Origin: Eledone cirrhosa
Lineage: Eukaryota
Direction of reading: 5' to 3'
NCBI GenBank assembly: GCA_964016885.1
Contig: OZ024741.1
Span: 385,764,001 to 385,828,000, forward strand
Length of the DNA stretch: 64,000 nt
Positions 1 through 64,000 of this stretch are shown here, piece by piece. Within the stretch, counting starts at the first letter, position 1; each line of letters begins with the position of its first letter. The position numbers and the translations under genes were made by a program. Under the pieces are notes generated by a model. It worked only from the letters and a program-made list of their open reading frames with translations. It was not told the origin of the DNA and searched no databases.

Positions 1-269
1 GACTGAAGAAATCAATCCATCCTGCCCCAGTTGGGATATAGACAGTCACTCGCCTGAAAGCATAACCTTCACTGCTGGTCACATCAAGTACCACCAGCTT
101 ACCCTCTGGTTACAGGAAGATGGGAGGCATCATGAGATCCAAGCCTTTCCAGAACAACAGCGACTCCATATTCCCGGCAACTTGCATACGCAGATGATGG
201 ATATGTCTGGGTCTTTTGGAAATTGGTGGTATATAAGATGAACTAATGAAAACAAAACCAGGAGAGAGT

Positions 270-995
270 ACTTGTGCAGGGAAAAGAAAATATTAAAATC
301 CAAATTAAATACTATTAATATCATGAACTATAAAGCAGCATCCAAAATGAGATGTAGTCCAGGAATAATAATAAGAACAAGGAATGTGATAACAATATAC
401 AGAGCCTTACACGGAGAGGCAGATATCAACAGGCTATATTTCAACAGAAAAGAGGGAGGACGGGGATAGAGGTAGAGAACCTGAGGAAATGTGTTGCTGA
501 TAGTGAAGAAGTGCTCTTCACTATCAGTAGAGAAACTAAATGTAGAGATACTAAATGAAGGGAAGGAAAAAAGTCAAGTCCTAAAAACTAGATAGCAACA
601 ATATGAACAGAAAACTTTATATAGAAACTTTTTTCAAAGGGTATTGAGATGACAAGTCATTCTAATGGTTAAAGGGAGATCTGAAGTGAGAGACAGAGCA
701 CTTAATCTTAGCAGCATAGGATCAGGTAATCAGGATGAGATATATCAGAGAGAATATAGACACAAAGAATACATCTTGGTTGCATGTAGAATATGTTGTG
801 AAAGGAAAAATATGGTGGCACATACGGTCTCTGAATGTAATATGCTTGCTTAAAAATATTATAAGAACTGGAGACATGTCAAAATTGCCACAATTTTACA
901 TTGACAAATGTGTAAAGTTTGAATTTGACCATGCAAAGAAGTGGCATGGCCACAAAATAGAATGTGTCCTTGATTACACACATGCAAATGTATTA
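270..995 (+). mobile_element. Degenerate R4/Dong-like non-LTR retrotransposon fragment
   Basis: ALHGEADINRLYFNRKEGGRG followed by a CRIC...HTVSEC CCHC knuckle and KWHGH, with frameshifts. Confidence 0.7.
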
Positions 996-1229
996 TAGTT
1001 TTGAGGGGCATGGAACAATGGTTAGGTGGTAGTATACAATTGAAGTGATCTAAGTGTTGGCCACCTTCACATGACCTTTGAGGAACAGCATTTTTCTCAG
1101 CCCATTTCTGAGTGAGATTAGTTCATGACCTTTTACAGTTCTTTGTCTACTTAAATGTCGAGTTGAAACCAGATCCTGAGCACTTTAACTAGGCTGGCAT
1201 GAGCTTGCCTTTTCATGTGCTGAGTTGCA

Positions 1230-1860
1230 AGCCGACTGACTTGTTTTGGTTGAAGTGAGCTCCTCTAAATTGCTGGTATATTTCTCGTATCTAACCCCAT
1301 AATGGGGTCATCTCTACACACAAACATAACTCTCTTGTATCCCAGTTTAAAGTGGAATTCCTCTCAGTTCTTTACAACAGAGATTCCAATGCTAACACAT
1401 AAAGCAGATAGGTAAGGGATTATCCTTGATAAACCAAGCAATCAATGAAAAATGATTCTGATAAATGGCCATTTAGTCGGAATACCGAACAAGTGCTGCT
1501 GTACGATGGAGCAATACAGTTTCTGTAAACAGGACCAAAAACAGCTGCGTTTAAAACAGCCTCCAAGTAGCAATGGTTGATCCAGTCAAATGCTCTGCTT
1601 CCTCACTGAAGCCAGATCTATTTTCAAACCACTTGATGATGTATCACATGAGGCAGAGGAATTCATGGATAGATCTGCCAAGGATCGAAACAGGTTCACT
1701 TGTTTCCAAATATACTATCAATAGCAAGTGCTAACCTATTGATGAATAACTGTGAAAATCTTCAGCCCTGTGTTCAGTAGAATTACAGGCCTGAAGTTCT
1801 CTATCATATTCTCCTGGTTCAGATCTTTTCTTAGCTGTGTTATCACTCCCACTGGCTCAA
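1230..1860 (-). mobile_element. Degenerate L1/Tx1-like LINE RT fragment
   Basis: Minus strand reads ENFRPVILLNTGLKIF, GRSIHE and AFDWINHCYLEAVL with stops and frameshifts. Confidence 0.7.
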
Positions 1861-2300
1861 AACACTGCTGGAACTGAGTAGCACAAACCTATTGTATACC
1901 ATCAACGACTGAATTGTGGCTTATTTGCCATGTCACACCTACACTATCAAATGACTCTCATTCTCTTGACACAACTGAAGGTTCTCCCAACCCTTTGTTT
2001 GGCAAGTTTTCTATGGCTGGATGCCTTTCCTATGACTAACCACTTTAGAGTGTGTACTGGATTCTTTTATTGCGTAGGTCACCAACATTTGGGAAGCTGT
2101 CATACCCTTGGCATGACTGAGGGGTTTTCCTATCATTTTGCTTGGCAAGCTTTCTATGGCTGGATGCCCTTGCTATCACCAACCATCTTACAGCATGTAC
2201 AGGGTGTGTTTATCATATAGATCACCAACACTAAAGAGGTTGCCATACTGTGACATGACTAAAGGGTCCTCTGATCCTTCCTTTTCTCTCTCTCTCATTC

Positions 2301-2338
<38 letters not shown>

Positions 2339-2774
2339 TTGTGTGTGTGTGTACTGATACAGTGCTTTAAAACACTCAGGTTTTTTTTAATATCCTGGCA
2401 TTTTCTAATTCACCTCTAAAATTTGTTGGAACACTTGCAGACCATACAGGTTGCACATGAGGTAGCACATGCATGCTATGGCACAATATGTTATAGTACA
2501 ATATCTTAGAGCACAGTTTGCTATAAAAAGTAACATGGGATGTTGATTGGTATTATGGATGATGTGGGATCAGTTGAAGTGAGAAGCCCACAAATCTTGC
2601 CAAGCATGCTCTTCAGTGGTAGGTGGGAGCTTGGAGCTCTCTCTCCTCACTTACATCACTAAGGCTCTTAAGAAAGTACTGAAATTCAGGAAATATTGAA
2701 AAGGATTTTTTTTTCTTTTCTGTTGTAATCTTCTTTTTAGTTAAAAGATCAACACTTGTATATTAGAGGGAATT

Positions 2775-3022
2775 GATTGACAAAATCTCAGACCTCATTC
2801 ACTTCTGGGGTGGAACTCATCAAATTGGACCAAGGGAACAATGTTTCCATTGGTCTTTCCATTGCTGATACTATCTACTGGTCGAAATTCCTGGCAGATT
2901 GAGCAACGTGAAATAAAGTGTCTTGCTCAAGGACATAATGCATCGTCTGTCCGGGAATCGAACTCGTAAGCTCACAACTGCAAATTCAACTCTATAACCA
3001 CTAAGCTACACGCCTTCACTTG
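2775..3022 (-). mobile_element. tRNA-derived SINE
   Basis: Pol III A/B-box head (tagcttagtggtt...gagttcgattcc) plus ccttgagcaagacacttta core; related copies near 22510, 23535, 35207, 36730, 43760, 49615 and 56935. Confidence 0.8.
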
Positions 3023-3030
3023 TATATTAA

Positions 3031-3031
<1 letters not shown>

Positions 3032-3062
<31 letters not shown>

Positions 3063-3620
3063 AATTATTGTGTAAAGTGCTCAGGTGCACTACAACTCGT
3101 CAAAGGTGCATGTATAGTACATAGAATAATATACAAATGTCAGGGAAGTGAATAGTGCATGAGTCATGATATACATGTGTGTATGTGTATGGAGGGGGAA
3201 CATTAGGTGTAGTGTTGGCGAATCTCAGGAAGCATGGAGGTTTTAAAGGATGCAGTGTCTCGACAGCTAACAACTGATGCAGGTAGTTTGTTCCATGCTT
3301 CAGTAACTCTGAGTCATGTTTCCGAAAGTCATTGGAACTGTGCTGTTTTCTGACTTTGTGGGCATGTCCACGTGTGTTAGACACATGGAAATCAAAAAGG
3401 TTCTCAGGATTGTTGTTGGCAAGATGGTTAATAATTTTGTGGGTGTTTACCAAATCAGTTGCCAGGCGTCGGAGCTTCAATGTATCCATGCCCAGGGAAG
3501 CAAGGCGTTCAGAGTATGGTAGATGCCTGATGGAGGGTATTCGCTTGGTTGCACGTCTCTGAACAGGCGGTCAATGTTCTGAGCAAGATAGGGGTTCCAG
3601 ACTGGTGATGCAAATTCTAA
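3032..3620 (-). mobile_element. CR1/L2-type LINE 3' fragment
   Basis: EFASPVWNPYLAQNID, LKLRRLATDL and TRGHAHK motifs; (ATT)n tail. Confidence 0.85.
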
Positions 3621-3779
3621 ATTTTAATTGTACTTATTTTCGAGCTCAAAGACCAAGTCGATCTTGAAGGGTTTCGAACTCACTAAGTAAAGAGACAAAA
3701 CTAAATACTGCAAAATTCTAATCTCAGTTCCTCCGTTACAATTTCTCTTGCTATCTTCATAATCCTAATAATCAGGTTA

Positions 3780-3996
3780 ACAGATAAAGTAAAAGCAAGG
3801 GAAGTAACCAGTTCGGTGTACGAGAGTTATCTAACTTGACAGTTTCGGCGTTGAGTTTCGAATGCCAGTCACTTCGCAACACAGCTAGCGATCTGCTTTT
3901 CCAGGGTGTACATATTTGTATATATCTTTCTAGCTTTTTATTAATTACTGAAGTTACTTGAAGGCTAACTAACTATCCCGGTCTAAATGAGTGACA
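3780..3996 (+). promoter_or_regulatory. Probable VWA8 promoter/5' UTR
   Basis: Non-repetitive stretch with locally retained CpGs immediately upstream of the ATG. Confidence 0.35.
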
Positions 3997-4111
3997 ATGT
4001 CTCTCATACGTGTATCCCGAGTGTTATTGAGATGTCAGCAATGTATAAAAACCGGACGATTGAAATTTTGGCAGGTGGACACAAATCAGACCAACAAAAA
4101 CATATATTTTG
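3997..4111 (+). CDS. VWA8: VWA8 coding exon 1 (putative mitochondrial targeting peptide)
   Basis: ATG at 3997, MSLIRVSRVLLRCQQCIKTGRLKFWQ... is Arg-rich with no acidic residues at the start; donor G|GTAACA gives phase 1, matching exon 2. No direct homology seen, so less certain than later exons. Confidence 0.65.
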
Positions 4112-4441
4112 GTAACATGCGACATTCCTCGAACGACTGTAAATATAATCTTATATATCTATCTTTATTTATTCCTATGTATATTTGTTTCAGTAGTTCC
4201 TTTATTTTCTTGCTGTTATACTGTTTTGTTTTCTGTTTATTTTACGGACAATGTCCTTGATTTTGTTGTTTTCTATTTTATGTAACCATTCAGACGTAAT
4301 TCTTTTGAAGCATTCGTACTTGTTTGTCTGTTAAACAAACATATACATTTAAATTGGAAGAGGTTGTGTAGCCGGTCCTCCCGGTAAAATAGACATATTT
4401 ACACATATACAAACGTCATTCAATTTACGAACATATTACGT

Positions 4442-4474
<33 letters not shown>

Positions 4475-4479
<5 letters not shown>

Positions 4480-4657
4480 AAAAAGAACGACCCCGACGGC
4501 AGAGCTCAAGCCGTTTCGACGGCTATTTCTGATCCAGAAATAGCCGTCGAAACGGCTTGAGCTCTGCCGTCGGGTCATTCTTTTTCCTATTACCCACTCT
4601 ACTACACTTAGTATTGAATACTTTGGTGCGTTATGGTTCCTTACCACAATTCCTTCG

Positions 4658-4659
<2 letters not shown>
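4475..4659 (+). repeat. Hammerhead-derived palindromic element, copy 1
   Basis: 116-bp near-perfect inverted repeat (4475-4590) plus a tail shared with the 23.7 kb copy; flanked by (TA)n. Confidence 0.75.
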
Positions 4660-4698
<39 letters not shown>

Positions 4699-5183
4699 TG
4701 TCATATACATATATATTATACATGTCTTGCGATTCACCACTGGATAGAATCGGTCATTCCGTTTAGTTGATCATGATATAATAGTATGAAAAGCACTCTA
4801 CGTTACGCAACTCATCCATCGTTGATGTTGAATCTCGTGGTTGGTGCAGGAACGGAGTTAAATATGAATTTAATTAAAATAACAGGAGGCCGGACTGGTA
4901 ATGTTCCTTTAAAGTTTTATTATTGCGAAAACGCTATATATATTTCAATGGCCTTGTTACGTAAGAACCTGGCGATATCATCAGGTTCCGATTGCATAAT
5001 TAGTTAATCAATAAAGGAATTACAGCAAAAACAAACAAAATATAGAAAATATTTTATTCGGAGATGGCCCGGGAAATAGGTGTTATTGTTGCTGTAGACC
5101 AGGCATGTCAAACTGAGGGTCCCCCGAAAACCACATGGGCCACACACGACAACTAATAGTGCACATATGTAATACACCCATGT

Positions 5184-5385
5184 TTTTTGTGGTCTACCTC
5201 TACTGCGTTTTCCTTCTACTGGGATTTCTTGGCACTTCTTTACCCAGCGGCCATCCTCCATGCGCATCACATGTCCATACCATCTCAGCCTTCTCTCCTG
5301 CACACCACAACTTATCACTCTTATACCCAGTTTATTTCTCAACTCGTCTATGCTTGGTCGTTCAAGCACATTGACATTGTCCATG
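5184..5385 (-). mobile_element. RTE-clade LINE 3' fragment
   Basis: QERRLRWYGHVMRMED...GRPQKTW; a similar fragment lies at 6100-6360. Confidence 0.85.
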
Positions 5386-5476
5386 TACATATGCATGTAT
5401 GTATGTAATGAATGTATGCTACAGTGTTAGTCAAGTGATTATATAAGACCATAGTGTAATTTTATCAAGCATATAA

Positions 5477-5685
5477 TGGTTTCTGATTTAGGCACTAGGC
5501 CAACAATTTGGGGGAGGGGAAAGTCGATTAAATTGACACCAATGCATTACTGGTACTTTGTTTTATCGACTCTGTAAGGATGAAAGGCAAAGCTACCTTC
5601 AGTGGGATTTGAACTCAGAGCATAAAGGGCCGTAACTATATGCCACAAAGCATGTTGTCTGATGTTACTGCCAATCCACCGCCAA
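5477..5685 (-). mobile_element. Second SINE family copy
   Basis: ggatgaaaggcaaag and gatttgaactcag motifs; related copies near 44390, 45330, 48787 and 55797. Confidence 0.7.
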
Positions 5686-7371
5686 AGCATATATTATTTG
5701 ACTATTGCCCAAGCAACAACACCCAACAGTTTTTCTCTGTTCTTTAAACTCAAACAAAGCAAGTCTTGAAAACATTCTTCACAACAATTAAACATATCTA
5801 ACACCTTTATCATGTAGTGTAATGTCTATAGTTCCTCTCTTGTCAAGATGTAGTGAGAGTGTGTGTGTAAATGAAAGAGAGAGTATGTGTCAAAGTGTAC
5901 ATTAATATGAAAAGGTATTCTACTGATAAGACACAGCTTAACAGTGCGTCCTGGATAATAACCTTGTACTCACTATCAACAAATCTTAACCTACAGCTTG
6001 AAATAGTAGCAAATCACATTGGATAGTGTAGTCCTGGACACACAATGCCTGAAAAACTATATGGAATGTCCAGTATCTTAGAGATGTTGTATTTAGTTAG
6101 AGGTGCCTACTGACTGTAGTAGGTTTCACTTTGTACTTAGGTAAGGCAGGTCTTCTGTATTACTGTGTAGCGCCAAAGATCTCGGTCCAGTGACATTGTC
6201 TTGGAGAGGTGTAAGTGTGTGAGGTCGGAATTTATCAAGTCCCAGGTTTTTCTGGGTCTGCCTACTCCATGGCTACCGGCTATTTTTATTGCCCTGCACT
6301 TTTTTATACAGCTGTCGTCTTTCATGCGCATCACGTGACCATACCAACATAGTCTTCTCTCGAGTAAACAAAGTGCATGTATATATATATGTATGTGTGT
6401 GTATCATCATCATCATCATTTCATTTTGCGTCCACTTTTTCCCTGCTTGCAAGGGTGGTACGGGAACTGATTCTGGCTTGATTTCTACAGCTGGATGCCC
6501 TTCCTAACACCAACCTCATTTGCAGTAAGTGCTGGGTGCTTTTTTGCCGTGGCACCTCCACGACCACTTTGCAGTGGAATGATATGGACCCCAGTCCCTA
6601 TCATCTCATTTCTACAGCTGAGTAAACTGGAGCAATGTGAAATAAAGTGTCTTGCTCAAGGAAACAACACATCACCCGGTATATATATATATATATATTT
6701 ATGTCAGATCAAGCTTCTGCTTGCTACAGGTACCATGTAACCCAGTATAACCTTTTTCATGGTCAAGTGGTTGGCGACTAAACCAGCTCCCCCACCAGCC
6801 AACTACACCCCTGACATGGCCCTATTCAAACAGAAAATGGTAGAGGTCAACCAAGGAGGGGTTCCTCAAACAGGAGTGAGAAGGCCCTGGATTGGATATA
6901 TATATATGTATATATAATTAGTGTTGGATGCTTAAAGCATCCGTATGCGGTAGGCCGTATGAGCACTCAATGCCCTCGTAGAGCAGAGTATGATATCACA
7001 GAAAAAAGAGAACCATTGTCGCCCAAGAAACATTTGTAATATGTCCAATAAATTCCTTTCGTTGCAACAATGATTCTCTTTTTTCTGTGATATATGTATA
7101 TATATTTAGAATATGGGGTTAACTGAACAGGGATGTATGAACCACATTATGGTCTGTCAGTTGTGAAGCAGATAAAAAGAAGCGCTCAATGACCTGTATA
7201 AATAGTACAAGCTGGAGCATTATATATTATTAAAAGATTGAAGGCCATAATCAATTGATTCAGATTTATTTAAAACTCAGTTATATATATTTCACTGAGC
7301 ACTGTCCGTTATGGTAGCCTGAGCTCTTCAGACAGCAAAACCTATAAAAACTTGAAAACTTAGAAAGTTCC

Positions 7372-7599
7372 TTAACCCTTTAGCATTCACATTACTCTAT
7401 ATATACTATTATATTTTCATGGTAAAAGCTTTACCTCGCATAATTATCTCACATAATATCGAATCTATGAGATTTTAAAAGTATTTATTTTGAGAACAAT
7501 ACCTTAACACCAGTTTGAACAACCAGTTATAGCCAGTTTCAACAGAAAGAGGTAGAGAATTCTGGCCAGTTTTGGCCGGTTTGAACATTAAAGGGTTAA
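7372..7599. mobile_element. piggyBac-like MITE (TTAA ends)
   Basis: ttaaccctttagcattc...gaacattaaagggttaa; a sister copy lies at 62975-63195. Confidence 0.8.
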
Positions 7600-7650
7600 A
7601 AAAAACATTTGAATTTGAAAGAAAAACATCTGCCATAGAAAAACCACCAC

Positions 7651-10600
7651 AAACTGTCCCTTGTTCTGTGAAACAGTCCCTTCTTCTGTGAAACTGTCCC
7701 TGGTTCGGTGAAAGTGTCCCTTTCTTGTGAAACTGTCCCTGGTTCTGTGAAACTGTCCCTAGTTCTGTGAAACTGTCCCTCTTCTGTGAAACTGTCCCTA
7801 GTTCTGTGAAACTGTCCCTAGTTCTGTGAAACTGTCCTTTGTTCTGTGAAACTATCCCTGGTTCTATGAAAGTGTCCCTTGTTCTGTGAAATTGTCTCTG
7901 GTCTCTGGTCCCTGGTTCTATGAAACTGTCCCTGTTCTGTGAAACTGTCCCTGGTTCTGTGAAACTGTCCCAGGTTCTGTGAAACTGTCCCCGGTTCTGT
8001 GAAACTGTCCCTGGTTCTATGAAACTGTCCCTTGTTCTGTGAAACTGTCCCTAGTTCTATGAAACTGTCCCTCATTCTGTGAAACTGTCCCTAGTTCTAT
8101 GAAACTGTCCCTCGTTCTGTGAAACTGTCCCTAGTTCTATGAAACTGTCCCTTGTTCTGTGAAAATGTCCCTGGTTCTGTGAAACTCCCTTGTTCTATGA
8201 AACTGTCCCTAGTTCTGTGAGACTGTGCCTAGTTCTGTGAAACTGTCCCTGGTTCTGTGAAACTGTCCCTAGTTCTATGAAACTGTCCCTTGTTCTGTGA
8301 AACTGTCCCTTGTTCTGTGAAACTGTCCCTGGTTCTATGAAACTTGCTTGTTCTGTGAGACTGTCCCTAGTTCTGTGAAACTATCCCTAGTTCTATGAAA
8401 CTGTCCCTTGTTCTGTGAAACTGTCCTAGTTCTATGAAACTTCCTTGTTCTGTGAAACTGTGCCTAGTTCTGTGAAACTGTCCCTTCTTCTGTGAAACTG
8501 TCCCTAGTTCTATGAAACTGTCCCTAGTTCTGTGAAACTGTCCCTTGTTCTATGAAACTGTCCCTGGTTCTGTGAAACTGTCCCTAGTTCTATGAAATTG
8601 TCCCTAGTTCTGTGAAACTGTCCCTTGTTCTATGAAACTGTCCCTGGTTCTGTGAAACTGTCCCTGGTTCTGTGAAACTGTCCCTGGTTCTATGAAACTG
8701 TCCCTGGTTCTGTGAGACTGTGCCTAGTTCTGTGAAACTGTCCCTAGTTCTGTGAAACTGTCACTAGTTCTATGAAACTGTCCCTTGTTCTGTGAAACTG
8801 TCCCTTGTTCTGTGAAACTGTCCCTAGTTCTATGAAACTGTCCCTTGTTCTGTGAAACTGTCCCTAGTTCTATGAAACTGTCCCTTGTTCTGTGAAACTG
8901 TCCCTGGTTCTGTGAAACTGTCCCTGGTTCTATGAAACTGTCCCTGGTTCTATGAAACTGTCCCTAGTTCTGTGAAACTGTTCCTGGTTCTGTGAGACTA
9001 TGCCTAGTTCTGTGAAACTATCCCTGGTTCTGTGAGACTGTCCCTGGTTCTGAGAAACTGTCCCTTCTGTGAAACTGTCCCTTGTTCTGTGAAACTGTCC
9101 TAGTTCTATGAAACTTCCTTGTTCTGTGAAACTGTCCCTAGTTCTATGAAACTGTCCCTGGTTCTTTGAAACTGTCCGTGGTTCTGTGAAACTGTCCCTA
9201 GTTCTTTGAAACTGTGCCTGGTTCTGTGAGACTGTCCCTAGTTCTGTGAAACTATCCCTGGTTCTGTCAAACTGTCCCTAGTTTTATGAAACTGTCCCTT
9301 GTTCTGTGAAACTGTCTTAGTTCTATGAAACTTCCTTGTTCTGTGAAACTGTCCCTAGTTCTGTGAAACTGTCCCTTCTTCTGTGAAACTGTCCCTGGTT
9401 CTGTGAAAGTGTCCATTGTTTGTGAAACTGTCCCTGGTTCTGTGAAACTGTCCCTAGTTCTGTGAAACTGTCCCTAGTTCTATGAAACTGTCCCTAGTTC
9501 TGTGAAACTGTCCCTTGTTCTATGAAACTGTCCCTGGTTCTGTGAAACTGTCCCTGGTTCTGTGAAACTGTCCCTTGTTCTATGAAACTGTCCCTGGTTC
9601 TGTGAGACTGTGCCTAGTTCTGTGAAACTGTCCCTGGTTCTATGAAACTGTCCCTAGTTCTATGAAACTGTCCCTTGTTCTGTGAAACTGTCCCTTGTTC
9701 TGTGAAACTGTCCTAGTTCTAAGAAACTGTCCCTTGTTCTGTGAAACTGTCCCTAGTTCTATGAAACTGTCCCTTGTTTTGTGAAACTGTCCCTGGTTCT
9801 ATGAAACTGTCCCTGGTTCTATGAAACTGTCCCTTGTTCTGCTAAACTGTCCCTTGTTCTGTGAAACTGTCCCTGGTTCTATGAAACTGTCCCTGGTTCT
9901 GTGAAACTGTCCCTAGTTCTTTGAAACTGTCCCTGGTTCTGTGAAACTGTCCCTTGTTCTATGAAACTGTCCCTGGTTCTGTGAAACTGTCCCTAGTTCT
10001 TTGAAACTGTCCCTGGTTCTGTGAAACTATCCCTGGTTCTGTGAAACTTCCCTAGTTGTATGAAACTGTCCCTTGTTCTGAGAAACTGTCCCCTGTTCTG
10101 CGAAACTGTCCTAGTTCTATGAAACTTCCGTGTTCTGCGAAACTGTCCCTAGTTCTGCGAAACTGTCCCTTCTTCTGTGAAAGTGTCCCTTGCTTGTGAA
10201 ACTGTCCCTGGTTCTATGAAACTGTCCCTAGTTCTGTGAAACTGTCCCTTGTTCTGTGAAACTGTCCCTAGTTCTATGAAACTGTCCCTAGTTCTGTGAA
10301 ACTGTCCCTTGTTCTATGAAACTGTCCCTGGTTCTGTGAAACTGTCCCTCGTTCTATGAAACTGTCCCTGGTTCTATGAGACTGTGCCTAGTTCTGTGAA
10401 ACTGTCCCTAGTTCTGTGAAACTGTCACTAGTTCTATGAAACTGTCCCTTGTTCTGTGAAACTGTCCCTTGTTCTGTGAAACTGTCCCTAGTTCTATGAA
10501 ACTGTCCCTTGTTCTGTGAAACTGTCCCTAGTTCTATGAAACTGCCCCTCGTTCTGTGAAACTGTCCCTAGTTCTATGAAACTGTCCCTTGTTCTGTGAA

Positions 10601-13600
10601 ACTGTCCATGGTTCTGTGAAACTGTCCCTGGTTCTATGAAACTGTCCCTGGTTCTATGAAACTGTCCCTAGTTCTGTGAAACTGTTCCTGGTTCTGTGAG
10701 ACTGTGCCTAGTTCTGTGAAACTATCCCTGGTACTGTGAGACTGTCCCTGGTTCTGAGAAACTGTCCCTTCTGTGAAACTGTCCCTTGTTCTGTGAAACT
10801 GTCCTAGTTCTATGAAACTTCCTTGTTCTGTGAAACTGTCCCTAGTTCTATGAAACTGTCCCTGGTTCTTTGAAACTGTCCGTGGTTCTGTGAAACTGTC
10901 CCTAGTTCTGTGAAACTATCCCTGGTTCTGTGAAACTGTCCCTAGTTCTATGAAACTTCCTTGTTCTGTGAAACTGTCCCTAGTTCTATGAAACTGTCCC
11001 TGGTTCTTTGAAACTGTGCCTGGTTCTGTGAGACTGTCCCTAGTTCTGTGAAACTATCCCTGGTTCTGTGAAACTGTCTCTAGTTCTATGAAACTGTCTC
11101 TTGTTCTGTGAAACTGTCCTAGTTCTATGAAACTTCCTTGTTCTGTGAAACTGTCCCTTCTTCTGTGAAACTCTCCCTGGTTCTGTGAAAGTGTCCATTG
11201 CTTGTGAAACTGTCCCTGGTTCTGTGAAACTGTCCCTAGTTCTATGAAACTGTCCCTAGTTCTGTGAAACTGTCCCTTGTTCTATGAAACTGTCCCTGGT
11301 TCTGTGAAACTGTCCCTGGTTCTATGAAACTCCCTGGTTCTGTGAGACTGTGCCTAGTTCTGTGAAACTGTCCCTGGTTCTGTGAAACTGTCCCTAGTTC
11401 TATGAAACTGTCCCTTGTTCTGTGAAACTGTCCCTTGTTCTGTGAAACTGTCCTAGTTCTATGAAACTGTCCCTTGTTCTGTGAAACTGTACGTAGTTCT
11501 ATGAAACTGTCCCTTGTTTTGTGAAACTGTCCCTGGTTCTATGAAACTGTCCCTGGTTCTATGAAACTGTCCCTTGTTCTGCTAAACTGTCCCTTGTTCT
11601 GTGAAACTGTCCCTGGTTGTATGAAACTGTCCCTGGTTCTGTGAAACTGTCCCTAGTTCTTTGAAACTGTCCCTGGTTCTGTGAAACTGTCCCTTGTTCT
11701 ATGAAACTGTCCCTGGTTCTGTGAAACTGTCCCTAGTTCTTTGAAACTGTCCCTGGTTCTGTGAAACTATCCCTGGTTCTGTGAAACTTCCCTAGTTGTA
11801 TGAAACTGTCCCTTGTTCTGAGAAACTGTCCCCTGTTCTGCGAAACTGTCCTAGTTCTATGAAACTTCCTTGTTCTGCGAAACTGTCCCTAGTTCTGTGA
11901 AACTGTCCCTTCTTCTGTGAAACTGTCCCTGGTTCTGTGAAACTATCCCTGGTTCTGTGAAACTTCCCTAGTTGTATGAAACTGTCCCTTGTTCTGAGAA
12001 ACTGTCCCCTGTTCTGCGAAACTGTCCTAGTTCTATGAAACTTCCTTGTTCTGCGAAACTGTCCCTAGTTCTGTGAAACTGTCCCTTCTTCTGTGAAACT
12101 GTCCCTGGTTCTGTGAAAGTGTCCCTTGCTTGTGAAACTGTCCCTGGTTCTGTGAAACTGTCCCTAGTTCTGTGAAACTGTCCCTAGTTCTGTGAAACTG
12201 TCCCTTGTTCTATGAATCTGTCCCTTGTTCTGTGAAACTGTCCCTAGTTCTATGAAACTGTCCCTTGTTCTGTGAAACTGTCCCTAGTTCTATGAAACTG
12301 TCCCTTGTTCTATGAAACTGTCCCTAGTTCTATGAAACTGTCCCTTGTTCTGTGAAACTGTCCCTAGTTCTTTGAAACTGTCCCTGGTTCTATGAGACTG
12401 TCCCTAGTTCTATGAGACTGTCCCTTGTTCTGTGAAACTGTCCCTAGTTCTATGAAACTGTCCCTTGTTTTATGAAACTGTCCCTGGTTCTATGAAACTG
12501 TCCCTGGTTCTATGAAACTGTCCCTTATTCTGCTAAACTGTCCCTTGTTCTGTGAAACTGTCCCTGGTTCTATGAAACTGTCCCTGGTTCTGTGAAACTG
12601 TCCCTAGTTCTTTGAAACTGTCCCTGGTTCTGTGAAACTGTCCCTTGTTCTATGAAACTGTCCCTGGTTCTGTGAAACTGTCCCTAGTTCTTTGAAACTG
12701 TCCCTGGTTCTGTGAAACTATCCCTGGTTCTGTGAAACTTCCCTAGTTCTATGAAACTGTCCCTGGTTCTTTGAAACTGTCCGTGGTTCTGTGAAACTGT
12801 CCCTAGTTCTTTGAAACTGTGCCTGGTTCTGTGAGACTGTACCTAGTTCTGTGAAACTATCCCTGGTTCTGTGAAACTGTCCCTAGTTTTATGAATCTGT
12901 CCCTTGTTCTGTGAAACTGTCCTAGTTCTATGAAACTTCCTTGTTCTGTGAAACTGTCCCTAGTTCTGTGAAACTGTCCCTTCTTCTGTGAAACTGTCCC
13001 TGGTTCTGTGAAAGTGTCCATTGTTTGTGAAACTGTCCCTGGTTCTGTGAAACTGTCCCTAGTTCTGTGAAACTGTCCCTAGTTCTATGAAACTGTCCCT
13101 AGTTCTGTGAAACTGTCCCTTGTTCTATGAAACTGTCCCTGGTTCTGTGAAACTGTCCCTGGTTCTATGAAACTCCCTGGTTCTGTGAGACTGTGCCTAG
13201 TTCTGTGAAACTGTCCCTGGTTCTGTTCAACTGTCCCTAGTTCTATGAAACTGTCCCTTGTTCTGTGAAACTGTCCCTTGTTCTGTGAAACTGTCCTAGT
13301 TCTATGAAACTGTCCCTTGTTCTGTGAAACTCTCCCTAGTTCTATGAAACTGTCCCTTGTTTTGTGAAACTGTCCCTGGTTCTATGAAACTGTCCCTGGT
13401 TCTATGAAACTGTCCCTTGTTCTGCTAAACTGTCCCTTGTTCTGTGAAATTGTCCCTGGTTCTATGAAACTGTCCCTGGTTCTGTGAAACTGTCCCTAGT
13501 TCTTTGAAACTGTCCCTGGTTCTGTGAAACTGTCCCTTGTTCTATGAAACTGTCCCTGGTTCTGTGAAACTGTCCCTAGTTCTTTGAAACTGTCCCTGGT

Positions 13601-16600
13601 TCTGTGAAACTATCCCTGGTTCTGTGAAACTTCCCTAGTTGTATGAAACTGTCCCTGGTTCTGTGAAACTGTCCCTAGTTCTGTGAAACTGTCCCTAGTT
13701 CTGTGAAACTGTCCCTTGTTCTATGAATCTGTCCCTTGTTCTGTGAAACTGTCCCTAGTTCTATGAAACTGTCCCTTGTTCTGTGAAACTGTCCCTAGTT
13801 CTATGAAACTGTCCCTTGTTCTATGAAACTGTCCCTAGTTCTATGAAACTGTCCCTTGTTCTGTGAAACTGTCCCTAGTTCTTTGAAACTGTCCCTGGTT
13901 CTATGAGACTGTCCCTAGTTCTATGAGACTGTCCCTTGTTCTGTGAAACTGTCCCTAGTTCTATGAAACTGTCCCTTGTTTTATGAAACTGTCCCTGGTT
14001 CTATGAAACTGTCCCTGGTTCTATGAAACTGTCCCTTATTCTGCTAAACTGTCCCTTGTTCTGTGAAACTGTCCCTGGTTCTATGAAACTGTCCCTGGTT
14101 CTGTGAAACTGTCCCTAGTTCTTTGAAACTGTCCCTGGTTCTGTGAAACTGTCCCTTGTTCTATGAAACTGTCCCTGGTTCTGTGAAACTGTCCCTAGTT
14201 CTTTGAAACTGTCCCTGGTTCTGTGAAACTATCCCTGGTTCTGTGAAACTTCCCTAGTTCTATGAATCTGTCCCTGGTTCTTTGAAACTGTCCGTGGTTC
14301 TGTGAAACTGTCCCTAGTTCTTTGAAACTGTGCCTGGTTCTGTGAGACTGTACCTAGTTCTGTGAAACTATCCCTGGTTCTGTGAAACTGTCCCTAGTTT
14401 TATGAAACTGTCCCTTGTTCTGTGAAACTGTCCTAGTTCTATGAAACTTCCTTGTTCTGTGAAACTGTCCCTAGTTCTGTGAAACTGTCCCTTCTTCTGT
14501 GAAACTGTCCCTGGTTCTGTGAAAGTGTCCATTGTTTGTGAAACTGTCCCTGGTTCTGTGAAACTGTCCCTAGTTCTGTGAAACTGTCCCTAGTTCTATG
14601 AAACTGTCCCTAGTTCTGTGAAACTGTCCCTTGTTCTATGAAACTGTCCCTGGTTCTGTGAAACTGTCCCTGGTTCTATGAAACTCCCTGGTTCTGTGAG
14701 ACTGTGCCTAGTTCTGTGAAACTGTCCCTGGTTCTGTTCAACTGTCCCTAGTTCTATGAAACTGTCCCTTGTTCTGTGAAACTGTCCCTTGTTCTGTGAA
14801 ACTGTCCTAGTTCTATGAAACTGTCCCTTGTTCTGTGAAACTCTCCCTAGTTCTATGAAACTGTCCCTTGTTTTGTGAAACTGTCCCTGGTTCTATGAAA
14901 CTGTCCCTGGTTCTATGAAACTGTCCCTTGTTCTGCTAAACTGTCCCTTGTTCTGTGAAACTGTCCCTGGTTCTATGAAACTGTCCCTGGTTCTGTGAAA
15001 CTGTCCCTAGTTCTTTGAAACTGTCCCTGGTTCTGTGAAACTGTCCCTTGTTCTATGAAACTGTCCCTGGTTCTGTGAAACTGTCCCTAGTTCTTTGAAA
15101 CTGTCCCTGGTTCTGTGAAACTATCCCTGGTTCTGTGAAACTTCCCTAGTTGTATGAAACTGTCCCTTGTTCTGAGAAACTGTCCCCTGTTCTGCGAAAC
15201 TGTCCTAGTTCTATGAAACTTCCGTGTTCTTCTAAACTGTCCCTTCTTCTGTGAAAGTGTCCCTTGCTTGTGAAACTGTCCCTGGTTCTGTGAAACTGTC
15301 CCTAGTTCTGTGAAACTGTCCCTTGTTCTGTGAAACTGTCCCTAGTTCTATGAAACTGTCCCCAGTTCTGTGAAACTGTCCCTTGTTCTATGAAACTGTC
15401 CCTGGTTCTGTGAAACTGTCCCTGGTTCTATGAAACTGTCCCTGGTTCTATGAGACTGTGCCTTGTTCTGTGAAACTGTCCCTTGTTCTGTGAAACTGTC
15501 CCTAGTTCTATGAAACTGTCCCTTGTTCTGTGAAACTGTCCCTAGTTCTATGAAACTGCCCCTCGTTCTGTGAAACTGTCCCTAGTTCTATGAAACTGTC
15601 CCTTGTTCTGTGAAACTGTCCATGGTTCTGTGAAACTGTCCCTGGTTCTATGAAACTGTCCCTGGTTCTATGAAACTGTCCCTAGTTCTGTGAAACTGTT
15701 CCTGGTTCTGTGAGACTGTGCCTAGTTCTGTGAAACTATCCCTGGTTCTGTGAGACTGTCCCTGGTTCTGAGAAACTGTCCCTTCTGTGAAACTGTCCCT
15801 TGTTCTGTGAAACTGTCCTAGTTCTATGAAACTTCCTTGTTCTGTGAAACTGTCCCTAGTTCTATGAAACTGTCCCTGGTTCTTTGAAACTGTCCGTGGT
15901 TCTGTGAAACTGTCCCTAGTTCTTTGAAACTGTCCCTTGTTCTGTGAAACTGTCCTAGTTCTATGAAACTTCCTTGTTCTGTGAAACTGTCCCTAGTTCT
16001 ATGAAACTGTCCCTGGTTCTTTGAAACTGTCCCTGGTTCTGTCAAACTGTCCCTAGTTCTATGAAACTGTCTCTTGTTCTGTGAAACTGTCCTAGTTCTA
16101 TGAAACTTCCTTGTTCTGTGAAACTGTCCCTTCTTCTGTGAAACTGTCTCTGGTTCTGTGAAAGTGTCCATTGCTTGTGAAACTGTCCCTGGTTCTGTGA
16201 AACTGTCCCTAGTTCTGTGAAACTGTCCCTAGTTCTATGAAACTGTCCCTAGTTCTGTGAAACTGTCCCTTGTTCTATGAAACTGTCCCTGGTTCTGTGA
16301 AACTGTCCCTGGTACTATGAAACTCCCTGGTTCTGTGAGACTGTGCCTAGTTCTGTGAAACTGTCCCTGGTTCTGTTCAACTGTCCCTAGTTCTATGAAA
16401 CTGTCCCTTGTTCTGTGAAACTGTCCCTTGTTCTGTGAAACTGTCCTAGTTCTATGAAATTGTCCCTTGTTCTGTGAAACTGTCCCTAGTTCTATGAAAC
16501 TGTCCCTTGTTTTGTGAAACTGTCCCTGGTTCTATGAAACTGTCCCTGGTTCTATGAAACTGTCCCTTGTTCTGCTAAACTGTCCCTTGTTCTGTGAAAC

Positions 16601-19600
16601 TGTCACTGGTTCTATGAAACTGTCCCTGGTTCTGTGAAACTGTCCCTAGTTCTTTGAAACTGTCCCTGGTTCTGTGAAACTGTCCCTTGTTCTATGAAAC
16701 TGTCCCTGGTTCTGTGAAACTGTCCCTAGTTCTTTGAAACTGTCCCTGGTTCTGTGAAACTATCCCTGGTTCTGTGAAACTTCCCTAGTTGTATGAAACT
16801 GTCCCTTGTTCTGAGAAACTGTCCCCTGTTCTGCGAAACTGTCCTAGTTCTATGAAACTTCCGTGTTCTTCGAAACTGTCCCTTCTTCTGTGAAAGTGTC
16901 CCTTGCTTGTGAAACTGTCCCTGGTTCTGTGAAACTGTCCCTAGTTCTGTGAAACTGTCCCTTGTTCTGTGAAACTGTCCCTAGTTCTATGAAACTGTCC
17001 CCAGTTCTGTGAAACTGTCCCTTGTTCTATGAAACTGTCCCTGGTTCTGTGAAACTGTCCCTGGTTCTATGAAACTGTCCCTGGTTCTATGAGACTGTGC
17101 CTAGTTCTGTGAAACTGTCCCTAGTTCTGTGAAACTGTCACTAGTTCTATGAAATTGTCCCTTGTTCTGTGAAACTGTCCCTTGTTCTGTGAAACTGTCC
17201 CTAGTTCTATGAAACTGTCCCTTGTTCTGTGAAACTGTCCCTAGTTCTATGAAACTGTCCCTTGTTCTGTGAAACTGTCCATGGTTCTGTGAAACTGTCC
17301 CTGGTTCTATGAAACTGTCCCTGGTTCTATGAAACTGTCCCTAGTTCTGTGAAACTGTTCCTGGTTCTGTGAGACTGTGCCTAGTTCTGTGAAACTATCC
17401 CTGGTTCTGTGAGACTGTCCCTGGTTCTGAGAAACTGTCCCTTCTGTGAAACTGTCCCTTGTTCTGTGAAACTGTCCTAGTTCTATGAAACTTCCTTGTT
17501 CTGTGAAACTGTCCCTAGTTCTATGAAACTGTCCCTGGTTCTTTGAAACTGTCCGTGGTTCTGTGAAACTGTCCCTAGTTCTTTGAAACTGTCCCTTGTT
17601 CTGTGAAACTGTCCTAGTTCTATGAAACTTCCTTGTTCTGTGAAACTGTCCCTAGTTCTATGAAACTGTCCCTGGTTCTTTGAAACTGTCCCTGGTTCTG
17701 TCAAACTGTCCCTAGTTCTATGAAACTGTCTCTTGTTCTGTGAAACTGTCCTAGTTCTATGAAACTTCCTTGTTCTGTGAAACTGTCCCTTCTTCTGTGA
17801 AACTGTCTCTGGTTCTGTGAAAGTGTCCATTGCTTGTGAAACTGTCCCTGGTTCTGTGAAACTGTCCCTAGTTCTGTGAAACTGTCCCTAGTTCTATGAA
17901 ACTGTCCCTAGTTCTGTGAAACTGTCCCTTGTTCTATGAAACTGTCCCTGGTTCTGTGAAACTGTCCCTGGTACTATGAAACTCCCTGGTTCTGTGAGAC
18001 TGTGCCTAGTTCTGTGAAACTGTCCCTGGTTCTGTTCAACTGTCCCTAGTTCTATGAAACTGTCCCTTGTTCTGTGAAACTGTCCCTTGTTCTGTGAAAC
18101 TGTCCTAGTTCTATGAAATTGTCCCTTGTTCTGTGAAACTGTCCCTAGTTCTATGAAACTGTCCCTTGTTTTGTGAAACTGTCCCTGGTTCTATGAAACT
18201 GTCACTGGTTCTATGAAACTGTCCCTTGTTCTGCTAAACTGTCCCTTGTTCTGTGAAACTGTCACTGGTTCTATGAAACTGTCCCTGGTTCTGTGAAACT
18301 GTCCCTAGTTCTTTGAAACTGTCCCTGGTTCTGTGAAACTGTCCCTTGTTCTATGAAACTGTCCCTGGTTCTGTGAAACTGTCCCTAGTTCTTTGAAACT
18401 GTCCCTGGTTCTGTGAAACTATCCCTGGTTCTGTGAAACTTCCCTAGTTGTATGAAACTGTCCCTTGTTCTGAGAAACTGTCCCCTGTTCTGCGAAACTG
18501 TCCTAGTTCTATGAAACTTCCGTGTTCTTCGAAACTGTCCCTTCTTCTGTGAAAGTGTCCCTTGCTTGTGAAACTGTCCCTGGTTCTGTGAAACTGTCCC
18601 TAGTTCTGTGAAACTGTCCCTTGTTCTGTGAAACTGTCCCTAGTTCTATGAAACTGTCCCCAGTTCTGTGAAACTGTCCCTTGTTCTATGAAACTGTCCC
18701 TGGTTCTGTGAAACTGTCCCTGGTTCTATGAAACTGTCCCTGGTTCTATGAGACTGTGCCTAGTTCTGTGAAACTGTCCCTAGTTCTGTGAAACTGTCAC
18801 TAGTTCTATGAAATTGTCCCTTGTTCTGTGAAACTGTCCCTTGTTCTGTGAAACTGTCCCTAGTTCTATGAAACTGTCCCTTGTTCTGTGAAACTGTCCC
18901 TAGTTCTATGAAACTGCCCCTCGTTCTGTGAAACTGTCCCTAGTTCTATGAAACTGTCCCTTGTTCTGTGAAACTGTCCATGGTTCTGTGAAACTGTCCC
19001 TGGTTCTATGAAACTGTCCCTGGTTCTATGAAACTGTCCCTAGTTCTGTGAAACTGTTCCTGGTTCTGTGAGACTGTGCCTAGTTCTGTGAAACTATCCC
19101 TGGTTCTGTGAGACTGTCCCTGGTTCTGAGAAACTGTCCCTTCTGTGAAACTGTCCCTTGTTCTGTGAAACTGTCCTAGTTCTATGAAACTTCCTTGTTC
19201 TGTGAAACTGTCCCTAGTTCTATGAAACTGTCCCTGGTTCTTTGAAACTGTCCGTGGTTCTGTGAAACTGTCCCTAGTTCTTTGAAACTGTCCCTTGTTC
19301 TGTGAAACTGTCCTAGTTCTATGAAACTTCCTTGTTCTGTGAAACTGTCCCTAGTTCTATGAAACTGTCCCTGGTTCTTTGAAACTGTCCCTGGTTCTGT
19401 CAAACTGTCCCTAGTTCTATGAAACTGTCTCTTGTTCTGTGAAACTGTCCTAGTTCTATGAAACTTCCTTGTTCTGTGAAACTGTCCCTTCTTCTGTGAA
19501 ACTGTCTCTGGTTCTGTGAAAGTGTCCATTGCTTGTGAAACTGTCCCTGGTTCTGTGAAACTGTCCCTAGTTCTGTGAAACTGTCCCTAGTTCTATGAAA

Positions 19601-21628
19601 CTGTCCCTAGTTCTGTGAAACTGTCCCTTGTTCTATGAAACTGTCCCTGGTTCTGTGAAACTGTCCCTGGTACTATGAAACTCCCTGGTTCTGTGAGACT
19701 GTGCCTAGTTCTGTGAAACTGTCCCTGGTTCTGTTCAACTGTCCCTAGTTCTATGAAACTGTCCCTTGTTCTGTGAAACTGTCCCTTGTTCTGTGAAACT
19801 GTCCTAGTTCTATGAAATTGTCCCTTGTTCTGTGAAACTGTCCCTAGTTCTATGAAACTGTCCCTTGTTTTGTGAAACTGTCCCTGGTTCTATGAAACTG
19901 TCCCTGGTTCTATGAAACTGTCCCTTGTTCTGCTAAACTGTCCCTTGTTCTGTGAAACTGTCACTGGTTCTATGAAACTGTCCCTGGTTCTGTGAAACTG
20001 TCCCTAGTTCTTTGAAACTGTCCCTGGTTCTGTGAAACTGTCCCTTGTTCTATGAAACTGTCCCTGGTTCTGTGAAACTGTCCCTAGTTCTTTGAAACTG
20101 TCCCTGGTTCTGTGAAACTATCCCTGGTTCTGTGAAACTTCCCTAGTTGTATGAAACTGTCCCTTGTTCTGAGAAACTGTCCCCTGTTCTGCGAAACTGT
20201 CCTAGTTCTATGAAACTTCCTTGTTCTGCGAAACTGTCCCTAGTTCTGTGAAACTGTCCCTTCTTCTGTGAAACTGTCCCTGGTTCTGTGAAACTATCCC
20301 TGGTTCTGTGAAACTTCCCTAGTTGTATGAAACTGTCCCTTGTTCTGAGAAACTGTCCCCTGTTCTGCGAAACTGTCCTAGTTCTATGAAACTTCCTTGT
20401 TCTGCGAAACTGTCCCTAGTTCTGTGAAACTGTCCCTTCTTCTGTGAAACTGTCCCTGGTTCTGTGAAAGTGTCCCTTGCTTGTGAAACTGTCCCTGGTT
20501 CTGTGAAACTGTCCCTAGTTCTGCGAAACTGTCCCTAGTTCTGTGAAACTGTCCCTTGTTCTATGAATCTGTCCCTTGTTCTGTGAAACTGTCCCTAGTT
20601 CTATGAAACTGTCCCTTGTTCTGTGAAACTGTCCCTAGTTCTATGAAACTGTCCCTTGTTCTATGAAACTGTCCCTAGTTCTATGAAACTGTCCCTTGTT
20701 CTGTGAAACTGTCCCTAGTTCTTTGAAACTGTCCCTGGTTCTATGAGACTGTCCGTAGTTCTATGAGACTATCCCTTGTTCTGTGAAACTGTCCCTAGTT
20801 CTATGAAACTCTCCCTTGTTTTATGAAACTGTCCCTGGTTCTATGAAACTGTCCCTGGTTCTATGAAACTCTCCCTTGTTCTGCTAAACTGTCCCTTGTT
20901 CTGTGAAACTGTCCCTGGTTCTATGAAACTGTCCCTGGTTCTGTGAAACTGTCCCTAGTTCTTTGAAACTGTCCCTGGTTCTGTGAAACTGTCCCTTGTT
21001 CTATGAAACTGTCCCTGGTTCTGTGAAACTGTCCCTAGTTCTTTGAAACTGTCCCTGGTTCTGTGAAACTATCCCTGGTTCTGTGAAACTTCCCTAGTTC
21101 TATGAAACTGTCCCTTGTTCTGAGAAACTGTCCCCTGTTCTGCGAAACTGTCCCCTGTTCTGCGAAACTGTCCTAGTTCTATGAAACTTCCTTGTTCTGC
21201 GAAACTGTCCCTAGTTCTGTGAAACTGTCCCTTCTTCTGTGAAACTGTCCCTGGTTCTGTGAAAGTGTCCCTTGCTTGTGAAACTGTCCCTAGTTCTGTG
21301 AAACTGTCCCTAGTTCTGTGAAACTGTCCCTAGTTCTATGAATCTGTCCCTTGTTCTGTGAAACTGTCCCTAGTTCTATGAAACTGTCCCTTGTTCTGTG
21401 AAACTGTCCCCAGTTCTATGAAACTGTCCCTTGTTCTATGAAACTGTCCCTAGTTCTATGAAACTGTCCCTTGTTCTGTGAAACTGTCCCTAGTTCTTTG
21501 AAACTGTCCCTGGTTCTATGAGACTGTCCCTAGTTCTATGAGACTGTCCCTTGTTCTGTGAAACTGTCCCTAGTTCTATGAAACTGTCCCTTGTTCTATG
21601 AAACTGTCCCTAGTTCTATGAGACTGTC
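7651..21628. repeat. 20-bp satellite array (~14 kb, ~700 monomers) with higher-order repeats
   Basis: Uninterrupted tandem AAACTGTCCCT(A/G/T)GTTCT(G/A)TG with shared variant monomers. Confidence 0.99.
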
Positions 21629-21803
21629 TGTATATATTCATATCAAAATCTTCCATCATAATTTATGTAAAAACTTTTTGTCAAGCTGTGCTCCGAAACA
21701 GCCTAATAATGGCAAAGTTAGTTATTTTACTAAATCCCGTTCAAATTTTGTAGTATTTCCAAAATCTTTTAAAACATTAGAAACATGGTAACAAAAGGTT
21801 TAA
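21629..21803 (+). mobile_element. Right half of a TTAA-type MITE, abutting the satellite
   Basis: Homologous to 43345-43520 and to reverse-strand copies at 49490-49590, 52680-52805 and 58200-58290; ends ...ggtaacaaaaggtttaa. Confidence 0.75.
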
Positions 21804-22152
21804 AATAATAGTCAGTTATTGACAATTATTTGTTTTTAATTTTTGAATTATTAAACCCTCAATTACTTGTACTTCAAAATAAAGAACCTCCAAGCTGCTT
21901 TACAGCATCCTAACTTCCAATTTTTTCTTTATATTTTTTATGCTTATTTTACCTTCAGCTGGCCTTTTCTATTTAATTATTTTATTTTATTTATCTATTT
22001 TTTTCATTTTTATATTCACTTATCTCTGTATATTTTGGTTTTTGTTTCTCAACTGTAAGAAGTACTAGATACTTTCACGGCTTACTAGCTCTATACAGAC
22101 GTTTAAATTGATTAAATAAATATATTTTTTCCTTGTTTGGCTTTTTTTTCAG

Positions 22153-22233
22153 CTCCAAACCATGTCAGTATTGGTGATATTAAAAAGGTACTAAAACAAT
22201 CACAAAATCCAGAATTCGTTCCAGTTAAATACA
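22153..22233 (+). CDS. VWA8: VWA8 exon 2
   Basis: ttttttttcag acceptor, gtgagt donor; PNHVSIGDIKKVLKQSQNPEFVPVKY resembles VWA8 VNIGDVSYKLKIPKNPELVPQNY (recalled). Confidence 0.9.
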
Positions 22234-22264
22234 GTGAGTTTATAGAAGCTTTTGTTGATTAAAT

Positions 22265-22463
22265 CAGGCATGTCAAACTGAGGGTCCCCCAGGGGCTACA
22301 TGGGTCACATATGTGTTGTCTGAGGGCCATACACGATAACTAATTGTGTACATTACAACAATTTTTTAAATTTCATATTACAAAGATAAAACATGCTCGT
22401 GCTGTAAAAACCTTGTGCGGGCCGCAGGTGTGCTTGTAAAAGGCCACATGTTTGAAATGCCTG
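22265..22463. mobile_element. hAT-type MITE
   Basis: TIRs caggcatgtcaaac and gtttgaaatgcctg; perfect 8-bp TSD GATTAAAT (22257-22264 and 22464-22471); a partial copy starts near 5100. Confidence 0.9.
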
Positions 22464-22890
22464 GATTAAATTACTGATTTGAATTATGCTTTAAATTAAT
22501 TGCATGTGCATTTAATGGTTAGGATGCTTAACATACAATTGTAATGTCATCGGTTCTTTTCCTGGACTGGGTTGTGTGTTGTGTTCTTGAGCAAAATCCT
22601 TTATTTCACGTTGCTCTAGTATACTTAGCTGAGATGAGCACTAGCAGTAGCTGGGGAGTTAAACCTGCAATAGACTGGTGTCATATCCAGGGAGAGTCTT
22701 GTACTCTTAGTCACTTAATGCTAAGGAAACCGGGGATAAGCACTGACCTGATGAGCCTTCAGCTTAGAACAGACTCTAACTTAATGTAGCATTAACAGTA
22801 CTGTATTTCAATGCTGTACTATAGTACAGAGTATATTGCTAGATATTAACCAGTACTGTATGTAGAGAGGCACCTTGTCTCTATATACAA

Positions 22891-22990
22891 TCTCTTTGTG
22901 GACAGAAAAAGAGGATTGGCTGGACTAGTTTCAATCCTGTGTTGGGATTTTATCAGCAACTGAGCAGCCTTCTTATCTGTCCACAGAGAC
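22891..22990 (-). ncRNA. Type I hammerhead ribozyme-like motif (core CUGAUAA variant)
   Basis: Minus strand: gttg CTGATAA aatcc-caacaca-ggatt GAA ACTAGT C cagc, closed by a long outer stem (tgtggacaga/tctgtccaca). Confidence 0.7.
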
Positions 22991-23173
22991 ACTGCTTATA
23001 AACCTGAGAGTTTAAGTAAATCAGATAGTTTAATTATGGATTACTGGTGTGTTAACAATATTTTATTTCAATGATGTACTGTACTACAGAGTATATCAAT
23101 AGGTTTTTAACCAACACTAATGGTTAAAAAATGCTTGAAGTTTCTAAATTCTTTCAATTGTTTTTAATTTCAG

Positions 23174-23229
23174 TCTGTTCTAATCCATCACAGGCTGTTC
23201 TCCGGCATTTAAGATGGATAATGCAAAAG
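23174..23229 (+). CDS. VWA8: VWA8 exon 3
   Basis: tttcag acceptor, gtaaat donor; QAVLRHLRWIMQK. Confidence 0.93.
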
Positions 23230-23698
23230 GTAAATTTTCCATTGGTTTAAAAAAATATCTTGTGTATACAGTTTGGAATAGGTTCTCTATATCACTGTGT
23301 TATAAGAGGCAACAAAAACGTTGACTGCAGGAAGGGCATTTGGTTGTAAAGCAATGCCTTAACAAGAATCCCTTGATGACTATGAAGCATGGGTCCAGCA
23401 AGGCTATGGGTCCAGCAAGGCTAACCTCTATTCCAGAGAAAATGGTCTGAAAACGCTTGTTGTGTTTGTTGTTCTATAAATTTTTAATATGTATTCTCAT
23501 TGAATAGTTTTATGGATTTGATAAATAAACTATTATAGGCACAGGTATAGCTGTGTGGTTAAGTAGTTTGCTTCACAACTGCATGGTTCTTGGTTCAGTC
23601 CCACTGTACAGCACCTTGGGCAAATGTTTTCTACTATAGCCTCAAGTTGACCAATACCTTGTGAATGGAAACTGCACAAGTCAACCGTATATATATAT

Positions 23699-23890
23699 AT
23701 ATGAAAAATTTGGGGCCCCGGCTGAGCTTCTGCCATTTTAACAGCTAGATCCGAGTTCAGATCTAGCTGTTGAAACGGCAGCAGCTCAGCCGTCGGGGTC
23801 CCAAATTTTTCATATTACCCACTCTATTACCCCAAGTATTGACTACTTTGGTGAGTAATTGTCTAACTGTTTTTTGCTGCCTCCATTCTG
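23699..23890 (+). repeat. Hammerhead-derived palindromic element, copy 2
   Basis: ~115-bp inverted repeat plus attacccactcta...gtattgactactttggtg tail; flanked by (TA)n. Confidence 0.75.
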
Positions 23891-24124
23891 ATATATATAT
23901 ATATGTGTGTGTGTGTGTGTATCCCGGGTTCAATTGGGGGAAACCAAAGTAAGTAAGGTACTCAATACATCATCCTGATGATTTCCTTTGAGTGAAACAG
24001 TCCTGTAGAAGCCATTTCTATATTAAATATTATATATGTTAGGTAATTCCAAAGGAAAAAAAAAGTGCTCTATGTATAGAACAGAGCTATTTAATTAGAA
24101 AGTTAACAACACAAAATATAACTA

Positions 24125-24187
24125 CTCCATTACCAAAGGTTTCTGGATCACAGAATAAGATACGTCTGGATCGGTCGTCAGACAGAG
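24125..24187 (-). ncRNA. Hammerhead-like motif in the PLE 3' pseudo-LTR
   Basis: ctctgt CTGACGA [stem II] GAA ACC ttt GGT A atggag; the base of stem II is mismatched. Confidence 0.6.
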
Positions 24188-24878
24188 ATATTATGGATAA
24201 AAGATATGAAATGAGATTTAAAATCTGTTAAAAATTGGAAGTGAGGCTGGAAAAATAACGGGAAATATACATAAGAAAAGAAGTGTAAGAAAACTAATAT
24301 ATAAAAAATAAAAATATATAGCAATATAGAAGGAGACGTATGTGTACATACATATACACACACATACACACATTCAGATGAAAGGAAAATATATATATAT
24401 ACATGCATATACACATATATATATATATATATATATATACACAAACATACATGTACACGGATATACACATATACATACGCATATATACAGATACACACAC
24501 ACATATATAAAAACATATACAGACATACAAATACATATACACACTCACATGTATTACATACATATATATATACATATACATGTATATATACACATATATG
24601 TGTATATGGCACAGGCACACTAGTCTGCAAAAACATATATGCGAACACACACACCCATATATATATATATATATGAAATGATACGGAGATGTCACACATA
24701 TAGAATTATACATGAATACAATCACATACGCAAAACTACAAATAGATACATGCAGGTATGTGTCTAGTGGAAGTATAAGTAGCTTGGAGCATGCAAAAAT
24801 ACAAATGAACACACGCAGATAACCACATACATAAATACATATATACATACATATGCAACCACATTTATAAATAAAAAA

Positions 24879-24935
<57 letters not shown>

Positions 24936-24954
24936 CACACATATATATATATAT

Positions 24955-25401
24955 ATCTGGACCGAGACCTTTGGCAGTACTCAGTAATAGAGAAGACCTG
25001 CCTTACCTAAATACAAAGTAAAACCTACTACAGTCAGTAGGCATCTCTAACAAAATACACCCCCGTCCCACCCACCCCACCCCATCCACACCGCCCCCTT
25101 CTATGTAAAGTTATGTTGGTGCCACACCATCCAGGCCGAAACAAATGAGATCGTGTAGGTGTCACGACAAAAAAACACACAGTCCACGCTGTAATGTGGC
25201 CGTGTAGGCAACACGGTAAAAACCTCCCAGACCCACACTGTAAATGTGGTTGGTGTTAGGAAGGGCATCCAACTGTAGAAAACCTCCCAGACAGTCCTAT
25301 GCGAGCAAGACAATCACTCTTGCTTCAAGTGGGAAAACCCCCGTCCAAACCCATGCAAGCGTGGAACACGGACGTTAAACGATGATGATGATGATGATGA
25401 T

Positions 25402-25402
<1 letters not shown>
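24955..25402 (+). mobile_element. RTE LINE 3' tail copy nested in the PLE
   Basis: Family 3' UTR ending in gacgttaaac(gat)n; an inverted sister copy lies at 25765-26277. Confidence 0.8.
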
Positions 25403-25436
<34 letters not shown>

Positions 25437-28400
25437 ATACATATACATACACACACACATGCACACACATATACATATATATATACAAAATATATATAAA
25501 AATATGTGTTAGATGATTCTGAAGAGAAAGCAAAGGAAAAAACGAGTGCTTTATGTATAGAACAGAGCATTAAAAATATATAAATATATAAATATATTTT
25601 GTTGTTGAAAGAATGTGATAAAGGCAAAGGAAAAACGAGTGCTCTATGTATAGAACAGAGCTGTAAAAATATTTTGTCATTGAAAGTATGTGATAAAGGC
25701 CCAAGGTGGTAACATAAGAGAGAATGTTCAGGAAAAGATGAAGTCAAAAAGTGAATAATATGTAATCATCATCATCATCATCAACATTGTTTAACGTCCA
25801 TCTTCCACGCTTGCATGGGTTTGGACGGGAGTTTTCCCACTTGAGGCAAGATTTGTTGACTGTCTGGCGGGTTTTCTACGGCTGGATGCCCTTCCTAACA
25901 CCAACCACATTTACAGTGTGGACTGGGAGGTTTTTACCGCGTTGCCTACACGGCCACATTACAGCGTGGACTGTGTGTTTTTTTGTCGTGACACCTACAC
26001 GTCTGGTGGGTTTTCTACGTCTGGGTGCCCTTCCCAACACCAACCACGTTTACAGTGTGTACTGGGAGGTTTTTACCGTGTTACCTACACGGCCACATTA
26101 CAGCGTGGACTGTGTGTTTTTTGTCGTGACACCTACACGACTTCATTTGTTTCGGACTGGATGTTGTGGTACCAATATAACTTCACATTTAAGGAGGTGG
26201 TGTGGATGGGGTGGGGGTATTGGGATGGGGGTGTATTTTGTTAGAGGTGCCTACTGACTGTAGGTTTCGCTTTGTAGTATAAAATAAAGTAAAATAAAAT
26301 AAGTGTTGAATATATAAAGTAAGAGAGATTGTTCAAGGTAAAAGTAAGGGAAAAGAAGAAATGAATAAAATAGGTGTAATATAAAATAAGGGCTTAATAT
26401 AAGTGTTGAATGTGTGGTAAAGGTCCATAGTGTTTAAAGTAAGAGAGAGTTTTCAAGGTGTAATATAAGATAAGTGTTGAATGTGTGAAAAGGAGAGTGT
26501 GTTCTTATATGTGGGCAAATTTGATGCTGAGAAAGGAGATGAGTTCTTATGTGGGCAAATTTTAAATATCTCAGAAATAAATAGAGTTAAGACAGGTGTT
26601 GGGAGATTTCAGATTCTGTAGAATTCTATATTTTTCTGTTACGCACAAGGTACACCTTGTGCCTTTAACATATTCTTTTGATTGGTCTAAGATAGACCAA
26701 TCAATTTCATATGGGATGTCACACACTCTATTTCATCTCCCACACTCTATTTGCCAGCGCCGTAGTTTTCTTTTTATCCTGGTGTCAAAAGAAAGCAACG
26801 TGTGGATAGTATCTTTTTTTAAAGGTAGCCTGGGTAATGCCCACATAACGTTCTCCGGTAGAAGGTTGGTTGGTGTGAATAGGTCTTATAATTGCCTCAT
26901 ATACAACGGATTTGATGGTGCATTTGCCTTGCAAAGGACATTCACCTGGGTTTCTGCATGAACATCCTGGGATTCCTCTGTCAGTTTTGCCGGTGGTGAT
27001 TTTCGGTTTTATGGAAGGACTGCAAGAATAGCTAATCTTGGCACAGTTTCTGTTCAAAATTTTGTTATATTTATGATGATGGGGGAAATGTTTATCTACT
27101 AATTCAAGGAATTTTCTACCTACATTAGTTTTGAGTGCTAAAGAGAAGGGTGGTGTGAACCAGGTTATTTTTCTTTTCCTATTATTATGTGTAGAAGGAT
27201 TAGAGGAGTTAGAAATATATTTAATTTGTTCAGTGAATCTGCTATTGTTAAGGGCCTTATTATAGTAAGGGGCTGCTTTATTAAATATTTCTTCAGAAGA
27301 GGAGAGGGAAGATATCCTATGGTTAGTTTGGGATGAGGTTTTTGAATACTATGGGAGGATGGCATGATTGTTTATTTATATATTTAAGATTCTCATTAGG
27401 TTTATGGTAAGGTTTAAATGAAGCAGTGAGTAAGGCAAGGTTTATATCAAGGAAATTTATGTTGGTAAGATTAGTATCTGTAGTAATTTTAAGGTTTAGG
27501 TCAGAGAATAGTTTAATTAAATCTTTACGAAAAGTGTCGAAGTCATGGTCATTGGTGGTATGAGAGATTGCTAGTCCGTCGTCTCGATATAGCCCAATGG
27601 TATGACCTGGGAGTTTTTCCCTTATTGTGTGTAGAAGGAACAAATCGACCAAATCACACACATCAGCATTGTCAAAGGAACCCATAGAGACATCAAAAGG
27701 GTTTTCTGGGTTAGATTTTTTTACCCAAGATTCGTTTTTGGCAAAAAGTAGTTTTCCGGGCATGTAAAATTACTTACTCTTCTAAGTCGGATATATTAGT
27801 GTAATTTTTAGCGAAATCTAATGCTTTGGCTAATAAGGATTGAGTAATAGAGGAGTAGAAGTCTATTATATCGAATTGAGTGAATCTAGATCTATTTTTA
27901 TCAGGTATAATATTAAACCATGAAACTACTGAAGATGCATTGATAAAGTTCTGTTTTCTTATTTTTAATATTATATTTCTTAATATTCTTTTACTGGCAA
28001 GACCAATTTCTGATTTAGCAGGGTTAATGAGTCTACAACTAGGTCTGTTATTGAAATCTATTTTGTGGTATTTTAGTTTAATATAGGTTTTACATTTAGC
28101 TAGGCTTTCAATTCTATTATCAATTTTTAATTTACTTGCAATGTCTTTAGCTTCAATATTTATATTATTAAGGGTGTCATTTTTGGCTTTTTGATATTTG
28201 GCAGTGATGCTATCTATTAAAAAGTTGGTTATATAAATCGTTATTTATTTCATATAAGTTTTTAGTCTTATCGGAAAAAACGAACTTATTATTACAAGAC
28301 TTAATATTAGAAATATCATTAGCAAGCTTAGTTTGTGAGTGTATATGTATTTGTATATGCCTGTATGTATGTCTGTATATGTTTTTATATGTGTGTGTGT

Positions 28401-28721
28401 GTCCGTCCGTATATATGCGTATGTATATGTGTATATCCGTGTACATGTATGTTTGTATATATATATATATATATATATGTGTATATGCATGTATGTATAT
28501 ATACATATATATATATATATTTTCCTTTTATCTGAATGTGTGTATGTGTGTGTATATGTATGTACACATACGTCTTCTTCTATATTGCTATATATTTTTA
28601 TTTTTTATATCTTAGTTTTCTTACCCTTCTTTTCTTACGTATATTTCCCGTTATTTTTCCAGCCTTACTTCCAATTTTTAACAGATTTTAAATCTCCTTT
28701 CAAATCTTTTATCCATAACAT

Positions 28722-28789
28722 CTCTGTCTGACGACCGATCCAGACATTTCTTATTATTGTCTGTGATCCAGAAACCTTTGGTAGTGGAG
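28722..28789 (+). ncRNA. Hammerhead-like motif in the inverted PLE pseudo-LTR
   Basis: CTGACGA at 28728-28734; GAAACCTTTGGTA at 28771-28783. Confidence 0.6.
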
Positions 28790-29169
28790 TAGTTATATTT
28801 TGTGTTGTTCACTTTCTAATTGAATATTATATATATATACTTCATAGTTTTTTAATTTGTTTCTTATCTGAAAACGTGTGTTGAAACAGTTATTGTTATA
28901 CTTTGGGCGGGTCATACTGTCAATAAAACACATGCACCTGTTGGTTTTCATTTCAATTTATTATAAATTTCCACTTGGCTGGTTGGTTGGTTCGATAACC
29001 GAATTGTTTATATATTGTCAAAGCTCTTTCGTGACGAAAGAAAACATCAGTGATATGAAAAGATTTCCAGGTGAAAGTTCAGGTAAACTCTGGGTGTAGA
29101 TCCAGTTTCAGAGTGAAAATCCAATTTGAAAATCCAATGAATTTATGTATATATATATATATATATATA

Positions 29170-29567
29170 TATTGGTAAACGGAATAGAAAATGCTGACAA
29201 ATTGTTCACAGTGAAAAATAGTTTAATTAGGAATAAGTGAGAATTAGTAATTGTATTGGTTAGTATTCAGTTTTGGTTTTAAGTTTTACCGGTTGCGCAT
29301 CTCTAATGCTTTTCAAAAATAATTTTGAGATAGAGCGTCCGTGATGTTTGCTCTGATCTGATTAGTTTTGGAAATTCTACCTGTTTTTATGTTAAAAAAG
29401 TGGCTCCAGCGGTATTAAAATAAGTTTTGCGCCAATTCGTGTTGCAAAAATTCTTGTGGTCAAAACAATTTTGATTGGTCGTTAGAGGTCATGTGAATGT
29501 AAAAAGTTGATTTTGCGCCAAATGTAGGTTTGTGTCGGCTGACTGAGAAATGACTCTTTCACAACAA

Positions 29568-29605
<38 letters not shown>

Positions 29606-30235
29606 TAGTAATAAAGTGTTCGTTGTTGTGATAATATCCCTCACTCACTTACAGACACATTCCTACTGACCATCCCTCTACCACGAATTACTCTGCTACA
29701 CACACACACACTTGTCTTAATAGGCATTTGAACTGTCAACAGGCTGCGGTTCGCACACACATCCCTGCTGACCATTGTCACAACAACGAACACTTTACTA
29801 CTACTACACACACACACACACACACACACATATTTGTTGTGAAAGAGTCATTTCTCAGTCAGCCGACACAAACCTACATTGGGCGCAAAATCAACTTTTT
29901 ACATTCACATGACCTCTACCGACCAATCAAAATTGTTTTGACCACAAGAATTTTTGCAACACGAATTAGCGCAAAACTTATTTTAATACCGCTGGAGCCA
30001 CTTTTTTAACATAAAAACAGGTAGAATTTCCAAAACTAATCAGATCAGAGCAAACATCACGGACGCTCTATCTCAAAATTATTTTTGAAAAGCATTAGAA
30101 ATGCACAACCGGTAAAACTTAAAACCAAAACTGAATACTAACCAATACAATAATTACTAATTCTCACTTATTCCTAATTAAACTATTTTTCACTGTGAAC
30201 AATTTGTCAGCATTTTCTATTCCGTTTACCAATAT
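29170..30235. mobile_element. Foldback element/large MITE with ~460-bp TIRs
   Basis: Arms at ~29170-29635 and ~29774-30235 are near-identical reverse complements; AT/TA context at both ends. Confidence 0.9.
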
Positions 30236-30267
30236 ATAATAACTTGTGTGTTACACCTCTATTCTTT

Positions 30268-30294
<27 letters not shown>

Positions 30295-30300
<6 letters not shown>

Positions 30301-30743
30301 CGAGATCTGTCCACACCTTGAACCCTGGGTGACACCTAAAAGTCAAATTCTAGGTCACCATCCTTTCCGGCGTGGACGGGTTCATGCGTGGGCGATCCCT
30401 CAAGGTGGGAGACAGAAAGCGACAGGTATATAAAACCTGTATCATCCCACGTTTACACAGAGAGATCGGAGCACCATGATATACACAAGCTATGTGAACG
30501 ATTCACCGCTACCTTCAGGCCGCTAAGGTCTACAGACAACCACAGACGATTACTTTCTCTCTCTCCTGGTCTCAGACTACACCAGCCTCATGAACCAACA
30601 ACAAAATAACATTGTCAACCTTCGAGACTCATGGTAACTTGTTTATTGTTCTTTTTGACTGAAGTGAAGTAAACCTTTTTATATATAAAGTAAATCAGCT
30701 ATCCTTGTTATTTCATCTAACAACCACTACAAATACCCTTCGT

Positions 30744-30747
<4 letters not shown>
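30295..30747 (+). mobile_element. Probable solo LTR inserted in (TA)n
   Basis: tatagcga...tcgttaca short terminal inverted repeats, internal tatataaaa, and a 3' end (ccttgtta..ttcat...acaacc) similar to the LTR at 46547. Confidence 0.55.
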
Positions 30748-30819
<72 letters not shown>

Positions 30820-30873
30820 AGTATGTTTTAAATCAACTATTCTTGTTATTTCACCACTACAAATACCCTTCGT

Positions 30874-30911
<38 letters not shown>

Positions 30912-31257
30912 AGTATGTTTTGAAACAGTGAGCAGGTTTGAAATTAGAAAATAGAATAGCTTTCACCGTATTTTTTGACTAAAGAAATTTTAGCCTGATA
31001 ATGTGGTTTAGAACCCTCAGATAAATGGAAAAAGATGAGTATTGACGTCATATATTTATATGTATGTGTATATCATCATCATCATCATCATTTTACGTCC
31101 GCTTTTCCCTGCTTGTATGTGTGTATATATATTTATATGTACGTGTATATATATTTATGTATGTGTATATATATATACATATATGTATGTGTATATATAT
31201 ATATGTGTGTATATATATATATATATGTATGTATGTATGTGTATATATATATATATA

Positions 31258-32688
31258 GGGGAGCAGTCAGCAAAGTTAGGATTGGCAATGAGTATAGCGA
31301 GGAATTTAGCGTACAGGTTGGGGTCCACCAGGGCTCTGTTCTTAGCCCTCTCCTGTTCATCATAGTCCTGCAGGCAATAACGGAGGAGTTTAAGACCGGA
31401 TGCCCATGGGAACTCCTGTATGCTGATGACCTCGCACTCATAGCTGAATCTATGGTAGAACTAGAGAATAAATTCCAAACCTGGAAGCAAGGACTAGAGA
31501 GAAAGGGCCTCAAAGTCAACATGACAAAGACTAAGGTCCTTATAAGTAGACGAGAAAACAGAACCCAGATCCCCTCAGGGAAATGGCCTTGCTCAGTATG
31601 TAGGAAAGGTGTAGGTAGGAACTCCATTCTTTGCCCCAAATGCAAACAATGGGTACACAAGAGATGTAGCGGGATCTCAGGAAGCTTAATTAAGAATGTA
31701 GGATTCACATGCAGCAGCTGTGCTGAAACAGCAAGCAAACAGCCACAGGAAACAAGTACCACCAATCTCTGGGAGGGCCCTGTAGAAACAGTAGACAGCT
31801 TCTGCTACCTAGGTGACCGAATTAGCAACGGAGGTGGGTGCTCAGAAAGTACAATAACTAGGGTAAGAACGGGATGGAAGAAGTTTAGGGAACTACTACC
31901 ACTGCTAGCTGCAAAAGGCTTCTCCCTCAGAATGAAAGGCAGACTGTATGATGCGTGTATCCGAACAGCGATGTTGCATGGTAGTGAGACCTGGGCGCTG
32001 AAGGTGGAAGACTTACGTAGATTAGAGAGAAACGAAGCCTGCATGCTCCGATGGATGTGTAACAGTAATATACGTGAACGACAAAGCATAAATGAATTGA
32101 GAGAGAGACTGAGCATAAGAGGAATCAAATGCTGCGTGCAGGAGAGGCGGTTACGCTGGTATGGACATGTGATGCGTATGAAGGATGACAGCTGCATAAA
32201 AAGGTGCAGAGCACTAGAAGTTGATGGAAACCGCGGAGTGGGGAGACCCAAGATGACTTGGGATGAGGTGATAAAAGCCGACCTTACCCAACTACACCTC
32301 TCAAAGTCAATGACACACGACCGTGACTTCTGGCGTCACGCAGTAATACAGGGTACCCGACCTCCCATGGGTACATGCTGAAGCATATAAACAATATGCC
32401 CCCCCCCCCCCCCCCCCCACCGCAAGGTGGTCGTGGAGGTGCCACGGCAAAAAAGCACCCAGCCCACACTGTAAAGTGGACGTGTAGGCGCCACGAAAAA
32501 GCACCCAGCACTCACTGTAAATGAGGTTGGTGTTAGGAAGGGCATCCAGCTGTAGAAATCAAGCCAGATCAGTTCCTGTATGAGCAAGGCATGGTCAGCC
32601 GACCAGACACTGCCCACAACAGGACAACCCGTCTAACCCATGCTAGCGTGGAAGAACGGACGTAAAACGGTGATGATGATGATGATGA
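31258..32688 (+). mobile_element. 5'-truncated RTE-clade LINE with an uninterrupted RT C-terminal frame
   Basis: GVHQGSVLSP, YADD, Cys-rich insert and RLRWYGHV motifs; stop at 32379-32381; 3' UTR ends in (gat)n. Confidence 0.95.
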
Positions 32689-32721
32689 TATATATGTATG
32701 TATGTGTATATATATATATGT

Positions 32722-32755
<34 letters not shown>

Positions 32756-33306
32756 GTATATATATGTGTATATATTTATATATATGTATATATATGTGTA
32801 TATATATATGTGTATATATATATATATGTAGGAGGTGAGTTTTATTGTAGTACAATAAAGCAACATGGAACTCTTTTAACCATCTTTTGATCTTATATTA
32901 TATATATATATATGTATGTGTATGTATATATGTATGTGTATGTACATATGTATGTGTATGTATATATGTATGTGTATGTATATATATGTATGTGTATATT
33001 TATATATATTGTATATATATATATATATATACACACACACATCTATGCCTCCTTTTAGTAATTTTAGATGTTTCTGCTTTAAGCCATGTTCCATTTTCTT
33101 CTTTTTTTTCATATTATCCTCTTTCTTCTTTGTATTGAGATTGTATGCACTTCCTTATTTTTTGAACACACACACACATGCCTAAATTCTCATATGTTTA
33201 CAATATTTGTAACTAATTAACTTATTCTTTTTTCTCTCTTTTCAAAAAGAGATTGATATATATTAGATACAGTTTTTGTTGACGATATTGTTGTTATTGT
33301 CATTAG

Positions 33307-33381
33307 GATCTGTTGGAGCAAGATATATTTTTGATTGGTTCCCCTGGTCCCATCCGAAGACACCTGACCATGATGTATTTG
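33307..33381 (+). CDS. VWA8: VWA8 exon 4
   Basis: DLLEQDIFLIGSPGPIRRHLTMMYL (degenerate first Walker A); tag acceptor, gtaagt donor. Confidence 0.95.
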
Positions 33382-33534
33382 GTAAGTATCTTTTGTTTCC
33401 TTTGATTAACTCCAAGAATATTACTGTATTTTACAGTGTACAACATACACTTTTTTTTACTCCAAAACTTGATGTCAGTACCTACCTGTGTCCTAGGTAC
33501 AAAAAACTACTATTACTAAAAGACCAAATCACCA

Positions 33535-33657
33535 CTGTCAAGTAACATATCTCAGGGCTGTCACTCTTTATGAAGGCACTTTGAAAGGTAGATCAGGAGA
33601 AATTGTGGAGTTGCTTCAGAGGAAATGAATGGATGTATGCTGTATACAAGATGCAAA

Positions 33658-33691
<34 letters not shown>

Positions 33692-34990
33692 TCTCAGCAA
33701 GACTACTCACAGGCAAACAATATATTTATAAGCTTTTCTGGGTAGGAAATGACGATGGGATAGGTGAGGTAGGCACTTTACTAAGAAATACTGAGAAATG
33801 GATAGATAAGGTGATAGAGGTAGTTAGAGTAAATAAAATTATCAAGCTTAGAATAGCTGAAGGAAATATGACAACAATTATCAACAAAGGGACCATTTCT
33901 ATGAAGAACTTTTATAGAAAACCTCAGTTACTGATGACATAGACCTCATCATTCTGGCAGGTGACTTCAATGGACATGCTGGATATGGTTATAACTTGAG
34001 AAATGAAGAAGGAGTGAGATTCCTAGAATTCTGTAATGCAAATGAACTAACCATTTGCAACACAAATTTTGTGAACACATAAGCCAGATTGATTTCTTAC
34101 TTGTCAGAAAATGAGATAGACAGATGGTTATAAATGTTAAGACCTACCCTGGAGAAGACTGCACTGTCCAACATAGGTTAGTTATTTGTGAGATTAGAAT
34201 AAGCTCAAGACAGAACAACAAAAACAGGAAAATCTGGAGGAGTAGAGTTTGGAAGCTAAAGGATATTTCTGTTAAGTATAGATGCAGGAAAGCTCTATGT
34301 GATGCATATGAAGAAAGCAAAGCCAAGTTAGGTACATATGACATAGAGGACACTTGGAAGTTCTTATGTGATAAACTATTACTGACTAATGATGAGACTT
34401 GTGATTGGAGTAAAGCTCTAGCCAGAGTGTGACCTGGTGATGGAACAGCACAGTGGATAGGGCCATTAAAGCCAAGAGACAGTGGAACAGCACAGTGGAT
34501 AGGGCCATTAAAGCCAAGAGACAGGTGTGGAAAGACTAGAAAAATGGGGGCAGCAGAGATCAATACAAGGTAATTTAGAGAGAAGCTAGGCAACAGATGT
34601 ACATAGCATGCAAAGAGGCTGAAAGAAAGAGGTTTGCCAATGTCTTGTTACGTGAGGATCAGAGACATGAGGTGTTTTACATCGTAATATAATGTGTCAA
34701 TGTGAATTGGGATGTTGTTGGGGAAAAGTGTGTTAGAAATGACTCTGGTGTACTTAAAGAAAGAGTCCTGGAAATAGTACTATGAGAGGTTAATGAATAT
34801 GGAGAATGAATGGGAGGAAGAGAAACTACTCAACAGAGGGCCTGGCTATCAAAATTGACAGTTATAGAGTCAAAGAAGCAATCAAGGAGATGAAAAATGG
34901 TAAAGCTTCTGAGATACTGAAAGCATCTGGGGAAATAGAAACTGAACTAGTTACTCACATAGTCGATAAAGTAATACAGGAAGGGGTAAC
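33535..34990 (+). mobile_element. RTE LINE fragment (AP endonuclease to RT start), degenerate
   Basis: YKLFWVGN, ILAGDFNGH and VQHRLVICE motifs; many frameshifts. Confidence 0.85.
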
Positions 34991-35030
34991 AATAACAACA
35001 ACTACTACTACTTAACTTATTTTGATGTAG

Positions 35031-35141
35031 GAGCTGACCAAACGAGAAGTAGAATATGTATCTTTATCCAGGGACACTTCCGAATCTGACTTGAAACAGC
35101 GTCGTGAGATTCTCTCAGGAAATGCATTCTATGTTGATCAG
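35031..35141 (+). CDS. VWA8: VWA8 exon 5
   Basis: ELTKREVEYVSLSRDTSESDLKQRREILSGNAFYVDQ; tag acceptor, gtaaac donor. Confidence 0.95.
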
Positions 35142-36247
35142 GTAAACATTTTTCTGTCTTTGTTGTTGTTGCTGCTGCTGCTGTTGTTTAGCCCTTTTGA
35201 TACCAAGTATGGTGCATGATTTAGTGGTTAGAGTATTGGGCTTGCAAACGTGAGGTTGCGAGTTTGATTCCCAGACCAGGTGATGTGTTGTGTCCCTGAG
35301 CAAGACACTTTTTCCTCGTTGCTCCAGTTTACTCAGCTATAGAAATGAGTTGTGACATCACTGGTGCTAAGCTGTATTGGTCATTGCCTTTCCCTTAGAT
35401 AACAGTAATCATATGGAGAGGGGAGGCTGGAATGCATGGGTGACTACTTATCTTTCACAAACAACCTTTTGTGCCTTGGAAGGGATGCCTTATAGTATTT
35501 CTTCTAGTTCTCTGCATTTGAAATTAAAATTCCACTGAGGTAAACTTTAAATTTCGTACTTTTGGGCTTGATAAATAGATATTGGTCACATACTAGTGAT
35601 GCCATATAGCCTTGTGGTTAGGGTATGGGTTGTCATGGATTGTGTCAGACTATTCTATGTCTGTTATGTTATTAAGCTGGACCATAACTTACACAATGGA
35701 AAGTTTTTAGATAGTTATCAATCAACTATTAGGCCATACTACTTGCATGGATTCCCTTGACTCTCTGTCACCATCCAATTCTATTGTTCATCATATTCAG
35801 CAGATCAAAAGGATTGCAATTTATGCCATCATAAATCTGCTTCATATAGGTTTCGGTTTGTCGTCCTCTGCTAGCTCTTCCTTGTGTATGCTACCACAAA
35901 AGAACTTCACTAACAATTTCAGCCTTCCAGTACTGCCCTCTGCGCTTTGATGATGTCTGATACTGGATGAAGGTTCCCATACAGCTGCTCATTGGTCAGA
36001 CAATCTCTCTCACCAAGTGACATTCAAAGCTACTCTTAGCATGTGAGTGTAGGCTCCATCTAATCTTCTTTCTAATTCAAATTCATACCACATTGCTTGC
36101 TGCATGGGCAAACAGATAAATATAAACACTTTAAAATAGACAGTTTTGTAAAACCAGGGACGGTGTCAGAAGAGCTAAGAATGATTGCAAGTATATAATA
36201 TATGTTCTAACTATAAGCTATTTATAATTTTTATTTTGTACATTCAG

Positions 36248-36415
36248 TGTGCTGTGAAAGCTGCTGTAAAAGGCCGTGTTTTGGTTCTGGAAGGAATTGA
36301 AAAAGCAGAGAGAAATGTTCTTCCTGTGCTAAACAATCTTTTGGAGAATCGGGAAATGCAACTTGAAGATGGTCGATTTTTGGTGGCAGCATCACGCTAT
36401 GATCAGTTGTTGAAA
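36248..36415 (+). CDS. VWA8: VWA8 exon 6
   Basis: CAVKAAVKGRVLVLEGIEKAERNVLPVLNNLLENREMQLEDGRFL...; cag acceptor, gtttgt donor. Confidence 0.96.
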
Positions 36416-37565
36416 GTTTGTATCTATATATAATCTTTTTTATATTTATTTGATAATTGAATCTATTTATTTATTTATTTTATATTATTTTTATTTTTAC
36501 AATTGCAATCAATCAGAAGCAATCAATCTTTTCGTTTTCTTCATACTGAAATTACATTAATGATTCTCTGCTTCATTCATGAGATTTTGTCTGTGGAGTG
36601 GAGACAAAAAGCTCAATATTTCATAATTTGAAATTTCAGCTTTATTAAATATATTTTGGCACTCTATTTCCAGTATTGAGGACTCCTTTTTCTCCTCATA
36701 TGTGTTTACACCAACACACATACACACATAATGGAGACATGGCTGTATGGTTAAGAAGTATACTTTGGAGTCATATAATTTCAAATTTGCTCCTACTGCA
36801 TGGCATCTTGGGCAAGATTCTTCTACTATAGCCTTGGGCTAACTAATGCCTTATGAGTGTATTTGGTAGACAGAAATTGTACATGTGTATGTATGTGTGC
36901 ATTTACGTTTGTGCCAGTCCTTACAAACGTCATGTTGATACTGTTTAAAAAGGTCAGTGGAGACATTTTTTTATGCCACTCATAAACAATATGTACTATA
37001 ACAGTTTGATGAGTACAGCAGCATATGCCATACTTAAATTAAGATATGGGTTGGTGTTAGGTAGGGCATCTGGCCTAAGCAAACTTAACTTCAAAAAACC
37101 TTGTTCAACTCATGTAAACATGGAAAAAGTGGATGTAAAAACAATGGTGTTGAGAAGGAAATATTAGCATCCATCCATCTATTCAACTGGGTGATCTACT
37201 CACTGAATTACTGTGTCTTAGCAGGCCAGTGGATTGGCAGTATCAGTAGAGCATCAGACAACATGCTATGTGGCATATAGCCTTTACATTCTGAGTTCAA
37301 ATCTTGCTGAGGAAACAAGTGATAATCATCACTGAAGATGTCACAGATATGTGTGACGAAAGAACTTTGGGAAACTATATTTATATTTTTAACTGTTGGT
37401 CAACATTGATTGCCAGCTAAATTATTTATGGAAATATAAAAAAATATACTGAAGTATGGTTGTGTTTCGGTTACTGTCATCATCATCATCTTCGTTTAAC
37501 GTCCATTTTCCACGCTAGCATGGGTCAGACAGGTTACTGTATTGAAGAAATTTTCCATTTCCTTG

Positions 37566-38274
37566 TTATATTTGGGGAGGGTCATGTTGTTCTAATATAA
37601 AAAAAAATATATGTGAAACATGGGCTGTGACTGCAGAGGACATGTGTAGGTCAACATTGATTGCCAGCTAAATTATTTATGGAAATATAAAAAAAATATA
37701 CTGAAATATGGTTGTCCTAATATTGGCAGAAAAAAAATAGTAAAACTCACTCACTGTTTAGTTCAGTATACTTTTATATTTCCATAAATAATTTAGCTGG
37801 CAATCAATGTTCATCATTGATTGAGCAACAGTTAAAAATATAAATACAAAATATTGGGAAAGCCTACTTATGGTACGACAACCAGAGATACAGTGTGTCA
37901 TGTTTGTGGATGCAACCCCAGGAGGTGAACTATCTAGCCAATTTAGGCCCTTACAAAAATCTATTTCGATATTAAAGTGGTAGAAAAGCCAGGAACTACC
38001 CTAAAATCCCTGATTAGTAAAACTTACTATCTTCAATTCAGTTTTCGTGCCAACTCTTATCTATGGTCATGAATCTTGGGTAATAACCGAAAGAATACGA
38101 TAACAAATACAGTTGGCCAAAGTAGGATTCCTCCGAAGGGTCTTTGGAGTAACGTTACTTAATAAAGTGTGTAACTCGGAGATCAGAGAGTCACTCCAGG
38201 TAGAGCCGCTACTTCTCTGAATCACCCCTTTTTTTCTGGCAATATTAGGACAACATGACCCTCCCCAAATATAA
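37566..38274. mobile_element. Rearranged MITE with an internal RTE fragment
   Basis: TIRs ttatatttggggagggtcatgttgt and acaacatgaccctccccaaatataa; another end at ~44985. Confidence 0.65.
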
Positions 38275-38364
38275 TAATATCTGTTTCAACACATGATTTC
38301 ATATAAAAAAACCTTGCAAAACAAATGCATCGTCACTTTCCACTTCCTCCTTTTCTACTTTCAG

Positions 38365-38529
38365 GATTATTCCAAAGAGGAACTAGACAAGCAAAATCTA
38401 GTTCGGGTTCATGAAGATTTCCGAGTAATTGCTCTTGGTCTTCCTGTTCCTCGTTACAAAGGCAATCCACTTGACCCTCCCTTGCGATCCCGTTTCCAAG
38501 CTCGAGGGATTACTATGTTACCATTTAAG
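38365..38529 (+). CDS. VWA8: VWA8 exon 7
   Basis: DYSKEELD...FRVIALGLPVPRYKGNPLDPPLRSRFQAR...LPFK; cag acceptor, gtattt donor. Confidence 0.96.
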
Positions 38530-38616
38530 GTATTTAATATCATGATTTTTCATCTCTCTCTCTTTTTCTCTATGTCTCTTCTTTCTGTGTATATATATAT
38601 ATATATATAAATATGG

Positions 38617-40622
38617 CATCATCACTGTTAAACGTCCATTTTGCAGGTAAGATGTGCTGCCCTGTTGTGAGACATCCAGATCAAAGGACTGTTTTGCTCA
38701 CACAGAACTGATTTTGGCTTGGTTTTTATGGCTGGATGCCCTTCCTAATGCCAACCACATTTACAGTGTGTACTGGGTGCTTTTCTGTTGTGATACCTAC
38801 ACAACCACTTTACAGTGTGGACTGGGCGCTTTTTATCATGATTCCTACATGACTGCTTTACAGTGTAGACTGGGTGCTTTTTGTCGTGACACCTACACTT
38901 TACAGAGAGGACTGGGTGCTTATTGTCGTGGCTCCAGGATAACCACTTCATGGTGTTTATTGGGGATTTAGGTGAGGGGGGGGGGAGACATATGGGGAAT
39001 CAGGAAGGTAGATATAAGGGTGGTGTGATTACAGTGAGAGAGGTATATTTGAGGGAAAGTGGTGATACTAGATATATGCCTCAGCTTCTGCATATTCTGT
39101 ATTACTGCATAGTGCCAGAGATCACGGTCTTGTGTCATTGCTTTTGAGAGATGCAATTGTGCAAGGTCAGCTTTTATCACTTCATCCCAAGTCTTCCTAG
39201 GCCTGCCCACTCCATAGCTTCCATCAGCTTTGAGTGCTCTGCATCTTTTTGTACAGCTGTCATCCTTCAGACGCATCACATGTCCATACCAACGCAATCT
39301 CCTCTCCTGCACACTGCATCTGATCCCTCTAATTTCTTTCACAATTCACTTATGCTTTGCCATTCGTGTATATTACTATTGCACATCCATCAAAGTATGG
39401 AAGCTTCATTTCTTTCCAATCTTTACAGGTCCGCTGCAACGAGTGCCCAGGTATCGCTACCATGCAACATTGTTATTTGTATACATGCATCATACTATCT
39501 GTCTTTCATTTTGAGGGAAAAACGTTTTGTAGTTAGCTGTAGTAGTAAATCCCTGAACTTTCTCCATCCTGTTCTCACTCTGGCTACTGTACTTTCGGAA
39601 CACCCTCTTCTACTGCTAATTTAGTCACCCAGGTAACAGAAACTATCTACTACATCTGCTGAGCCCTCTGGAAATTTGAAGGAGCTTTTATCCTGAGAGC
39701 TCTTGCTTCTTACTGCCCCTGTGCACCAACCATATGTAAAACCTATGTTCTTTGTTAGCCTGCCTGAGTTCCCACTACATCTCTTGTGTACCCATAGTTT
39801 GCATTTAAGACATAGGATAGAATTTCTACCTACTCCTTTTCTGCACACTGAGCAAGGCCATTTCCCTGAGGAGATCTGGGCCCTGTTTTCCTTTCTACTT
39901 ACTAGAATTTTACTCTTTGCCAAGTTGACTTTAAAACCTTTTGATTCTGGGCCATGTTTCCAGGTTTAGAATTTCATCTCTAATTCAGCTATAAGGGTTA
40001 GGTCATCTGCATACAGGAGTCCCCATGGGCAGCCAGTCTTAAACTCTTCTGTTATAGCCTGCAGAATGATAATAAACAAGAGAGGACTTAGAACCGAGCC
40101 CGAGCTACACACTAAATTCTTCGCTATAGTCATTGTTAATTCTGACCTTGCTGACCATTCCTCTATACATGGCTTGTACTGCCCTCGCAAGCCACTCGTC
40201 TATTCCTAGTTTTCTAAGAGACTACCAGATAATGAAACAGGGGACTCTGTCAAAAGCTTTCTCTAGGTCCACAAAAACCAAGTAGAGGAGTTTACCTTTA
40301 GCCAGGTACTTTTCCTCCAATTGCCTTACAAGGAAGAGGGCATCTGAAGTACTTTTACATGGTACAAATCCAAACTCCATCATTCCCTAATCAGGTGTGT
40401 TATAACTCATTCTGCGACCTTCATAACCTGGTCAATCAACTTAATGCCACTATAGTTTTCTCTGTCTAGAGCATCATCTTTGCCCTTGTAGCAGTTGATG
40501 ATGATGCTGCTATGCCAGTCATTGGGTATAACACCATTTTGTATTACTTGGTTTACAATGCGAGAGACTATGGTGTGGCCCACCATTCCTGAAGCTTTCA
40601 GCATCTCGGCAGCTATCCCTGA
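38617..40622 (-). mobile_element. RTE LINE, degenerate 3' half
   Basis: RT motifs (YADD, GKWPCSVC, RLRWYGHV) and a tandem-repeat 3' UTR. Confidence 0.9.
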
Positions 40623-41332
40623 GATATATATATATATACTGTCTCTTGTGCACTGGAGCCAGTTGTAATCAATCTTAAAGCAACGAAACAATGTATCTCC
40701 AGAGACCAACTGATGAGTTGGGACTATCTGTGTTTTGTTCGTTTTCCTGTTGTCTCTCTCTGTAGATGTGTGTGTGATTATAGAGAGAGGGAAGAGCGAC
40801 GGAGTGAAGAGCGATAGAGAGAGTAAAGCAGTTAAATTATAGAGAGGAGGAATGATCTATTATAGAGAGAGGGAAGAGCGATGGAGAGAGTAAAGCTAAG
40901 AAACAATAGGGAGGTGTGTAGAATACATACATAATACATACACACGACGCTCAGCTTTATAATATTATAGATAGATAGATAGATTGAAGGTAGATACGGA
41001 AAGTAAAAGAGTGTTGTCATATAGAGAGTGAAGTGAGACAGAGTAAAGCAGTTAAATTATAGAGAGGGTGAAAGAGGGAGAGAGAGAGAGAGAGAGAGAG
41101 ACGACGCTCAACTTTTTAATATTAGAGAGTGAAGAGCGACAGAGAGAGTAAAGCAGTTAAATTATAGAGAGGGAATGATCTATTATAGAGAGAGGGAAGA
41201 GCAACGGAGAGAGTAAAGCTAAGAAACTATAGGGAGGTGTGTAGGATACATAATACATACACACGGCAGTCAGCTTTATAATATTATAGATAGATTTATT
41301 TATATATGTAAATGCAGAAAAATACATAAATA

Positions 41333-42535
41333 TGCTCACTGTGTAGGAAAGGAGTAGGTAGAAATTCCATTCTATGTCCTAAATGCAGACTATGGGTACA
41401 TAAAAGATGTAGTGGGATCACAGGCAAGCTATCTAAGAACGTAGATTTTATATGTGGCCGATGCTCAGGTGCAATAAGTAGCAAGTCAAGTGCCCACAGG
41501 ATACTAGCTCCTTCTACTGCCCAGATGGTTCTATAGAAATAGTGGACATTTTCCGTTACCTGGGTGACAAAATCAGCAGTGGTGGAGGGTGCTCTGAAAG
41601 TACTGTAGCCAGAGTTAGAACGGGATGGAAAAAGTTCAGAGAGCTTATACCACTGTTGGCCACAAAAAGTTTCTCTCTGAAAATGAAAGGCAGAGTGTAT
41701 GATGCTTGTATCGAACAACAATGTTACATGGCAGTGAGACATGGGCCTTGTGTGCAAAGGACCTGCGCAGACTGGAAAGGAACAAAGCATGCATGCTCAG
41801 TTGGATGTGTAATAGTAATATACACGAATGGCAAAACATAAATGAACTAAGTGAGAAATTAGGAATAAGAGGGATCAGATACTGTTTACTTGAGAGAAGA
41901 TTACGTTGATATGGTCATGTGATGCGCATGAAAGACGACAGCTGTATAAAAAAGTGCAGGGCGATCAAAATTGATGGAAGTTACGGACTAGGTAGACCCA
42001 GAAAAACCTGGGACAACATGATAAATTCCGACCTTGCACACTTGCACCTCTCTAAGACAATGTCACTGGATCAAGATATTTGGCACCACGCAGTAATACA
42101 GAAGACCTTCCTTCCCTACGTGCAAAGTTAACCTACAGTTAGTAGGCCCCTCCAAACCAAATATACACCCCAACCCACTACCCCTGCTCCATCCTCCCAC
42201 TCCCACCAACACCACCCTTTCTCTATAAAGTTATGTTGGTACCACAACATCCAGTCCAAACTAATGAGGTCGTGTAGGTGTCACGACAAAAAAAAAACAC
42301 ACAGTCCACGCTGTAATGTCGTCGTGTTGGTAACACGGTAAAAAGCTCCCAGTCCACACTGTAAATGTGGTTGGTGTTAGGAAAGGCATCCAGCCGTAGA
42401 AAACCTGCCAGATAGTCCTATATGAGCGAGACACGGTCACCCGACCAATCTTGCCTCAAATGGGACAATTCCCATCTAACCCATGCTAGTGTGGAAGATA
42501 GATGTTAAGCGATAATGATGATGATAATGATGATA
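41333..42535 (+). mobile_element. RTE LINE 3' fragment
   Basis: CRKGVGRNSILC...GRPRKTWD plus 3' UTR and (gat)n tail. Confidence 0.9.
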
Positions 42536-42614
42536 TTTAATCATATTTTAGAAAGCTATTTCATTCTTCAGATATCTTGATATGTTTCTGTAAATCTTGG
42601 ATATTCTATTGTAG

Positions 42615-42664
42615 GAACATTTAGAGATGCTACAGGAAATTGGAACAAAGATACCATCTAACAA
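42615..42664 (+). CDS. VWA8: VWA8 exon 8
   Basis: EHLEMLQEIGTKIPSN; tag acceptor, gtaagc donor; phase 0 to 2 fits neighbours. Confidence 0.88.
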
Positions 42665-43281
42665 GTAAGCTACTCTTATTTTCTTTCTTCACATTTTACC
42701 TTTTGAATCATATATTATTATATTTGCCTAGATTTCCTATGGTATCATTGGATCATAGGAAACCTGGCCAGAACAGATTATGAAAGAATGGAAAGAGTGA
42801 AATGTTGCTGTGCTGGGAACAAACCCAACCAACCCATGCTAGCATGGAGAAACAAACATAAAAAGGATGATGGTGATCTGTAGTCTGTGTTTTCCCCTGT
42901 GTTTTCCCCTGGTTTTTGATCTGTTTGTGTATCCAGTTTAAAATAGGTACACTGTATCCTTGCATTTTGTAAGAGGCAACAAAAAGGATGGGCACATTGT
43001 TGCAAAAAAGGATCCAAAATCAAGTATGAAGTCTATTATGGGGCCTGTAAGTCTAACCCATTTTAGCAGGGAAAATAGCCTTAAAATGCTTGCTTTAATG
43101 ACTAATGAGCAAAAGTGAATGTTAAAGCAATGATGATGATGATATATAGTTTGGGCATTGACTGCACTACTGTATCTATTCTGTGAGTGCTTTCAAAGGT
43201 CAAGGTCACTACCCCTTAATCCCTGACTGACTTATCAACTAAAGGATCAATTGTCTTGCAGTGTGTCCATTACCAAAGTAT

Positions 43282-43520
43282 TTAACCCATTTGACACCAA
43301 TCTGCCCCAAACTAGCTCTGGTTCTTTGAAACAAAACCACCCATTTTAAAGGGTTCCTATTTATATTAAAATCTTCCAACATAATTTTATATATGAACCA
43401 TGTGTTAAGTTACTATCTTAGTAATGAAATAATCAATAATTTTAGTAAATCCCTCAAAATTCTTCATCAATTAACTGAAATAAAGTTTATTTCATTAGAA
43501 ACTTGGTAACAAAATGTTGA
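43282..43520 (+). mobile_element. TTAA-type MITE containing a single satellite-like monomer
   Basis: ttaacccatttgacacc...ggtaacaaaatgttga; aaactagctctggttctttgaaac at 43309-43332. Confidence 0.7.
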
Positions 43521-44622
43521 ACCCTTAATGACCCATTCTATTAAACTCAAGATACTGTAAACAGTAGGAGCACTGTAAAATGAAGATATGAAGATTGTTT
43601 TTATTAACTTTAGTGTAATGAGCTCAGCTGCTCATGAATATAACTTGGAAAGCAATGAACTTGACCAGCCTGACTTTCTTTAGATGAAGATAAAAACAGT
43701 AAGATGAAGCTTTCAGTTTTGATCTCTTTGATGTATTTATTGGCTTATGATTATCTGAATCAACAAGATCCCAAGCCTCATTCGTGGTGGAACACATTAG
43801 ATCAGACCAAGGAAATAATGTTTCCATTGATCACTCCCAAGTGCTGATGCTATCTACTGGTCACAACTCCTGGCAAAAGGAGCAACGGGAAATAAAGCGT
43901 CTTGCTCATGGACACAACACATTGCCTGGCCTGGAAATCGAACTCACAATCTCACAATTGTGAATTGAACTTTTGAACCACTAAAGTATGCATCTTCACT
44001 TATAGGACTCACCATATCCCTACCATACTTATGACATATGATGTATCTTTTCTAAAAACCAAGATACATACGGTATGGGTGAAGAAAAAACCAGAGGAAG
44101 CATGAAGGTGTCCGGTCTAAATGATTGCAACAGAGTAACTCATTTAGCAGCATCTGCATAAAAAATATGATGGAAGTTTGTAAAATTAATATGGTATGGT
44201 GCTGTAACTCCTGAGGGAGTCATAGGGGCGTTGTAGTGACATACAGCGTTTCTTGGGCATTTGAAGCCTGGCGGAGTCCATCCCCTCTCCAGGACTGATT
44301 ATAGCAGATTTCTTGCAGTGAAGGATAGAAAGTGAGAGAGAGGGAGAAAGAATTATAGAGGAAGAATCAACTTCAGTACTTGACTGGTACATTTTTTATC
44401 GATTTCGAATAGATGAAAGGCAAAGTTAACCTTGGTGGGATTTGAACTCAAGCACTTTTGTATTGTAGAACCGAACCAGAGGCTACATCAGGTGGTTTGG
44501 TATCAAAAGGGTTAATCTAGCCAATGAAAAAGAAGTGCTCAAGATCTAACCCTTAACCTGTAAAAATGACCCTAGAGAGAAGTTTCAGAAAGCACCAATC
44601 ATCTCTCAATGTTTAATTTCAG

Positions 44623-44731
44623 ACTGTCTCTGATGTTGTCCTTTGGTACAACACTACTCACTGAAGAATCAGTTTCTCTTGGTTTACCTGACTTTCCAAT
44701 TGATAATCTTTCAGCTGTTGTAGCTATTCTA
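44623..44731 (+). CDS. VWA8: VWA8 exon 9
   Basis: LSLMLSFGTTLLTEESVSLGLPDFPIDNLSAVVAIL; cag acceptor, gtaagt donor. Confidence 0.94.
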
Positions 44732-44769
44732 GTAAGTTCCTTTCTCATTACTTTATTTTTGTGTCTATA

Positions 44770-45135
44770 TGTTTGGGTGTAAATTTATCTTTAATGTATA
44801 TATATGTTAGTGTGTAAATTGATTAGTAATGTGTATGTATGTTTGTGTTTAAATCGATTATTTATGTGTATATATGTTTGTTTAAATCCATCATTAATGT
44901 ATATATATGTTTGTGTAAATTGATTATATATGTGTATATATGTTTGTGTAAATTGATTATGCACATATATGTTTATGTAAATTGTTATATTTGGGGAGGG
45001 TCATATTGTTATAATATTGTCAGAAATAATAATAATATATGTTTGTGTGTAAATCAATCACTAATGTATATATATGTTTGTGTGTAAATTGATCATTAAT
45101 GAATATATGTTTGTGTATAAATCGATCATTAATAT
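44770..45135. repeat. ~28-30 bp degenerate minisatellite
   Basis: Repeated atatatgtttgtgtaaattgatcattaatg-like units. Confidence 0.8.
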
Positions 45136-46092
45136 ATCTATCAAAGAAGCTTCTAGAAAACAACCTGTATAGAAACTCTGGTCACTCTGAATTACAAATG
45201 ATCATCTCTGAGTTATGATAAAACATGACCTTTTCAAAAATATTTTTGGGTGATAAGTTTAACATATTGCCTATGTTAGCATTATTACCTGAGTTTAACA
45301 TATTGCCTATGTTAGCATTATTACCTGAGTTTAAATCCCGCTGAGGTTAGCTTTGCCTTTCATCCTTACAATGTTGATAAAATAAAGTATGAGCAATGCA
45401 CTGAGGTCGATTTAAGTGACTTTCCTCGTCTCCCAAAATTGTTGGCCTTGTGCCTAAATCAGAAACCATTGTTAGGTGGGGTTTGCTTTGCCTTTCATCT
45501 TTATAGAGTTGATAAAATAAAGTTGGGGTTGATTTAATCAACTTTCCACCTTTCCCCAAATTATTGGCCTTGTACTTAAATCAAAATCCATTATTACCTG
45601 GCAACTGGCCTTAAGAAAAGTTTACACTATTGAAGTAATCAGACCTAGACCCTGATTTGAAAATAAAACAATCTTTTGATGTATTGCTTCCAGCTGTATA
45701 TTTCTATGCATAGTGCAACTATTTATTGGAAAGTACAGGTGGAAAAAGATTTTGTAACAGAGGCCATTATGCATACACGATGGACATACACTTATCTCTG
45801 AGGAAGACCATCATCATAAAAGCATCCAGAGTAGCACCCCAATGACTGGCTGCACCAATTGTGGGATATTTTTGGATGAAATGTTGTGGTTAAAGTAGTT
45901 ATATCTTATTTAATTCTGAGGATTTCTAATATTGAGCTCTTACTATTAGGGATGAAACATATGTAAATTAAAATATGATATAGTTTGGTTTTAATTTTCA
46001 AAGTATATATATATATATATATAGATGTGGTTGTATTTATATGTATGAGTAAAATTTGTATGTGTGAATAAAATATCTTATTTAACATTCAG

Positions 46093-46197
46093 AATAGTCA
46101 CCCACACCTATCACTGAAGGATGTAATCCGCCGTATCTATCCATACAATATGTTTCTTAATAAGGAAGGGATTGCTGCTGTGGAAGGCACCATGAAG
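46093..46197 (+). CDS. VWA8: VWA8 exon 10
   Basis: NSHPHLSLKDVIRRIYPYNMFLNKEGIAAVEGTMK; cag acceptor, gtaagt donor. Confidence 0.93.
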
Positions 46198-46546
46198 GTA
46201 AGTTTTACATTTTGTTATTTTTATGTACACATACACACACAAACACATGTACTTGCATGCACACACACACACATACACACACACATATGTACATACACAT
46301 ACACAAAGTAAATGCACATGCACAAAATGTATTTACATGCACACACATGTACATAGGCTGCTGTGTTAAAAAAAGAAGTAGACATTGGATAATGCAGTTC
46401 CTATTACACTATGTCTGAAAGAATTTGGTGTGGTCATGGCCAGAATACTGTTGATAATAGGCCTGTTTGATCAGAGCTGACCAGTTGATAGATATATATA
46501 TATCTGCTGATCTCTTCATGAGGTGCTACATTGGTGGGATTGAGTC

Positions 46547-48088
46547 TGTAGCGGTTGTCTCCCTTGTTTTGATTAGGATCTAGACGGGAAGTGGAACCCT
46601 TTCTGCAACTTCCGGTCAGAGCCCTATAAAACTAACAACTTTAAGCTTCCTCTCTCTCATTGCCTTTTCGGCACCAGCTCAAGAGCCTCACATTTGGCTC
46701 TGCCATTAATTTGGCCAACAGGCGCCTGGCCTTCGCCAGGCGTCCTCTGCCAGCCGCGTTTGCCTGGCAATCAAAACGGTAACTACTAACTTTGTTTCAT
46801 TCTAACATCTATCTTTGACATGTCAAGTATACTATCTACCATTGTTAATTAAATATTATACACACAAACAATGTATTCCTTGTTACATTCATACAACCTC
46901 AGTAATCTCGCTATATTGGTGACCCCGACGTGATGGCAGCACAAATTCTCGATTCACAGAGATGTCTCTACTCACAGACAGCCGCACGCCAGAGATAACA
47001 TTTCTCACCAGGGATTCTTCAGCCTTAAGCTATATTCTTCTATTTGCCGGTTTATAAATTTACAATGTAAATTTACCGTTGATAACCGCGCATTTATTAA
47101 GAATGCTTATTTCTCTGGTCGCTGGCCTCTTGACCCTTCCAGGTCAACGCATTCTCAACATCGACCATCAACTTCGGCTGCTATTTCTAGCACTTTGCGC
47201 AACTCATTTTTTCTAAAAAAATTTTTTTTACTGTGAATTTAAACACCGAATACGCTCACTCAGCGAGACAACAGCAGCAGCAACAGCAATATAACAGCAA
47301 CAGCAATACATCAATACAGCTTCACCAAAGCCAGAGAATTCATTTTTGCAGCACTCTTCCTGTGAGAAAATCCATTCGGAGGTTGGAAATTTCACGATAT
47401 ACCACAGAACAGAAACCACCTGCATTCATTCTCTGGAACACACTTTCTTTCCTGCTGTCATGTGATTGCACACCTGTGAACTATATTTTGAACTTTGAGC
47501 TCTTCTATTACTTTTACTTTATTACATTGTATCTTTGGGTGATGGATAGATGGATGTCCAGTCGTTCTCTGGCCAAGAGCGGTTGGCTACCTTGATATCT
47601 ATCATTGATTTTTCCAAACATTCTTTTGTCGTAATTTTCATGCCTGTTACAACATTCTCGCCAACTTGCTACATATTTTCATTTCGATTTTTATACACTA
47701 AAATTCTGGCGGGAGGTTATGTAGCGGTTGTCTCCCTTGTTTTGATTAGGATCTAGACGGGAAGTGGAACCCTTTCTGCAACTTCCGGTCAGAGCCCTAT
47801 AAAACTAACAACTTTAAGCTTCCTCTCTCTCATTGCCTTTTCGGCACCAGCTCAAGAGCCTCACATTTGGCTCTGCCATTAATTTGGCCAACAGGCGCCT
47901 GGCCTTAGCCAGGCGTCCTCTGCCAGCCGCGTTTGCCTGGCAATCAAAACGGTAACTACTAACTTTGTTTCATTCTAACATCTATCTTTGACATGTCAAG
48001 TATACTATCTACCATTGTTAATTAAATATTATACACACAAACAATGTATTCCTTGTTACATTCATACAACCTCAGTAATCTCGCTATA
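46547..48088 (+). mobile_element. Non-autonomous LTR retrotransposon (TRIM-like), young
   Basis: 369-bp LTRs at 46547-46915 and 47720-48088; PBS tggtgaccccgacgtgat; PPT-like ggcgggagg; 4-bp TSD AGTC. Confidence 0.95.
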
Positions 48089-48092
48089 AGTC

Positions 48093-48480
48093 ATTTCTGA
48101 TGCAATCCCAACTTAGATGGGTTGGTCATGTCCTATGGATGATTGAGAAGTGCACACCCAAGGTACTGTTCTACAGTCAACTTTATAATAGTGCACATAA
48201 TGAAGGCAGACCATTACACAGATATAAAGACAAACTGAAGTACAATCTTATATCAGTGGACATACCTCTCACCTCTGTTGAAGCTCTAGCTGCTGACTAG
48301 AAAATAGAGAACTGTCTGGCTTGAAGATATAAAGAAATTCAAAAAATCTTGTCTTGTCCATGTTTGTGATTTGAGATCTAACACCAAGATTCAATCAAAT
48401 ATTCCATCCTGTTCCACTCAAAATCCTGTCATCTGCACTAAATGTGGCTTCATGTGCAGTTGGACTAAAGTGTCATTTAA
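48093..48480 (+). mobile_element. RTE/BovB-like LINE 3' remnant interrupted by the LTR element
   Basis: QSQLRWVGHV...PKVLFYSQL...GRPLHRYKDKLK; the frame continues from ~46505-46546. Confidence 0.75.
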
Positions 48481-48599
48481 GGGATAACCAAAAAAATTGA
48501 ACTGAGAAGACTTGAACTATCATATTTTGAAATACATTGGGAGAGTCCATCATATCATCATCACCGTTATATATATATATATACATATACATATACATA

Positions 48600-48702
48600 C
48601 AGGGTATCCCAAAAATGTATACGCACTTTTATTACTTGTACAGGCAATATTTATTAGTAGAATGCACAGCCTTTGTGTATACAGTTTTTTTGGGACACCC
48701 TG
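48600..48702. mobile_element. Tc1/mariner-like miniature MITE
   Basis: TIRs cagggtatcccaaaaa and tttttgggacaccctg in a TA context. Confidence 0.75.
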
Positions 48703-50233
48703 TGTATATAAGAGAGAGAGAAGAGAGAATCTATGCCTGTTCTAACTGAGCTCAACAACAATCTTACTTCATTATAATTAGCTACTAATCCCGCCGAGGT
48801 TGACTTTGCCTTTCATCCTTACGGCGTCAATAAAATAAAGTACCAGTAATGAACTGGGTAATTGCTGGCCTTGTGCCTAAAGTAGAAACAATTATAATTA
48901 GCTACTAAGGATAGCCTTTCTTTCATGTTCTAGCCAATTCCAAGAATTGTGAAGCTTTCCTTCCTCTGCTCTTTGAGTTCAATGCCAGCTAGATAGAGGA
49001 TTGTGGTTGTCATCTTAAACCCAGGACTGTCTTCATCATCAACATCATCATCACTGTTTAACATCTATTTTCCATGCTTGCAGGCTGCTATGTTGTGAGG
49101 CTTGACAGGTCATATGCTCTTTCTTCACTCATATGTTCTGTTTTGGGCTTGGTTTCTGAGGCTGGATGCCTTTCCCCATGCCAACCACCTTATAGTGTAT
49201 ACCAGGAGCATGGTTTCTAAGGATGGATGCCCTTTCTAATGCCAACCACTTTACAACTTGTACTGGGAACATGGTTTCTATGGTTGAATACCCTTTCTAA
49301 CTCCAACCATTTTACTGGGAGCTTGGGCTCTATGATTGGATGCCCTTTCTGATGCCAAGCACTTTACAGCATTGTTTATTAAATTAAATCTTACCATTAG
49401 ATCCACACACTGCTCTGTTCAGTCATTGCATTATGACTGTAAAGCATTGATGGCAGACCTCTATAGCCTGGCATTTTGACATTTTAATTTCTTTTAATCT
49501 TTTCATTACTGTATTTCTAATCAAAGACACTGACTGATTTTCAAATACTTTTGAAAATAATCAAGAATTTGGAGGGATTTAGTAGAGATTGAGGGGATTC
49601 TGAACATAGCCGGGTGTAAAAGTGTCTAGCTTAGAGGTTAGAGAATTAGATTCACAATTGTGAGGTTGTGAGTTTGATTCCCAGTCCTTGAGCAAGATAC
49701 TTTATTTTACATAACTCTTTCTACCAAGAATTGCGACCGGTAGATAGTATCTGCAATGGAAAGACAAATGGAAACATTGTTTCCTTGGTCCAATTTGATG
49801 AGTTCCACCCCACTTGGTAAGCAAATGAGATCTGGGATCTTGTTGATTGTTTCTTAGGAGAAATAATTAATGATTTGGAAGGATAACTAAGGTTCTTACA
49901 TGAAATTATGATGATTTTTATATTTTTTTTAGATAAATATAAACATTTAAAAATAAACCAGAGCTGGTTTTTAAATGTTTTATCTTCTCATGATGACTTA
50001 ACATGTATACTCAAATATACCCCCCTCCCCCTATTTTACCATCAAGCTTTTGGTTACATATTCCTCGGCTTATATTCACGTATATATAGTAACCCAATTG
50101 GACGCTGGAGGACTTTATTGTTGTCAATTAGCATCATCAACAAAATCAATAATAACCATCATCATCATCACAAATGGCTATATATTTTTCAAGAATTATC
50201 AATTTTATGCAAATTTTTCGTTTTGAAATACAG

Positions 50234-50350
50234 AAATTTGATTTGATGGATCACCGAGGCAATGGTATGATGGATGTCACTAATGTTGAAAGATCTGGTA
50301 CATATGCTACTGTTCACATACAATCTGGATCAGACACATCTCACTGTAAG
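50234..50350 (+). CDS. VWA8: VWA8 exon 11
   Basis: KFDLMDHRGNGMMDVTNVERSGTYATVHIQSGSDTSHCK; cag acceptor, gtatgt donor. Confidence 0.88.
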
Positions 50351-51121
50351 GTATGTAGCTTATTTCAAGATTTCATTTGTTATTTATTTGTGTTGAGCCT
50401 GTCAGTGAGTGAGTGAAGATAAAAGACGAGTTGTTTTGAATCACCCAGTAAGTGAAAGTAAGGAAGGATCAGTTATTTTGAGTCATTCAGTAAGTGAGTG
50501 AAGATAAGGAAGGACCAGTTGTTTTGAATCTTTCAGTGAGTGAGTGGAAGTAAAGAAGGACCAGTTGTTTTGAGTCACTCAGTGACTGAGTGAAGCTAAG
50601 GACAGACCAGGCAGCAGTGTGTCCTTGAGCATGATACTTTATTTTATGTTGTTTCATCCACTTAGCTAGGAAAAATGAGTTGTGCTTGTAATTCAAAGGG
50701 CCAGCTTTAACACACACTACCATACTGAATCTTCCTGAGAATTATGTTAAGGGTACATGTGTCAGTGGAACACTTGGCCATTTACACATTAATTTCACAA
50801 GCAAGCTGTTCCTTTGTTCAACAACTGGAACACTCATTGAAGGAGGCATAATGTGTGTGTGTATGTGGTGGCAAAAAGATGAGATGGTTTCAGACCTCTT
50901 CTCTACCAGAAAGCTCAGATACCGAGATACCATAGTAAGAGACACTGGAATTGACAAGGATGACCTACGAATCTTGATTGGAAACAGAGACTATTGGCAC
51001 AAAGTTGTGCTTACTGTCTCGTCTAAGTGTGAAGGATAAGATAAGATTATTTTCTCCAGCTCTGAAACTCTGAAGCCATTTAAATGCTTTTACCATTATT
51101 ATTTTTGTGGTTCTGTCTCAG

Positions 51122-51256
51122 GTACCTTCTGGTCTTAATGACATTAGTATGTCTGGAACTAATGAAAGATTTGTTAAAAACACATATCACAATGGAATGT
51201 TAGCTGAGATGTTTCAGTCTCACCAAGTTCAGGATTTCTGCTTAATTGGACCAAAG
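51122..51256 (+). CDS. VWA8: VWA8 exon 12
   Basis: VPSG...FVKNTYHNGMLAEMFQSHQVQDFCLIGPK; cag acceptor, gtaaat donor. Confidence 0.94.
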
Positions 51257-51899
51257 GTAAATTACATTTTTTTTAGTCATTTTTTTCTTTTCTTTTTCTT
51301 ATTCTCCCACTTTTTGTTTTCTACCTCATCTCTCAATTCCCTTCCGACTTGTTACCTTGGTAATTCAAAACCACTTGCATTTTATGGCTTCCTAAACATA
51401 CCCATCTTTTTTTCTTTTTTATCTCACTGAGTGGACATTTCAACCCCTCCCTTTTTTGGTGGCGTTAGAAAAGCCGCCCAGCTGTAGAAATCATGTCAAA
51501 CAAGGGAACAGATGATCCTTCAATCATGTCAAGGACATGATAACTTCCCTAGTGATGGGGCCATGACAAAATACATCCACTACATTCTGTAAAGTGGTTA
51601 AGGCATCCAGCTGTAGAAATCATTTAAAAAAAAGTAGAAGTTTCTTGTGTTTTTTGACAGAACTGAAGGGTCCTCCCAACACCTTGTTTTGCAGGTTTTC
51701 TATGGATGGATGCCCTTCCTATCACCAACCACTTTACAGTGTGTAATAGTGCTATTTTCTGTATGTTGTATATATGTGTAAGACTTGGGGTATTCTCTGT
51801 AATATCTGTGCAGTGCCTAGCAGTGCTGTTTTCTGTGTATTGTATTTGTAAGACCTGGGATCTTGGTTATGTATTTTCCTTTTTTTAAAATTATTTTAG

Positions 51900-51977
51900 G
51901 GCTGTGGCAAAAATATTTTGGTTGAAAACTTTGCTAATCACCTTGGATATCAGATCGAACCAGTTCACCTGCATCAG
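51900..51977 (+). CDS. VWA8: VWA8 exon 13
   Basis: GCGKNILVENFANHLGYQIEPVHLHQ (second half of the Walker A motif); tag acceptor, gtatgg donor. Confidence 0.95.
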
Positions 51978-52202
51978 GTATGGCCAGTAATTATTTCTTG
52001 AGTCTGTGGGAGGGCCTCTACATACTGGCTGAACCTGCTAGAAATAGCAGCTAAATCCTCTTCAAATCATCATCATCATCCGCCACCACCACCACCACCA
52101 ATTAGTTCTGGTTAAACACTGGGATCAGTGTAATTAAGTGCCCCACCGCCACCATTAAATTTGTGGTCTTTTATTCTATATTTCTTTATTCTGCATGAAA
52201 AG

Positions 52203-52363
52203 GACATGACCTCAAGAGATTTGCTACAACAGCGGTCAACTCGACCAAATGGAGACACTTTTTGGTTGTCATCCCCCCTGGTCAATGCTGCTCTACAAGG
52301 TAACCTAGCAGTCCTTGATGGGGTCCACCGTATTAACTCTGGTTCATTTTCAGTCATACAAAG
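52203..52363 (+). CDS. VWA8: VWA8 exon 14
   Basis: DMTSRDLLQQRSTRPNGDTFWLSSPLVNAALQGNLAVLDGVHRINSGSFSVIQR (Walker B); aag acceptor, gtaagt donor. Confidence 0.95.
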
Positions 52364-53148
52364 GTAAGTCAGCCATAATTTCCATTTGCATATCTTTGTT
52401 ATGGAGAGGAGTTTATCCTGAAAACTTGTTGTTTTGCTCAAAGTCATTGACTAGACCTGTACTTCAGTACATATAACACTCAATAAACCAGCACCTTTTC
52501 ATACCTCTACTGACATGATCTGTGAGATCAGAGTTGACATAAAAGCAGTCAAACTGTAATGTATCCATCTTTTTTTAAAAGACAAAATGTATCTAGGACT
52601 GCTTTATGCATATCTCATCATCATCACCATCATCATTTTATGTCCTTTTTTTCTTGCTGGCATAAGTTTGATGGATTATCAGTTTTTAAATTATTGCGAA
52701 AATAATCAAGAATTTGGAGGGATTTACTAATGTTTTCATTATTAAGCTGATGTTTGGAGCATAACTTAACAAATGTTCTTACATGAAGGTTTTCAGATAA
52801 ATATAAATAATAAAAGGGCATCTGGCCTTAGAAAGCCTGCCAAACAAAGAGTTGGGAGGACCCTCAGTTATGTCAAAGACATGACAACCTCCCCTGTGCA
52901 TTCAGTAGAATGTGGGACCATACGTAAGTGAGATGCAGATGCCTGGCCTGTCTAGGAGATCTGTAACCTTGTTTCAGTACTGACTTGGTCTCTGTAGACC
53001 TGTCCAACCCTTGCTAGCAGGGAAAGCTGATGTTAAAATGATGATGATAAACACTTTCACACAAATAGTCTTGTATTGTAAAACCATGGGCAGTTTCAGG
53101 TGGTTTTATATAAAAAAAAGATTAATCTTTTTGTTTGTTTTCTTTAAG

Positions 53149-53262
53149 ACTGATCCACGACCGTGAGTTACAACTTTATGATGGCACCAGACTCTTGCAC
53201 TCTGATCGATATAATCAGGTTAAAGAATCCACTGGTAAAACTGATTTAGAGATGAGTGAAAG
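53149..53262 (+). CDS. VWA8: VWA8 exon 15
   Basis: LIHDRELQLYDGTRLLHSDRY...; taag acceptor, gtaaat donor. Confidence 0.95.
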
Positions 53263-54357
53263 GTAAATTATTATTCTCCTCTTCCCCTTTCTTCTTTCTG
53301 TATCTTTATCTATCTCTTTATGTATCCATTTACTCACATATCTATCCACTTATCCATCCATCTATTTATTTGCTTGTCTTTCTATATATCTATTTATCTG
53401 TATTTATTGATCTAAATATTTATCTTTATATCTATCTGATCAGATATAAATCTTTTTCTTCTTCATCTACTTATTTGTGAGAGGGTTGTGGGAGCAGAGT
53501 CCTCCAACATGCCTTCCAGCAGATCCTGTCAGAAGCAACCATCTCCAATTGATTTGGCTGGATCCCCAAGCAACACCAGCCAAGCTCATCTATAAATCTG
53601 TTATCTCTATAATTGTTTATCTCTCCGTCATGTATTTTGTGTTTAGCTAAGGTATTTCTATCTGGTTCAGTTTTGTGAAAATGTAAACATAATACTCTAC
53701 CTGCAGGTGAATAGTTAGGCATCTATATAGAGTTGATAATTCACCAGTATAGTTAGGCATCTATATAGAGTTGATGGTTGACCAGTATTGTTTAAAAAAT
53801 ATATAATATATAAAAATATAAAGAATTCTTTTTCTCCAGTTTCAATAATTGAACTGTGGAGACTGTTGAGACACCACCTTGAAAGATTTAGTCAATTATA
53901 TTGATCCTAATCTGAGGTCAACTTTGACTTTCACCCATTTGAGGTTGATAAAAAAAGTACCAGTCAAGTATTGGGAGCGATTCTTCCTCTATAATCTCTT
54001 TCTCACTTCCTTTTTGCACTCTCTCTATCTTTCTCTGGAAGATATTACCTGTATTCAGACCTGGAGAGGGATGGGCTCTGCCAGGCTTAAAATACCCAAG
54101 AAACACTGTATACCATTATACTGCCCCTACGACTTCATCAGGAGTTACAGGACCATACCATTGATCCCATTACTTTGGTGTATATTTTATTGACCTAGGA
54201 AAGATAACACTCAACTGTCTTGGATAGAACACAGAATGTAAAGAGACATAATTAAATTTTACAATTCTGCTAATCCACCACAATTAAAATTAGTGTCTTT
54301 TTTTAAAAAATCTTTATTTTGTTTTTTGATTTCTTTCTTTTTTTTTTCTTCTTCTAG

Positions 54358-54526
54358 TGGGATTTTACCAATTCACCCATCTTTTCGGATCATTGCACTT
54401 GCCGAACCTCCTGTAATTGGGAGTACCAAACAGCAGTGGCTGTCACCAGAGCTTTTGTCTATGTTCCTTTATCATAAGATTCGACCATTGGCATTCGCTG
54501 AAGAAGACTTAGTCCTCAAAACACTG
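54358..54526 (+). CDS. VWA8: VWA8 exon 16
   Basis: GILPIHPSFRIIALAEPPVIGSTKQQWLSPELLSMF...; tag acceptor, gtatgt donor. Confidence 0.96.
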
Positions 54527-54906
54527 GTATGTCAAGAATGGCAATTCCATCAATGATTCTTTTCTTAGAGTTGTTGTACTTATGACTGTTGTTGTTTAGC
54601 CATAGGTCAAATCTGATTGAGTAGATTTATGATAAAAAACATTCAAGCTATGACTACCATTTCTTTTTTCTTTCTTTTCTTTTTATAAATGCATAGTGTA
54701 CCGAGAACTATATTATCTAATGTGTCCATTAAAAAAAAAACAAAATAAAACAGGTGGCAAATTTGTCTTGGTACCAGTATGAACACCTAACAGAGTTAAA
54801 CTGGGTGTTTTTTTCATGGCACTAGTATGACAAAAACCTAATTGATGTTGTCCATTACCACAAATTTCAAAACCAACAACACTATTAGTTTATGTTTTTA
54901 TTCCAG

Positions 54907-54978
54907 GTACCAAATTGTCCAGACATGACAATCCTGTTGAAGTTTGTTCATGGAATGAGAGGTTCCACTGATCCTGCT
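54907..54978 (+). CDS. VWA8: VWA8 exon 17
   Basis: VPNCPDMTILLKFVHGMRGSTDPA; cag acceptor, gtaagt donor. Confidence 0.92.
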
Positions 54979-55049
54979 GTAAGTTTTTCCTGTTTTAATA
55001 TTATTTCAAGTCACATTGCATGTTTTTCTTAGTATGACTTAGTTAGAAG

Positions 55050-55797
55050 GAAGGGATAGTACACATGACATTCACTAGATCTCCAATATTGGTGATATCC
55101 CTGCAAATGTTTATCCAGCAAATGTTATCAGGAAGAGATTTCCAATGGATCGATTAGTGTGAGTCACAGTATCTGCAACAGATGTGGTGTGTAACTAGTT
55201 AGACTAGAGGAATAATAGAGTTGGGACCTTCATACATTGGAAGTTATACCAGCATTATGAAATAACAACAGGTGGGATAAAAGGTAGGTCAAACACTCAC
55301 CAGAAAAAAGTGTCAGAGAATGACAAAGCAACCATTCTCTGGGATATGCCAATACATACAGACAAAGAGATCAGAGCCAACCAACCAGATATTATAGTCA
55401 AAGACAACAAAGAAAATAAGATTGTGCCTGATTGTAGATGTAGCCTGTGCCTTTGACACAAGAGTGCAAGAAAAAGAGAAGGAGAAAATTAACTGATACC
55501 AGGATTTAAAGTGGGAGTTACAAAGGATTTGGGACTGTCATGAGATCAAGGTTGTCCCGATTGTCATAGGAGCACTAGGTACTATCTTAAAGAGTTTTCA
55601 AGGATGGTTAAAGAACATTAGTCCAGCCCCTTTTTTTGGAGCACTTCAAAAGGCATGCTTGCTGGGAACAGCAAGAACCCTCCGATATGTCCTGAATGTC
55701 TGAGGCTGCAGGTAGTGGCTTCATATTCATTTCAACAAACTTTCCAGTTAAATAACATCAACGCCTGAGACTCCAAGAAGAGGATAATAATAATAAT
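55050..55797 (+). mobile_element. R4/Dong-like retrotransposon 3' end (restriction-like endonuclease)
   Basis: ILWDMPIHTDKEIRANQPDIIV...IVDVACAFD...YQDL...VVPIVIGALG...LQKACLLGTARTLR; (TAA)n tail. Confidence 0.85.
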
Positions 55798-56767
55798 GTT
55801 TCTACTTTTGGCACAAGGTCAGCAATTACCCCAGTACATTACTGGTGCTTTATTTTATCAACACTGTAAGGATGAAAGGCAAAGTTAAACTTGGCAGATT
55901 TTAACTCAGAACGCGAAGGGTCATAACTCTATGCTGCAAAGCATGGTGTCTGACACTCTACTGATACCACCAAACCACTAGGGTTTACATCAAGAAACCC
56001 ATACAGAAGTGTAATCCAATTAGTTAAATCAAGTCAGAACATCCTACCATGCATTATATACTTCCTGAGGATCACTGATACTATACATAAGCATTTCTTT
56101 AGTGACTTCATTAACAAAAGCAACTACAACTTCTGGACAAATATATTTTACAACAGTAGTTTGTTTAGATCCAGCATCTGTTGCTTTACTTCCTCTCTTT
56201 TTCATGTTTCTCACTGCACCTTACATCATTTTTTTCAGACTACTTAAACACTAAGCGGAAATGTGGAAATCAAAACAGACTTTACATTTATCCTAGTTAT
56301 TGGGATAGATGTTCCAATATTATTAAGTCCATTTGAGTACAGAGGAAGAGTTGCTGTGTCTTTTGACACAGACTCAAGGGTCCTCCCAACCCTTTGTTTA
56401 ACAAACTTTCTATGGCTGGATGCCCTTCCTAACACCTAATAATATTCTATATTATAAAAGAGAAGCTGTTTCTCCCTCTGTCTGCCCGTCTCAACATATA
56501 TGTAGGAAGGAGAGAGAGCGTGTGTGAAAGAGAGATGGTTTGTTTATGACATGAGAATGAAAGTGATGATGACAGACTTTAAAAAAAGATGATGACATTT
56601 GTCTGTCACACTTACATTTATATATTATAATACATATAGTTATTTTTCTGTGTGTATTTTTCTGTGTGTATTTTACCCCTTGTTTAGCAAGTTTTCTACA
56701 GCTGGATGCCATTCTTAACATGTAATCATGTAATAATAATAATATGACTTTTTAAATATATTTTTAG

Positions 56768-56883
56768 TTAATGTCTTTAGCATCATCTCTATCTACGCGG
56801 CAACTGCTCAGAATAGCCCACCGATTAGCTAATTTCCCCAGTGAAGACCTTGGCTCAATCATTCAAAAGGCTTGCCTTTCAAA
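56768..56883 (+). CDS. VWA8: VWA8 exon 18
   Basis: LMSLASSLSTRQLLRIAHRLANFPSEDLGSIIQKACLS; tag acceptor, gtaagt donor. Confidence 0.95.
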
Positions 56884-57688
56884 GTAAGTATGAACTTGAA
56901 TCTAAAAAAAAAATTAATTAAATCTGTAGTACATTATGGAGGAATGTGGCCTAATGGTAAGGATGTTGGACTTACAATGATAATAGCGTGGATTAAATTC
57001 CTGGACTGGGTTGTGTGTTGTGTTCATGAGCACTTCATTTCACGTTGCTCCAGTATACTCAGCTGAAAATGAGTACCAGCAATAGCTGGGGGTTTAACCA
57101 TGCGATAGACTGGTGTCCTGTTCATGGAGGAGTCTTGTATTCTCTGACTTCACGCCATGGAAATCGGGATAAGCACTGGTTTGATGAGCCTCTGAGCTTG
57201 AGACAGACATTAGACTTAATTCTCTCTAAATAATTTCAAATCATCATCACCATTATAATTTAATGTCTGTTTTCTCTGCTAGCAAGGTTTGGCTGGGTTG
57301 TCATAGATCAAGTCAGTACTTAATTGGAGCAATTGAACTCTCAGTGGGGTCCTGTTTTTCACATATATATGTTCTCACACTGTACAGAGTACACTGGATG
57401 CATTTTATCCTGGCACCAGCACCAGGGAAGTTGTCATGTCTCTCACACAGTTAATGAGTCCTCACAATCCTTTATTTGGCAGGTTTTCTATTATTGGGAC
57501 GCCTTCCCAACACCAACCACTTTACAGCATGTACTGGGTGTGTTTATTATGTAGATCACCAACACTAGAAAGGTGGTCATGCCCCTCACATAATTTAACT
57601 GTCCTTTTCACTGTTTTTTTTCTAATCTTTGTTTGAATTTTTTTGTAAAATATAAAAACAACAACAAATCATTTAATTGTTTTCCTAG

Positions 57689-57795
57689 GTTCTTACCTAG
57701 AATGGCAAGGCTGTCCTTGGAGCAGACACTACAAAGTGCTGGCTTAGAGACATCAGCTAATGTGAAGTTTACTGACCTCAAAGAAGCCACAGCAT
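57689..57795 (+). CDS. VWA8: VWA8 exon 19
   Basis: FLPRMARLSLEQTLQSAGLE...; tag acceptor, gtaagt donor. Confidence 0.93.
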
Positions 57796-58454
57796 GTAAG
57801 TAATGCAAAGAATCCCCTGATTTTTTTTCCTTTGTGTTCTTCCTTATGTTGGAGTCTGAGTAGACAAAATTATTAACTTTATAGAGATGGAATGTTTTTA
57901 AAAATTAAAATATTTACACCTATACTATGTTTAACCCTTTCATTACCATATTTCTGCTGTGAGAAGGGTTCAGTGTGACCAACTGGCCTGTCCTTCCTCA
58001 TAATGGTGCCATCCAGTTCCACATTGTAAATTGGTTGGTGTTAGGAAGGGCATCCAGCTGTAAAAAAACCCTGGCCAAATTTACAGTCCCCACAGGGCAA
58101 AGCACGGTGTGGCCAATTCTGGCCTGACATATCTCGCAATGTGGGTGACCCATCTGACCCTTGCAAGCATGGAAAATGGACGTTAAACAGTGATGATTAT
58201 TTCTAATGAAAGACACTGCCTATGATTTTCAAATAATTTTGAAAATAACCAAGAATTTAGAGAGATTTGGTAATAAAACTAACTTTATAGAAGATGTAGG
58301 ATGCTCAAGCACAGAAAATAACTGCAAGTACAGTCAGTTGTTATAAAATAGCTTATAAAATGGTCCCTTAGTTTAATGGTAGAATACTCAGCTGGTTTCT
58401 GAGAAATATGGAGTTTGATTCTTTTGCCGCTGGCAACATCTTTTCCGTTAGACT

Positions 58455-61400
58455 AAGTCAGTACTGAAGCGGAGCCACTGATCTCCCAGGTAGGTAGGGC
58501 AGGATCTATGTCTCGCTTATGTATGGTCTCACATTCCATTGAGTGCTCAGGAGAGGTTGTCATGCCTTTCACACAAGTGAGAGTCCTCCCAACCCTTTGT
58601 TTGGAAAATTTGTACAACTGGATGCTCTTCCTATTACCAACCACTTGACAGCGTATACTGGGGGCATTTATCATGTAAATCACCAATACTAGGGAGATTG
58701 GCATGTCTTTGACATGACTGGAAGGTTCTCCCAACTCTTTTGTCTGGCAAGTTTTCTATGGCTGGATGCCCTTTCTATCACCAGTCACCAATTACTTTAC
58801 AGTGTGTACTGGGTGTGTTTATCATGTAGATCATCAACACTAGGGAGGCTGTCATGTCTATGACATGACTGACGGGTCCTCCTGACCCTTTGTTTTCTTA
58901 GCAAGCTCTCTGTGGCTAGAAGCCCTTCCTATCACCAACCACTTCACAGGGGCAGGGTGCAGTTGCCAGGAATGTGTGTGTGTATGTGTGTGGGGGTTTG
59001 AAGTAGTGAAGTTGAGAATAACTGTTAGGTGTTAGGGAGTGTTAGTGGAAGGGTAAGGTTAGGTCAGGTCACATTGTAAGCTGCAAGTCAGGTCTTCTTC
59101 AGCACTGCATAGTGCCAGCCCTCACGGTTTTTAGTCATTTCTGTTGTAAGGTTTAGCCTTTTAAGGTCAGTCCTTACAAACTCATCCCATCTCTTCCTAG
59201 GTCTGCCTCTTCCATGGGTCTGGGACACTGGAGTTTCTCTGCATTTCTTTATGCAGCTGCCATCTTCCATGCACATCACATGTCCATATCAATGCAGTCT
59301 TCTCTCTTGCACACTACAACCAATTCCTCTTATGCTAGGTTTTTACCTCAGTTTGTTTATGCTATGTTGCTCATGCACACTAACATTGCACATCCATTGG
59401 AGCATACTTGACTAATTTCTTTCTAGCCTCCACAAGTCTTCTGCAATCAAGACCCATGTTTCACTGCCATGTAACATTGTGGTTCACACACAGGCATCAT
59501 ACAGTCTACCTTTCACTCTGAAAGAAAAGCATTTTATTGTTAGCAGTAGTAATAAATCTCTAAACTTCTTCCAGCCTGTTCTTATCCTAGCTATCAGACT
59601 TTCAGTGCTTTCTCCCTGACTGCTAATTTGATTGCCTAAGTAGCAAAAGCTGTCCACAACTTTTAGAGAGCTTCCCTGGCAGCTGAGGGAATCTATTTTA
59701 CATGTTTTTTGTGCTTACTTTCCCTGTGCTTCTGCTGCAAATAAAGTTTATCTTTTCCGTTAGCCTACCTGCAATCTCCTCAGTGATGGCCTGAAGTACA
59801 ATGATTAATAGAAGTGGACTGAAGACTGATCCCTGGTGGACTTCCACCTTCACTTCAAATTCACCACTGTACTCATTTCCAACTCTCACTCTGCTGGTTG
59901 CTCCTCTATACCTGGCCTGCATGCCCCTCACAAGCCATTTGTCTACACCTAGCTTCCTAAGTGCCCACCAAATTATCGAGCATGGGAGCCTGTCAAAGGG
60001 TTTCTCTAGATCTACAAATGCTAGGTACAGTGGCTTACTCTTAACTAAATACCTCTCCTGTAGTTGTCTCACCAGGAAGAGGGTATCAGTAGTACCCCTA
60101 CCCTGCATAAACCCAAATTGCATCTCATCTAACCTGATTCTATCCCTAATTCTATCCCTGATTCTATCCCTAATTAGCAACTTTCATTCATGACCTAGTC
60201 CATTGACTTGTGCTGCTATAGTTACTTCTCTCAAGTGCATCCCCTTTACTCTTATAGCAAGTTATCACACAATGATACTGTTGAGCCAGTCATTGGGTAT
60301 GACACCATCCTGTACTACTTGATTAACTGTGTCTAACTAGCTCATATCTTACGATGCCAGATGCTTTTAGCATCTCAGTGATTATACTGGACAGTCCAGC
60401 TGCTTTCCCTACCTTCATGTTCTTAATTGCTTTCATCATCATCATCATCATCATCATTTTACGTCTGCTTTTCCCTGATTGCAAGGGTTGGACGAGTCCT
60501 ATTCAGCACAGCATCTCTTCACTTTCACGGTCCTTCGTCATCTCCTCGGTAAGTTTCAGCGATCTGAGGTCTGCTCTCACCACCTCCGCCCATGTTTTAC
60601 GTGGTCTACCTCTAGTGCGTCTTCCTTCTACTGGGATTTCTTGGCACTCCTTTGCTGTCAGTAAGGTCTGCATGAGATAAGCCCTCACTATCCCATTCAT
60701 TTTCCTTGTTCAGCAGTCTCTCATAGTAAGTCTTCCATGCCTCTTTCTTTTCCTCGTCAAACAGGGCAAGTGCTCCGTTATTATTTCAGACACTTTTCTC
60801 TAACTACATCATGATTTTTTTTTAGCATACCGTCTCACAATCCGGAATACTTCACACCTCTGATCCTCATGACACAGAACATGTTCAAACTTCTTCTTTT
60901 CTGCCTCTCTCCTCGCTAGATATACTTGGCACCTGGCTTCCTTTCTTGCTATCTGGTATTGATTTCTGTCCCCTCCATTCCTCCACCATCTTGGTGGGAC
61001 CTTGCTCATGACTTCCAACAAGTTGTCTTGTAGAAATTTCCAATTTTTCTCTGTCATATGTCCCCAGCTCTTCTTCCTCACTGTCACAGACATCAAGAAG
61101 GATTTCTCTAAATTTGTTACCTACAGAGGATTCTCTCAGCTTCCAAGTCTTCCTTCTCCAGACTGGCTTTTGTCTCTTGGTCCACTTAGCTCTTACTTTA
61201 AAGTCACTGACAACTAATCTATGTTGGGAGGTACATTCCTCCCCAGGGAAGGACTTGGTATTTACGACCAATTGCTTGTCTTGTTTTCTAGTGAGGATGA
61301 AGTCTATTTGGCTTGTATGTCCCCCTGATTGGTAGGTAATCAGGTGGTTGGCTGGTTTCTTGAAGTTTGTGTTACTGGTCGTTAAGTCAAGAGCATGAGA

Positions 61401-61945
61401 GCATCACAGAACGCCAGAAGCCTAGTCCCCCCTCATTTTTTGTGCTGTATTCATAGCCTCCATGTATGCCAGGGAATCTGTCCTGATATTTCCCAACATG
61501 TCCATTGAAATCTCCAGCTACAATCATAAGATCACTGTCATCTGTCCTTGCAGTAGTCTGTAGAAGAGCCACATAGAAATGTTTTTTTGTTCATCAGCGC
61601 TTATGGGGCATATGTAGATAGTATAGTGAATGTAGTATTGCCCAGTTTAGTCTAAGTTTAATTGTTCTATCACTCACCCTAATTACCTCAATTACCTGGT
61701 CTACCTATCTCTCAGCAAGGAGCATTCCTACTTTTCCCACCCACCCAGAAGAATTTGTACTAGTGTTTCTTGCCTGTGAGGAATCTGGCTGAACCTCCCC
61801 TGCACCTCACTTCTTGCACACAGCACACATCTACTTGTATCCTCTCTAACATCTCCACAATATCACTGCACTTATCTCTCATTTTTCTGACATTCAATGT
61901 GGCAAATCTAAGGTCCCGTGCTTGATGAGAAGGGGGCTGCAAGGC
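58455..61945 (-). mobile_element. Near full-length degenerate RTE LINE with nested fragments
   Basis: From LRFATLNV...CCVQEVR (endonuclease) through QFGFMQGRGTTD and FVDLEKPFD to GRPRKRWD and the 3' repeats. Confidence 0.9.
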
Positions 61946-62804
61946 TGTCTTTTTCTTTTCCTAGGTTTTAGGGTTTAGGAGGGCCACACGACTGTTTGGT
62001 GATTTGCTGGGGATTTATATGCATGTCAGGCTCTTTCATGTTTTGTATTGTATTTTTTATTTGTCACACAAATGTATGTAGTCATAACCCCTCCAACATC
62101 AGTAGGAGCTACAACCCTTCACTAAGTTTTTTTATCCTAAATGATGTTTCCAGTACAATTTTATATACTATAGTGGTGAAGTGTGCACAGGGGCTGTAAA
62201 AAGCCCCACCCGCTAAGTCGATATTGTAAGGTGAGGTGGTGGCAGGAAATGGTGTCCAGGAAGCACTACACTAAAAAGAGATCATTCTAGAAAAATAATT
62301 TTATGGTAACATTTTAGGCTTTAGGCCATATTTAGAGGAATTTAATTGACGAGCTTAAGAAACAATAATAGTAGGGTTTAATTTTAAGAATCTAAAAAGT
62401 TTGTTGGCCCCATACAATCAGTTCATATATATGTATAGCTATCTATTTTGTAAGGATATAGTACAAGATTTCAGGCCGAAATAGCATTTTAGGCTATGTT
62501 TTGGTGAATCAATGAGATTTATGATACAATACACTAGTAATAAGTTTCTAGTTTTAAAAACTGAAAGTGTAGATGGCTACATATGAAACATTTGCTGGGC
62601 TAGGGAAATCTTATATTTCAACTTCCTTTATACATGTTTGTTTGGTGGGCAAGAAAATGATTGAGAGGAAAACACCACATGCCGACTTGTTATATTTATA
62701 GCTGTTTATATATAACTGTTTACATATATGTATAAATATACATACACATATACACTTGTTAAATGATTATGATGACATATATACATATGTATACACATAT
62801 GCAG

Positions 62805-62911
62805 GTGAAGTAAAAGATGGAATGGTAAGGATTCTGAATACAAAACTTCCAGTCTGTAAGCCGGATAACATCACCAAAGTTCCAAACATATTATTTTATG
62901 AAAACAACCAG
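62805..62911 (+). CDS. VWA8: VWA8 exon 20 (gene continues beyond the window)
   Basis: (C)EVKDGMVRILNTKLPVCKPDNITKVPNILFYENNQ; cag acceptor, gtgagt donor. Confidence 0.92.
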
Positions 62912-62974
62912 GTGAGTCTTGTAAATATTCATCAATTTGAGGTTGAATTATATTTTCTAATAATATTGTTGTTG

Positions 62975-63195
62975 TTAACCCTTTAGCATTTAAACTAAAC
63001 TGGCTGTATCTGGCCAGAATTGTCTCACCTCTTTCTGCTCAAACTGGCTGTAACTGGTCACTCATACTGATGTTAAGGTATTGTTCTCAAAATAAATAAT
63101 ATCAAAATCTCATAGATTTGATATTATGTGAGGCAAAGCCTTTACTGTGAAAATATAATAGTAAATATAGAGTAATATAAATGCTAAAGGGTTAA
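62975..63195. mobile_element. piggyBac-like MITE (TTAA ends)
   Basis: ttaaccctttagcattt...aaatgctaaagggttaa. Confidence 0.85.
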
Positions 63196-64000
63196 TCTCA
63201 GGTCATCCCTGATCAAGTAGACCTATCATAAAAAGCATTTCAGTTATGGCAGTGGTTTGGTAGAATTGTGAGAGCATCAGACAAAGTCTTTTGAGGTATT
63301 TGTTCCAGTTTTTTGCATTGTGAGTTTTGGGGTGGTAAATTTAATCTGTTGTCCATTTTAATATCATAATTTAGTTCTTTGGTTAGAGTTAACTCTGTTA
63401 CAAGCATTTAGGCTGGATGTTCAGTTGGAGGATACCTTCCTTTTTCTTCTCACCAGTCATGGAGGCCCTGGAAAAAAAAAATGAGTGAGCAGGCAGGTGT
63501 TGACATGGGCAGTGCCCGTTTTTCCTTTGTTAAATTGTAAAATACCAGAAGTTGTGACGAGTAGATGGAATGGTAAGGCAATGGAAAGACAAATGAAAAC
63601 AATGTTTCCATTTGTCTGATTTGATGTATTCCACCCCACTCGGTAAGCAAATGAGGTCTGGGATCTTGTTGATCAAACTCCATCTATCTAAATGGTAAAA
63701 TAAAAAAAGATAATTAGCCAAGAGAGCCTCTATATTACACCTTACAGTCTTAAAAAAGGAGAGCACATTGGACAATGTATTATGGAGATACAAAAACTGG
63801 GATTGGCATGGTTGGAATCTATTTCAATATAGGTCTCTTAGAGCTTGACGAACATGACATTTGAAAGGAGTAAATATGTTAATTAGGAGTTGTTTAAAGT
63901 TTTTTTTTTTAAAAACATGCAAATATTTAGATACCAGTGTGGAGGCATTTGGCCTAGTAGTAAGGGTGTTGTAAGGATGTTGATCATAATGTTGTGGGTT

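Follow-up and report, generated by a model that had tools for sequence, protein, structure and literature searches.

Why should two copies of a repeat differ along the stems of a long hairpin and yet stay self-complementary in each case? The question is raised by two palindromic repeats in 64,000 nt of DNA from Eledone cirrhosa (assembly GCA_964016885.1, contig OZ024741.1, positions 385,764,001 to 385,828,000 of the forward strand), a stretch referred to here as the window. A preliminary description, made from the letters alone, offered two readings, either a propagating family whose structure is under constraint or a recurrent conversion event. The answer given here is that the second of the repeats (copy 2) is an ordinary and very abundant short product of a Penelope-like element (PLE), and that this kind of insertion is already known. 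It is probably a short retro-copy in a TA microsatellite, with arms that are complementary because both were copied from one RNA stretch of ~57 nt.

The two repeats and their genomic family

Copy 2 (window 23701-23891), read directly, consists of a near-perfect palindrome of 113 nt (23701-23813) and a non-repeated tail of 78 nt (23814-23891), and it lies inside a (TA)n run, with (TA)n to its left and (TA)n followed by (TG)n to its right. Its sister (copy 1, 4477-4659) has the same design. The architecture, tail and (TA)n context had already been described as shared with a copy near 4475, and this holds: both are palindromes with a one-sided tail in (TA)n. The parts of the two copies are as follows.

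Copy 2
23688..23700, no strand: left (TA)n flank, the target microsatellite (read directly)
23701..23754, minus strand: inverted arm L (reverse complement of X), tailless where it adjoins (TA)n on the outside
23755..23813, plus strand: direct arm X (R), the last ~57 nt of the PLE pseudo-LTR
23772..23794, plus strand: conserved block inside X, namely GAAACGGC, a 9-nt loop (core GAGCTC) and GCCGTC
23814..23891, plus strand: tail (ATTACCCACTCTA...CCATTCTGA), on one side only
23892..23921, no strand: right flank, (TA)n then (TG)n (read directly)

Copy 1
4447..4476, no strand: left (TA)n flank
4477..4532, minus strand: inverted arm
4533..4588, plus strand: direct arm X (type 1a)
4589..4659, plus strand: tail
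4660..4696, no strand: right (TA)n flank

The direct arm of copy 2 starts at the GTTC of an initiator-like TCAGTTC present in a longer type 2 copy (L158), and the tail is homologous to the stretch immediately past the pseudo-LTR end in type 1 PLE copies; the tail of copy 1 lacks 9 nt that most type 1 tails contain.

Folded as DNA, 23695-23895 forms a long hairpin at -54.1 kcal/mol (z = -13.1; none of 200 shuffles was as good), and the corresponding value for copy 1 is -73.1 kcal/mol (z = -19.6). Over 144 nt, the identity between the two copies is 74%. Among 30 consensus stem pairs, 16 are common to both, 1 differs on one side and 10 differ on both sides yet are still paired; the remaining 3 are unpaired in one of the two copies through a shift in the alignment. 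The earlier statement that the stems differ between copies and stay self-complementary is thus borne out, as is the statement that GAAACGGC...GCCGTC is unchanged, both motifs being found in both copies. Over 54 aligned positions, the two arms of copy 2 show 5 substitutions, of which 4 are transitions, and one gap of 3 nt; the arms of copy 1 differ by 1 substitution and 1 base.

Taken as a whole, the earlier observation is confirmed in part; what did not stand is the claim that the inner loop is flipped between the copies. The core of the loop, GAGCTC, is its own reverse complement. Across lineages the loop reads TTGAGCTCT, TTGAGCTCA, CGGAGCTCA or AGGAGCTCA; in every case, non-palindromic parent copies included, the distance from GGC to the core is unchanged. 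The loop of copy 2, AGCAGCTCA, is a mutated form of the AGGAGCTCA or CGGAGCTCA that is usual in its family, namely a single-copy change from AGGAGCTCA; set in the same direction against the TTGAGCTCA of related lineages, it matches at 7 of 9 positions with an equal GAGCTC offset. The difference is read as a plain series of substitutions because the flipped reading needs a one-base shift and the substitution series does not. L111 (GTCGAAAC to GTTTCGAC) and L135 (a join within the inner repeat) are individual copies with a genuine local flip, which arose in the joining step and is no family trait.

The possibility that only these two copies exist is ruled out: the genome contains thousands. A query of the 3.0-Gb genome with copy 2 gave 4197 first-look candidates, the best 40 of which were scored; all are near full length, and the 39 that are not copy 2 itself are 82-87% identical to it. 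Copy 1 gave 2680 first-look candidates, and the best 40, again scored and near full length, include 39 non-self matches at 87-93%. An exact 22-mer from the tail occurs 36,739 times in the 3.0 Gb, near equally on the two strands genome-wide (18,356 and 18,383), compared with 0 for the reversed control, and for a 23-mer specific to type 2 tails the count is 316 + 304. The tail is followed by (TA)3 or more in 56 of 60 unselected loci, as against 373 of 2400 background windows of 50 nt.

Several minor observations concern the target. Palindromic stubs of different lineages are often adjacent in one (TA)n or (GA)n run (L009:~1725-1780, L012:~1440-1500), which suggests that one microsatellite may be hit repeatedly. 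The tail-bearing loci L161 and L162 (C1:55970263 and 55987933), separated by 17.7 kb, have identical flanks over at least 175 nt, and look like a local segmental duplication, not two insertions. In the window, another interspersed repeat lies at 23532-23670 on the plus strand, ~17 nt to the left of the (TA)n in which copy 2 sits; a search of the genome with it gave 2769 first-look candidates, and its 39 scored non-self matches are 78-85% identical. By eye it resembles the head of a tRNA-derived SINE, and ARAGORN called no tRNA in it. Some of its other copies also end in TA-rich runs, and the target microsatellite of copy 2 may be the tail of this repeat itself.

A Penelope-like element as the source

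The source of X and the tail can be followed in an unselected type 1 sample, the first 30 tail matches on contig 1, which amount to 29 elements (L127 and L128 being two tails of one element). Four of the 29 (L115, L122, L134 and L136) run on upstream of X into shared sequence with no turn-back, as judged over the ~170 nt viewed. L115 forms part of a longer locus, L141, which has a decayed frame with RT-like and GIY-YIG-like motifs upstream of X and the tail and, further upstream, an inverted partner. A protein search with this frame gave 66,057 first-look candidates, and on that count the PLE family is a major component of the genome; 95 candidates were scored, 94 of them non-self at 86-88% identity. 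Many of these have open frames of 784 aa, and some are in tandem with a period of 3542 bp or are head to head. At G000 C1:91474740-91486659, four PLE copies stand in tandem, 3542-3543 bp apart, each with an open frame of 784 or 786 aa, and several head-to-head pairs were seen at other places.

X and the tail also lie inside intact PLE copies that have an ORF of 717 aa, where they are contiguous with the element. The order in one of these, L150, is:

746-755: TATA-like box
776-833: arm sequence X
834-915: tail
1006: ATG, with the ORF extending to 3156

On the 3' side of this ORF the first ~790 nt of the locus are repeated, forming a pseudo-LTR. In an intact type 1 copy, then, X lies ~30 nt after the TATA-like box, at an initiator-like motif, with the tail next and the ORF ~90 nt later.

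The 717-aa ORF appears to be of PLE type, a view that draws on one BLASTP match, leads from Atlas clusters and the architecture just described. In Pfam, the intact ORF matched no family even at E <= 1, and pieces of the decayed ORF matched nothing. BLASTP of the 717-aa ORF against a PLE ORF of the same genome that is positive for Pfam GIY-YIG (PF01541) gave E = 3e-7, with the YxDD and IY..YIG motifs aligned, and the nearest named Atlas clusters, which serve as a lead only, carry GIY-YIG, RVT_1, HTH_animal and DUF8422. Two sets of loci were considered as partners and rejected, the best 30 for GIY-YIG and 10 that have long open frames; they belong to other PLE families, and X or the tail occurs there only as a chance neighbour. 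The window itself has, at 26731-28329 on the minus strand and ~3 kb from copy 2, a fragment of a different PLE ORF with 34-45% protein identity to the 717-aa ORF of L150 (tblastn). In six public runs of unspecified kind, from three organisms, 43-82% of the sampled words of L150:650-1150 are present.

Could the repeats instead belong to a DNA-level element (a MITE, a foldback element or something Helitron-like), or could replication or repair at (TA)n have made the palindrome after insertion? Copy 2 and its relatives share with MITEs and foldback elements, as with pre-miRNA hairpins, a long perfect hairpin, a high copy number and TA-rich targets, and the hairpin is close to one end. Helitrons end 3' in a CTRR motif, which the ...CTGA at the 3' end of type 2 recalls. 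However, no terminal inverted repeats span both ends; in their place there is a non-repeated tail of ~70-85 nt on one side, and a target-site duplication would be masked inside (TA)n. Moreover, the sequence belongs to an RT-encoding element, the copies form a 5'-truncation series typical of reverse transcription, and the same boundaries recur at thousands of loci, unlike accidents after insertion. Both forms of this proposal are exceedingly improbable. Readings of the ends by eye as a Helitron or a pol III SINE were dropped once X and the tail had been placed in the RT-encoding element, and inspection by eye for pol III A and B boxes found none that was convincing.

The origin of the covariation

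Lack of significant covariation among the stems is ruled out: across 26 palindromes, RNAalifold finds 30 pairs, 16 of which have changes on both sides. Strong covariation of this kind, together with the very stable folds of copies 1 and 2 and a set of Rfam matches to miRNA hairpin families that fall below threshold, would suit a self-propagating hairpin (a structured RNA, a pre-miRNA-like gene or a SINE) with stems under selection and true compensatory evolution between subfamilies. The Rfam scores, however, are all far under the gathering thresholds; the miRNA precursor families (mir-3913 and others) reach at best 46.7 bits against a threshold of 100, a likeness of hairpin shape only. At the gathering threshold Rfam finds 0 families in the whole window, and a permissive scan of 23650-23950 returned only sub-threshold miRNA-hairpin look-alikes and no hammerhead. 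The asymmetric tail, the RT-encoding partner and the 5'-truncation series also set these repeats apart from pre-miRNA hairpins.

Evidence against selected stems also comes from copies that have no hairpin. The outer-stem variants are also found, single-stranded, in long non-palindromic PLE copies of the matching lineage, where there is no partner arm, and the lineage variants of X occur in both arms of the short copies. When the 38 rows of a tree built from X plus tail are labelled as palindromic or long, 6 label changes are required, equal to the number for shuffled labels, and at least 3 of the 6 are forced by well-supported branches. The tail phylogeny that had been proposed as a check on monophyly thus gives no single palindromic clade: palindromic copies are scattered across all lineages, and the nearest neighbor of copy 1 is a long PLE copy, L115, at 93%. 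The two arms of one copy also resemble each other more than arms of different copies do. In type 1 they share 45 variants, compared with 10.7 +/- 3.6 (maximum 23 of 500) when arms are paired across copies, and in type 2 they share 35, compared with 15.9 +/- 4.7 (maximum 30). Finally, the arm comparisons of copies 1 and 2 given above indicate that individual copies decay without compensation, and the centre of the palindrome is hypervariable. A self-propagating, selected hairpin is therefore largely refuted, and we regard it as very improbable.

Considering that the variants are single-stranded in long copies, that the palindromes are polyphyletic and that decay goes uncompensated, the covariation is no sign of constraint; it is most likely a mechanical by-product of how each copy is made. 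Complementarity would then be fixed at insertion and not maintained by selection. The long-copy variants, the scattered tree, the variable centre and the unequal lengths of the arms (see below) all argue that each insertion most likely produces its arms afresh. The preliminary interpretation is thus partly supported. A propagating family under structural constraint has the evidence against it; of the recurrent conversion event, the idea that the palindrome is remade each time is favoured, the event itself being read as PLE retro-insertion. Because both arms copy one template, the covariation of this long hairpin, however striking, is not a pointer to a functional RNA. This removes a false lead and calls for caution in covariation-based RNA discovery in PLE-rich genomes.

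The palindrome centre and the mechanism of insertion

The copies range from short to long. At the long end, L141 is a 4.6-kb insertion with the order (TA)n, inverted PLE copy, direct PLE copy, (TA)n. The inverted copy begins at residue 329 and the direct copy at residue 166. Both reach the X end, but only the direct copy has the tail, and the left end of the insertion is tailless; the arms measure ~1.9 kb and ~2.7 kb. L158, of type 2, has arms of ~150 nt. Classes of architecture were assigned by eye to 57 unselected elements (29 type 1, 28 type 2) out of more than 36,000:

Palindrome plus one tail: 15/29 type 1 (104-134 nt); 15/28 type 2 (~96-140 nt, one partly resolved)
Shorter, unequal or rearranged arms: 3/29 type 1; 5/28 type 2
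Inverted arm joined directly to the tail: 2/29 type 1; 1/28 type 2
Two tails: 1/29 type 1; 1/28 type 2
Long copy, running on upstream of X within the ~170 nt viewed: 4/29 type 1; 0/28 type 2
Long-armed palindrome: 0/29 type 1; 1/28 type 2
No inverted arm seen: 4/29 type 1 (simple 5'-truncated); 5/28 type 2

Short copies are the commonest class in these samples, and an inverted arm is present in 21 of the 29 type 1 and 23 of the 28 type 2 elements. The reading of copy 2 as a retro-copy is supported both by the contiguity of X and the tail with PLE sequence and by the layout that the long insertions share with the short ones. Junctions of the X end with the tail and of the X end with (TA)n are found 2742 and 2776 times, respectively, in one lineage. 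For 49 of the first 100 tail junctions, an exact inverted partner lies no more than 200 nt away, at spacings of 26-169 with a mode of 101 (16 of the 49).

Not all copies are so regular. Arms are unequal or the direct arm is absent in L117, L135, L131, L119, L137, L159, L164, L183 and L141, and some of this inequality could be due to later deletions. Two tails are present in L038, L127/128 and L156/157, and some junctions lie at short homologies (GCCGT in L135, ACCC in L119 and L127). The arms of L038, L042, L050 and L125 differ at lineage-diagnostic sites within one copy, which fits either two RNA templates or later mutation. In L130 a run of ~18 T occupies the palindrome centre, at the junction of the two arms. 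An apparently heritable asymmetry (GGG in the R arm and GGGG in the L arm, in ~11 of 30 type 1 matches) was judged an ascertainment effect, since the query has it, selection of best hits enriches for it, and it is absent from the complete R arms of 30 unselected loci.

The bases at the very centre vary between copies, but the arms end at one place. Counted from the A in TCA/TTA-GTCC, the R arm of type 1 starts at a position from -3 to +5 in all 42 palindromes that were scored (one more has no anchor), and the L arm usually stops 2-5 nt earlier at the centre, with its end at +5 in 21 of 39 copies. The A in question is ~30 nt after the first T of the TATA-like box (counted by hand in L115). In type 2, the lineage of copy 2, the arm starts within TCAGTTC, and the one longer copy inspected, L158, has no clear TATA box. 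From this spacing we infer that the palindrome centre probably corresponds to the 5' end of an RNA made from the pseudo-LTR promoter.

How might such a copy be made? The template would be a short RNA that begins at the start site in the pseudo-LTR, contains X and the tail and ends in a (UA)n flank; alternatively, the 5' end of the full transcript would serve. Cutting of (TA)n by the endonuclease would leave two DNA ends as primers, one acting at the (UA)n past the tail and the other at the AU-rich boundary between X and the tail, which reads ..CCTATTA.., ..CATATTA.. and ..CATATAA.. in three lineages. Synthesis of both cDNAs would continue as far as the 5' end of the RNA, and a template jump or microhomology would link them head to head. 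The product would be a palindrome centred on the RNA start, with a few variable bases, whose arms would decay independently once inserted. LINE-1 twin-priming inversions, reportedly described by Ostertag and Kazazian in 2001, are said to arise when both ends of the target break prime, giving an inverted 5' part. The two processes would be alike in that both ends of a target break prime reverse transcription; they differ in that the two LINE-1 cDNAs cover different parts of the RNA, which yields an inversion, whereas here they would cover the same part, which yields a palindrome.

The notion of two separate priming ends is supported by the unequal or absent direct arms, the two-tailed copies and the junctions at short homologies. 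Tentatively, the short palindromes, which number in the tens of thousands, might be a single-nucleotide record of PLE integration, with the centre marking the capped 5' end of a short RNA and the outer ends marking two priming sites, a proposal that we regard as possible but somewhat doubtful. If it is true, PLEs prime the same RNA stretch from both ends of a broken TA microsatellite and have seeded more than 10,000 perfect 50-bp hairpins, which could feed RNA editing or small-RNA pathways where they are transcribed.

The same element and the same RNA could also give palindromes by self-priming. The first cDNA would reach the RNA 5' end, fold back and copy itself, the endonuclease would nick the boundary between X and the tail, and the hairpin would open into an inverted duplication with a one-sided tail. 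Arkhipova et al. (2013, PMC3846280) favour this route for palindromes at PLE inverted junctions, and Craig et al. (2021, PMC8557442) ascribe the tail to endonuclease resolution. In the present family, the L arm that is usually 2-5 nt shorter at the centre, with +5 in 21 of 39 copies, is what a tight loop would give; short equal-armed palindromes do exist (L126, L087), and paired junction spacings of 26-28 nt also fit. It is harder to see how self-priming could produce arms that are often unequal or lack the direct member (nine copies, including L141 at 1.9 vs 2.7 kb), the two-tailed copies (L038, L127/128, L156/157) and the copies with arms of different lineage type, and we consider it unlikely. 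Two priming events or self-priming is the question at stake for the stubs, and these, being numerous and sharply bounded, could help to settle how PLEs build inverted repeats and tails. Whichever way they are made, many perfect hairpins in TA microsatellites may affect assembly, genome stability and the load of double-stranded RNA.

The insertions described here have close counterparts in print. In the sections of the two accounts drawn on, PLE insertions are frequently 5'-truncated, include a truncated copy in inverted orientation, have a tail at only one end and favour (TA)n targets (PMC8557442); palindromes where the inverted copies meet, and a pseudo-LTR with a TATA box and an initiator, are described as well (PMC3846280). 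The present family shares the inverted truncated copy head to head with a direct copy (L141; 21/29 and 23/28 of the unselected elements), the tail at one end only, the (TA)n target (56/60 loci vs 373/2400 background windows), a partner in tandem and inverted arrays, and variable palindromic junctions; its promoter layout recalls the TATA-plus-initiator arrangement in the pseudo-LTR of Adineta Pen2a. It also has a partner with RT and GIY-YIG endonuclease that shares the terminal sequences (from the BLASTP match and the Atlas leads, with no Pfam match), and pseudo-LTRs or partial tandems (the 3542-3543 bp spacing and the ~790-nt repeat of L150). Set against the same published sections, the differences are that the dominant product here is a stub of ~190 bp with arms ending at one sharp point, the predicted RNA start; that the tail is ~70-85 nt long compared with 30-40; and that no canonical hammerhead was found and the partner ORF is unrecognised by Pfam. 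The preliminary description knew of no account of either of its forms. As far as those sections go, the PLE architecture is in print (PMC8557442, PMC3846280), but no description of the sharply bounded short palindromic form was met with in the literature passages searched, among them passages of PMC13282606 and of a 2026 retrozyme preprint.

Animal non-LTR retrozymes, as presented in the portions of PMC7229834 and bioRxiv 10.64898/2026.07.22.740005 used here, are likewise small, non-coding, derived from PLE termini and presumably moved by PLE enzymes. Those occur as tandem repeats, have active type I hammerheads and form circular RNAs, whereas the copies considered here are dispersed and palindromic, with no detectable hammerhead and none seen in tandem; the tandem repeats with type I hammerheads that define retrozymes are thus absent from the copies seen.

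According to the part of Craig et al. (2021, PMC8557442) that treats them, hammerheads are universal in C-terminal-EN PLE clades. The pseudo-LTR hammerhead of the canonical clades of this kind (Penelope/Poseidon, Neptune, Nematis, Hydra) was not found in the present family, which is therefore placed in no clade. Rfam gave 0 matches at E <= 1 on the intact copy L150, the pattern CTGATGA..GAAACGGC..GCCGTC gave 10 matches in 3 Gb, none convincing as a ribozyme, and a simple scan for hammerhead cores in 30 GIY-YIG loci gave one chance-like match. By eye, L150:728-833, and likewise L122 and L158, have a degenerate hammerhead-like layout around the predicted start, split by a long insert. Its order is CCCC; a box of the CTGAGAAG or CTTGAGAAG type, which departs from the core box CUGANGA; CGGCTA; an insert of ~45 nt; TAGCCG; TC-GAAAC; GGC..loop..GCC; GTC; and GGGG, and it is the ~45-nt insert that holds the TATA-like box and the start.
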